From positions 22,332,558 to 22,396,557 of the forward strand of contig OZ316895.1 of NCBI GenBank assembly GCA_973895155.1: a DNA stretch of 64,000 bases, written 5' to 3'. This DNA comes from Marsupella aquatica (lineage: Eukaryota > Plantae > Marchantiophyta). This document shows positions 1 to 64,000 of the stretch, in pieces. Made by a program: the position numbers and the translations under genes. Under the pieces are notes generated by a model. The model did not search any database, was not told the origin of the DNA, and saw nothing but the letters and a program-made list of their open reading frames with translations. The stretch's first letter is position 1, and every line of letters begins with the position of its first letter.

Positions 1-585
1 GATCAGGTGAAGTCTGGATAAAGGACCAGCCCGCAAAAGCAGTTTCACAGCGGAACAAAGGTATAACCAGCAATACAGCGAAAATCGAAGATGTGGTCGA
101 ATGACAATCAGCGATCCATAACAGATGTTCCTTGGTCGAGGTAGGAATGGACCAGATCATGATAATCACCACAAAAATAACTGCGATTGAAACTTGATGA
201 CCAGGCCATAGACACTTTATTGATGACTATACAACAACCTCTCTACCTTCGAGCAGAACAGAGAGCCACAATTTTCGTAAGCCTCGTTACAGGGCTGTTC
301 AATCGAGTAAGGCACAAAAGATAGATTGTGAGCTCCCAAACTGATCCCAGTGTGAGTTACAGTCCACTGGCCCCATACAGAGTACACCACAGCTCCATGT
401 TTCGCAGATTCACGTTCGATCATGTCAAGCCCCAGTGGCTCTCAATACGCCATATGGTACACACTAAGCGTTATCACCAGCCTCCATATTTACCTTTCAT
501 ACTTCTAATACTTCCAATAGTTAACCACCTACCAAATCACAACTCCATTTGAGTCCCTAATGCACCCTGACGTGGTCTATCAGTT

Positions 586-3380
586 CTACCGTGGGCCGGC
601 AGGAGCTGCTTGAGGTCCTGGCCTTGCATATTGCGCCCTTTGAGCTCTCGATTGTGCTAGCATCTCATCATAGTTCTGCCAAACAAGCAAAGATCAGAGG
701 TAAGAGCAAAGCGACATGCAGTCATTATGTAAAAGGTTTTCTGCTCAACTCAACCTCCAGTTCGAACACAAAATGATTCTTGATGATCTAGCAGTCAACA
801 TAGGAGTATCCCATTCAAACCTGCTGAGCACGAAGAAGAGCAATACAGAACAGAAATTTCCACATAAAAGAAGAAACCCTTGCATAGATATGCCAGTTCA
901 GTGTAAGCATACCCTTCTCTCCATTGCAACTCCCCTGCTTTCGATGACCTTGTCAGCAAGACCATACTCTATAGCTTCTTGAGCCCTGAAGTATTTGGGC
1001 CTCTTAACGTCTTGCGCAATTTCATCGTAGCTCTTGCCAGTACCCTTTGATAGCAAGTCCACATAGTAGTCTGTGTTTGCATCTAGTTCCTTTGCCTGCA
1101 GCAAAACCAGTAACAAAACTCTGTCTCAAAATAGAAACCAAAAACAAACTTCCAATGTACTCTTCAAATAAGAGCCATCAGGGGGTCAGCATTCACCATC
1201 TAGCAAAATGACTGCAAGCCACCTTTATGAAGAGCTGCGCACTATCTGCCATGAGCAAGGAACAACCAATCAGACATGACAAACTTGCAAACATGGAACT
1301 CGCAGGCTCCTCACACACCTTGATCCACATGTCAATAGCTGGACCTTGAGACGAATTCACCTTCGGAGAATAAATCTTAGCTGCATGCCGAATACGTTTT
1401 GTGTAAGTCATTCACACGTACATGTGGTAACAAGGAACGGAGAACTTCATGAAAATTCCAGATTTCAACACTAGCATTTCACCAATATATCCTGGTGTAC
1501 TTACTAACGGAATTGGGTTGGACTGCACGGTAACCCTTCGTGCCAATGGAAAGCAACATCGCTGCTTGCCCAAAGGCTTGTCCACAATTGACTGTGTATA
1601 CATCAGCTTTTACATACTGCGACAAAAGAAACACATGACCGGTATCAAACCTCCGACAAAAGCCATATCAGTAGGCCACCATTCCGGTTACGGCCAGGAC
1701 TTGGCCAAACATCTGTCATAACTGTGACTTGTGGGCAACAAACACTACAATTAGTCCTACAACAGCAACGATCGACGTGGAAAAAGGGAGTTCATCCAAA
1801 TGATGAGTTAAATTTAACAAAAAAGACCCTTGTGGAGTGAACATTGTCACGAATGAATCCATTTACTCATTCCCCGGGCCTCGTAGGTAAATGATTAAAA
1901 GCCATAAACAGACCACAGAGCAGCCCGAATTTGACATCTCAAAGATATATCGTACCTTGATTGTGTCAGCAATACAGTAAGCTTCGGTTTCGAATCCAAT
2001 ACTCTCACGTTTATCGTTCTGCACCACGAATCCAACGGGGATTAAGTAAGGTTATGGCGAATAGGACCTGGCAGCACGATACTCCGTGCGCTTTCTTCAG
2101 AGCATGGAAGATTATCTTTTAGGCTGAGGTGAATACCTGTGTTCCAGAGGAGTTGATGTAAAAATAGATGGGCTTGCCAGGGTTGTCATAGTCCAGCCAC
2201 AATAGCTCTGCAACAATCAATTCTGTAACAGCAGGGACAATCTGCACGCGCAAGAAGATCACGAGATCTGGGTTATACGGACTTCGACGGACAGTTGCAT
2301 AAAGCCTGGGAATCGACGCTATCCTCATTAACATAGTTGGATTTTTGGATTTCACAAAGCTGTATTGCGCTAAAATTATCGCCTCGTTCTGCTCACACAA
2401 ACACCAGCAACAAATTCGAAACTGAACCTATCTAAGCACCTACAAAACTCTCAAGGTAGCACTACGGAAGGGGAAGGTAAGCTCAATTACCGGCATGCCA
2501 AGGTAGCAAATCCTTGAATCTAAGAGCAGTGACGGCAGATCAGGTGGTGCAGTTTTAGGCCTTCCATAACCACCCCCACCACGGTACATACTAACACTCA
2601 TGCTCAATCGAGAGGGTGCATCGTCTAGATCAGACATATTCCACATGCCGGTGCCTTGCTTGTAATGCCTCGCCGAGGCAATTGTTTCCTGAATTTAACG
2701 CCATGCAAGTTAGCACCGAGAAAGAAATTCTCTTTAGGAGCAAGTCTCCCATGCAGCTCATCGAGCACAGGACAAGTAAAGCAAAAAGCTTCAACCAAAG
2801 ATAAGCGGAGACGAAAACTACTCACCGCTGTGACCGAATCAGATTGCCTCTTCATAGGACTGTCTTCAGTCATGAACATATCGATCTGTGTAGGATTAAG
2901 CCCATACATATTCTTTGGGAAAGTCGAAAAATTCTGCTTCACTGTCAGAAGAAATCAAAGACACAATTCAATTCAATTCAATTCAATTCAATTCAACACA
3001 TTTCAACAGGAATAGTGGAACCGACGTGGCACAGAATTGATGTCAACGAAGCTAAAGACGAACAAAAGGGATGACATAGCGAGCAAAACGAGTGACATAC
3101 GTCCTTCCTTGAGATGCTCTTCCCGAAACTGCTTGGGAATCCGGTCCAGAGAAGCCCTAACTTGGACGGATTTCCGTCCATCAGCACCATTCCGAACAGA
3201 AGCGCCACTGCAGACCAGAGAAATCCGCTTCTCTCCACAAATCGAGCCCCCTGTAAACCCTAGAACGCGGCTCTCGCCGGTACCAAACGAGCTCTTCAAG
3301 CTCTGCTTCTGAGCGCTTTTCCCTGCGATGTCCAACCCTCCACCTGCCACTATTCCCCGCACTCCCACCGCTGCCGCCAT
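586..3380 (-). CDS. CLPR1: Plastid ATP-dependent Clp protease non-catalytic subunit ClpR1 (9 exons)
   Basis: Exons 3380-3101, 2941-2826, 2688-2491, 2241-2137, 2018-1956, 1616-1505, 1380-1319, 1095-913 and 675-586, all GT-AG, give a continuous ORF. Motifs SMSVSMYRGGG-GRPKTAPPDLPSLLLDSRICYLGMPIVPAVTEL, IDMWIKAKELDANT and C-terminal AAPAGPR match plant ClpR1. The catalytic Ser is replaced (GQAFGQAA) and the His is absent (TKIYSP), as expected for ClpR. The N-terminus resembles a transit peptide. Confidence 0.95.
2965..2996. repeat. (AATTC)n pentanucleotide microsatellite in ClpR1 intron 1
   Basis: About 6 perfect units visible. Confidence 0.9.
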
Positions 3381-3719
3381 AGCTCCTCCTCTTCCTCAGG
3401 CTCGACTCCTTCCTGCGATCGCTTTCGTCTCCTTCGAGCTCTTTGTTACTACCAAATACGATATCCACGCGAGAATGGCGAGAGGCACGAACGTCGCTTG
3501 CGTGATGAATAGGTTGACAGATCAACAAGCAACGCAGATCTTTTCTCAAGAAGCGAAAGCTTGGTTACGAATCCCCCCTCTAAAATCCCTCGTAGATTTC
3601 TATTACTGTAGTAGGCTGACACATATCACCTTGCAAAGGAAGGAACAAACAAACTCCGCCAAAGCGAGAGACAGGATCCCTAAGGCATTATTTATAGGGT
3701 AAAACAGGTCTGGGCGCAG

Positions 3720-4010
3720 GGTTACTAGGCTCTAACCTTGTGTCCGTGAATATGAAAATTTACTAGGCTGTAACCTTGCGTCCGCAAATATGAAAAGAAG
3801 CTAACCGGCAGCAGCCAGAAAGCTGCTTGGAATACTCCGAGAATAGGTTACAGTCTATAACCCCAGCCCTGCCCTGCATTAGCGTACGTAACTCTTGCCC
3901 GGAAAGAGGTTACCGGCTCAACTTTTCAGGATAGCAGATTATGACTATAACAGGCCCCTGCAGAAATGGTTACACACCGGTAACCTCTTCTCCTGACAGG
4001 ATTTACGGGT
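3720..4010. repeat. Degenerate array of GGTTAC-N5-7-TAACC palindromes upstream of ClpR1
   Basis: Units at about 3720, 3760, 3846, 3877, 3908, 3937, 3968 and 4000. The first two belong to a ~38-bp tandem duplication and the last six are spaced ~31 bp apart. Confidence 0.6.
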
Positions 4011-6126
4011 CTCAAATTACACTAGCTCTTTCCCCGGACTGAAATGTTGTGGGCCCCATCCCGAGTCAAAAATCTGCGGAATGATCGGTGTATGGACAAA
4101 ATTGATGTGCACTCACCCACCAAGTGCACTGGGCCTGAGTGCTTGCAAGTTAAATGTTACCCGCCACTAACTCAGTCAGTCAGTGCACCAGCCTTTCCAC
4201 CCCAAATTGGTCTCCACAAATGTACTGGGTGATCTTCAAAGAATTGTTGGCCCCCATTGAAAATATTGATGATGTTGAGTTGACTAGCGGGTGGGTGTGA
4301 CCCATCTCAAACCAAAAATGCTCTAGGTTAAGTTTGCCTGAATGTTGGGGTTTTGCTGGGGTCGCATAAGTTAATTTCCCAGAATGGCTGACCCAAAACA
4401 AAAGGCAAGAGCCTGTTTTAGATGCCCTAATAGAGAGGAAAATACAAGGGAAAAGGCTCAAGAAAACCAAAGAGCTAAAAAGCTAAAAAGCTAAAAAGCC
4501 AACAGCCCCAGAGTCCCTACAATTGTAAAAGAACTAAAAGCCCAACTGAGCAACAAACTGAAAAGTTTGGTAAAACTCAAGACTAAACCTCATAGGAGGG
4601 TCACAAAGAAGAAATGTGTAATGGCCTAGAGGTTATTGGCGTGCTGAGATTGCATGTAAGTTGTACCATTGTAGATTAATCTTCAGGACTCATTTTGGGG
4701 ATTTGGAGGGAAGTGGAAACTTCTGGGATCGTGTGCAATTTCTTGTTGATTGGACCTAAATTCAAATTGCATATAGAACTGATCATGCCAACTTTTATTG
4801 GATTGCACAACAGGCAATCACTTGCTATACCTGTTCTTGATGGTTGTTGTCAGTTTGTGATGGTTGTCCTTGGTCTTCTAGATTTGCCAAAATGCTCCCA
4901 TGGATTTTTGCAACTGGGATGGTCCACTTTTTACCCACAGTATTATTGAAAATACCCCTAATCAGTCCATTCTGGTTGTGTGGTTGGTAACTCCAATCGG
5001 CTTTGGTATGCTGGGTTGTCCTGGTGGTGCTATGGTGATTGGCTGGGTTTCCTGGTGACCAGTCAATTTGTTTCCTTTGTTGGGTGTTGGTTTTTGCCAC
5101 CCCTGCCTTTGCTTATAAACTCCATGAGAGCATCTTGTTCCTTTTCACTTGTTCGTAAAAACTACCAATTTGCCCAAGTTGTCAAAAATACCAAAGTACC
5201 CTTAAAGTTTACCTAATTGCAATAATACCCTTTCTTACCGTAAGGTGATCCATGTTCCTTTGTCACACTCCATGACAAGAAACTGAGAGGAAGGCAAGGT
5301 AGCTACCACAAAAACGCACCCAGCAGAAGGATTCATGCACAGAAGTACTCATATACGCTAAATTTTAATCTTTCCTAATTTGGGCAAAAGAGACTGACTG
5401 AATCCGACCTGTTTCGGGTCAGAAGAGACTAATCAAATCTGGCTTCAACGAATTCCTAAATCCAATTGAATTATGGAGAGGTATTTCTGTAAACTCTAAA
5501 CATACCTGTGTAAGTTGGCAACTTGAAACTGAGGGTAAATTCATAATTTCCGCTTAGCTTTTCCTCTTAGAAAGATGCTTGAAAACAATCAATTAATCAG
5601 AGGACAAGTCCTTAAAAGGCATAGGGAATGGGATGGCATAACACAAGAACTTGTAAAACTTTCTTCGAGCTTATTACACTCGACACTTCCTAGTGATCAA
5701 CATTGATTTGCAAATGGAGTGTTGAATATTAAGCCTACATCAACAAGTTTTTGTCTAGTGGAAAGACCATGCAGATGACTCACCCACTTTTCTTGTGAGC
5801 GAAACTAACAGAGGATCTAAAAATACCAGACCTGACATAAATTTTTGTCTTCTAATAGCTACGAGGACACATTCGACCAGTGTTGTGATGAAGCATCATG
5901 ATTTATAAGAAACCATGTGAAAGGTACTAACCCCATAAAAATTAGCTTCAGAAGAGTCTTGTTGGTCGATAAAAAACCGGATCAGCAATTTCATATGCTT
6001 GAACAATGGCTCAAGTTTTCATAATCTATGCTCAGTTTGCAATGTTTTCACTAAGCTTTTGAAGCTCTGCTGCCCAAAAGCAGTTCCAACAACTGAAGAA
6101 GCGCCTAAATCAGATGTAAAAGGCTA

Positions 6127-6443
6127 TGATTTGTTCAGAGTGAATATCATAACAGAGGTTGTGACTTGGGGAACCCCCATGATTTGCAGAGTTGCAGAGG
6201 GCATTTTATTTCTTCAAGAACAAAAGAGGCATATAGCTGAGAGCATGAAGTTGGAGCACACCAAGGATGATGGGTCCTTTTGCTTTGATCTGTTCAAAGT
6301 GAATATCATAGCGGAGGTTGCAACTTGGGGAACCCCCATGATTTTCAGAGTTGCAGCAGACATTTTAATTCTTTAAGAACAAAAGAGGCAAATAGCTGAG
6401 AGCATGAAGTTGGAGCACACCAAGGATGATGGGTTCTTTTGCT
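6127..6443. repeat. 159-bp direct tandem duplication
   Basis: 6127-6284 and 6286-6443 align nearly end to end (GAATATCAT at 6142 and 6301). Confidence 0.9.
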
Positions 6444-8638
6444 ACCCTGCAGTGAGATGTATGTATTCACTATATTTAGCATAAACCATACCATTCAATC
6501 TTGAGTAGGAAAAAAAGTTTTGTCTGATTATGTGGGTAGCAAAAAGTACAAAAATCTGCTTAGTCCAGAGCTAGTGAAGGCTATAAAGTCTCTAACAATA
6601 GGTCCTTCCTTCTGTCCGCAGGGAAAGGTTGAGGGTCAAAAGGAAGCATGCATGCCATTTTGACCGCTCTCCATGGGGACTGAAGACGATCAGCAATGCA
6701 AAGGCCCCCATGATGTACTTCCCCACAGGCCCAAATTGTCCACCCACCCATTGTGGACTCCACTTCTCATGCTCATGGACAGGAAGGGGAGTCTGGGTTT
6801 CATCCTAGGAGCTCACTAGCTCGAGGGGATCACTATATGAAGGGCCATACATTGCGTGCAACGTTTTAGGGTTTGATCCCCCTAACTTATAAGTGAAAAC
6901 ATATTTTTGCAAAACTCTTTCTTTAAATTTTTTCATTTTTATTAATTAGTTCGTGGACACCCTGGCTACATTTCTTTGGCCTTGTTTGAGTAAAAAGAAC
7001 GTATGTAATATTAGCTTTAACTCAAGTTGAGAGAGGCTATTGTGGTCCAAAATGATATGGTATCACAGATTATTCTGATGAGATAGTTTTACAAATTTTA
7101 GTGAAAGTATAGGAGAAATTAATTACCTCATCCAAATGTGATTTTGCAATCTTCTTCATATTGAACAGGAAAATAAGGGCTTTTAGTTTGTATTTTGAGA
7201 GGCTAATGTGGTCCATAATGCTCTGTTAGCATACATTAAAATATTTAAAATCTATGAGATATTTTCACTAATTTTAGAACATTAATTAATAAACCCAAGG
7301 CACAATTTTTTCTGTTAGTCGATTTAGGCATTAAATGACACTATATTTGACCATTGAAGTACCCTGGGCACTCAATTTAAGTTGAGAAGACTACTTTCTC
7401 AAGATCAATTGAGAAATTTGCTTTTCTCAACAAGGAACCCTGAGGTTTCTAATAGCTGAGTCCCTCGCTGAGTCCTCTTTAGAATATTTGTCCCCCGATT
7501 TGTCAATGTACTTTCAAATAATTGGAAATCTTGGAGATTTCACTGAAGTCTGAATTTGGCAAGTTTTGAACTAGACTCTTGACCTTGACGCAACTATTCA
7601 CCAAATGGAGAAGGGCAAAGCTTAAGCTTTCAGAAGATAGAAGTCGGGAGTGTGATAATCAGAAGCAGTTGTCAAAATCAGGCCTTTTTGCCTCATGCAA
7701 CCAAATTCTCAACCTAAGAGAGTCAATAGTCAATTGGTGGCAAGTCCATTTGAAACCAAATCAAACTAGATCAATGTCTGATCAAATATATTGTATCAAT
7801 TCATTGAATTCAAGTTCTGACCATAGCTGATAGTTTGCCTGAATTGCAAAAGGCTGGAAATCTTAATCCATGTGCTAGTTACCCTGTAACAAGGAAGTTA
7901 TCAAGTTAGTAAGTTAGTTATCAGTCATTGTTTATTATATGAAAAATATATACTTTTCAAAATTTTGAATTTAATTTTAAAAATTGGATACGTAACTAAA
8001 ACGGTTACATAGTGACAGTTTTATCCGTCTTGCTCTTTGCATTTCTAAATTTTTACATTTCTTTTTACGGCATGGCGTCCCAAAATTTACACACAAATTG
8101 ACGCAAACACGAATGAAAACTGTAAGTTTGATTAACAAAACTGACCAGTCTTGTTTGTTGTAGTTGTTGTTGACGTGGCACGCTCTGGTGCTAGGAATTT
8201 TGGAAAGGACCTCTCATGGGGTCCGTAAAAAACCCCTAAAAACTCTAAAGAAAATTAAATAGGTGTTCTTTAAAGCTGACCAGTCAATAAAAATATGCTC
8301 TACATGTTTTTCCAAAAACATTTGGCAGTCTTCTGCCACACACATTTAAATGGGCGTATACTTTGTCGCACGTGATGTGCCACTTTCGTGGAAGTGACCT
8401 CCCTGAGCTCACTAGAAGTTGGACATAGGGTGTCGTCAAGACTTCAATATGTCTCGTACTCACACCAAAAACAATATTTTGGGTTTATCTCATCAAATGT
8501 TAAAATGAAAACAAAGTGGTGGATATTACAATAGAATCACTTTTCCACCTAGTGGTTTTGCCAAACTAACTAACATAAAGTAATTATGTTATGGGTTCAA
8601 CATGCAATGAATACAATTCACACTAGCCTTGACTACCC

Positions 8639-8640
<2 letters not shown>

Positions 8641-8682
<42 letters not shown>
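8641..8682. repeat. (AG)21 microsatellite
   Basis: Perfect dinucleotide run. Confidence 0.98.
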
Positions 8683-8686
<4 letters not shown>

Positions 8687-9453
8687 GCACTAGTAACAAG
8701 ATTCCTGGCTCTTTTGGTTTCTTTCCTTGTGTGTTCCTGTCTGTTTCAGTTTCTTTCCCTTTTGGTTCATATTTCCCTTTGTGTTTTGTGAATTAGAATA
8801 GAGTCATGGTCTAGTAGAGGCTGCACTCTAGACCATAGACCTTAAAAGTAGCTTATGTTCATGAATTATTAGAAAGGTGAGTACATGTGATAAAGGAAGT
8901 GCAAGGTATACATGTATAGATTACACCCCATTGTCAGTGGGTATGTGGGTAAGAAAACTAGGGGGAAAGGAAGAAGCACTACCAAGGAGGTTTTTTTTCT
9001 TCCATTTTTGAATGGTTCTTTGCACAAGGTCATCATTACTCTCCACAACCACATTTTCTTTGCAAACATCATTTATGCAATAACATCTTTTGCACCACAT
9101 AACTTTTTACAAATGACATCCTATACACAACAGCATTTTTTTAGAAGCAATATATTTTGCGCAATGTCATTTTTTATGCAACGGACCCCTTTGAGTTAGT
9201 AATCTAGAATAGGGGTAAAACACTTCGATCTTATAAATTATAGTTGAAGGCAAAAATGCACTTTAATAGTCAGAAACAGACGTGTCCTTTGTTCGGTCAT
9301 GTTACAAACTCCAGTAGTAGACCACGTTTCACATACCCCGACATTCTCGAGGCAAATTTTGAATTTCAGCAAATTGACGCGCAAAGTCGGAGCGGCCCTG
9401 GGTTTGAATGCAATTCCCTCTCAAGAGAGGGAGGCACGGATTCCGAGCATCCA

Positions 9454-9487
9454 CCGTCCGATCCAGACTCCGCCCTCCGTCCGATCC
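9454..9487 (+). promoter_or_regulatory. Duplicated CCGTCCGATCC element (CCGTCC box of plant histone promoters)
   Basis: Two exact copies at 9454-9464 and 9477-9487 upstream of H3. A TATA-like CATAAAA lies near 9600. Confidence 0.55.
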
Positions 9488-9873
9488 TGTTTTTCCTTTG
9501 AAATTTGAATTCACCCCGCGCCCATCCAGTAGTAGCGATCTCCCTCTTCACGCTCTCGTTCGAACTGAGCCTCGAGGAGTCGAGACCTTCGCCCATGCTC
9601 ATAAAAGGCTTCGTCCGAACTAGTCTTTTCACCAAGCTCACTCGTTCTTCTGCTCGTCTGCAATCTCTCGCCCTCTAGCTCTTCCATTCGTCATCGCTCT
9701 CAAAATTCTGTTGCGAACCTCCCTCTCGACGTCTTGCTCGCAATTCCTTCCTGATTCCTTCTTCAGTAGAGTTGGGTTCTTCGATTGGAAGTGAGTTGTT
9801 GAGTTGTTGATACGATTCAATTGGAAGCGAGTTCGCCGTTTGCTCGATAATTCTGCCTGCGTTCTTGAGTTGA

Positions 9874-10305
<432 letters not shown>

Positions 10306-10359
10306 ACTGATCGTTCCTATGATCTCAGTGGACAGGATGTATATTGGAACACGCAGCTA

Positions 10360-10447
10360 GTGTGCTATCCACGCCCATGTCGTAACTATCATGCTGAAGT
10401 TGATTGTACTGGCGCGTCGTATCGAAGCGAGCTTAAGCTGATCGTTC
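10360..10447 (+). pseudogene. Degenerate duplicate of the H3 3' coding end inside the H3 3' region
   Basis: Translates to CAIHAHVVTIMLKLIVLARRI versus [21 protein letters not shown]. The post-stop CTGATCGTTC is also duplicated; offset 136 bp. Confidence 0.8.
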
Positions 10448-11184
10448 TCATGGTAGTTGATATGTTGCATGTAGATCTAGATACCGAGTAGATCGACACA
10501 AGCTACTCTCATACTGTACTTTGTGCAGGCTTTTGTAAAATTTTGGTGTCGTACGTCTCGTTGACACCTTGATAATAAGAGGTATCTTGATCTTGTTCTA
10601 CCCGCGGAACTATTCTGACCGTGCCTGCAATTTTATATTGAGGGGTTTGATCAAGCCACGAGCCAGAAGGTCTGGATTTATCAGTTGCTGTTACTTGCTA
10701 GTGAAGCAACACTTCGTACGATTTAGAGCTGGAACATTATCCTTTCGTTACTCACTTGGAACTCCGTGCGAACTTCGCTTCGTGTTCGTGTAATTGACAA
10801 TTCGCTTCGTGGTCGTGTAATCTGTTGCCTATTTGCTGTAATCTGTTGCCTATTTGCTGTAATTTGAATTTGGGATTGATAGCTTCTTAGTTGATCCCTA
10901 CAATTGTAGATCTTTGCAGTTGCAATATACTTTCGGTTAATTTAGTAAGAACAGCCAGTGCATCATAATGGCCATTCGAGAATAGTAGGCTGTGAAAGGG
11001 AAATTTATTGAATGAATTATCAGCCCTGAATTTCGTCCAATCCAGTTTCATTGGCCCATCAAATAATCAGCAATATAACTCAAATTGGACTAATCTACAT
11101 GAATTAAATTGTAAAACACTGAATTATATGTTTCCAAGTTTGTCCGTAATCGGTCGATACAGTAACTCTGCCCCTGAATCCTCT

Positions 11185-14100
11185 CTAGTAGCTTGGAGCA
11201 TCCTTGCCCTCTGGATGACCTCCGGGCCAATCGGTAGTATCCCTGTTCCACACATCCTCTGCCCTGCAATCCGCCCACGAAAGCCGACTTCAAACACCAC
11301 ACGAGTCACAAGAAAGTGAAGCTTGACAGCGAGGATCGTTTTGCCAGAACACCTTGATAGGGTGTTAACGTACTCCTAATTATGTAGACGCTAAAATTTG
11401 ACATGATTTAATTGATGAATCTCCAACAACGAAACTAGAGTCTAGTGAAAGAAAACCAAAACTTACGGTCTATAAGACGTCTATTTGTAAGACTACTTCA
11501 TGACTTCATCATGGAAGTCTGACTGTACAAAACTGAGACAAAGACGAGTAGAAGTTCGTTCGGAATCAACTTACTTCCTGTCAGCAATGACCACAGTGCG
11601 CATCTCACAGTTGGCATAACTGGCAAGAAAACGAATAATGTTAATTAAGTAATGTCTCACAACTATCGAGTAGAACTGGAACCCAAACAAAAAGTACAAT
11701 ATAAGGCAATAAAAACACTCGAGTGGAATGTTCATTCGACTCATTTCCGTTCTGTCAGGACAATCAAGAGGATCCTTTAAAGTATACGACCAAAATCCTT
11801 TTGGAAGGGATGAATGGGAGGCCATACAGTGCTTGCAGTTCGCTTTTGACGACAGGTGAGCAATCATCACCGAACGTTCCCATCAAATGGAAGAGGAAAC
11901 TGCTATGAGAAACGACTGCAATCTCCTTCTCTTTACGTTTCAGCAACCTGAGTACATACATGACGAACCACAGTTTGAGATTCTACTAGAGAAAAGCTGT
12001 AAAATTACCACTTCAGGATTGCTTCGGCAAACTAAACTTCCTTAGTCCAACGAGGAAGCTTGGTGTGACACAACTACAATCTAGCCCTGCTCTCGTCAGC
12101 AAATGTGTGCGTCAAAAGCGGGGAGACGGTATGTGTTGATGACTTCAAAACTCCGGGCAACAATTAATGGCGAGAATCATCAGAAATCATTTCCTCATCC
12201 AGGAGACGATTCTTCTTTACCTCGTTATTTAAGGTAATTCAAAATCACTCAGTCGAAGCTTTTTCTCAGTATTAGCTGCCCACTTCGCCTGATCTGTGAC
12301 GTTGACTCGTGGACGTCACATTGTTCGCTCCATCTTCCTTGTCGGATTTTAGTTTGTTCATAAATTCTTTAATCCATTCGTCATAAATTCATTGATCCAT
12401 CAGCTCTGATCTCTGGAAAACTGGAAATGTGGTTGCCTCTAAGTATTTTCTAATCACGACGACTATTTTACCCTTATGATCATTTAGACTGATAAATTAT
12501 GTATCTTGATGAAAGGCTGCACTTTGGCATCCACCGGGCTCAGAGCTTCTTAAAACTTGACCTTAGCAGAAGTAACCAAGAATCGAATACAATTATGTCA
12601 GAGGGTCCTCACCATTGCACAAACTTTCTTGCACGAGCATAGAGCTCGTCATCACTCTCCCGTACATCCGCCTTCCACAGTGAATCCTCTTCACTTTCAA
12701 CCTACAGAGGCAACTTTCGACATTACTCATGGGCCACAGAGAGACGAAACGAAAGACCCCCAATCCATGGCCCAAATTAATTTACCGAATGACCCCATAA
12801 ATTGTTGTAATGCGTTTTGAAAGTGGAGAAGGGAATTACTTCTGAGAAATCGACAGCCGGGAACAAGGATCTGTAAGTGCTGAGTGGTTGCCGTTTGTCA
12901 CATGGGTGGACTCCCTGCAGATAGGAAAGCGAGTTTAGCTCATCAAATCCTCACTAGCAGGTCTTCAATCATTCATGGCTACTTCTCAAGAAGCACTGCA
13001 GCATTTGAAAACATACTCAAAAGAAGAAACCCTAAATTCATGTGCAGAACTACATATCAAGAGTATTTAGAAATCACAAAGGTTGTAGACCGAAAGACAA
13101 AATGGAAACAAGAAGGGCTCACAATTTGCTCTCTGCACCACTCCACCGCAACGAAAGGACGAGCACCTGCACTGGAGATGGCCTTATGAGGAGCTTTTCC
13201 CACCCCGTCGACCATCAATGGTTTGTGTGTCTCCCCATTCACAATGTCTTCTCCTCCAAATGCTCCAGTAGCTGTCTGCAAGGTCCTGCTCGTCCAGGAA
13301 ATCTTTCTTCAAACCCCTAACCTAACATATGAACTCCCAAAGTTATAAATAGGGAAGCTTAACAACCCCGAAATTTCCGAACTAGACATGGCTGTTAAAT
13401 TGAGGCTCGGACTCGAATGCCAAGTTACCTCGTCAATGGCGAGACCACCACCAACTCCACAGAATCAAAAATACCGCTGGATCTGACAAACTTGTGCAGG
13501 GCTCCAACCTGCAACCATGATGAAGACATTCAGCGAAATGTCAATGCAGCGTCAATCCAAACGGAGAGTCCAAGTAGGTTATCAACGTAGAGTTTGCAAC
13601 TATTAGACTACTTCCACTTTTATCTTGTACTCAGCTGGAAAAATTCCAGAGGTTCAGATTGTATTCGTTTTGTACAAGAATGTCCTATGTATGCTTGTGG
13701 TAAATTGGTGTACAGAATGCAATCATCAAGGTGATTTAGATGTAAACATTGGCAAAATTTTGAGACCTATTGAAATGGGTCTCTCCGAAGGTGGAGACGA
13801 TCATGACTACCCTCTAGCCTCAGCTGCCCTGGAAGGAAAGGGAAGAGAAGCATGCACCTGTTGCCATCCCTTAGGTGTTAAGCTGGCATCGAAGTAGTCA
13901 TAGGACATATAAGAGAAACGATCGACCTCCCCTGCGACATTGTGGTAACCCTGCCCATGCCGGACCTGCAATGGTCACGCCAACTAGAAGTATGAGTCTA
14001 AAAGGACATGAACCGGAATAAATCTACTGTAACTGTGAAACATGACACATGAAGTGTGAAGTTATACCTCAATTTAGGTTTAGGTTTGAGGCACAGGAAA

Positions 14101-14215
14101 GAAAGCTGAACGATCAAGAGAAATGGAAAATGTGAATAGATTCACTTACTATGTGAACGATCTTGCTTCGATGTAAAGGGTATGCGGATGGACCTGATGC
14201 CGCGATTCCTGACAT
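11185..14215 (-). CDS. Phosphoglycerate mutase-like protein (histidine phosphatase superfamily), 9 coding exons
   Basis: Exons 14215-14150, 13965-13858, 13508-13429, 13285-13123, 12914-12840, 12701-12613, 11947-11828, 11619-11575 and 11263-11185. Motifs YPLHRSKIVHIVRHGQGYHN, VSPLTRTLQTA, CREQIGVHPCDKR, IAVVSHSSFL and ANCEMRTVVI are present. Confidence 0.93.
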
Positions 14216-16159
14216 CTCTGCTCATCCAACAACGCGAAATCAACATGTAGAAGACCTTAGTATACACGAGGTTGACGTAGGACAGCTCTCCAAAACTGAC
14301 CTTCAACATGGGAAACCCTGTCGATCATGCAGGAATTGCTCACTCCGAAGACATAAATAGCTACGTACACCTCTCATAGCAACTTTGGTGGACTTACTGG
14401 ACCGAATAGTCTTGCGTCGGAAAGATACGGGGGCCAGAACTGAGTGCAGCGTGCTAGCTTGCACGAACATCATAGCTTATGACTAGCTTCGTAACACTTC
14501 CAAATAATCAAGCTTGCTTGGATCTGTCTAGCCAGAAAGAAGAAACGCTTGGGCTTGGGCGAGCAAAGATCAAGACAGATAGACTGACTGAGCCGTGGCC
14601 GATAAAAAATCAACGGATAGAAATCAAGACCGATCAGGACACTACGAATTCCACTACGCAACTACATATTCATATTCAACCTGCACAATAATACTGGGAA
14701 TTGTACATGCAAACGGTGCATGTACAATTCACGATAGAGTGCAGAGTTCATTTTCATTGAATGCCACAATTGCTACAGTGTATTCAATACCTCGTACGGA
14801 AGCACAGAAGCAACGCTGTAGTAGAAATCGGAGGCGATGTATCGCACGCTGTCCTTCGTGACTGGCTGAAGGACTTATCGAGTCGAAGAGAATCGACGTT
14901 ACTTGACAAATTGGTTTATGACATTACTCAGATTCGCCGTGGAACGAAGAGGACCGAATTCAGTGGAGACTTGCAGACTGGATCATCACTCTTTCCGTCC
15001 ACACGTCCGCAAATCCGGAATGGAAAGGCAATGTGGAAACACCTTCACACCTAAGTTTTCGGGCGGAGACGGGAGACGGGAGACTGCAGCTGTTGTGAGA
15101 AATTGAGAAGCGCAAAATTTCCCGCACTGCCAGGTGTGAGACCGAAGGGCCGCAAAAGACGTCGACAATTCAATGATGACGATAGAAAAGTAAGCGGTTA
15201 TTGTGCGAATCTCGTCCTCGACTCAGCCGGTGGAGCCAACAGCAGAGCAACACGATCGCCCTTGTAAGCGGCAAGAATATGCCGAATCATTCCGTGCGAA
15301 ACGTACACGGCTGCACTGCACTATACAGGGCTACGGGTTACCCGTAGCTTCCAGTTTTGCTCACACTGAGGAGGTTTACGACGCCCTCATATCTTGGGGC
15401 CAGGTTTCATGGGCCAGGGGCAGGGAGTGATCGTACTCCCTCCGATCACTCCCTCTGCCATCCCTTGGGGCCAAATAGGCTGTATGCCAAGGTGTAAACA
15501 ATATTTTAAATATGTGATTTTTTTTCTTTTTAAGGGGACAAGCCCTAATTTTTATTCATAAAAGAACCCATACAAAGCATCTGTCTGGGGAAGAAGACAG
15601 GAAGGAGCAAAACAAATTAAGGGGGCCAAAAGAGAGGATCACACCCGGAGAAGAGTGGGGGCAACACCCATCCCAGATCGCCTAAAAAGGAGGAGGCAGA
15701 TCGGAGGAGGGAGGGGTGCCCTGGAGAAGAAAGGAGCATAATTATCCACCTAACAAACATGATCAAACATGCAACCAAAAGCAATACTAAAGCCGAATAA
15801 CAATCACAAGAATAGACCCGGGGACAGCACAGGGCTCCATCCTCCTCAGACCCCCAAAACCAAGACCACTAGCCACAGAACCAAAAAGCCCAGTCCATCA
15901 GAAGCTGGGATCATCTTCCATGTCCAATCCCCCAAGTCCATTAGGGGACAACAATTGCATCCCCGGAGCCGGATAGGAAAATAACCCTGGTGAAGAAATA
16001 TGAGTTTTGACTTACAAGCCAATGAGAATGCCTTGTATTTCTACAGGGGGCAAGGGATACACCTGAAGTTTAACAGGGAATGTGAGGGAAAATTATACTC
16101 CCTACTACAATATTTGGACACCCCTCAGTCCCTAGAAAAGCTGCAATATTATCGACCTA

Positions 16160-16285
16160 AGGGCTAGGTTCCATGGGTCTGGGAGTGAGGAGTACCGATG
16201 TGTGTCAGAATGTTTATTTTTATTGGCTCAAACATGCTGACACACACGTGCACTCCTCACTCCCACCCGTATGAAAGTTAGCCCT
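16160..16285. mobile_element. ~126-bp fold-back MITE
   Basis: AGGGCTA...TAGCCCT termini with TA flanks. Internal arms GGGAGTGAGGAGT..TGTGTCAG..ATGTTT pair with AAACAT..CTGACACA..ACTCCTCACTCCC. Confidence 0.75.
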
Positions 16286-16288
16286 TAA

Positions 16289-17432
16289 GGTAGTCGGGTC
16301 CTCAATTCAGGTTCTAGTTCACTCATACCTTGACACATCAGCACATTTCTCAATGATTCCATCTCATTAGAAACGAACCATATGAATATATGGTATGCTA
16401 GGATAATATGTTTGCCAGCGCAGTAGCTGGATGTTCAGGATGTTATCAATACACAGGGCAAGGTATGTCATGTCAATGGTTGACAACCTTAATGTAATGT
16501 TAAGGCGAGTGTTAAGGTCGGTCACTCATCTCTACGCAGGTTGGCCGTATACAGGTCACTCATTCATACGTGGGTCAACCATATATGGTCGACTATATAT
16601 CTCATAAAGGGATACCTCATGTGCTTAACCTTATAAGTTTGTTGCCCTTGGCTGCCATTGTAGCTCCACCCTATCTCTGCATGTGCCTTAGGCGAGCTTC
16701 AGATTTCAACAGTTCATGTTTTGGGGGCACCAGACGACTCTGAAGTTGTGCAACACCAGCTTAATTTTTCTGAGTTTTTTGTTTTCGTTTTACCAGTAAG
16801 ACTAATATCACACACTGTGAAAGTAAGAGGCTAGTACTATCATCATCAAATTTTACTAGGTTAATTTCTCTTTGTTAGGTTTAAGGATTACTAATATATT
16901 GTATTTGTAGCTTTCATTATGCAGTGTACTCGTAGCTTTCATTATACACTACTCACTATACATTGCACAGGTTTAGTTTAGCAGGAATGGGCTTGAGCTC
17001 CACAGAAGGTGCTAAGTTCCACCTTTTATGGTGGAGTAGCGAGGCATGGAATGAGAATTTTATAGGGGTAGGTGTGGTTTATGGGAGCCATCCCTTTGTG
17101 AAATATTATAGTCGACCCTATACGGTCGACTCGCATATATGGGTAGTTTATGCGTATACACAAGTCAACCTTATAAGGGAGACTAAATATCCCATAAAGG
17201 GAAGAGTGGCCGGCCTTAGCACTATGTTAAGTTTGTCAAACATTGATAAAAGTTTTTTGCTATGTGTATTGACAGCATCCTGGATACCCAGTTATTGCAC
17301 TAGCAAACACATTAATTAGTCTAGCAGACCCTATCTTCATATGGTTTTTTTTAATGAGACAGAATCCTTGAGAAAAGGGCTAATGTGTCAGGGTATGAGT
17401 GAACCAAAAACTGAATGAAAGACCAGACAATC
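16289..17432. mobile_element. ~1.14-kb non-autonomous TIR element with long (~340 bp) diverged TIRs, TTAA on both flanks
   Basis: Left end TTAA|GGTAGTCGGGTC..TTCAG..GTTCACTCATACC..TGACACAT is the reverse complement of right end ATGTGTCAGGGTATGAGTGAAC..CTGAA..GACCAGACAATC|TTAA. Inverted similarity continues to about 16635 and 17060. No ORF. Confidence 0.8.
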
Positions 17433-17994
17433 TTAAGAGATCAGATGGCTAACAATCGTGAGGGCCCTAGGCCTTTTTTCCTCTGTTGTTTTTCTTGTCT
17501 GTCTTTTGGTGGACTTCCCTTGATTGGGTCCTTTGCCTATGGGACCCTCTCTCCAATTTGGACTCCCTATGTTCTTTTGCAGTTTGATAAAACAAATGCA
17601 TCTAGAGTAGATGGAAGCATCTGAATTAGAGCCAACTTGCATGTGAGCAGCCCTTTGTTTTCTGGAGCTCAACCAACCAATTCATGGCAGAATATAAGTG
17701 AACTAGAGAACAATGCCTTAACCCCCTCTTGTGTCAAGCCTGACAGAAAAACATTAAGAGTTACAAGGACCAGAATCTTTCCGGCCTTTGAAATCCCGAT
17801 GTCCTGACCAAACTCCAGCATAAAACAAAAACCCAAACAGAACACATGTCATAAAACTCTGCCATGCATAGCTTTGCATTGCGCTAGACAACAAATATTG
17901 TAGTCAAGCTAGATCTACTTTTTCCTTGACATTTTGCAAATGTTAAGGAACATGTTAAGGAACATATTTTGTTGAGTACCTGCACATGCAAGTT

Positions 17995-18067
17995 GGCTCT
18001 TAGGTCAGTTGGCCAGGGGGTTGGCTTGAAACCCATAGGTCCAGGTTCAATCCCCCCTCCACTAGCA
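17995..18067 (+). pseudogene. Degenerate tRNA-Asn-like sequence (tRNA pseudogene or SINE head)
   Basis: A-box TAGGTCAGTTGG, B-box GGTTCAATCCC and 3' CCTCCACTAGCA resemble plant tRNA-Asn. The anticodon arm is corrupted. A GT-rich tail follows to about 18190. Confidence 0.6.
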
Positions 18068-19693
18068 AGCAGTGTGGAAGGTATGTGTGGGTGGGGTGTA
18101 ATGGTGGGAGTAGTGGTTTCTCTTTGGCTATTGGCGGTTGCTTTGGGGCACTAGTCAAACCCTGCTCTATCTTGGGAATCTCAACTCGAACACGACTGGC
18201 AATTCAAAGATGAAGCCATCCAAGAAGCCATTATGTATTATTTGATTATCTCTATACTCCGGTGTGTGTTGTCATTAAGGCAAATAGGAATACAAAACTA
18301 GCAAAGAGAATACACATGGATATGTCAATTTTATGATGAGCACTAATAGCTCAGTCCAAGGTAGTTTGTTCACAAAATATCATTCCAAAGTTGTGTACAA
18401 AATATGTGTAACTTACATGGAGCAGATACACACTTTAATCCACATTTGTGCGCATTTCTCCTCTTATGTGGAGCTCTTTCAGACCAAGAACCCTACTTGC
18501 AATGGCCACGTACACCTTGGTTCACACCAAATGCAAAGACATGGCTGGATAGCATAACAAGCCGCATGTCAAATAAGGACAACCACGGGGACAACCAATT
18601 ATGGTGCAAAAAATTAAAAAAAAACGTCAATATGTGAACAATGTCTCACTAAAAGACATTGAAACCAAATCCCTGGAAAAACAAAGAAGTTACGGTAGGT
18701 CTAGACTTGAAAGTAGGGTAATTGATAGATTTTACATCAGAAGTAGTACCCGTTAAAGTTCTCACAGCCTGAAATCAGCAAAAATATATGCTAGTCACTT
18801 GAATGAGCTATTCGTTCTGTTCAGCCTTGCTTTGCCAATTCAAACAGAGTTAATAGCAGTGGTGCAAGAAAGGAAGGGAGGAAGATTGATGGGAGCAAAC
18901 ATTCTTGATAACCTTTTGTCTTCTAATCAAAGCCATCTGACCCAAAGACTACTCCATCAGCTGAATGAGATTGGAAATAAGATCTACTATGAAGAACGAT
19001 GAGTAAATGAGAGCAAGACTATTCCCTCCGCCAGGTGAATAAGATCATGAATAAGATTGATTATAAAGAACGATGAGGAAATGAGATCACAGTAGCTCTA
19101 GTTGCCAACAACAAGCACCCACACTAGTCGATGAAGACAGTCAAGAAATTGACAAACTATAAGTCCAAAAGTCGGTGAAAACAGCCACAAAGTTGGTCTA
19201 CATAATGTAAGTCCAAAAGTTGGTGAGGATACTAGCAGGTCCAAAAATGGGATGTGTGGGATTGGTCCACAACCATGAGGTCAACAAGTCCAATGTTAGT
19301 GGTGATCAGTGCAGCAATAAACCTAAATTATTGTCATTTGAGCACTTAGACGGTGGCGGGGAAAGTGGGATCGGTAGGCAGCCATGAGATAATTTTACAG
19401 GTCCAATGCTGATGGTGACCAATGTAGTAGGACTGGAAATTGCCAAAGTAGTTAGACCATGAGTTGTGCTTGGCAAAATCAATAAAGGCTCCCAACTATG
19501 TACATTGTAGAGATGTAGTGGAAGAGATGTGAACAAGTACTTAACCAATAAATACTTTTTCAGTTAAATTTCCTACCTTCCCATTTTTCTGCCAACAATG
19601 CTCATAATGCAGTTTTTTCACTTTACTACTAACAGGTTGTCATGCTACAATATAACATTGGCAAAGAGAGCGGGAACACGAGTAGTAGTACAC

Positions 19694-20183
19694 ATCATCA
19701 AAGCGGGCACAAGAGTGTAGGGTACTATCATAAAACCCAGGTTGCAACAACAGTTCCAACCAATGCATTCTCTTCACCCCACATTGCTTTGTTGTGGAAA
19801 GCATAGGGGAAAACATTGAGTTCACACATGTGTTGTGCAGTTCAAACTCTTGACCGTAGCTAGAGAGCCCTGGACTGAGCAAGCAGCTGAGTACATCAAT
19901 GACTTGGGACGTGCAATAATTCAAACTACCGGACATGATCATCAAAGCGGGCACAAGAGTGTAGGGTACTATCATAAAACCCAGATTGTATCAACAGTTC
20001 CAACTTGTGTGTACTCTTCACCCCACGGTGCTTTGTTGTGGAAAGCACCGGGGAAAGCACTGAGTTCACACGTGTTGTGCAGTTCAAACTCTTGACCGTG
20101 TAGCTAGAGAGCCCTGGATTGAGCAAGTAGCTGAGTACATCAATGACTTGGGATGCGTAACAATTCAAACTACCAGACATGAT
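19694..20183. repeat. 244-bp direct tandem duplication within a decayed TE-like region
   Basis: 19694-19937 and 19938-20183 align throughout. Confidence 0.9.
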
Positions 20184-23076
20184 GCAGAGCTAGCCTCGCC
20201 AAGAGCAAGCAGGAAATTGGCACAATAGTTTGCACCTTGGCCATGCAAAGCCCTGTACACACAGAGTAAGCACCCAAGGATATGAGTGAGTTGCACTTCA
20301 ATAACGCTATGTATCACTTCCTAACTTGTTGTCAAATCAGTTATGATTGTTCACTTTTAGTCTATATATAATGATGATCAAATAGTCATGTGTCTATCAT
20401 ATTCCCCATTTACATAGTAACAACTTACTCTCTTCCAAGTTTCTAGGGAGCATAGGATGGAGAGTGGAGCCAGATGATGAGTTCAAACTTCTTGGGTACA
20501 TGGAGGACTTGTGCATGATTAATGATACATTAATTAACCTAAGCCCGACCGCAAAGTTTCTCCTTGAGTTCCTAGCACTCTTCTTTGTCATTTTCATTGA
20601 ACTAAGCTACAATGCTCAACGGTCAAAAGGTCATACCAGCTCATGCACCAATTAGGACTATAGGACCTTGGATACTCCCTCGTATTGTCAGTCCTTACCT
20701 CAGGTACGCTCACTTTGGCTGACAGACACCAAAGTGTTCACATTTCTTTTGCTATAATTGTGCTTCCAGGGTGACCTTAAAGTTAGTTGAAACTTGAATG
20801 TTTGAGCGGGAGAAGCCAACCTGGACCTCAAGTGAGGTAGAGTTGTCACCTTGGCTGACATGCACAACCTGCAAGCTTTGAAATTAGAGATTGAAACAAC
20901 CTTAGATCTATGATGTACAATGTTCCAGCTGCCCCGCGAGCTACTGAGAGTTGGACCTGCAACCTACGTACATTGAAGGTGTGATCTGCAGGAAAACTAT
21001 TGTTGTATATGGGCTGAAGAGATTGTGCCAAGTTTATTGGATCAACAAATGTTCGAGCATGGCCAATTAGTTGGAGCCGAGTTTTAGCAAGTGGGCAAGA
21101 GATGTGAGCTACTAGCTAGCTTTGACTTGAATGTTCAACTGGATGAGTCACCCCAGATTGCAGCGTGTTGGAGCGGGAATTGGAGCTGAAATGAGCTGGT
21201 CTGAAACTACAAGTTGCAGCTTGCAAACTTTGCGTTTGAGCAATAATGTTCATGCTGTTGGCTGCTAGCTAGCTTGAGAGTTTCCAATTGTGAGCTTCCA
21301 GGTGAGACATGTAGCCTGCAAGTTACAGTCAAGCTCCAAAATACTACCACCTGCAACGGGCTTTGGGAACTAAGGTCTTCAAGCAACCTGGGACCTTTGA
21401 GGTACGATTGTAGTACCTTCTGTTTGAGCTCTATACTCTGTCTTGTAATTGCGATTCAAGATTTGTGATATATAGAAGTCAACATGATAATCACCAGCGG
21501 GATCACCAAGGATGATCATTCAAAGCAAGTCTTGATTGAGCAATGTAGACTTGATTGGTGCTTGTTCCTACCAATGTGAGGTATGTTTATAGTGTACAAT
21601 CACTAGGCCTCATAGGAAACTAAAAGAGGTTAGTATCTGGAAATTGTATTCTAAGTCTCAAGCTAGATCGAGTGATAGTAAGGCCTTTTCTATGCATTTG
21701 ACAACTAAGGCTTTGCTAGGATCGGATTTTATGGTGGGGAAACACAAGCAATATGTCAATTTATAATTTCTTGTATTGAACTCGATCTATGGTGCAGCTT
21801 TGGCTTGAGTGATACTTGGGCTGGCTCGAGTGTTGCAAATGTTATCTTTGTTTTCACCTGGGTCTCTGTCAAATGGAGGGTGTGAAATATCTTGGATGCA
21901 AGAATAATTTGCAGGGCTCATTGGACAGGTGCTTACTATTTGATCCATCAGATGACTGTTCCCTTTCTTGTGACTGTTGTAATTGTCATAGAAGTTTCCA
22001 TTTTCCTCTGTGTAAGACTATACCTGAAGGCCGGAGTGTGCACCAAACTCACAAATGGTACTCACAAGCGGGTGAGGTTGATGGTGCCAAATCTTTATGC
22101 CTTTAGGTGACAATCCCAAAAAGTGTGATGCTTGTGGTTGCCATAGGAGTTTCATAAACCCCCACCGACTCTTCAGGATGCATCTGATCTTGCTTCAAAC
22201 TCTACACGGAAGTCAACTGTGTAGGGAAGCCTTCTCCCCCATCTTGCGGTGATGTGGTGGTAATAGAACATAATGAGGTCACCCCTCTTGAATCTGTGAG
22301 TATGAAGTTCGATAAGTTTTCTTCTGTGAAGGTCAAGTTAGAGTTCCCTAAAAAGTTTAAAAACTTAGACAATGATGTTGACATGGACAGAGACATGGAT
22401 TGTAGCACATATATTTAAACACATAATACAAATCTGAGAAATCCTGATTTGAACTGGACCCTATTCGAGTTGTGCTATCTTCATTTTAGGACTTGTAGTC
22501 CTTGACCCTCAGTCTCCGTCTTTGGGTTAACCTAGAGCATTTGCATGTTTTCACCCTATCTAGCATCCTCATCAAGGCTCCTATCATGGACCAAGCTCGG
22601 ATTATTTCTTCAGAAATGAAGTGTGCATGGGGTAGCTTTGGGCCAATTCTATTATTCATCATACATCTATCTTCAAAGGAGTTCTCAACAGCCATGTATC
22701 TTTGTTTAAGGTTACCCCACCCACTTCTTGTGGGCTTATCTACTTCCTTCACATGTGCAAAGCCTTGTGATGCCATAGGCCGGTCCATCTTTTTTGGTGC
22801 AGTGCAAACGAGGAGACTATTGTTGTTCATGATGTCATGAGGGATGCTATTGCTCAAATTCTCTTTGGGAATTTGGTATAGGTGTGATAGGAGGTGGTGC
22901 TTATTTTCCTAGTCCTCTACCAAACCAATTACGTATACAATAACCATTGTCTAGGCAGAAGTTACTAGGCTGTAAGGTCCCTTGTGTTTGGAATGATTGT
23001 GAGAATAAGCTGATTGGTGACAACTGAGAAACTTTTATGAACATTCATGGAAAGGGTGTGGTACACGTACAGATGG

Positions 23077-24215
23077 AAATGCACTTATATGTATGTGTTG
23101 TCTAGTGCCAGTATTTTGTTGTTTGGTGAGGGTCTATTGCATTTTTTGGTTGTTCAGTAGTTGTGATGTCAAAATGCACTTATATGTATTTGTTGTCTAG
23201 TCCCAGTATTTTGTTGTTTGGTGAGGGTCTACTGCATTTTTTGGTTGTTCAGTAGTTGTGATGCCCTGCCGGTAAATCACACAGTCATCAAAATGGGGTA
23301 ATGTATGGTGTGTTCAAAATTGGGTAATGTATGGTGTGTTCACTGATTTAAAGAAAATAATGAGGCTTATTATGGTATGGAGTGATGGGGTACACCATCC
23401 AAGTCATATTTTGATGTGCAACTTCATATTGTGATGTGCAATAACTAGCACTGTTGTGATGGGGCCCCAAAACAAGCCCCAGGATATAATTGTCTGCAAT
23501 ACTTTGTCGGATGGCAGGTACACTTGTTGTAAATAGACTCCAGTGTATTGTCATGATGACTTAAATGTATTGAGGAAAGTTATTTCTTACCAGTACTTTG
23601 TCACACTAGGAGACAAGTTCACCTATAGTGACCAACCCTCTTTGGTCACTTGCCAAGTATAAAAATGCCATATAATTATAGGCAGACTACAGTGTATTGT
23701 CATGATGGCTTAAATGTATTGAGGAAAGTAATTTCCTACCAGTATTTTGTCACACTAGGACTTACTGACAAGTTCACCTCTTGTGACCAACCCTCTTTGG
23801 TCACTTGCCTACTATAAAAACCCTTATAATTATAGGGAAGGACATGGTTGGGCACTAATCCACATAATGCACTTATCCATGATGCACTTAAACACTGTTC
23901 ACTGTATCGTACTTAAAATCAAAATTGCATCAAATTGGTGTTTGGGAAACCCTCCAAATAATGCACTTATCCAAATCTGTGCATCTAATTGGTGCTTGGG
24001 AAACCCTCTGCATAATGCACTTATCCACAATGTACTTACACATGGTTTACTGTATACTCCACATAATGCACTTATCCAAATCTGTGCATCAAATTGGTGC
24101 TTGGGAAACCCTCCGCATAATGCACTTATACACGATGCACTTACACCCGGCTCACTGTATAATATAGTAGTACATAAAATCAAAATCTGTGCATGAACTT
24201 GGTGCTTGGGAAAAC
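23077..24215. repeat. Cluster of tandem repeats upstream of SUN
   Basis: 95-bp x2 (23077-23263), 27-bp x2 (about 23290-23342) and ~150-bp x2 (23535-23835). Interleaved CATAATGCACTTATCCA and AATCTGTGCATCAAATTGGTGCTTGGGAAACCCTC modules follow at 23860-24215. Confidence 0.85.
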
Positions 24216-24218
24216 TGG

Positions 24219-24227
24219 TTTCCCGCC
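24219..24227 (+). promoter_or_regulatory. E2F-binding consensus TTTCCCGCC upstream of SUN
   Basis: Exact match at the boundary between the repeat cluster and the SUN leader. Function is not shown. Confidence 0.4.
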
Positions 24228-24895
24228 AGTGAGTTCACATGTGTGTTGGTGCAGGAGCCTCACCTCTCGTTGCGAGCTCTATTCTCTCGCTCAGTCTTTG
24301 AGAGCGCTCGTTTGATGCGTCTGTTCTTAGCAACTACAATAGTCGGTTGAAGCATTCTGTCGAAGCTCCGCGCAGCGATCTGAGCTCTATCAATCTCGTG
24401 CAAGTATTTTGCAACCAGGTCGAAGCACTTTCTGAAGCTCCCGCAAAAAAATCTTAGCTCGAGCTACTCACACTCTGTCTGGATTTCGTTCGGTACCACA
24501 TGAGGTTTAAGAATTTGGTCGAAATTCAGCACAGACGTCTTTTCTTTGCAAATACTCCGTCTTTGCTCTGGATTTTTGAGCAGTCAGCGGTCTTTGAATT
24601 TGACTTACTGAAATTTCTGCAATGCTGGCCCTGCAATTCACTTGAATGTTTCTGCAAGCAATCGGGACTCCCGGTTATCATGGTCTAACAAGCAACTGAC
24701 CAAATTTTAAATCCCGCCTGGTTTCCCCCCACTTCCCGTGCGATTTCTCCGTGCGGACAAGGGCTCTGCGCACGGACCACACCTTTGTTAGGAGGCCCTC
24801 ACTTTCCTCGGGAATTTTGACAGAATTCTTTCCAATTAGTTCTGAAGAGGTCACAGACTGAAGCCTCGGCTACGGGGTTTATTAGTGACCGCAGC

Positions 24896-27144
24896 ATGCC
24901 CGCAGTTTCAGATTCGGCAGCGATCGGGGCGAAGCCAGCAGCAGCAGCAGCAGGCCAAGGAGTACAATCGACCACAAAGCGAACCGTTGCCACCCCTAAG
25001 CCAGCAGCTGCAGCCGGGGAGGGGAGGGGCCGAGATGTAGCAACGTCTTTGGCGAATGGCGATGCGGGTGGCGCGGATGTAGCCCTTTTGAGCCACACGA
25101 AAGACTTGAGCAATGCATTGCGTACGAGGCACGATGAAGCTGCCGGGCAGCAACAACCAACAGCCAAGCACAATAAAACTGTAGCTCTGCCCAATAACAA
25201 AGGATCACCACTGAAGTACAAGTCGGTGAGGCATAAAGAGGCCAATATTACAGTTCGGAGGAAGCCGAGCTCGTTTTGGGATCTGACGGGTCACTTTTTC
25301 TCCCGCTTTTTCCTCATTTTCGTAATAGGCGCAGGACTGGGAAGTTCTTGGTGGACCTGGAGAACGCGTCCTCAACTCTCAAATTACAGTCATGGAATAA
25401 CTACGGAGGTCGAGAAACTTGAGGAGTTTGTGGCAAAGACTGCGAAATGGATGCAGGTGCAGCTGGATGCTGTAGACACGAAAATAGGGCACGAAGTTGG
25501 AGCTCTTGAGAAGGACTTGCACAATGAGCTGGACTCGCACCAGCTTCATCTTGCAACTGAGTTGAAGAATTTGAAGGAGAACGTTGGGAAGTTCGGAGCT
25601 ACCGTGGATACTTTGTTCAACCAGGGGGGGGCCATTACACAGAAGGAAGCTCTGGAACTTATCAAAAAGGTGGTGGATGAAAGGGCCGCTGATGGGAAAG
25701 GCACAGCTCTCAGTCTGGACGATGTTAGGACGGCTGCTAGACAGGTTGTGCTTCGAGAACTAGAGCGGCACTCGGCAGATGGTATTGGGAGAGTAGACTA
25801 TGCTCTGGGGAGTGGAGGTGGCAGAGTGATTGCGCATTCAGAGGGTTATTACGTTGGTAGCAGAGCCGACTGGCGGACCGTTCTGGGATTTATTCCAGGA
25901 TCTGACCGAACTCATCCCTTTGCTGGGAAGATTCTTCAGCCCACCTTTGGGGAACCTGGACAATGTCTGCCTTTGAAGGGGAGCGAAGTCTGGGTAGACA
26001 TTGCTCTGAGGACTACTATTCGTCCAGACGCCATTACACTCGAGCACGTCTCAAAGGTATAATTTTACTTGCGAGTAGTGTGACCCGACCCACAACTGTT
26101 TGTGAAGGTGGTTTGTAGCCATGTTACCTGATGCATGAGTCTTTTCACTTAACTAGTGCTGCCCTCTCGTTCATTTGTTTCCATTATATAATCGTTCTAA
26201 GCTTCGAAGCCCAGCGCATTTGTAAGGATGTTGCTCTGTATGGGCGGATAAACGCTGCTGTCAAAGAAATTAGATTTTCGTCTCTCAGCAGCTTGTTTGT
26301 TGCCTTCAGAGTTCCAGGAGTAGGTTCAGAACTGTATTGGACAATTCAATGGACTGCATATCTAGCAACTTCTCTCTGCTTAATTCGTAATAAGCCAATG
26401 GAAATTACTGGCTTTCTCTGCATGAACTGCCTGTAGGATGGTGGCAGTTAGTTGTCACTTAGTTTCTAGTGACCTATGAATGAGGTCCAATTCAGATTTT
26501 TGTTAACACTTTTTCTGGTTTATGTCACCTGCCCTGATTGGGCCCCGGCTAATGCTCACTCTTCCGAAGAAGGGAAATCTTGAGATATCACGTAATTTAA
26601 TCGGGGAATTTTCTGTCTTTTGTCTTGTGGAAGTTTTGGCTTTCCTCTTAGCTATTATTGTACATTGGGTATTTCCTGGGAACGTGCTCCTTCCAGTGGA
26701 GCGTGGACCTTCTTTGACTTTCTTGAGCTCGGTGTTGAACAAGTATTGTAGCTTCGTAAAAATTGAGTAATTCTCTTCTTGAATTGTATCATCCAGTCGA
26801 AATGAAACTGATCTCTTGATGATCCAATTATGCAGGACAATGCGTACGATTTTTCCAGTGCTCCAAAGGAGTTTCGTCTGTTTGGATGGCGTGAAGCCCG
26901 AGGGCACAGAGATGTGCAAAATCCTGTGACTATGATATCTTTCGGAGACTTTACATACGACACTGAGAAGACCAGTGTGCAGACGTTCTCTATTGCTGAG
27001 GAGGATGTTGCGGGTGCACTAATAAACATGATACGACTCCATGTTTGGTCGAATTATGGTAGTCCTACTCATACATGTATCTATCGCGTGCGAATGCATG
27101 GGTCTGACCCTGCGTTTAGTCTAGCTCCAAGACCTGCGGAATAG
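24896..27144 (+). CDS. SUN1: C-terminal SUN-domain inner nuclear membrane protein (SUN1/SUN2 type), 2 exons
   Basis: Exons 24896-26056 and 26836-27144. It has a TM segment (FFLIFVIGAGLGSSWW) and a coiled coil. The SUN domain reads ADGIGRVDYALGSGG...FGEPGQCLPLKG...ITLEHVSK|DNAYDFSSAPKEFR...SNYGSPTHTCIYRVRMHG. Confidence 0.95.
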
Positions 27145-28407
27145 ATCCTTCTTTGAGTTTCTGCAACCGGCTGATTTGAGCTTGTATTTTTTTGATAGTT
27201 TGATGCCGGCTGAAGGTTGTGCCCAGACCAAGGTTATGTAACCTTTCGGTGTCGCTCTACATCTGAGAATGAATTTGGAGAGTTTTTCTGCCAAGTTCCT
27301 CACTATTTACAAATTGTCGAACGAAAAAATTCCCCGCTGTTTGACTGGCAGTGTGGAGTTGCCTTCAGAAAACCTAAATGGAAAATGTCTGCTATGTAAT
27401 TTATAACAATTGCTTCTTAGAATGAGGACACAGAGGTTCTAGGGCGGTTTGCACCAGACGAATTGATTTCAGAAAGGGCTTGCTTTTACGTAGTCCGGGA
27501 CGCAGCGGAAATAGTTTCAATTTCAATCACTACTCGTTTGCATATTTTTAGGAAAGGGCAGATGGAAGAGTTTTCACTTTAAGAAGAATTAACTGATGAG
27601 TGCAACCAGGAACTGTACTCCACCTTCAGTCGTCTCCTTCCCGTTTCAATACATAGGTGAATTATTTCACTCCCTATTTCACATTGTCTTCAATTTCAAG
27701 CCTCGTTCCTCAGGGAAGGACATCGGATTAACAACAACGAGACATTGAGTTTCACGGAGACTACAGTAGAGCTTTATCCGTGCATTCAAACGTAGCCAAT
27801 CAGTGAGAACACACTTTCCATGACCGTAAGACAAGGGTAGGCAAGCAAGAGAACGGTGCAACGCATTGGACCTTTATTATGCCGTTGAGAGCATTCATGT
27901 TGCTGAACAAAGCTGAGCACTAAGACACAACCTAACTTTAAAATAAGAGAAGCTTGACATACAAGATCTATTGGTCACAGACTTTGACCGTTAGCAAACA
28001 TGACATCTTTGAGCCTCGATCTTTTCTTCTTGTTTCAAATTTCATCCCTCCACATTAACTTTGCCCATGCGTCTCCTACTACAGTTTGTGCTAACATGAT
28101 CTTTGTTCCAAGATATGGATGATTGTTCTTTCTTATGACAGAACACATGCCCTTCCAATCTTCAATCACTTAGTACCGTGCCACATATGAATATGTATCG
28201 CAAAATATTGATCACGAGGTCACAACTCACCAACGAGGGCCCTTCTTTCACCTTAGCTTGGCCGGGACTAGCATGTCCTACTTGACTCACAAACATTGAT
28301 TGAACAAGAGTTCACGCTAGGGTATCCCACCTTCCCATAATAATGGCAGATCCTATGGAACAACTGATCTTCAGATCACGGTAAGCAAGGGGATCTAACT
28401 GTCCCTA

Positions 28408-29990
28408 TTAGCTGCTAGGTTTCCCAAGACTGGGTCCCATGTAGTTAGTCACCATTCCCATGACAGCAAACCTGTTGTAAAGATGTGACACAGTACAGAG
28501 AGTTAGAATGATGACTTGGGCTTCCCATGCACTCATCATCACAACGAAAGCTTGGCTATACAACAAACACTGCAACATTATTTGAACAGTTTCAGACCGA
28601 TGTTTCATAAGAGACAAATCAGCAATTGGAAATGACACTAACGGGGATAACAGTTCCGCAGAGTGCTGGCAAGGAACGTTGTTGCAGATCTCTAGCTGAT
28701 ATCTATAAAGCAAGAAAGAAAATTTCGGGAGGGGCAGCTGATCTTACGTTGCAGCCATAACAACTTGCTTCAAATCATTCTCTGCGTTTTTCATGTTGGC
28801 CAAAGATTGGACGCAGAAGATCAAAGCCAACCAGGAGCCAGCTTTATGCTGCAAGGAATTTGAATGTGGAGTTAGTAATTAGTTAGCAACTGCCCAGTCC
28901 GTTCCACTGATTTTCTCACAGCAAACTCGGGGACACCACGTGCTCTATGCATGCCTCTGATTGTCCATATCCGAAGGTATCCTGAACCCATGACGAAGAA
29001 CCTAGCTTGCGAAGAAAACCTTTTCAGAAGGCCCAAGCTCCTACAAGCAAGCCAATTAGACCACAACATTGGACTGGAATATGTTGGGCAGAAAATATAC
29101 CTCCTAAAATTTTCAAGACTGGATTTCATCTTAACCAAAGCAGCGTGACTACCTACGTTAAACTGCCAAACCTATTTTTTGTGGTCCAAACCGGTGACAT
29201 AACTTTCTCAATGCACAACAAAATGCATACTCCCTTGGACTAAGTAGCACAGAAACTTTCAAACTAAAAATATCACAAAGACCTGTCTGGCAATATGACT
29301 TGAGATCCAATTCGTCCACTGCTACAGATCCAATTCTGACTTGGTCATCAGAATCGGGGATATACGAAATTATAAAACTCTCGTTTTAAGCCATTCAGCA
29401 CATATTGACTGTATTTAAAATCCCGAAAAGCGTAATTTGACCCACTACGAGTAAAAATCAATACTTGCTTCTTGCACCCTAATTGGAAGGATCGGCATAC
29501 TTGACCGCAAGACTCGAGCTCTATCTTTCATTTCCACATATCCAGTTTGACTTAGTCATCGAAATCAGTTCAATCACAAGTCTCTAAGTCTCGTTTCCAG
29601 CCTTTCAGAACAGCTTGCCCATCTTCAAGGTCCCGCGGTGCACAATTTCGCCAAAACTACGATAAAACCAGGACTTGCTGTCTGAGCCCTAATCGGAGGA
29701 ATTTGCACAATTACGATTGATAAGACAAGGTTTCTTCATTCCTTTGGAAAACTGATGAGTGCAGAATGAAATTAGCATTGACCAAAGCTGCATGTCTGTC
29801 GAGAAGCGAAGCCCACATAATTTTCTATCTCTACAGACAAGAGCGGAACACGTACCCTCAGCATGACCCCGGCGATTCCGAAGACGATTGCCAGAAGACT
29901 CGAGTAATCCGGCGGAAGATCTTGTTGGGCAATTACAGGAGGGACGTAGGGACGAGCTGATGACGGCTGCCGTGGATCCGTCGACCCCAT
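28408..29990 (-). CDS. PAT complex subunit Asterix (WDR83OS/UPF0139 family), 3 exons
   Basis: Exons 29990-29856, 28848-28748 and 28471-28408 give DPRQPSSARPY..DLPPDYSSLLAIVFGIAGVMLRHKAGSWLALIFCVQSLANMKNAENDLKQVVMAATFAVMGMVTNY. Confidence 0.93.
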
Positions 29991-30122
29991 CTTTCGAAGC
30001 TTCTCGTGCGAATGCTTTCTCCTTTCCTTCTAGACCTGCGAATTGGTTTGCAATACGGAGTTTCTGTCTACTTTTGATACCCTTCGTGAGTTCGTGATTT
30101 TGATTTCTCCCTTTGTAATTTT

Positions 30123-30650
30123 TAGGGCAGGGCACTTGTGGACAGGGAAGCCTGGATGTCCTTCATGTTGGACACAGTGCTCCCGTGTACCACATTTTGG
30201 TGGTTCATGCGAGTTTTGAGTTTATAACTTGAGTATTATGAGTCTTGTTGGTGGTCCATGGGAGTTTTGTGTTTAAAGCTTGAGTATTATGAGTCTTTTT
30301 GGTGGTCCATGAGAATTTTGGGTTCATGACTTGAATGTTCTGAGTATTAAAATAAATTTTAGTTTTTCACCAGCAAGGAAGGGGGAGACATAAAAAGAAT
30401 GCCCTAATATGTCATGTCAACACAATGAAATTAATCTAATAAAATTGACACTTCCACATCTAATAACTGAATCAAAATGGTCAAAAATTCACTATCATTT
30501 TGAATGAAATGTACCTTACCTACTCTTTTAGGACATCCTCAAAACATGAAATTATTTGAATTTATGAATATCAAGTTATTACAAATGGGAAATATGGTCC
30601 ATGGGGTTTTCAAAGGCCAACGTTGTGGTCCATGGGAGCATCATTTTCCA
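30123..30650 (+). repeat. Dispersed repeat or TIR-like sequence, inverted partner of 39560-40009
   Basis: Colinear with the reverse complement of 39560-40009 (for example CATGTTGGACA, TTTTAGTTTTTCAC, AATTAATCTAATA, GTGGTCCATGGGAGCATCATTT). Contains an internal ~51-bp triplication. Confidence 0.75.
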
Positions 30651-31609
30651 TTTATGGAGAAAAGAAGAATGCACTCAAGATTTATGGGGGCTCATTTTGA
30701 AATATCTCCTCTAAATTAGTGAAAACAAAGACCTTGTTTTCTTTTTATTTTGTGGTAAAAATGACAATGCGCCCAATGGATTCCAAATTACCACCATGGC
30801 AGAAAACCATTGGGACAAAGAAAACAACAGACCCAAAGGGCCGATACACACGTCAGTCAATCATCACAAAACAAAAACCTCACTAGGGCCAAAGAAAACA
30901 AGCAAACAGCCTAAATCGAGGAGTGGACCAAAGTCCTCGTACCAGAGGACTATGGGCAATCATAGACCCTCAAAACTGGGGCTAAATGCGTCTGTGTTCT
31001 TGGTATTATGACCCACCATGCCTTGTTTATTGTAAATAGGACGTGACCATATACTTGTAATGCACAAATGCACAATAAAGTTTTGATCAGGGTAATTTTT
31101 AAGGTTGTGGTTAAGATCAGGATCTTTTTAGTCGAATGTCACCTTTTGTGAAGGAGGAGATGCTAAGAATGTTCCTTATCTCATTTTCCTAGATAACTTC
31201 TGACAATTAGATGTCCCTGGATTTGAGGATAACTGTTATTTTGGCTATTGGGGTCTGTGCCTAGGTGGCAAATTAGCCAATTGAAAACCCAAAACCTGGG
31301 ATATTTTGTTAAAATTGGCGAAGAGTTTTTAGCAAGGTGGATTGTGATGAATTGTTTCCACCAAATAAAGCTGGTTTTGATATTATGTCATAAAACATGG
31401 TTCCATGGATTACTACAAAGAGAGGACCCGATCCCAGGGGCTTAGTGAGTTTTCTTCCAAGGGAAAACTGAAATTGAAGTTCCCACAGACCATAATGTAT
31501 TGTGAGATGGGCTGATAGACCATTGCAATCTTCATAGACCACTTTGAAGTGGAACTCTGTCTTTTGATTTGTTGAATGCGACCTGCACAGACCACTTTGA
31601 AATGGTTGT

Positions 31610-32180
31610 TTTGACTCAGATAGTGCACTTTTTTTTGTCATGTTCACCTTTTTAGTGTCCATTGGAGTCCATTACCTCAACATGCTTGTCAGTGATTTTT
31701 CTTTTTGAGCTACAAGCTGAAACGGATCCTCTATCCCCATTGAACCATTTGTTAAAATAGAAGTCCTTAGCTTGCATGTGATCTATTCAAACATGGCTTT
31801 CATTAGAAAACTATGGTTCTAGAGTAAAAAAGGCTGGACATATAAATAGCATTTTGGGATCCTGTCCAAGTTCAAAGTTTGGACAAGACAATCTGTGTTT
31901 GCAAACTTCAGTGGATTGGTGATGAAACTGTTGGCACACAACACCATTGATAGAATGATACCACGTGATAGTGTGTGTAAAGTGGGACATCCAAATGTTA
32001 TGGATGAGAAATTTTCAAACCGCATGAAGTCTTGGATGGAGATGCAGTCCAAATAGACAGAATTACCAACACAAGTGACCCTCCCACGAGGAAAATCTTT
32101 CATGGATTTGAGTCTGAATAAGATCTTATTCTAGTTTATGACTTGAAAAAACAACCAGGATAACTAAAAATACTGCAGGG
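31610..32180 (+). repeat. Old dispersed repeat, same orientation as about 54090-54715
   Basis: Shared colinear blocks TTGACTCAG, AGCTTGCATGTGATCTAT, TTAGAAAAC and ACATCCAGAATAA-like; highly diverged. Confidence 0.5.
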
Positions 32181-32640
32181 ATCTAAGTACATAGTAAAGT
32201 CCGGTTTGCAGGGCATTGTGTGACATATGGCCCCCCAAATGAGAGTTTCAGTTTGAGTTTTGAGGGGCTGTTGTTGCCATAGTGCTCGGGAAATAGGACC
32301 TTAATACACTTAAGGCCAAAGAAGTTTTTATTTCTACCAATTTAGTGCAAACAGAGGAGAAGTTACATACTGAGCTGATCCTAATTTCGAGTGTGTATTC
32401 TTCTCCATCGGCCTTGAAAATTAGAAAGAGCTTTCCACAACTTTGAAAATTACAAAGAGCCATTAAAACTCTGAAAAACAAACAATCAATAACAAATATA
32501 CATAAATGCAAATGCAAATGCAAATGCCCTGAAATTTTCACAAAGACTCGAATCAACAACCAACAATCATGACCTCCCACTAGTACATTGAAGATTCCAT
32601 CATTGATTGCTAGCAAGGTGCAGTAGCACGAAGGGCCGTT

Positions 32641-32661
32641 AAACCCTAACCCTAAAACCCT
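32641..32661 (+). promoter_or_regulatory. Telo-box-like AAACCCTAACCCTAAAACCCT upstream of the RNA helicase
   Basis: AAACCCTAA at 32641-32649 with GGGCC just upstream. This pairing is typical of plant translation and RNA-processing gene promoters. Confidence 0.5.
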
Positions 32662-32957
32662 GCATGTTTCAACATTCCCCTGCTACAGAATGGATCTCTC
32701 GAAAGCCTCGTGCTCGCTCTAGCCTCGAGAGATTTGCTCGCAAGCCCCGATCTGTGCTTCCTACTGTAGATTGTGGCGTTTGTAGAGCAGATTGAATTGT
32801 CTCCGAGTGCATCCGTGGAGAACGCGAAATTATGGTGCCGCAGCAGGAGAAGTGCCGAGAAGACGCGGCAACGTGAAGACGAGCAAAGCGACAGAGAGAG
32901 AGAGAGAGACGGATTGTGGAGAGAGTGAAATCAGAGGAGACGTTAGAATTTAGATTG

Positions 32958-35900
32958 ATGGTTTGCGTGGGCAGTTTTAGAGCAGCAGCAGCTCGGGGCA
33001 GAAGCAGCATGGTCGGGGGCAGTGCATCGACACTCTTACACCGCCTGGCCGTGACAACGGCCTCAATCGTGCCACCGTCATCTTCGTCCTCACCTTGTGG
33101 CACGTCAAAGCTCCTACGCACTTCGTGTACGACTGTGTCGTCTGTATCTTGTTCCACTAGCAGCAGTAGAGCAGGTTGGTTGTTGGCCGGGTGGAGGAGA
33201 AATTTATACATCGGGAGCTCGATCGGGAGGGCTAATTCGGCGTTCTTCGGCGGGGATTTGAGCAGCATGGCAGCTGGTACGGGACAGGAGGTGCTTGGGA
33301 AATCGCCTGCAGGAGGAGTTGGAGGGGCGAGGATGATGGGGGGAGGGCCGAGGACGTTTCCCGGCGGGGTGAGCAAATGGCAGTGGAAGCGGATGCAGGA
33401 CAAAAAGGAGAGGCAGATTGAGAAGGCTCGGCTGTTGAGAGAGCGCCAGGCTTACGAAGAGAGGCGACGACAGGAACTCCTGGCCGCTTCTCCGCGGGTG
33501 GAGAAGCCGTGGGAGGAGCGCACTATGAGGAATCCGCTGCCGCCTCCGTCTGCGGCCCGTGACCCTCAGGTTAGAGCTCTGGCTGATAGGTTCCGCAGGC
33601 ACGATGGGGAGGATTTGTGGACCGATGCGGATGGTCCTGTGTCAGCAGCGAATGGGCTGCCAAGCCTCGCTTCTGCTCGCTTTCGGTCGGACCGCTCTTC
33701 CGTTGGAATTGACAACGGTGAAGTGAAGTTCAACAGGAGAGGGGGTCGAGCTGCTCGTTCACTTGCAGATGGTGTCTCACAAGAGGAAGAAGGAACAAAC
33801 CAGTTTAGTGGTGGTACCGCTACTGCTGTTGCTGATACCGAGAGAACTTTTGATGGTCGGAGAGGGAATGCCGCGTCCCGGAGAGTGTTGAATGATGGTG
33901 TTTCAATGCCGGGAAGGGGTTCATCTGGACTGCGAGGTAAATTGGACAATTTGAGCATTAGTAGGAATTTTTCTTCTGCTTCTGGCGGAGCAATCTTAGT
34001 GGATATTGACGATGAGCGGAGAGGCGGTAGGGACAGGAATGCCCGAGGTGGTGGCGGTCCTGGGAAACAATTTTCTGAGAAGGGCCTTAACCGTTCAGGA
34101 TCAGGCAAGCGTTTTGCCGAGGCAGGACATCTGGACAGCGTATCTGTAACGGAGCCTGTGCAACAGCGGAAGAAAGCGAGACAAACTCCTTCTCCCGAAG
34201 ATGGCGAAGCCTCCACGCCGTCCCACTTATCTGAATCTCGGTAGGTGGCCGTCTTCTTTCCCTTGCTGCCCAATTTTGGAACGAATCAATCTCTGTGGAA
34301 GGACGTGAAGGTTAGGTTGGGTAAAGTATCGAACTGATATTTGCCTTCTAAATCACTGAAATGCAAAGGTAGCGTGATTTGTTTGACATCGGGTCAAGAT
34401 GACAATGTTGGGTTGACAGCCCTTTTGCACTACAGCCATGTGGGCCATCTGTAGTGATGTCTCGTTCGTCTCTTCTTGTGCAGATTTGATGCATTTCCCA
34501 TATCAAACCTGTCTATCAGAGCTTTACATGAAGTAATGGGTTATGAAAAAATGACGAAAGTTCAAGAGGCCACGTTTCCACTTATATTGCAAGGTACGAA
34601 AAACCTCGGCGCAAGACTTTTTTAAAATTTCCTTCTTTCCTTCCTTGATGAGAGATATCGTTGCTGGATTATCCTGGGACCAAGAAAATGACTCTTTTGG
34701 TCGTTTGCATATGGAACTGTAGGTAAGGATGTTCTAGCTAAGGCGAAGACAGGGACTGGCAAGACTATCGCTTTTCTGGTAGGTCACCGGATGCGATATA
34801 GCTTTTTCTTTCGCGTGTACCTTTGGCTTAGTCTGAATAATGAATTAAATTCCATGTTTAAGAATTTATCTTTGTAAACACTTCGGAAAGTTCCTTTCTT
34901 CAACCCTGCAGTTCAATGTCCCCCCAGAAGGACTCTTCTTGACTGCTACTGGTGAGTCGCATTTGTAGGCCCCCTTCCCTGACACTATGGCACTGCACCT
35001 ATTTGCTTACACGATGTTTACCTTGGCGTGCAGCTGCCTTCAATAGAGGCCATATTGAAGGCAAGTAGCGAACGCAACGCGGGATTGGCGGGCAGGAGTC
35101 CTATCAATGTCTTGATTATTTGTCCCACCAGAGAACTCGCCAGCCAAGCAGCTGCTGAAGCTAAAACTTTAATGACATATCACAAGGGGATGGGTGCACA
35201 CATTGTGATTGGAGGAACAAATATCAAGTCAGAAGCGACCAACTTGGAAAAGCGTCCGTGTCAGGTGGGTATTTGTTTTCAAAGTCAGCATTTTCATTTT
35301 TATGGGCGTTGGTGATACCTATCACACCTGTACTGCGGCAACTCAATTTCTTGGCGAATGAGCAGGCAGGGGGCGTGGTGCCTGGGTATTCCCTAAATGT
35401 GAAGTTTTCTTTCTTCCAGGTTCTTGTGGCAACACCGGGGAGGTTACTTGACCATATGACCACGTCACGAGAGATTCGGCAACAGCTCAGCCAATTAAAG
35501 GTTTTAGTTCTGGACGAGGCAGATCGCTTATTGGACATGGGCTTTCGGAAGGATTTGGAGAAAATTATCAAGATGCTTCCTCAAACCCGACAGACTCTGC
35601 TTTTTTCTGCTACAGTCCCCAAGGAGGTGTGTAATTAGGTTAGAATAGGGAAGTAAATTCCTGATTCCATCGCATGAATTTGTGCTCCCTTTTACCAATT
35701 AACCACTCGTCTGATGAGTACTCAGTGTAGGGTATCTATTCGATACTAAGAAAGCGAAGTGAAATTGCTTTATTGGCGCAATACAGAAAGAACGTGCTTC
35801 AGCCATCGATATAGAACCTAACCTGTTTGGCAGTGGGTAGTGAATCATAGCTTCAGTATTGTTCTTCTGGTGGCTGCTTCTCCTCCCATTGGGGCCGTCG

Positions 35901-37684
35901 GTAATATGTGTTAATCGTGTTTCATGGGACTCCTGTTTGCACGCCATGCAGGTGCATAAGGTTTCAGAAGTTGCTCTGAAGAGAGATCATGTTTTTGTTG
36001 ACACCGTCGGACAGGATACCGAAGATACCCATGCGAAGGTTTGTTTTTGGAAATCCTGGTTTTTCTGTATTGTATTTATTGCAAGTTCAACCAACTGACT
36101 GAAATTGCGACGTAACGTGCCCATCTTGTTGCCACCGTTTAGGGGTTCACATACACCCCGAAGACTTTTTATGACATCGGGAGCCCTATCTTAGCATATA
36201 ACGTGTCCAAGTAGTTGATTCTTACATTGCAGACTATTGTTTTATGAGAGTAACACCTGCCATGACAAATGGTAAGCGTTTCAGAAGCAGGCATATTACG
36301 TAATTAGTAGAGTATAACTATGAAGTATGTACTGCATACTTATAGAGTTGATTCTTTCGCTCTTTAGCCTTTAAATAGAAGTGCCAAAGTTTTTGCCACC
36401 GATACCTCTGACGACGTCACAGCGTCCCTATGCGTGCTGCACATTTTGTTGCGGCTCTATGTTAATCCCCACTCTTGGATTTTTCAGGTCCAACAACAAT
36501 ACGCCTTAGTTCCACTGGAGAAGCAACTCGCAGCAGTTTATACGATTTTGGAAGAGCACATGAAGGAAGAGGAAGACTACAAGGTCTGATTTGATTTTCT
36601 GGAACCTTTTAAATTGGGCTGGGTTGGTAGGCTGCTATTAATAAGCTGTGACTGGAAGTTTTGTGCTAAACTGCCCCGCTAGCAGTGGATCATTTGTTGA
36701 CGGCGAGGAGAGAATGATTGTGCTTGCCTATATATTTAGTTTGTTGACTCCATTGAAATCTAATTCTAAAATATATTCGGTCTTGGTGTAAAGGTGTTGG
36801 TATTCTGTACGACAGCCAGATCAACTGCCCTCATGGCAGAGTTGAGTACAAAGCTAGGCCTGAACACTCTTGAGATCCATTCACGCAAAAGCCAGGGATA
36901 TAGAACTCGGGTCTCGGATACCTTCAGGAACTCGGAAGGCGGTGTGATTATGTTTACTTCAGATGTCTCAGCAAGGGGAGTGGATTATCCTGATGTCACC
37001 CTTGTCATTCAGGTATTGTTGGACGTCTGGTCCGGCCTTTCGTTGTTCTTGTATTGACTACGAACTTTCTCACATATAGTTGATCAGTTTTCTAACCTTT
37101 GTCACGACTTGTCATGGGCAGTTGGGCATTCCTGCAGGACGGGAAGAGTATGTCCACAGACTGGGTAGAACAGGTCGAGCAGGAAAGGAGGGACAAGGTT
37201 TCTTGATACTTGCACCTTGGGAGCAACAGTTTCTCCGGGCTCTGAAGGACATACCGATCACCGAGTACAATGATCTTAAGATTTCTCGAAGTGCCGAGAA
37301 TAAGGTAGTCTCGTAAAAGTTGTTCATGTGTAATGTTGACGAGACTTTTCACTCTGCTTCTTGTGGACAGCAATACTGAATCACCACCCTCTTTGTTGGG
37401 AAGTCTCTTAAATTTGAATGTGTTCTGAATACTCAGTCGGTTTGAAATGACTGCAGGTAAATGACGCGCTGGCAATTGTAAGTACGGATACTAAGGAGAA
37501 AGCTTATCAAGCGTGGTTGGGTTACTACAACTCTGCCAAAATGCTGGCTTTGAACAAGACAGAGCTAGTTCGATTGGCTAACTTCTTCAGCTCCACGTTG
37601 GGCATGGATGAACCCCCGATGTTGATGAAGAGAACGATAGGAATGATGGGGTTAAGAGGAGTTCCAGGGTTGAGGTCTCAATGA
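32958..37684 (+). CDS. RH48: DEAD-box RNA helicase, RH33/RH48 (Mss116-like organellar) type, 10 exons
   Basis: Exons 32958-34240, 34484-34593, 34723-34778, 35034-35264, 35420-35626, 35952-36038, 36488-36583, 36794-37012, 37122-37304 and 37457-37684. The subfamily motif MGGGPRTFPGGVSKWQWKRM is present. Helicase motifs seen: Q motif, AKTGTGKT, PTRELA, TPGRL, DEAD, SAT, ARGVD, HRLGRTGR, AYQAWLGYYNS. The start could instead be the ATG at 33009. Confidence 0.93.
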
Positions 37685-37848
37685 GGTCTGTGAGCTTTAG
37701 TTCTATTGATCCATTAGGTATTGTAATATACTTATCAGAGGTAAATTTGAGAAGGTTACTCTGGGGAAGGTCTAGGCAGTAATCTGTAAAATATATTTTT
37801 CGCACAAGTTTTAAGATGTCTGCTGCCATCACCTCTGCTTTCCCGTCA

Positions 37849-37987
37849 GGTAGCATTGCTTTAAGAAAATTTACGTTTCCTACCAAGGTATTAAGCATTT
37901 AGGATCTCCTTCTGTAGAGGTTAGAATCCGGTAGCATTTCTACAAGAAAATTTTACGAACCCCATCAAGGTATTAAACATTTAGGAT
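37849..37987. repeat. Short direct duplication (~81-bp period) in the helicase 3' region
   Basis: GGTAGCATT..AAGAAAATTT..CAAGGTATTAA.CATTTAGGAT occurs twice. Confidence 0.75.
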
Positions 37988-38638
37988 TTGCGCCCTCTGA
38001 TGATTTGAAAAGCCCTCATCTGGCGCTATTTTTTACTGCCATACCTTCCATCTGTGAAGGAAAGAAATAAAGATGACGCAGGGAGATTGTTTTCCTATTT
38101 CCTATTGTTGATGAGGTTGGAATCAAGGACCAATTCAGAGCCTGAGACTTCGTTTCTATGTAATCAGCATAGAGCGGCTGCCGAAATAAACTATTCGTCT
38201 GTATTTTGAACTTTTCGAAGGATATCAAGCTTCCAATTCCTTTCGGTCGAATATTGGGATCCTAAGCTCTAATGGTTACGAAGACTCTTAGGGGGTGTCA
38301 ATTTGGACTCCACGTAGAATTGAGCTGATTGTCTGCTCCTAGGAGTTCGGAAATTCAAACTCCCCTCAGACATTTGTCTAGTACCTCAGTGACTTCCAAG
38401 TTCGCTCAGCTGCTGCTTGAGACATTAACTTTTTACTTTTCCAGGGTGTTGGACGAGGTCTCAAAAGTTTTTTCCAGATGTCATTTCTAACTTTGGCAAA
38501 CAATGTACACACTAATAAGTGTGTCGATGTCGGGATGCTTAGACACTCTCTAAAGTTTCCATTGAATTTTATTTTTGTGGTTTCACAAAAGCTACATTCG
38601 GTCTAGCCATTGGGATCAATATATCCAGTTAAGGACCA

Positions 38639-39160
38639 GGCTATCCCTTAATAGGATATAAAGATGACTGTATATATGGTCGACCCACCCGCGTATGCGG
38701 GGAGATTGTATGTATGGGAGACTGTTTATCCCATTAAGGGATTAGCCCACGTCTTTACCTGTTCGTTAAGGTAGGAAAGGGCTATCCTTTAATGGGATAT
38801 AAAGGCGACCGTATATATGGTCGACCCGCGTATGCGGAGAGACCGTATATATGGGACACTGTTTATCCTATTAAGGGATTAGCCTAGGTCTATCTATTTG
38901 TTAAGGTAGGAAACACTGACATATCAAACTTCTTTGAGTATTTTCATTTTTTATTACAAGACTCAGTTTACCTGGATTTTGAATTTGCAATTGCTGTCCC
39001 AAACATTCCGCATATGCATCTACCTCAGGACAAAAAGCAGTCAGATCACAGACCATATAAATATATGGTTATTTTTAATGAGATATAATCAAATTCTTTT
39101 GTGTTAACGTGGCAGCAACCTAAAGCCCCAAAAAACAAAATACCACCCTGACGACCTTAA
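38639..39160. mobile_element. Fragment of a TIR element related to 16289-17432, with a tandem 141-bp self-complementary unit
   Basis: Two units (38639-38778, 38780-38913), each GGCTATCCCTTAAT...ATTAAGGGATTAGCC with an internal TATATGGTCGAC, like the right TIR at about 17090-17200. It ends GACGACC|TTAA at 39156-39160. Confidence 0.6.
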
Positions 39161-39559
39161 AGGAACATTATTTACTAAGCATACCTAACATCACTGTGGT
39201 AGTGTAGCTGGTGAGAGCTTAATCAGGGGATGTAGCAAGTTAGAACTCCACCTATTATTGAGTTGATGTGAAGTAGTAGTAGAGGGAACCTGAGAATAAT
39301 GCGGCCAGAAATGTCCCAAATCTGGTGGACAGCTGCAGTTGAACTCTGGTCTCGTGCTTTTGGAGTAGTGTCTCCCTGTTGGGCGACTTTTGTTTGTTTA
39401 GCAGGGGCAAAGTATGCATTTTAAGTATAGGATAATGGCTTGGCTGAGTAACAGTCTGTGACCGTGTGACCACACAGTGAATTAAAACCAATTAGCCACA
39501 GCCAGAAAGCTTTTCTCAGCATTTTGAGAACAGGGTTCACGCTATAACCCATGCCCAGG

Positions 39560-40009
39560 GAAATGATGCTCCCATGGACCACAATGTTGGTCTTCTGAAA
39601 CCCCGTGGACCATTTTCCCAAGTGTAAGTTTAATTGTGATAACTTGATGCTCATAAATTCAAATATGTTTTAGTTCTGAGGATGTGCTAGAGAAGTAGGT
39701 AAGCTGCACTTCCATCAAACTGATAGTGAAAGTTTTGTCCAGTTTGGTTGAGTTATTTATCATGGATGCGGAGGGGTAAATTCTATTAGATTAATTTGTA
39801 TAGTGTTAATAAGAAATAGGAGGGCTTGTGGTTTTGTTTGTCTCCTCCTTCTCTAGTTGTCTTGCAAGTGAAAAACTAAAAATTAATCTTAAGACTCATA
39901 ATCATCAAATTATAAGCCCAAAACTCCCATGACCACCAAATGTTGTCCACGGAGCCCTTTGTCCAACATGGAGGTCCATCTGGGCTTCACTCTCCATGCC
40001 CAGACCCCT
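39560..40009 (-). repeat. Dispersed repeat or TIR-like sequence, inverted partner of 30123-30650
   Basis: Reverse complement aligns with 30123-30650. Confidence 0.75.
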
Positions 40010-40360
40010 TTTATAATTCTTCATCCGTTTGCAAATTTCCATTTGTATTTTTCAAGGCATTTTGGAGCATAATGCCTGGGTCAAGATCTGGACCATCTCT
40101 TTGGGAAGATTCTCTTCAAAGTTTAGAAAAATTGAGATCTCTGGGTCCTTCAAGTGTAATAATGTCCTGTTTTTGGAGCATAGTGAGCAATAGTAGCTCA
40201 AAACTTGAGTTGAAGCTCTCGTTTTTCAGGGCAATATATTCCATAATGCCCCCCAAACATGACCAGTAAGTATACAAAATTACTGTCCGGTTAGTGATCA
40301 TGACTTTCCAGGCAAGAGATTACGGGAATAACAAATACCTGCAACAATGTTTAGACACAT

Positions 40361-41484
40361 GATAACCTGTATTCTGTTCAGATACTAAGTATGGAGTCGG
40401 GCGCGAGTTCAAAGTCCAATAGTTAATGAGATGAAACAGTGTCCATGGAGAAGAGCACCTTCAAATCAATTTTTGGATGTGAATGAATAGTATAATTATC
40501 TACTACTGAAATAACAAATCTTACTAATAAAACTCAATGCAAAAGCTACTTTCTAGGGCTATGGTCTAGAGTTAAACCTCTATGCCATAACTGTCAATAA
40601 GGACATAACTGATAGTGAGATTAAAAAAACAAGGTTGACAATGATGAAAGAGAAATAGCATAGAATACATATTTTTGTATTCAATTCGATTTACATTCAA
40701 AGAATGGTTACTCGGCCCAGAGAGACATGGCTGTGTGGTAGCTCACACGAGTTGGGACTCATAAGTCTAGTGTTCTCAAATGTTGTGACTGATTTATTTT
40801 TTTTGGTTATTCTGTTAGTACTTCCAAATATAAACCTGTATGGTATTTCACAAATTTCACCTTTGAAAAAAAATGGTTACTCTGCTAGTACCTCCAAAAA
40901 CAAGTACAGACCTGATAACCTACATTGTACAGAAATTAAATATAGAGCTGGGCGCCAGTTTGAACTCCCTCCGGCTGAGTTAAGGGGAATCCTTATAGGA
41001 GTTGATACAGACCTGAATATAAAATGGGGGAAGTGTTGATACTTAAATTTTATATATTTATTTAGTTATTTATTTTATTTTATTTTATTTTGGGGTGGGG
41101 GGGGGGGGGGGCAAGTTAATCATATGGGATAGTTTTGGGGGACAAGTTAGCAAAAAGTTGTAACCTGCATTCTGTACAGAAATTAAATATAGAGAAGGGT
41201 TGAGTTAAGGGGAACCGTATACAAGCTAATACAGAGTCTAATATGAAATGGGGAACCGGTTGATCATTAATTTTGTTTTGTGGGGCAAGTTAATAATATG
41301 GGATAGATTAGGGGGACAAGCTAATAAAAACCTGTACCTATATTTTTGTACAGATATTAAATATAGAGTTGGGCGCGAGTTCGAACTCCCTCCAGCTGAG
41401 TTAAGGAGTAAAAAACTTTGGTACGAGGAGAAGAGCACCTTGGAATCAATTTTTGAATGTGAATGAATCGCATAATTATCTAAT
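40361..41484. repeat. Four copies of a ~150-250-bp repeat with tRNA-like A/B boxes on the minus strand, plus a G16 run
   Basis: Copies at about 40361, 40911, 41159 and 41331 share TGTACAGAAATTAAATATAGAG-like cores. The minus strand reads TAACTCAGCTGG-AGG-GAGTTCGAACTC. Poly-G at 41097-41112. Confidence 0.7.
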
Positions 41485-42730
41485 CTGCCGTTGTTGCTCT
41501 TCGGGCTTCTGTCTGTCTGCTCGCGGACTCGCCTCACTCACTCACTCACCACGCCAATATACGGGACGAACATTCGACCTCGGACATTCCCAATTCGCAG
41601 CAGCATTATCACAGTAAGCCACAGCCATTCCTCTGCACAGCTCGAAATTGCTCGCTCCCTGCTGCCATGCAAGCTCACCTCATTATTAGGTCAAGTCTAG
41701 AATTGCTTTTCCCTCCTCTCCTCTCACACTCACACTGCACTGCACTGCACTACACTGCGCTCCAATTTAATCCACGGGCTGTTGTGGTTCGTTTCTACAG
41801 CGGTCTGCCGTGACATTCGTGCATTCGCATATTTTTGGCGTAATTTGAAGGCATGAGGTTTCGGACGGGTTTGAAATACACAGCTTGGAGAAGCTGAGTG
41901 CTCTCGAATCCTCGCGTTTCTTTGGCGGTGTGGTAAAATTCTTTTTCGTTTGGCGTCTTCCACGAGTTTGATTGGTTGAATCAGGCGAGCTCGCGTTCGG
42001 CTGAGGCTTATGTGTTGCCCGGGGTTACGTCGGGTTGCAATCTGGTGACTGTATTCTGCTGGTACGTTTAATCTCGACTGCGTACGCTTGCATGTGTATT
42101 GTATATTGTATATTTTGGTGCTGTTTCCTGCAAGGTTGTCGCGAAAAATGGACTGAGATCCATTTGTTGTAATTAGGAGCCACAAACGAGTGAGACCTAC
42201 GTGAAGTACTCTGTGGTTGGGACCAATCTAGCTCTACATAGATTTTTGGTGAGCGTTCGTCACAAATTATCCGTGAGCCATGCGGACCTAATAATGCAAT
42301 GTGCAAAGACAGTCAGACACATGGCTTGTGAAGAGAAGCATGAAAAAATGTTTCAATAGGGAGAGAAGCTACGGGAGAGGTTAGGAGAGTCGTAATTTAT
42401 CTTGCATTGTTCTTCCGTTGCCAGTGCTGGCGGTCAACCCACAGGTCCAGAGTTTATATTTGATTTTATTTAAAGTTTTACTAATCAGCCTGTCAGACTC
42501 AGTTGTAGGTAGTTGCATTCATCCTACCAAGCTCGAGAAGAACGTTTGGGCTACCTTTTTTTTGACAAATTGACAGTGAGATACGGGAGCCTAATCGTGG
42601 TCTCATTGGTCCTTGGTGTCCTTGGTCTGTAGTAGCGAGGAAAACAGAAGAAGGAATTGGGTGTAGGTAGGGGAGAGGAGCTAGGAGAAAGGTTAGCACT
42701 ATTGAGCACCCGCTGTTCATCTGGTGTCTG

Positions 42731-43032
42731 TGCTGGCATTTAGCCCACAAATACAGAATGACTAAGTTATTCAAAATAATATCTGAGTTAATCAGTATTT
42801 TCAAACACTTCAGCAAGCCTTACTTTGCTGGCTTTTGGCACACACCCACAAAATGATTATAGTTTTTCAAAGGTTATTTGAGTTAGGCTAATCAATATTT
42901 TCAAAAGGATTCAGCAAGCCTCACTTTGCTGGCTTTTAGCCCACAAGTACTAAATGATTATGTTTTTCAACTATTGTTTGAGTCAGGCTAATCAGTATTT
43001 TCAAAATAACATCCAGCAAGCCTTACTTTGCT
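42731..43032. repeat. ~100-bp x3 tandem repeat upstream of the ING2 start codon (probably a 5' UTR intron)
   Basis: TGCTGGC..AATGA..TTCAA..TAATCAGTATTTTCAAA..CAGCAAGCCTTACTT three times. Confidence 0.85.
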
Positions 43033-43328
43033 AGCAGCACACATTTTTGCATGGTTTACGAAACTGATTTTGTTTTATCATGATGCTAGATTGCCATAGG
43101 TGCGAGGCAATGACCGGAATCTCAAATTAGCGTCCAGTTTGTAGCTTCATGGAATGCGGTTGCAAAATTTATTATTTCCTCTCAAATAGCTTTAGCCCAA
43201 ATTCTGATATCTGAACTTTGTTGGGTGCACGCAGTTCATTTCTAAAGTGTGTAGAAGCACTACATGAAATCTCAGCTGAAATGTCGTCGCAACGTGCATC
43301 CTGAAGAGGCCATCAAAATTGCCTGGAC

Positions 43329-46300
43329 ATGGCTATAGCCAGAACGGGTGTTTATGTCGACGACTATCTTGACTGTACACCGTCTACACCCTTAAATATT
43401 ATAAACCATGTTTCCGTATTTACCTGCTTTGGAGATCTGGCCTAGTGACATATATTTCTAGCATAGGTTCGGAGTGCAGGGTTGGACCATATACTGTTTG
43501 TTGAGCTTTCTGCTTTAGCATCAGTCCTTGGCCACCTCAATACTTCCGAAACGTCAGTAGTAGCTTGCTGCATCACAAATCGACTACAGCTTACGTGAAG
43601 CTTTAGAAAACAAAGAACTATGATGTACTTACTTGGATGGTAGAATTGGTTGTACTTGTAGGACAAGGGGATATGGCGATGAAAGAGGAATTAGATCAAT
43701 TTTATTAGAGCAGACTTATTGGACTTGTTTCAGAACTCTATTATAAGCTCTTGGACTCTTTTCTGGTCCTTTCTGAGAGGGAATAGTGATGTTAATTGTT
43801 GACACCTACAAAATATTTCTCGCAGATTCCAGCTCTCTACCCGCCGAACTTCAGAGGCACTTGTCTACGATGAGGGAACTGGATGAGCGTTCTCAGAGTA
43901 AGTCGTTATACATCTCGTAATTGCGTTTTCCTTGCTCTTAAGTCGCAAGGTCTGCGAGTGTTACACCTAGGCATTGTATAGCAAGGTTACCTTGAAATTT
44001 CGGTGCTATAACAACACAGTGCCTCATTTGGATGTGATAACACACATGTACTTCTATCCCCTTCTTTGACCGAGTATGGATCTAGCACAAATGGAGATTG
44101 TCGCTTTCATTCTTCACATATATGGATCTACTCCGTAAATGCCTTTTCTGGTCATGGTTGTCGGCAAGCCCCACAGAGAAAATAAGAGAAGCTGTGTGCA
44201 CGTACGAAAAAAACTTTGTAGTTCAGGCTGCAGTTTGGAAGTTGTGGTGCTTAATGGACATTGGCATGGCAGCAATGGTGGCCCAATTACGGGAGATGAC
44301 CAAAGTGTGTCTGAATATGCCTGCTCAACATTCAAAGAAGGCAACACCAGAACAAGAAGGAATGGTTGAGAAATTACGGAAAGAGATTGAAACCAATCAA
44401 GAGAACGCTATTAGTCTCTGCACAGAGAAAGTACTGCTGGCGCAGCAGGCTTATGACTTGGTGATGTCTCAGTGTTTTAACTCCTCTTTGTAAAAGAAAG
44501 CATTATAAAGGACTTAGGATAGATGGGTCAGTCAGCGATTGAGGTATCTATAACATTCTTACAAGTCTAAGCAGGTCCGTTTGTCGGATGTTTAAAGCAG
44601 AATAGAAATTTCGTGTCTACTTTCGGAATGCATAATAGGAAGCATGAGTTTTGGCCGTTATGATAGAAGTGCACATCCTGATATTATTTTTCGCACAGCA
44701 ACAGTTTGCTGATGTTTTGCTAAGGAGTCAAGAGGCATTTGGCATAGTCTGCAAACAACAAACCATTGCTTCCTGTTATGTGTGTCCTTTGCATGACTAA
44801 ATCCTTCTTCTGCGTTATTACATATCTTGTCAAACTGGGATTGTCATAAATTCATTCTTACAGCCAAGAAGTGGAGGTTCAGGTGGCCTCTTACCCCTTC
44901 TGCAATTGTATAAACAGATTGACCAGCATGTTAAGCGCTTGGATGAGGACCTGAGGACCTTTGCGGATGATTTAAGACAAGGTGTGTCTACTTTTACAAT
45001 TGATGTTTCGAGACGTCCGCATCACCTGTGCGCTGCCTTTAATGTACGGCAGCAGTTTAAGCAGTTGCATGATCCGTGGTGTAGGGCCCTGTTTATGTCA
45101 AGTTATTTGTCCTTTCTGGAATAGTGAAGCTGAGTGAAGTCCTCGTCACTAAGCATTTCATATTTTCTACTGCTTATCCCCTGCCTTCAAAGGGACCAAC
45201 TTAAAAGTAGCTTTAGACTTGATATCAATGTGTCATCAAGCAAACGGATGACGAGAACAGCGAGCTTCAAGGTGGACTTACTGTAATTTTCTCGCACTTC
45301 TCACCAGTTGACTTTATTATCGATGAATAATTTAGCTATTTTTATCTTTCTGGTGCATCTGCACGATTCTGGCTTGGATTCTGACTCTTATGATCGACTT
45401 GCTGTTTTGTGTAGAGGGAAAGATACCACAGGATGAACCGGCAATACTACCATTGACTACAAATCGAGATGAGAAGAGGAAGGGCCAATTTGGGGCACCC
45501 CTTGCTAAGAGACTAGGAATGGAAAGAGACAGAGATCGGGATAGAGAGCGGGACCGTGATAGGGATCGAGAAAGGGATCGTGAACGAGACAGTGAGCTCA
45601 TGCCTCCCCCTGGTAGTCACAAAAAGAAAATTCAACCACCGCCAGCAGATGTTGATCAGCCAATCGATCCAAATGAGCCCACCTACTGCACATGTGGCCA
45701 AGTGAGATTTGTACACTTTCTCACCGGAGAAGTGGGCTTAGGACAGAGCAAGTCATATTGTTTGTGTTTGCAGTTTCACTTAATGACCATTTTTTTCATA
45801 ATTTCGTATATAAATTATTGTTTCAAAGCAGAGAAAGAATTCAATCAGACATTAGGTCTGAGACATTTGAAATCTTTGAATGTGCTTGACATTCAAGGTC
45901 TCATGTCTTCTACATCGCTTGGTAGTGATATCACACTTATGGATCGTGTCACAGAATATTCTCTTGATACTTTTCAGAAGTAACTGGATTGGTCGTCCAG
46001 ATTTTAAGATTGTTGGCTGCACTGTGGGTTTGTTGGAGGCTATCGATCACATCTTTTAAATAGTCAAAAAGACCATCCTTCGGCCTTTTGTTTTTAACAA
46101 GAAACCTAAGCTGGACATTCATGACCAAGCTTGTGCCATTCTGAAAGCTTAATGACTAGTAGAAACCAGCCAGGACTGTAGCGTCAACTCACTCCTGCCT
46201 ATTTCTGTTGCTGTCTGTCCTTTGGTCGAGTTCATCCGAGTGGCAACTTGCGTCACCTATTTTTTTGTGTTCGGTACTTTCATGCTTTCATTGTCGAGGG

Positions 46301-46808
46301 GGCATGCTAGTCTTCGTAGTCACCTAGTTTTCTGAACTTCATGTACCCTTAGGATTGCTTGGTGACATCATATCTATCGATTGATTCAGACTTGCTTGTT
46401 AGTCTCGCTTTTTTTAATGTTGGTCTAGCTGCTAATCCCTTTTAACACACGTGAGTTGATGGGCAGGTCTCTTTCGGCGATATGATCGCATGTGACAATG
46501 AAAACGTAAGTTCAATCCAACATTTCCATTATCCGATTATTCTGATTGGTAGGACTCTGACATCACTTCCATTCCAAATAACCGGTGAGTGGACATTAGA
46601 AACAGGTGCTGCGTAAGAAATGAAGTTTATGGCGGCCGTGTAGTCTTCATTTTAACGAGTGAGAGCTTTGTGCTTGCAGTGTAATGGTGGGGAGTGGTTT
46701 CATTACCAATGTGTTGGGCTAAGCTCAGAAACTCGCTTTAAAGGGAAATGGTACTGCCCAGACTGCAGGTCATTGCAGCGGAGGGGTCTCTTAGAACCCC
46801 CTTTATAG
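43329..46808 (+). CDS. ING2: PHD finger protein ING2 (inhibitor of growth family), 7 coding exons
   Basis: Exons 43329-43374, 43826-43897, 44273-44460, 44918-44981, 45415-45701, 46467-46505 and 46680-46808. Motifs: [39 protein letters not shown], an RD repeat with ELMPPPGS, and the PHD finger [45 protein letters not shown]. Confidence 0.96.
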
Positions 46809-48366
46809 CAAATTCTTTTTAGCTTTGTCACTCAGCAGCACCCCCTCTTGAATTGAATTGAGATGGTAATGCTGTCACGCCAATTTATCCTTGCTGCATT
46901 TCGGCGAGATTGTACAAGTTGTAAAATTCCCTTTATCAGAGAAAAAATTCGGATCCCTATGTGACATTATGTGTCTGGCCACCCTGATCTTCAGCTTCTG
47001 CTCTATTTGATATCTTCTATTTGTTTGTTCTTCACCTGAGCTTTGCCATTGCGTTCCCTTTACGCTCACACATTGTAGAAACCATAATGTTCTCTAAGAC
47101 TCTTTTGTTAGGTTAAATGGAGCTTTTCTGTACTGATGACGTGTATCGGATGAGATCATTTCTGTTCTCTCATTTAGGAGACGTTTAGATCAAATGCATC
47201 CAGATCTTTTGCAACTTAAGAAACTTGATTCAACTTGATTTTGTTGAAGTGTTTTTAAATTTCGTTTGATGCGGCATCTACCTGGAACATGACGTTCCAC
47301 CCATCCAGTACAAGCGGTCCATAGCTGCAAGGCTCTTGGAGTGTTTTCTAATCTACTAGTATCTGGATCAGTTTTCCCCTTTATTGGCATCCAGTACTGC
47401 GAATCAGATTGAATGACGTAACTTCAGTAAAGCTACAGCGAGCCATTGCTCCAAACTTCTCTGCTCACCTTTCCAAGTGACTGCTTTTGTGGTTGGATGA
47501 AACAAGTTCTCTGATGTTTCGAATGGAAACTCTCGTGTACAAGAAATTTGTGCAATTTCTGCACTTGCGAGACTTTTACTGGACTTCTTCATCGCGTATC
47601 CAGTAAATATAAACTATTTCTCTGTTCACATTGCTTAACATTTGGTGTTTACTTGCTTCGCTTCTACAAAATAAGGGCACCCAACCATGAAGTAACTTCA
47701 CAATTATGTCAATGGCAACAAGGCATACAGAGTATCTTTTCAGGCTACATCGATTGCCTACTTATGGATCTATCTACGTACCCTTGGAAGCGAAGGAAGT
47801 GAGATGGAGACACATGTCCAAATTTCTCTAGAACCTTCGTGGCAAATTGGCCAGGTAGACTTCACTAGACAGGCACGAAGTCCCCCAAGCTGCAAGATCA
47901 ACGAAGAAAGGCTGAATTGCCCCTGGTTGACGCCAGACACGACCCCCGTCTCCTGGAACAAGGTTCAAATGTTTTGGACTGCTTCTTACTACCAAACTGC
48001 CGCCGGATCTACCAATCAAAATGTGATTTGGTCTGCTCAGAATCAATAACACACAGTAGCTCAATATTAACGCGAACAATCCCATATCTTGACAAAATCC
48101 CTAGTTACTGCTTGAACTCTGTTGATTTGAACTTCTACTTTGATGCTCAGTCTCGTGGGCACCTTATATTCCAAAAGTAGGCAGAAGACACTTTCCCTTA
48201 TACTATCTGAATTATATCTCCCGTCCATTACTCCATAATTAGGCTGTCGCCTTACCCTGTATATATTGAATATAGACTGCCGCAGTCATGATTATTTCAC
48301 TTTTGCGTCTATCGCCAAGTGGTCTCAAGAGTGGGCCGTGAAGCACTGGTTGATATAAGCGGGCAC

Positions 48367-48428
48367 CTGCCAATGAAAAGTCTTTTGAATATCACCCACT
48401 GCCAATGAAAAGTCTTTTGAATATCACT
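48367..48428. repeat. ~32-bp tandem duplication
   Basis: CTGCCAATGAAAAGTCTTTTGAATATCAC twice. Confidence 0.85.
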
Positions 48429-49472
48429 CTACAACCTGTAAGTGTTGATAGGCTCTGATATACCATTTTGAGATCATAACCATAATTGTCTTACATGTCA
48501 GGGTTTCAACATGCTTCAAACCCTGTCCATAGAAACGATCTCCCACGTTTCTATGGCATTTTCTACATTGTACTCCTCCCTCTTACAGAACACAGAACAC
48601 GTCGGGAACTTAAGGCAAGTAACAAGATGGAATAGGATAGTTTCCTGAACTGCAAGGCATACAGCACATGGTGAAATAATCATCCTCCCGACATGGGTGA
48701 CCAACCATCTCACAAAGAATGAAAACGCACAATAAGATCTGCACAAGCAAACAGGATACATCCCTCCCCTTGCTGAAAATGCCATCACGTTCCCCTACAA
48801 CGTAAATATAAGTTCAGATACATTCCTACCAGTAACCCAGCTGACTACATCAATTCTCATTGCACTTCACAGCACACTCACCAGTTGAAAACCAGAAGTC
48901 TCTCCACAACGGGCAATTCCGACTCAATTCCGACTCAAGGACTGCGCCAGAGAGTGCCTCTTCACAACTCAAGAATAATCCAGTCACATCGTTTGGATAA
49001 AGAATTAGATACAGTACAGAAGGGCCTCTACACACAGAGTGTTGCGTGAGAACCACCAGTAGTTTCTTGCCATTAAGTAAAGTTCACAAGCGGATACACA
49101 AAAAACTCGTAATCATTTGGCGGAGACACTAATGGGCATTTGCTTTTCCTTCTCAGATATCCTTCATCTATCGTCTGTGCGCCACTGGCGTCATGATCCT
49201 AACTCGATACCTGATACTAGGGCCAAGCGTACTTGCATTGACGACGCACGGGCGTGGCATAGATCAGATTTAGGCCCCTAACCGAGAGCTCAACTGGGTT
49301 GAAAGAATGTGTATGAAACCTCTTGAGGGTAATCTCTTGTCCAAAAACTTAGAAGGACACCCCTCCCTGAATGATGCAATTAGTTGTTCGTACTGCAAAA
49401 ATATCCGAAAAGAAACGAGAAAATCGAGATTTTCCATGGAGCGCCTGTTGATCAAAAACAATCGCAACACCC

Positions 49473-50606
49473 TCAGGCTGCAGGAGATTGTTGTGTCGCG
49501 ATCAGAAGGGTGTTGACCATGACGTGAACAGCAGCCTCGTAGGTCGCGTTGTTATAGTGCATCCCATCCACAGTACATCTATACCCACATCCATGACTAA
49601 TTTTCTTCAGATCAATCAAAGTGAGAGGACCTCCGGGATGAACCAGATTGCTGTCCATAAGCGCTTCGTCATATTGCACACACGCTGCGGGACTCATTCT
49701 AGCCCGCTTCGTCTCGGTGTTTAGCCAGGAAGTGACCAGGGTCGGAAGGTTTAGCCAGAACATGTGCGGAACCTGAAGATTGTCACGAGAAACAGTCCCC
49801 ATTGTCCCAAATGACTTAGATTCCGAGTAAGAATGGGCCGGAAAGAGGGAGAGCAAGGCATCTCGCAGCTTGGCGAGACCCTGCCCATACCGAGTGGAGT
49901 TGGAATGGTACAGCATGTGCCATAATCCGCCTCCCATAATCAACACATCCGGATAAGTCATGTTGCGGCGATAGTCCACAATCAAGTTCGTCATATTGGA
50001 AGTAAACGGCGTCCACCTGTACTGGAACTTGATGTTCTCCTCCTCCCATATATACTCATAGGAAGAATGCTTCTGAGGGATATTTATACGGGCCGGGTTG
50101 GCATTCGGCATAAGAAGGTCCAGAAGAGACATGTAAAAGAATCGGAGCTGCGAGTCCCCTGCTATGACAATCCACGTTCCCCTGAACAAATCCACCATGT
50201 CCTGCGACTTCAGCTTCTCGTATCTACAAACTCCAGCTGCATAACCTGTCCGTGACCAATGGAACTCCCTCGACGATTGACCGTTTATGATATCGTCTGG
50301 TAGTCTGTAGCTGTCCGTGTCCTCCCAGACGAGGTCATGGACGTGGAGGAGACAATTCACAGGAGGGTTCACAAGAGGGGGAACCGCGTTTACCACTGTT
50401 AGATAGGGCCAGGGAGAGTGGATGGAGTGTAACACAGAGGACATGGAGGGAAAGTAGGGGAGGAGATGTACGGAGACGGCCAAGACTATGAACAACGCGG
50501 CACTGAAGAAAAGAATGCGATTTCGCGTGAGGTGCCATCCTGCGAGAGCCATCGGTACGAAGACTACGCCCCCGGCTAGCACTCCAGCCTGCAGTGCCAC
50601 CCCCAT
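49473..50606 (-). CDS. AXY9: ALTERED XYLOGLUCAN 9-like Golgi polysaccharide O-acetylation protein (SGNH/PC-esterase fold), intronless CDS
   Basis: N-terminal TM region VFVPMALAGWHLTRNRILFFSAALF..VHLLPYFP. GDSQ, YPDVLIMGGGLWHML, CTVDGMHY and AAVHVMVNTLLI all match Arabidopsis AXY9. ATG at 50606. Confidence 0.93.
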   Translation of the reverse strand: MGVALQAGVLAGGVVFVPMALAGWHLTRNRILFFSAALFIVLAVSVHLLPYFPSMSSVLHSIHSPWPYLTVVNAVPPLVNPPVNCLLHVHDLVWEDTDSYRLPDDIINGQSSREFHWSRTGYAAGVCRYEKLKSQDMVDLFRGTWIVIAGDSQLRFFYMSLLDLLMPNANPARINIPQKHSSYEYIWEEENIKFQYRWTPFTSNMTNLIVDYRRNMTYPDVLIMGGGLWHMLYHSNSTRYGQGLAKLRDALLSLFPAHSYSESKSFGTMGTVSRDNLQVPHMFWLNLPTLVTSWLNTETKRARMSPAACVQYDEALMDSNLVHPGGPLTLIDLKKISHGCGYRCTVDGMHYNNATYEAAVHVMVNTLLIATQQSPAA

Positions 50607-51380
50607 CACCGCAATCCAAGGATTTGGAACCCGCCTCTCTTACTCCAACGAAAGCTCCTGCTCCTGCTGCTGGTACTGAAATCCTCTGCTGCCCTTTGTC
50701 GCTGTTGACTATCAGTCTCCACCCGATTCGATTTCCCCCCGCGGTTGTTGTGCCACAAGGCATTCACCTGTCTACCTCGGTTCATGGCCGCAATGGTGTC
50801 TGGCGTCCACACTCCTCCTGTCGGCATGACCATCTGCTAAAGAATTGAAAGCCAAATCCGCACTCACCTTGAGAAATGCTCATCACGAGGCCGCTGCCGC
50901 AGCTCTTCATCCTCTTCCTCGCCCTGCAACCGCTTCCTCGTCTACCATCCCACAAGGCCCACGCCTTCCCACCCACATCTCACAAGAACAGCTCCTCTTA
51001 GCCATCATCCACGTCCTAATTAATCAAATAGAAAGATCCCTGTCCCTGTCCTCCAGTCCCATCTATGATGTAATCTGATCTAATCCACTTCCGTCCTTCC
51101 CGTGAGCCTCGCTTCCGCCTCTTCTCTTTCCCTTAGAGTGAATCAAGGCTGATCTCCGCTCAGAGGCCCTCCACGAGACTTCAAACTGTGTAAGATGCAA
51201 AACTCCTTAAAAATCAACAAAGCAAACTCGGGTCGAGAGGTCAATGAAGTTTTCCATCCCTTGAACGTCCCCTGTCATGTCCCCTGTTATCTCCTCCTCC
51301 ACGTATCTCCAGTCTTCGCCTGAGGCCCTGATTCCAGAGCACTTCGTCTCGTCGTGGTGCCGGCCACTACGCTCAGTACG

Positions 51381-51660
51381 AATTAATCACTTGCCTGTGA
51401 GACGCTGAGAGGGAATTCCACAACAAAAGTTCGACAGACCACCCAAGTACAGTATCTCCTGCCGATTGCTCCCTTCCTTGCCCCCTTTCGTCGTCCTTCT
51501 AGACTCCTCTGACCGAAGTGCGTCTTCTTCGACATTAGTCGGACGCTTTGAGCAAATTTATCACTCGCCTGTGAGATGCCGATAGCGCATTGCACGACAA
51601 GCGTTCGATCGAGAACCGAAGTGTCTCTTTCCGGTTGCTCTCACACCAGAAGTTCTAGAG
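51381..51660. repeat. Diverged ~174-bp-period duplication upstream of AXY9
   Basis: AATT.ATCACT.GCCTGTGAGA.GC...GTTCGA...TCTC...CCG.TTGCTC at about 51381 and 51555. Confidence 0.6.
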
Positions 51661-52954
51661 TCCTCTAAAGGGGGCGCGACGACTTCAACAGCAGTCGGTG
51701 GTGCCGCACGGCACGCAATCATGAGTGATCCGATTCAAGTATTCAACACTCGGCAATGATACGAGAACTCCCACAGCAGAAACTTTGGATTGGCAAAATA
51801 ATGCTCCGCAATGATGACGAAATTCATCAATCCAAGCCACGCCAAAGAAGAGAAGAGACGGAAAAGGGACCTCAACGACCGACATACGCCGACCCGACCC
51901 GACCCGATCCGAACCAACTCAACCAAGGCAATTCTCAAGCACCCTCTTCAAATCGGGACCTGACAACATTCCCCGTCGCTATCCTGCTAGGACCACACAC
52001 TACAGTACTTTGCGTACCGAATCCGTTCATGCTGAAGCACTGCAGCAGCTCCTGCTCCTCTGCAGCCTGCGAGCGAGAGAGTTGAGAGCGTCAGCAAGCA
52101 TCACAGACGAGGAAAAATGATTGCGCTGCTCCTCCGACAGATGCGCGAATCATACCACATTCTTCGAGAGCAGACCGGCCCGATCGGCAAGATCGATCCC
52201 GTCTGTCTCCTGCCACTTCCTGAGTTCCTGCAAACAGCATCCCTGCCGTCAGGCCCGAGCACTGTACATCGAGAGACAGAGCTCTCCAGGCTCCACTCTT
52301 TCTCGTCCTCTGCCGTTCTCTACGGGTCCTCCTTGCGCTCCGTCGTTGTCGACTGTCCTACAATTGCAGTCATGATTTCTTTCGTCCTTGCGCTCCCTTC
52401 ACTCTTTGCCCACGCTGGCCATCACCGCGCGAGTGACGGGATTCCTTTCTTTCTTGGGCTCTTTCCTCGTTGTCGAATGCTGTCTACCGGTACTTCTGAG
52501 TTTCTGACGGAGCGGATGCACGAGGCGCATTGGACCGGCATGCACGGCAACCAGCTCCAAGTGGCCGCTAAGTGACGAACAGGCAGAGCAGAGCAGAGCA
52601 GCTTTCTTCGAGGAAAGCGTACAGCTGACAGCACCTTTTATGGTTCAATTAAAGAGGCCCTAGCCATGATAAAAACCTCGGTTCTACATATTTCACCACT
52701 TTTAGTATTTATTGCTGAAATTGTGGAGCTTATTTTTTCTTGAATATATGAAGCAAAGTCTCACGGTAGAGGAATCAGGAATGTGATGAATGTAGCGGGG
52801 AGGTGACTGTAGAGGAGAGCAATGTGAAACAAGGAGAAGTCTGTGACACTTCTCCTTTTATATGGCCAATGGTGGTTTAATTAAGGAGCTATTTTCTCTG
52901 TTGTGGCCGGAATTTTAGACAAAGCAATTAGTCCAATTGTGAAGCATTACAATT

Positions 52955-52956
52955 TT

Positions 52957-52988
<32 letters not shown>

Positions 52989-52989
52989 T
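52955..52989. repeat. (TTTC)n microsatellite
   Basis: About 8 perfect units. Confidence 0.9.
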
Positions 52990-55231
52990 TGTTTTATGGG
53001 CACCAAAGAAACTCAGGATTTTAGTGACCCACTTGCCCTTTCTTGTGTGAGGGGATACATTTTCAGGTGTTAGAAAAAACTCTCCAAGAAGGAATTTACT
53101 AGTGAGGCACTTGCTTCTCTTGTATGAGGGGACACATTTGGGGTACATTTGGACTTGTTAGATAAAGTTGTGCATGGACCCCAAAAAGAAAAGTGTTATT
53201 TGATGGGACCTCTCACTAATCCAGACCATTAATAGACCCTTAATACACCTTAAATCAACATGAGGGGCTACAACTAATTATGCATAATGCTGGCATTCAT
53301 ACATCTAAAGGCCCAAGAGATTTCCTGATTTTATTATTTTTAGTAGAAGGAGATGCATCAAAAAATAAAAAGAGAAAGGTGATGAAGGGCATCAAGAATA
53401 TCAAATTAGTCACTGCTGACAGCCCAATTGTGAACCAGTTACTATACTTTCTTTCTTTTGGGACAAACAAGCTTTTGGCACAAAATAAACCCAGAGGTTT
53501 CCCGAACCACTTACTCTTCTTATATGACGGCAACACCAACAGAACACATTTTCACATGTTAAAGAAAGCTCTGCAAGGAGGAATTTGTCCTTCACGCTCA
53601 AGTACTCTCATTTTGTGAAGGTTCCTAAACTCCAAAGTAAGAGAGCATTAAGTTATTGAATTTGGTCCACGGCAGAAATTTGCTGTGGAGTAAATCTGTT
53701 TCTGGATAGACCAATATTATCTCACTTTGATCCCTGTCAGAAATAGAGAAAAAGTCTAGGGAGTAGATATATTTTTGTGATAGATGAAGTGTCAACTGCT
53801 CTAACTCTACCTGCTCTAGGTCAGCCTTGAGCTCCATTGTGACTTTCTGCTACGCCAAGGTAAGGTTCTTGGTAATAAGAAGGTTCCTGTCAAGGAGTTC
53901 GCATTTACTACCTACTTTTGAATTTTTTAATATCTTGCTTGCTCGGTACAACCCCAAGTGTAAGCTGTCCTTCTAGCCACTTGCATTGATACACTTGGGT
54001 TTGTACTAATCTTCAAGCTCTTGACCTCCCTACAGAAGCTTCCTTTCTTGCCTCACCTTGGCAGTCAAGCAGGTTGCACCTCCTTGATGATTGACTCAGC
54101 CTGCTTTCCTTATTCATTTGTTCTTTTGCCTTGACTGGGTAATTTAATGGGAAGAATTAAAGCCCACAACCTGACCTCCTTGCCTGACACGGATTTTTTT
54201 TTAGTCATAAGCTTGGATAGAATCTCCATCCCAAAACTTTTTTCTCAGATAAGATTTCCAAGCTTGCATGTGATCTATCTGAATATGCATTTTATCTAGT
54301 ATGACATGGATTTAGAAAACATTATTGACTTTCATACAAAATGCATTACGCATCTGCCAGAATTTCCCTGACAAGCTGCCATGGTCAACTTACATTATCC
54401 ATTGGGAGTGGCTTTCAGCTACCCTATGCTCAGGCAAAATGGTGCCAGAGGATCCTTTCAAACTCAAACCTGAGGTTCTATTATTGGAGACCTGGGAGAC
54501 TAAGAATGGCCAAACCCTCTCGGATGGTAAGTGGGACATGTAAAGGTTGGGACAGTGATTGATTAGGGCCGGGAGGTAGACTAGAAGATGTAGCTGCTCT
54601 TTATTATAATTTGTCTTGGAGGAAGGTTCATTTTGTAAGCTGTATCAGTCTATTCTCAGCTGAATTTTGAATTGCATCTAGACTTAATAGGAAACATCCA
54701 GAATAAAACTGCTATATGGTGAATCCATCTTCCAATATTTTGTCTTATTCAAACTTCTTTTCTTGTGTATTTTAATTCAATGTGTCTTACCAAGGTGCAT
54801 CCCTTGTATACTTTAGATTTTGAATTTAATCTGGCACCCCTATAAATTTTTCAATCTTTGCTATACTTTTGATCATCCACCCTTTAACAAAGCTCACTGA
54901 ATTTCTAGCCCTTAGTGAAGAAGAAATGATCTAATTAAAGTGCACCCCTCATGTTCTACTCATGGTTTTGTGTCCTAAATTTATGGTTTTAATTCATTTG
55001 AGTGTCATTATCTAAGATAAGTACACAAGTATCTTTACTGGTGTATAGTATGTGCAGAACCCAATACCATAGACTTAAATTTTTCCTGTTCATTATTACT
55101 TTTTTTACATGTGTACTTTTATTTTTGTACCTTATGTGCACAACTTTTCAAATTCAGCGCGATCCCAGTATCGATGCACATTAATGCATCGATACAGGAC
55201 GGATTACAGTCACGCGAGCCTGCTTACATGC

Positions 55232-55466
55232 GATTACCAGTTTTTGCAGTCAGTGGCGTTTCCGGGCAGCCTGTCCCTTGCCGTGAGGTGCCTCTGGGCA
55301 CCTTTCCCGAAGGGGCAAGACCGGGCTGTCCCTATCGCCTTGGCGCAGTATTCCGGGCCCATTTCAGCCAACCCGCCAAGCCATCGCCTCGCGGGCTGCT
55401 CTTCGACACTCGCCCTTGTTCAATTGTATGTACATGCCGTGACAATACTTTGTCAAAATTGACCAT
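55232..55466 (+). repeat. Left TIR (visible part)
   Basis: Reverse complement of 63766-64000 except at 55257/63975 and 55309/63923. Confidence 0.97.
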
Positions 55467-55727
55467 CCTCATATCCAAAATGAGTGAACATGAACACTTT
55501 TGCGTAGTGTTGAAAATTCCATTCCCGCCAGTCTCAGTTGTCTTGACCTATTGCACTCGTTACTTTCGCTTGGGGCATTCAGTGCTGAGGCGCATCGAGC
55601 GACTGTTGCGAACTGCAGTGTACTTCCATTCTGCAGAGATCGAGCTAGGTAACAAGCAAGGTTCGTTGTCAGTGCAAACCGGAGGAGTACAGCAAGAGTC
55701 CAAGGGATTCATTTATTTGGTAAGGCA

Positions 55728-56531
55728 ATGTCGATGACAACCCTGTTCGATGTGCACAATGCAGTAATGAGAGAGGACACAGGTTTTTTGGGTCCATGTT
55801 CTGTTGTGGTATTGAACTTTATCGCCACCAATCCTTTCCCCAAGAAATTTGTGTATCGAGGCTGCACTGAGGTCGTTCCAAGAGGTTTATGTAAGATCTC
55901 AATCGAAGGCCCCAGAGTGAACCATTGTGAGCACGACGCTTTACAGAGTGGACATTACAGTGAATTCTTTCGTTTTGAGGTGTTGTTGACGGATGCTACC
56001 TTGTATTCCCATTCTGGCAAGCCTGCTTTGAGAGCTGCAATTTGGGATGCTGCGAGAGATTTAGTGGGACTCTCTGCAACTGCCCTAGCTTGTATGGAGC
56101 CACTAGACCAGTTTCAGGTCATGCACGATTCCATGAAGGACGCACCGCTTTGCAATGTGAGGTTTCGGATTAATCGTGGTATTTTGTCTATCCATGAGTT
56201 GGAAATTGTGTCTTCAAACAGTACTTTGGCACAATCTCGTCTATGGACCCAAACTCGGACTCCGCGACGACAAGCATTGCGAGCTCCACACCTCTCACCC
56301 TGCCTACGCATGCCCAGTCAGGGATGCACCCAATCTAATGCAACTCAATTCAACAGCGCTGCACCAACGTCTGGTATTGTAGTGTCATCCCCGTGCCTAC
56401 CAATGCCGACACATTCACCAGTAACCGAATCCAAGGCAGCATCTTATGCCACGACTACATCAAGTGTCGGAGAAGTGTCAGACGTGGTACAAGCTGAACG
56501 AGGGAATGAAAGCATCAAAGACATCCCGTAG
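55728..56531 (+). CDS. Transposon accessory protein A: RPA70 DBD-C (Rep_fac-A_C)-like zinc-ribbon OB fold with Ser/Thr/Pro-rich tail
   Basis: 267-aa intronless ORF. TTLFDV..VVVLNFI..FVYRGC-x8-C..HCEH..FRFEVLLTDAT..LRAAIWDAARDLVGLSATAL parallels the RPA1 DBD-C pattern (KTIAEI..ATIVFI..WYPAC..C..CxxC..YILSLNVADHTG..LTLFDEVAEQIFGKSAEEL). Aligned by eye. Confidence 0.7.
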   Translation: MSMTTLFDVHNAVMREDTGFLGPCSVVVLNFIATNPFPKKFVYRGCTEVVPRGLCKISIEGPRVNHCEHDALQSGHYSEFFRFEVLLTDATLYSHSGKPALRAAIWDAARDLVGLSATALACMEPLDQFQVMHDSMKDAPLCNVRFRINRGILSIHELEIVSSNSTLAQSRLWTQTRTPRRQALRAPHLSPCLRMPSQGCTQSNATQFNSAAPTSGIVVSSPCLPMPTHSPVTESKAASYATTTSSVGEVSDVVQAERGNESIKDIP

Positions 56532-57048
56532 GGCACCATGTCATCCATTGTTCGACGACTAGCAGAAGCTTTTAGTGCATCCCTAGATGTGTATTCTGGG
56601 CGCAAGGGATAGTTTAGACTTGTTCTAGGCAAACATACATACATGTAGCCCGACATGTAGCCATTTTGGTTTTGCAAGTAGCCTCGGTCTTCTTGCTCTA
56701 TTGCAACTGAATGCAATATGACAGAACGCTAGACTGATGTCTGGTTGATTGAATATGTATGACGATGAAACAAAAGTTTGCATTTTCATCAATGTGATGT
56801 CATCCTTACTACTATGTAATTCATGTCAACACAGTTTTCTTTTTGAAACTGTCAAACAATTACTCTGTATAGTGTGGACTGGCAGGCACCTGCAGTTTTA
56901 TGCATGCCTCCACTTTCATGCCCTTCACTGTCCCGGTCATTGCCATTCCAAGGCTGACCGGTCTATATTGTATTCCCACCAAAATGTATATTGTATTGCA
57001 ACCATTTGTGAAGTGGATCATGTGACATTGCAACGTACAGTGTAACTC

Positions 57049-57101
57049 CATCTCACTCTGACTCTGTCAGTAACGCATCTCACTCTGACTCTGTCAGTAA
57101 C
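57049..57101. repeat. ~27-bp tandem duplication inside the transposon
   Basis: CATCTCACTCTGACTCTGTCAGTAAC twice. Confidence 0.85.
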
Positions 57102-57167
57102 AAAATTCAGTTCCATTCCCGCAATGATTTTCACTATTCATATATTGATTGCAGGTGTGACGATATA

Positions 57168-59197
57168 ATGCCACGAAGAAAGACTCAGGTACAACTACAA
57201 ACCCAACCCGCTCACGAATTAGTTCAGGAATTAGAACATGAGTACTGAGTTAGTGCCACACCACGCTAATGACTCGTAGACTCACGTAGTGCATGTGCTC
57301 CCATTTCAGGCTCCCAGGCCGGCTATGTGCAAACCCACCGTGCTCCACCATGGATCATCGGAGCCGGATGTGGATCATGATGTGGCAGTGGTCCCTGAGG
57401 CAAGACCGCATGCACTCGACCATGCTCGTGCCTACTCTGTTCAGTCTCCTGCCATCCTGCCTCAAACACATCAGCTGCTCCTAGTGGAGGACCCACCACC
57501 GGTCCCACAGGCTCAGTCCTCTGAACCCATGGACGTCAATAATTGTCCAGAGGACGAAACCCAGGCTGCGGGAGTCACACTACCGAGGCCATCCAAAATT
57601 GGTCCAAGGACATGTGGGAAGAGGAGGAGGTCAAATGCTGGAGTTCAATACCCCCCGCCAACACGTAACCCACGTAACGCAAGGACCACGGATGGCAGCT
57701 GCTCTCCCGAGCATGGACCTTTGCAATCGGAACAAAATTTCACCCCCAAGCGCGGACCTTTGTGCAGCTGTGTAGCAATGCCCGAAGCATGTGCAATGTG
57801 CAATTCGGTAAGTTGCACATTTCTTAAATCAGACATGTACATTAAAATTGTATATGTCAGTGGGAAGGCCTTCGACTCAAAGCACATAAGTTTTTTCTTT
57901 GTGAACAAGAGTCACGAGTCACCTGCAAAGCTGTAGAGGGAGTGCATTTTTGTGAAGAAGGCATTGGCGCTGTGTGCAAGACATTGCCGTGCAAGAATGT
58001 GCGTTTCAATAACCGTCGCACATATGGCTGCCATGTTTTCAAGAAGCATGGCCTCATCACTGAAGGCACCCCTCGATCCTTCTATACAAAACACATTGTT
58101 CCTCTGAATGGTGCCACATCGAACCAAGCAGGACCGCCTTTGTCCTCCAATTACGTTGACGTGAGGGGAACACTGCGACAAAGATGGAGCATTGCAAAAA
58201 GAAGGGTCAAGTACGTAGATCCGCAAAACAAAGGTCCCACTCATTCTGAATGTACCATGAATTGCATGATATTGTCTCCTGTCATAGGTGGCCAAGACGT
58301 ACTGAGTTCAAGGGCATGCAATTTGTGGTGCAGGGCAATGACTCACTCCAAGTACGTCATCCAATTTCAAGACAATCGTTTAAGAAACCCCCCGCCAACA
58401 GTTCCATCTGAACCTATGTTTATCATGTTCTTTGAGTTGATCATGCCAACTATTGGGTTCCAGGTGTGGGATAGTCTTCTCAATGACAGTGACTGGGCCT
58501 GCTTGCAATCCTTGGTTTTGCAATGCCCACATTCCGAAACCGTGTGTTCGTGGACCACCAAAGCTTTGTCTAATGTCGACCATACTGCCCATGGACACTT
58601 AAACAACTTTCAAGTCGAAAGACTAACCCGACTTGCTACAGTGTTGAGGAATTTCTTTGAACCAGTTCAAGGCTCAATTGATGCTCATTTGATCGATTAT
58701 GCAATGTCGCAGTCGAGACAGTACATGTGTGATGACGCTTTGAATTGGATGCGTATAAAGCGCGACAGTCTAATCTGGGATGAGGAACACGGATGGGGAA
58801 TTTATCAGACTCTAGGGGAAAAGGAGTACAAGCGCTGGAAGGAAGGGAACAAGCGGACTGCCATTGAATGTTACATACCCAATGTAGTGGCGACTTACAA
58901 GATAGTGCACCAATCTTGTACCGATGATTTTGCAATGGAGCAGGTACTTACCTTTTTTACTTTACATCAGTGCAATGTCCGTGTTTATATCACAGATTGA
59001 GCCTTAATGCTTAACTTTGTGATAACATTTGTCTAATGTATTCACTCACGAAAAGTGTTGGAGCTCAGGTTATGCTGGAGGCTGTGTGGACTGACACCTC
59101 AGACGACGAGCCAATAGATGAGTCTGATGGTGATAGAAAGGATGAGGAGCGTTGCCTTGACGAAGATGCGGCTGATCTGTTTGGAAATGTAGTGTAG
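57168..59197 (+). CDS. Transposon accessory protein B: unknown ~576-aa protein with a Cys-rich patch, C2H2-like finger and acidic tail (4 predicted exons)
   Basis: Exons 57168-57188, 57310-57807, 57861-58943 and 59069-59197 join in frame through GT-AG introns (intron 2 is only 53 nt). Finger CKTLPC-KNVRF-NNRRT-YGCH-VFKKH. C-terminus DTSDDEPIDESDGDRKDEE. Confidence 0.7.
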
Positions 59198-59744
59198 TAA
59201 TGGAATTTACTATATGTCAGTCCCATGTATTGGAGCACTGTTCATTTTGCACTTTTCGAACTTGCGTAGGTATTTAGAAGGGGCCCGCTAGAGGCAACCA
59301 TACATAGTCATGCTCCCCAGTGCCATGTAAAACCGATGCTATTCTGTGGATCCAGACAAAATAAACAATTTTTTCCGTCATTACCAATGCAATATATTTC
59401 CCTTTAATACCGTGTAAGGCGCGCATGACCCTGGAACTGTGACCAAAGACATTCATTTTCATTCAGACAATGTGGATTTTGTGTGAATACATTGTGGGGA
59501 ATCACTCATTTGCGGCCCCATGCAATGATTTTGCATGAGCACATTGTGTTTGCTGACTTGCGGCCCCATGCACAGTACCTTTGGGCTTGAAGACGATGAC
59601 TGGGTAAATGTTTTTGCACAAGTCAACTTGTGGGCTACAATTTTTTTTATCGCGCCATGCCTTTATATATGATGCCCATTCCTAAAATAGAACCAAAACG
59701 CGCGTGACCATAGCACATCGTGACAAAAATAAGTCTGAAATGGG

Positions 59745-59774
59745 TGTTCGATGTTCGATGTTCGATGTTCGATG
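59745..59774. repeat. (TGTTCGA)4 heptamer repeat between the convergent transposon genes
   Basis: Four perfect units. Confidence 0.9.
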
Positions 59775-60130
59775 ACACTACGTATCCACAATTGATACTA
59801 TTCCGAGCTCATCCTTAGGAGCAGTCGCTTGTCTTTCAGATGTCAATCCCGAAGAGAAGGCATGTAAGATTTCAGGGAAAGTGGGCGACATAGCCCACGT
59901 CTGGCTACAGCCTATGTGGATTTCACCAAGAATGTCCATGTTGACGTGACTCGCAGGGGCTTGAAGGACTCTTGATTTAGAAGCATCCGCAACTGCGGCG
60001 CGTAGTGGGAAGGGTGTAGCTGAGCGGTTCTTTTTGGTCTTGGCTGCCCTTGATGTGACGGGCTTTGCAGATTTGCCAATTACCTTAGCACTGTGGTCTG
60101 TGATGGCTGCGCACATGTCCCCCAGGGCTT

Positions 60131-63100
60131 CTATGGATTCCTTATCAAACTTAGCTTGGAATGATAAAGCTTTCTCTTTCGTTTAATCTGCAGTTTATCG
60201 GGGATGTTGTGGCCACGCACCATATTCCGAGGGTCCCCCTTAGGACTCGGGTCTTCATTCTCTTTGTTGCATGGCTCATTGCCGAGGTTCCCTTTCCGCT
60301 TGCGTCTACCCTTTGCACTCATCAACTTGTCAACCCAGCCGCGTTTCAGGACGGTCGATCTGTCTGTACCCTCAGTTGGAGTGAGTGTCTCAAGCGCAGT
60401 CTCAGGCTCCAGCCTCGCAACATTTTGTTGTGCCTCTCTGACAAACAAAGACTCCATCCAGTGCTTGAGCTCAATCAACCCTTGTTTGGCAAGGGTCGGG
60501 TGATATGAGATTTGATGGTAACATCTGGAGATAACCAATTCGAACTCCTCCAAAGGCGGAGAAAGGTCATCAACCTGGGTTGCGGCTTCCTCTGGTGCCT
60601 CCCACATATCTTCGCCATCATACATCAGACTCACATTGCCTACCTGCGTTGGCAATTCTGCACCTTCCCCATGCGCATCATTGAAGTGGTGGTCAAGCCC
60701 ACCCGAAAAGGACCCCATTTTTGTTCCAAGCCGATGGAGAATTTCCAACTCTGTCATTTTGTTTGTAAGCAACAAAACTTTGATCTGCACATCAACACAT
60801 GAAGGCCATGTAAGAATGCAAATGACGTCCGTGCCCGTAGTTTACATGCACTATTCAAAAGCATATAAGCGGAGCTGGTATGAAAATTACCTGATGCTTG
60901 CATGCATTTCCCTGTAATGAATACCCACATGTACATCCACAACTGTCTCTGTCCCAGTCCGTGACAAGATGCTCCTTGGTCCCAGGATTCTTCGAGGATG
61001 TGCTGCGAACGCATGCACATTGCGCCACCCCACACTGAAATGTTTGAACGTAATCATCTGGGATGGCTTTGGCTCTATTGAGGGACTTATGCACAAGCTG
61101 CTCGATTGTCTTGTTCCTGATGCGACCTTGGAACTTTTCTGCAGCAATACACCAATAGTGATTCTCGAGGACTCTCAGTCGACCAAGTAGCCATGGAATA
61201 GACCTACCTGTAATGCTGTACCTACCCGCCTTCAACTCCATTTTCAGGGTGTGGTGCCAACGTTCGATACCCCCGTTTGTATTTTGGTTGGCATGATGAT
61301 ACCCTCTTAACTTGACTGCCCATGAACAAACCTTATTGTGCCACTCTCTTTTGTAGTAAGCTACAAAAACAGGTTGGTTGTCGACCCACCGATCCATAAA
61401 GGCTTCCGACTCTTCTGTGATGTCTGAGAAGTAAAATGTTAGCACGGAACATGAGGATGACATATACAAATTTTGAAAAGTACATTTACTGTATATGGAT
61501 CCCATGGCAGGAATAATAAGCAACGAAACTCACCAGTCCCTTCAGAGTACATTATTGCTCCCAAATGTGCATTGATTTGGGCTTTGGCAAATGGGCAGAA
61601 TACTTTTGTGATTATATTTTTTGTCCAGGCACGTCGAACATGCCATGTGCAAAAAGTGATATGCACTTTTGGAAATACCTGTCTGTACACATGGCAAATT
61701 GCACTGTCAAAATGAAGTTCGCAAGTGGTTTTCATGTTACAAGGCACAGTGCTTGAAAGTAAATACTGAATTACTGTACCTGATAGCTTTTTGTTCCTCA
61801 TCTGCTACATCGATAATCCAACAATTAGGAGTCCAAGGAATGGGTAGATTCAGATCTGCCCTCCTAGCATTCACACAATCTTTCAAAGCCGTCAAGATTT
61901 GGCACACTTGCAGGGCTCCATAGGTTTGCAATAGAGCAAATGCTACAGGAATGGCGTTCTGGAATTTGTCGAAGACTACCACCGTGTAAAAGGAGAACTG
62001 CAATAAATAAGAAAACATGTTAGAAACACACGGAAATTGAATTCAATACGTAACAAACAGTCACTTTCTTCTCCAGGGCAATAAAACACATTCCAGTTCA
62101 GAGCTTACGCCAAAGTGATTGGTGCCAAAAGTTGCATCAAATGCAACAGGTCCTTCATGACCAAGTTGAGCTAGCTTCTTCTGCTGCCAAGGAGATGACC
62201 ACATGAGGATGAAAGGCTGGTTTTCCAATTTAATCTGTGGCTGATATAACAAAACTTGGTCGCCATTTTGAATGACCCACAATTGTATAGCTTGTGCTTC
62301 GTCAGAGCAGTAATCCGGTTGCCGCCGTCGCATTGAGTCCCTCACTGTTTGGACATCTCGTGGAGTAAGCTGCATATCCCTGGACATGATGACATCTGCA
62401 TCCTCGTCCGGGTGGTCTTTCCGCCATCTTGTAAGAATCTCTTCGAAGTGAGCATCAACAATTGCCCTGGCTGTCAAACCTGCTCTGAGGTAGCGTTCTA
62501 TTTTAGTCCGTAGCTTCAATGAAATTCTTGGGGCTATGTGTGCATTTGCTTCAAAGGCAGTGGAATCCTGCAGGCCATGGCAAACCAAATTCTGTCTATC
62601 CAAATGATCTTTGCGGATCCATCTGATCAATAGAGCCCCTGGACGATCCTCAAATTTTGTAGAAGTAAAAGAACATCTACATCCTCGGCGGACAGACATC
62701 CCTGCATGCACGAGAGGGAGGAATCTATAGTTTAGAGGGAGGAAAAGATTCGCACAAAAGAGAGAGTGTTATAGTCAAACACTGATTTAAAGAGGAAATT
62801 GGGCAGAATGAAACAAATGACAGCGAATGACTCATTGGAATTGAAGTGACCTGTTAATGTTTTCCTCTTTAGAAAAATGCCCGCCTCCTTAGATTTGAGT
62901 TTCTCAGGGACCTTGGTTGATTTCCAGCCTCGGTAATCTTCTGGACCAAAGCAACAGCAATACAAGGTTGTGGTCTTGACCAAAGGGCCAGTTCTGTAGA
63001 TTCGGTTCTCCACCATGTGTCGGGTGGTGAACTGAGTGTGGAAATTGTCTCGCATGTTCTCACCCCATATAAAATCTGTAAGCCTAGCCTCAGGAATCCA

Positions 63101-63523
63101 AGCGTAATCCTGTTTAGATCCAAACCATTGAAGAGCAGTGTATTCGAATTCCCCAAGAGGCGGAATCTGAATTCTATCACATGTTGAGTAGGTACAGTGG
63201 CTTCTGCGTATAGTAGGACATTTCCGTGGAAGGGAATCGCGCTTCATATGTGCATCCTCGTCCAAATTCAGGTCACGCACATGCTGTTCAATGCCATCTA
63301 GTGCATGTGCTACACGGGGTGCTACAGCATTTTCCGTTGTACTGACCTTAAATTCATCTTGCACTTCGTCGAACCTGTGTACCGGCAAGAATTTTGTTCC
63401 ATTGTTGAACGCGAGCATCCTTTGATGCAAAAAAGCATCGGACATTGGCATAGGCCCAGTATGGGACGAAGAGCCTGCATTGCACACGACTTCCCGCTGT
63501 CCAAGTGCCGCCAAAGTAGACAT
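60131..63523 (-). CDS. MULE DDE transposase with C-terminal SWIM finger, ~939 aa, 6 exons
   Basis: Exons 63523-62851, 62701-62109, 61997-61780, 61682-61534, 61423-60891 and 60784-60131 join in frame. Catalytic motifs: AFDATFGTN (D1), WIIDVADEE (D2), FCTWHVRRAW (CxxH), NTNGGIERWH (E). SWIM finger CTCGYSLQGNACKH. The N-terminal WIP..DFIWGE / YCCCFGPEDY / RRGCRCSF..H..CHG domain resembles the At1g60560/At4g13970 SWIM proteins. The start codon is uncertain. Confidence 0.92.
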
Positions 63524-63765
63524 GACACCAGTGAAGTCAGCAGTTAGCACGAGACGACTGCACGCGAGAGAATGACGAACTACCAATTTGCAGAACATTC
63601 CATTCCTCATGCGAAAATGTGAATGCTGTGGCAGGGAATGTGCAGAATGCCTTGCAGTCCGCCAGCACGAGGAATCAGCGAAACTCTGCAGACTACACCC
63701 ACGTTCTCTGCCATTCCAATCCCGCTCAAAACAAACTGTATTCATGTTTGAATGAGTACAAAGTA

Positions 63766-64000
63766 ATGGTCAATTTTGACAAAGTATTGTCACGGCATGT
63801 ACATACAATTGAACAAGGGCGAGTGTCGAAGAGCAGCCCGCGAGGCGATGGCTTGGCGGGTTGGCTGAAATGGGCCCGGAATACTGCGCCAAGGCGATAG
63901 GGACAGCCCGGTCTTGCCCCTTTGGGAAAGGTGCCCAGAGGCACCTCACGGCAAGGGACAGGCTGCCCGGAAACACCACTGACTGCAAAAACTGGTAATC
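63766..64000 (-). repeat. Right TIR (truncated by the window end)
   Basis: Reverse complement of 55232-55466. Confidence 0.97.

Follow-up and report, generated by a model that had tools for sequence, protein, structure and literature searches.

A recently inserted three-gene Mutator-type transposon of the liverwort Marsupella aquatica with a C2H2 zinc-finger gene and a predicted OB-fold gene

The stretch of Marsupella aquatica DNA analysed here (64,000 nucleotides of contig OZ316895.1, hereafter the window) contains, at its right end, a recently inserted Mutator-type transposon (Mutator-like element, MULE) with three genes. Besides the transposase, it comprises two genes that recur in sister copies, represented by diverged contigs from short-read runs, and that likely serve the element, gene 2 as a DNA-binding regulator and gene 1 as a predicted single-stranded DNA-binding protein. 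The element joins the multi-gene MULEs, such as VANDAL and MuDR, and its two accessory families were not found in the literature searched.

The terminal inverted repeats (TIRs) are nearly identical, the left one (55232-55466) matching the right one (63766-64000, minus strand) at 233 of 235 bases. According to repeat comparison and contig ends, the left TIR extends outward to about 55152-55157: contigs of the flanking repeat cease matching at 55147/55151, and a sister TIR contig is aligned from 55152. The full TIR (55152-55466, plus strand) is thus about 310 bp long and, since only 235 bp of the right copy lie in the window, the latter is cut at the window end. Such a length, in the range of hundreds of base pairs, is that of the Mutator/MULE superfamily. 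The left TIR contains a subterminal hairpin at about 55160-55200 (-13.6 kcal/mol). No 8-11 bp target-site duplication was found among the loose ends of the short-read contigs, the right flank being located beyond the window. Gene 1 (55731-56531) and gene 2 (57168-59197), both on the plus strand, point inward from the left TIR, and the transposase gene (60131-63523, minus strand) reads inward from the right one. This is the arrangement given in the preliminary description of this DNA, which had reported near-identical TIRs of at least 235 bp, a transposase with all catalytic motifs and two further genes; its assignment of the element to young MULEs is likewise supported, by the TIR match and by the motifs of the transposase.

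The transposase gene starts with the ATG at 63523 and encodes 939 amino acids in six exons (63523-62851, 62701-62109, 61997-61780, 61682-61534, 61423-60891 and 60784-60131), separated by five GT-AG introns of 97-149 nt. The protein contains the DDE residues D413, D485 and E598, a CxxH motif (CTWH, 506-509) and a SWIM zinc finger (708-721), the set that marks MULE-type DDE transposases, and one of the exons matches the Pfam family PF10551 at E 0.005. It may resemble two domesticated Arabidopsis SWIM genes. The closest transposase found is R1sor_019175 of Riccia sorocarpa (KAL3701153.1), with 37% identity over 792 columns and the same domain order, for which the MULE family PF10551 is detected at E 3.6e-12.

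Gene 1 consists of one exon and encodes, in the window copy, 266 amino acids, with a predicted OB-fold domain (residues 1-165, including C45, C54, C66 and H68) followed by a Ser/Thr/Pro-rich linker. Judging by language-model matches and a Cys/His motif, this domain is probably an OB fold of the RPA70C/POT1 type. The matches in the Atlas, a language-model resource, score 0.90-0.94, a level to be read against a control in which shuffled proteins score 0.9 in 4-10 of 100 cases; they include the Rep_fac-A_C and POT1 clusters, and 9 of the 10 best family-bearing matches have a family or clan in common. With the OB folds of RPA70C, POT1 and MEIOB, gene 1 has 165-172 Atlas features in common at 0.90, and its Cys/His cluster and the order of strands and helices fit the RPA70C pattern. 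No matches were obtained in Pfam (including PF08646), NCBIfam, the word-index homolog search or the PDB sequence searches, which were empty or returned chance matches only. The single-sequence structure model reached a pLDDT of 38, so that fold searches with it carry no weight. The RPA-like OB-fold protein of the preliminary description thus has moderate Atlas support and, with zero Pfam and NCBIfam matches, is unproven. Unlike RPA70C (PF08646), POT1, MEIOB and the RPA-like proteins of Helitrons, gene 1 combines a single domain with a linker and a short conserved tail, and, in contrast to the Helitron genes, it is enclosed by MULE TIRs rather than by Helitron ends.

Gene 2 encodes 535 amino acids in five exons (57168-57188, 57310-57807, 57861-58210, 58334-58943 and 59069-59197), the first two introns being tentative. 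The candidate introns 58211-58287 and 58352-58463 were rejected, as sister contigs and relatives indicate the single intron 58211-58333; the spliced model, which includes the last exon, has a profile score of 313 bits vs 281 bits for the unspliced sequence. The protein consists of a disordered N-terminus, a C2H2 finger (57975-58049), a basic helix, an all-helical domain and an acidic motif, WxDTSD(D/E)E (59087-59110). The finger (residues 212-236, C-x4-C-x13-H-x4-H) is retained, with the same or close spacing, in five relatives (P0002, P0010, P0011, P0018 and P0019) and is modelled as strands followed by a helix at a pLDDT of about 75; the helical domain is confidently predicted. An HMMER search identified 17 relatives at E<=0.001, among them CAM6122973.1, CAM6126520.1 and CAM6096921.1, none of which looks like a host parent. 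All 11 named ones come from the liverwort Calypogeia fissa, each from a contig of a different length, as expected of a mobile family with scattered copies. Relatives show weak matches to zf-C2H2_jaz and B129_C2H2, and one of them (P0010) is fused with a PLATZ domain. The word-index homolog search was empty and the Atlas gave no usable match for gene 2; Foldseek returned nothing at E<=0.001 for the model of the relative P0002, whose best Z among 48,161 chains, 7.5 over 46 residues, is evidence neither of a match nor of a novel fold. An AWS/SET reading of the cysteines was dropped because the relatives conserve the C2H2 residues only. The zinc finger of the preliminary description proves to be of the C2H2 type and is conserved, and the protein is no longer an orphan, although no description of its family was found in the literature searched.

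Among known systems, VANDAL21/Hiun (vanA, vanB and vanC) resembles the window element in that two accessory ORFs accompany a MULE transposase; one of the two is described in PMC6446971 and PMC5735166 as a sequence-specific DNA-binding anti-silencing factor. In contrast to the window element with its TIRs of about 310 bp, TIRs of VANDALs are absent or short, and VANC contains DUF1985/DUF287 and resembles MAIL1, whereas gene 2 has a C2H2 finger instead; Pfam detected neither DUF in the pieces of gene 2 or in its 17 relatives. Dense arrays of target motifs of the VANC type are also absent from the 2,946 non-coding bases of the element, where the highest counts of 7-10-mers are 6, 4, 3 and 3, against a 95th percentile of 7, 4, 3 and 3 in 200 random sequences, and only short local tandems are present. 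The two genes of maize MuDR are convergent, each starting near one TIR, a layout shared by the window element. Long TIRs, a transposase and a second ORF, as described for MuDR (mudrA and mudrB), recur in the window element, which differs in having two accessory genes and no likeness to MURB detected by Pfam. The ULP1-carrying Kaonashi MULEs, Mutyl (with mutB) and Spm (with TnpA) are likewise cut-and-paste transposons that contain conserved accessory genes, with domains unrelated to those of genes 1 and 2. No description of a MULE carrying an RPA or OB-fold gene was found in the literature searched, which excluded Repbase and subscription journals.

By analogy with other MULEs, the transposase would bind the TIRs and move the element by cut and paste; the TIRs, being identical, would likely also serve as promoters, one for the transposase gene and one for gene 1. 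For gene 2, a role close to an even call, drawn from the analogy with VANC and TnpA, is that the finger and the basic helix bind the ends or promoters of the element itself, and that the helical and acidic parts bring in chromatin factors or activators, in the way VANC and TnpA serve their own elements. More doubtful is the idea that gene 1 acts in repair: its OB domain might cover the single strands exposed where the element has been excised, and its conserved C-terminal peptide might bias repair so that the element is restored from the sister chromatid, with a gain in copy number. It is a long shot that these traits define a liverwort-wide MULE lineage, in which an RPA-like protein steers break repair to duplication and an independently evolved C2H2 anti-silencing factor, whose helical domain has no known fold, represents a second origin of VANC-like function outside flowering plants. 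It is likewise unlikely that the two genes, as genuine element genes, act instead in the transposition reaction or in target choice, similarly to MURB and TnpA. The lack of VANC-type arrays speaks for such cofactors, as do PMC6446971, where mudrB is described as apparently needed for integration, and bioRxiv 10.64898/2026.08.24.746577, where TnpA is described as needed for Spm transposition; AtMu1, however, is described as mobile with the transposase alone.

That genes 1 and 2 are standing parts of the family, and not passengers, is supported by the sister copies. Diverged contigs cover both genes in all four short-read runs compared (three organism labels, four studies), and in sister contigs, 80-95% alike, the TIR runs directly into the beginning of gene 1 (X4 record 55339-55741; joint 55600-55715); no sister contig covers all three genes. 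In run X5, where 3 of 56 contigs are at least 99% identical to the window copy, that exact copy appears to be absent, although at the low depth of this run a gap is no proof. Outside these runs, the metagenome scan yielded two loci, of which L001 matches a bacterial protein by chance, and viral and phage scans yielded none. Conservation of gene 2 ends at the splice sites, with the divergence of sister contigs setting in at donors 57808 and 58211; the intron 58944-59068 has the same length in the sisters and is diverged between conserved exons. In the variant counts, for which the 40 variants with the best support were taken from 841 and another 40 from 882, several of them from one contig, 13 of the 18 changes listed for codons 1-165 of gene 1 are synonymous and 5 are replacements (29% synonymous expected, p=1.6e-4), vs 4 of 18 synonymous in the linker (Fisher p=0.007), and the transposase shows 17 synonymous and 7 replacement changes among 24 listed. 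The folded part of gene 1 thus appears to be under purifying selection, like the transposase; of the selection on accessory genes proposed earlier as a check, this part gave a signal, and the 3 synonymous among 6 listed variants of gene 2 are too few to show it. These data make it quite improbable that the two genes are passively carried host sequence, as in Pack-MULEs, or that gene 1 is cargo of a nested Helitron, even though plant Helitrons carry RPA70-like genes, gene 1 is similar to host RPA/POT1-type domains in the Atlas and it is truncated in the window copy. MULEs do often pick up host fragments (PMC13317346), but Pack-MULEs lack a transposase and carry neutral fragments, whereas here a transposase is present, the synonymous excess is confined to the folded part of gene 1, conservation of gene 2 follows its exons, none of its 17 relatives looks like a host parent, and the TIR adjoins gene 1 in sister copies; the six sites found in the scan for Helitron ends (CTRR-T with an upstream hairpin) are all weak, at -4.2 to -5.8 kcal/mol, and none is convincing. 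A local, recent unit, in which genes from another mobile or host family were enclosed by TIRs in this lineage, would agree with the PLATZ fusion in Calypogeia and with the failure to find a full three-gene locus elsewhere, but is very improbable given the TIR-gene 1 linkage in such diverged sisters and the fragments of genes 1 and 2, and of the spacer between them, that the run from organism C contains.

The window copy itself contains two lesions, absent from the preliminary description, and, because of these, may not be fully autonomous. Gene 1 has a premature stop at 56529-56531, about 26-27 codons early: the frame beyond it is open to 56612 (56532-56612, plus strand), conserved, with both listed variants synonymous, and three sister contigs of X1 (with a loose end at 56536) show an open codon at the position of the stop. 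The C-terminal tail of the transposase is probably frameshifted near 60185, as its frame (59778-60182, minus strand), in which both listed variants are synonymous, is out of phase with the main ORF; the window letters are confirmed here by short-read contigs over 60141-60499, which in both X1 and X2 agree with them at every base.

Accessory genes of Mutator elements, such as mudrB and vanB, have no settled roles so far, and those studied in detail are, to our knowledge, all from flowering plants; the liverwort lineage contributes two conserved accessory families. If the OB-fold helper is real, it would provide a concrete route by which a cut-and-paste element gains copies via gap repair, and the C2H2 factor with its new helical domain could represent an independent answer to host silencing. 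Marchantia or Physcomitrium would allow tests of both ideas.

The element at 55152-64000, put forward in the preliminary description as a multi-gene Mutator-like transposon, is indeed a real member of the MULE superfamily and of its multi-gene kind, with two accessory gene families beside the transposase. Accessory ORFs of MULEs are already known, namely mudrB, mutB and vanB/vanC (PMC6446971) and the ULP1 genes of the MULEs named Kaonashi (PMC13317346); the VANDAL21 anti-silencing factor VANC is described, in bioRxiv 10.1101/2024.04.02.587720, as resembling MAIL1. Within the literature searched, to which Repbase did not belong, no description was found of a MULE carrying an OB-fold or RPA gene, or the C2H2 family of gene 2. 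Elsewhere in the window, host genes for a SUN-domain protein (24821-26059, E 6.6e-7) and a DEAD-box helicase (35165-35635, E 1.9e-21) are present.

The terminal inverted repeats (TIRs; 55232-55466 and 63766-64000, the right one truncated by the window end) are near-identical, as previously noted, with 233 of 235 bases matching and sharp inner boundaries. The left outer end of the element is placed at 55152-55157, because contigs of an AT-rich, very abundant flanking repeat (~54706-55151) cease matching at 55147 and 55151 and the alignment of one TIR contig from a sister copy begins at 55152. This repeat, which is the insertion site and has an internal duplicated unit of ~85 bp, reaches a summed depth, which is no copy number, of ~2,300-2,500 in the public short-read run X1, versus 16.7 for the flank. 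The observed/expected CpG ratios (0.65 in the element, 0.96 in the TIR, 0.16 in the flank) fit a young insertion. A subterminal palindrome of the TIR (55160-55200), folding as DNA at -13.6 kcal/mol, is a possible transposase binding site. In another run, X4, a contig links 63506 to 55162 via 26 other letters, perhaps representing a rearranged or nested derivative.

The transposase gene (minus strand, 60131-63523) comprises six exons that encode 939 aa without internal stops, and its product shares 37% identity over 792 columns with Riccia sorocarpa R1sor_019175, a protein with MULE, ZSWIM-RNaseH and SWIM domains. The full set of catalytic motifs first recognized in the sequence holds, with D413, D485, E598, the CxxH motif and the SWIM finger all intact. 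Some 50 bases before the transposase stop, a further minus-strand frame of 134 codons (59778-60182) starts in a different frame; since both sister variants listed there are synonymous and the window letters are verified by short-read contigs, the transposase tail of the window copy is likely frameshifted, while the same out-of-frame arrangement may instead reflect an unusual intron. The 3' ends of gene 2 and the transposase enclose a spacer with a TATA-like stretch that can be read on either strand (59658-59670) and with 4.3 tandem copies of a 7-bp unit (59745-59774).

Gene 1 (plus strand, 55731-56531) is a single exon encoding 266 aa in the window copy, and its domain is probably an OB fold. 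In the ESM Atlas the neighbours of the domain are unnamed clusters from fungi and plants (0.90-0.94) together with clusters of Rep_fac-A_C and POT1 (0.90), and nine of its ten best family-bearing matches have a common family or clan. The residue pattern is compatible with that of RPA70C; HMM, homolog and PDB searches returned no matches to an OB fold. Sister variants were classed among the best 40 of 841 and the best 40 of 882 rows, two sets with three rows in common, leaving out seven rows outside the coding frames; the rows are non-independent, and each was assessed singly against the window codon. On this basis, 13 of 18 listed changes in codons 1-165 are synonymous versus 29% expected (p=1.6e-4), including all those at C45, C66 and H68, whereas the Ser/Thr/Pro-rich linker has 4 of 18 (Fisher p=0.007 against codons 1-165); the corresponding count for the transposase is 17 of 24. 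The 26 codons beyond the stop are open in frame, both variants listed there are synonymous, and the stop position is an open codon in three sister contigs; thus in the family the protein has a folded domain with a linker and ends in a short conserved tail, which the window copy has lost.

Gene 2 (plus strand, 57168-59197) has 17 relatives among 1.84 billion proteins searched with HMMER, and all 11 named ones come from Calypogeia fissa, on contigs differing in size; taken with the Riccia match of the transposase, they point to a liverwort as the probable host. Its later introns were set by these relatives and sister contigs, in which conservation ends at splice sites; introns 1 and 2, of 121 and 53 nt, are placed tentatively. 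Besides a conserved C2H2 finger, the protein of 535 aa contains a basic helix, a domain made up entirely of helices (pLDDT >90 in the predicted model of the relative P0002) and the acidic motif WxDTSD(D/E)E, with no match to a Pfam family or solved fold. Two sister contigs differ from the window at 50 and 61 positions over ~400 coding bases without a gap; 3 of 6 listed variants are synonymous, too few for judging selection. Another relative, P0010 (Calypogeia fissa CAM6103829.1), has a PLATZ domain (E 4.9e-19) fused in front of it, by domain capture or annotation merge. A copy present in runs X3 and X4 has lost 856 bases within gene 2 (58149-59006) and has 24 filler bases.

The element or part of it occurs in six public runs. 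The window copy itself was found in pieces with 0-1 differences in four of them, the best of which may be the window's own source, and it looks single in X1, because its pieces have a depth of 14-18 at a flank depth of 16.7. Contigs 80-95% alike to the window cover all three genes. Summed depth in X1, used for its pattern alone and not as copy number, peaks at 8-12x the single-copy level over the folded part of gene 1 and the gene 2 finger and drops to 1-2x over the disordered start of gene 2. Sister contigs bridge the TIR and the beginning of gene 1 (record 55339-55741 of X4; joint at 55600-55715), and also the spacer and the tail of the transposase (joint at 59696-59860); no contig of a whole unit was seen in the runs examined. 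In a run of organism C, one of three organism labels, gene 1, gene 2 and the spacer are each represented by diverged pieces; a 151-base contig of this run that is identical to the window (58840-58990) may be carry-over.

As in MULE biology, the DDE transposase would cut and paste the element. For gene 2 the favoured role, at slightly under even chances, is that of a putative DNA-binding protein regulating the activity of the element itself, on the model of VANC and TnpA (PMC5735166 and bioRxiv 10.64898/2026.08.24.746577). Unlike VANC, whose hallmark is dense motif arrays, gene 2 belongs to an element whose non-coding DNA is without them; therefore any target of its protein would be the TIRs or promoters. 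CCATTCC occurs at six non-coding plus-strand sites (55519, 56943, 57113, 59676, 63600 and 63711), four of them near gene starts, at a frequency not above chance in the non-coding parts. The gene 1 protein would bind single strands at the excision break and thereby tilt repair towards restoration of the donor copy; this is its favoured putative role, though held at odds well below even. The main rival reading is a cofactor role in integration. Both accessory families, their functions being putative, look maintained by selection.
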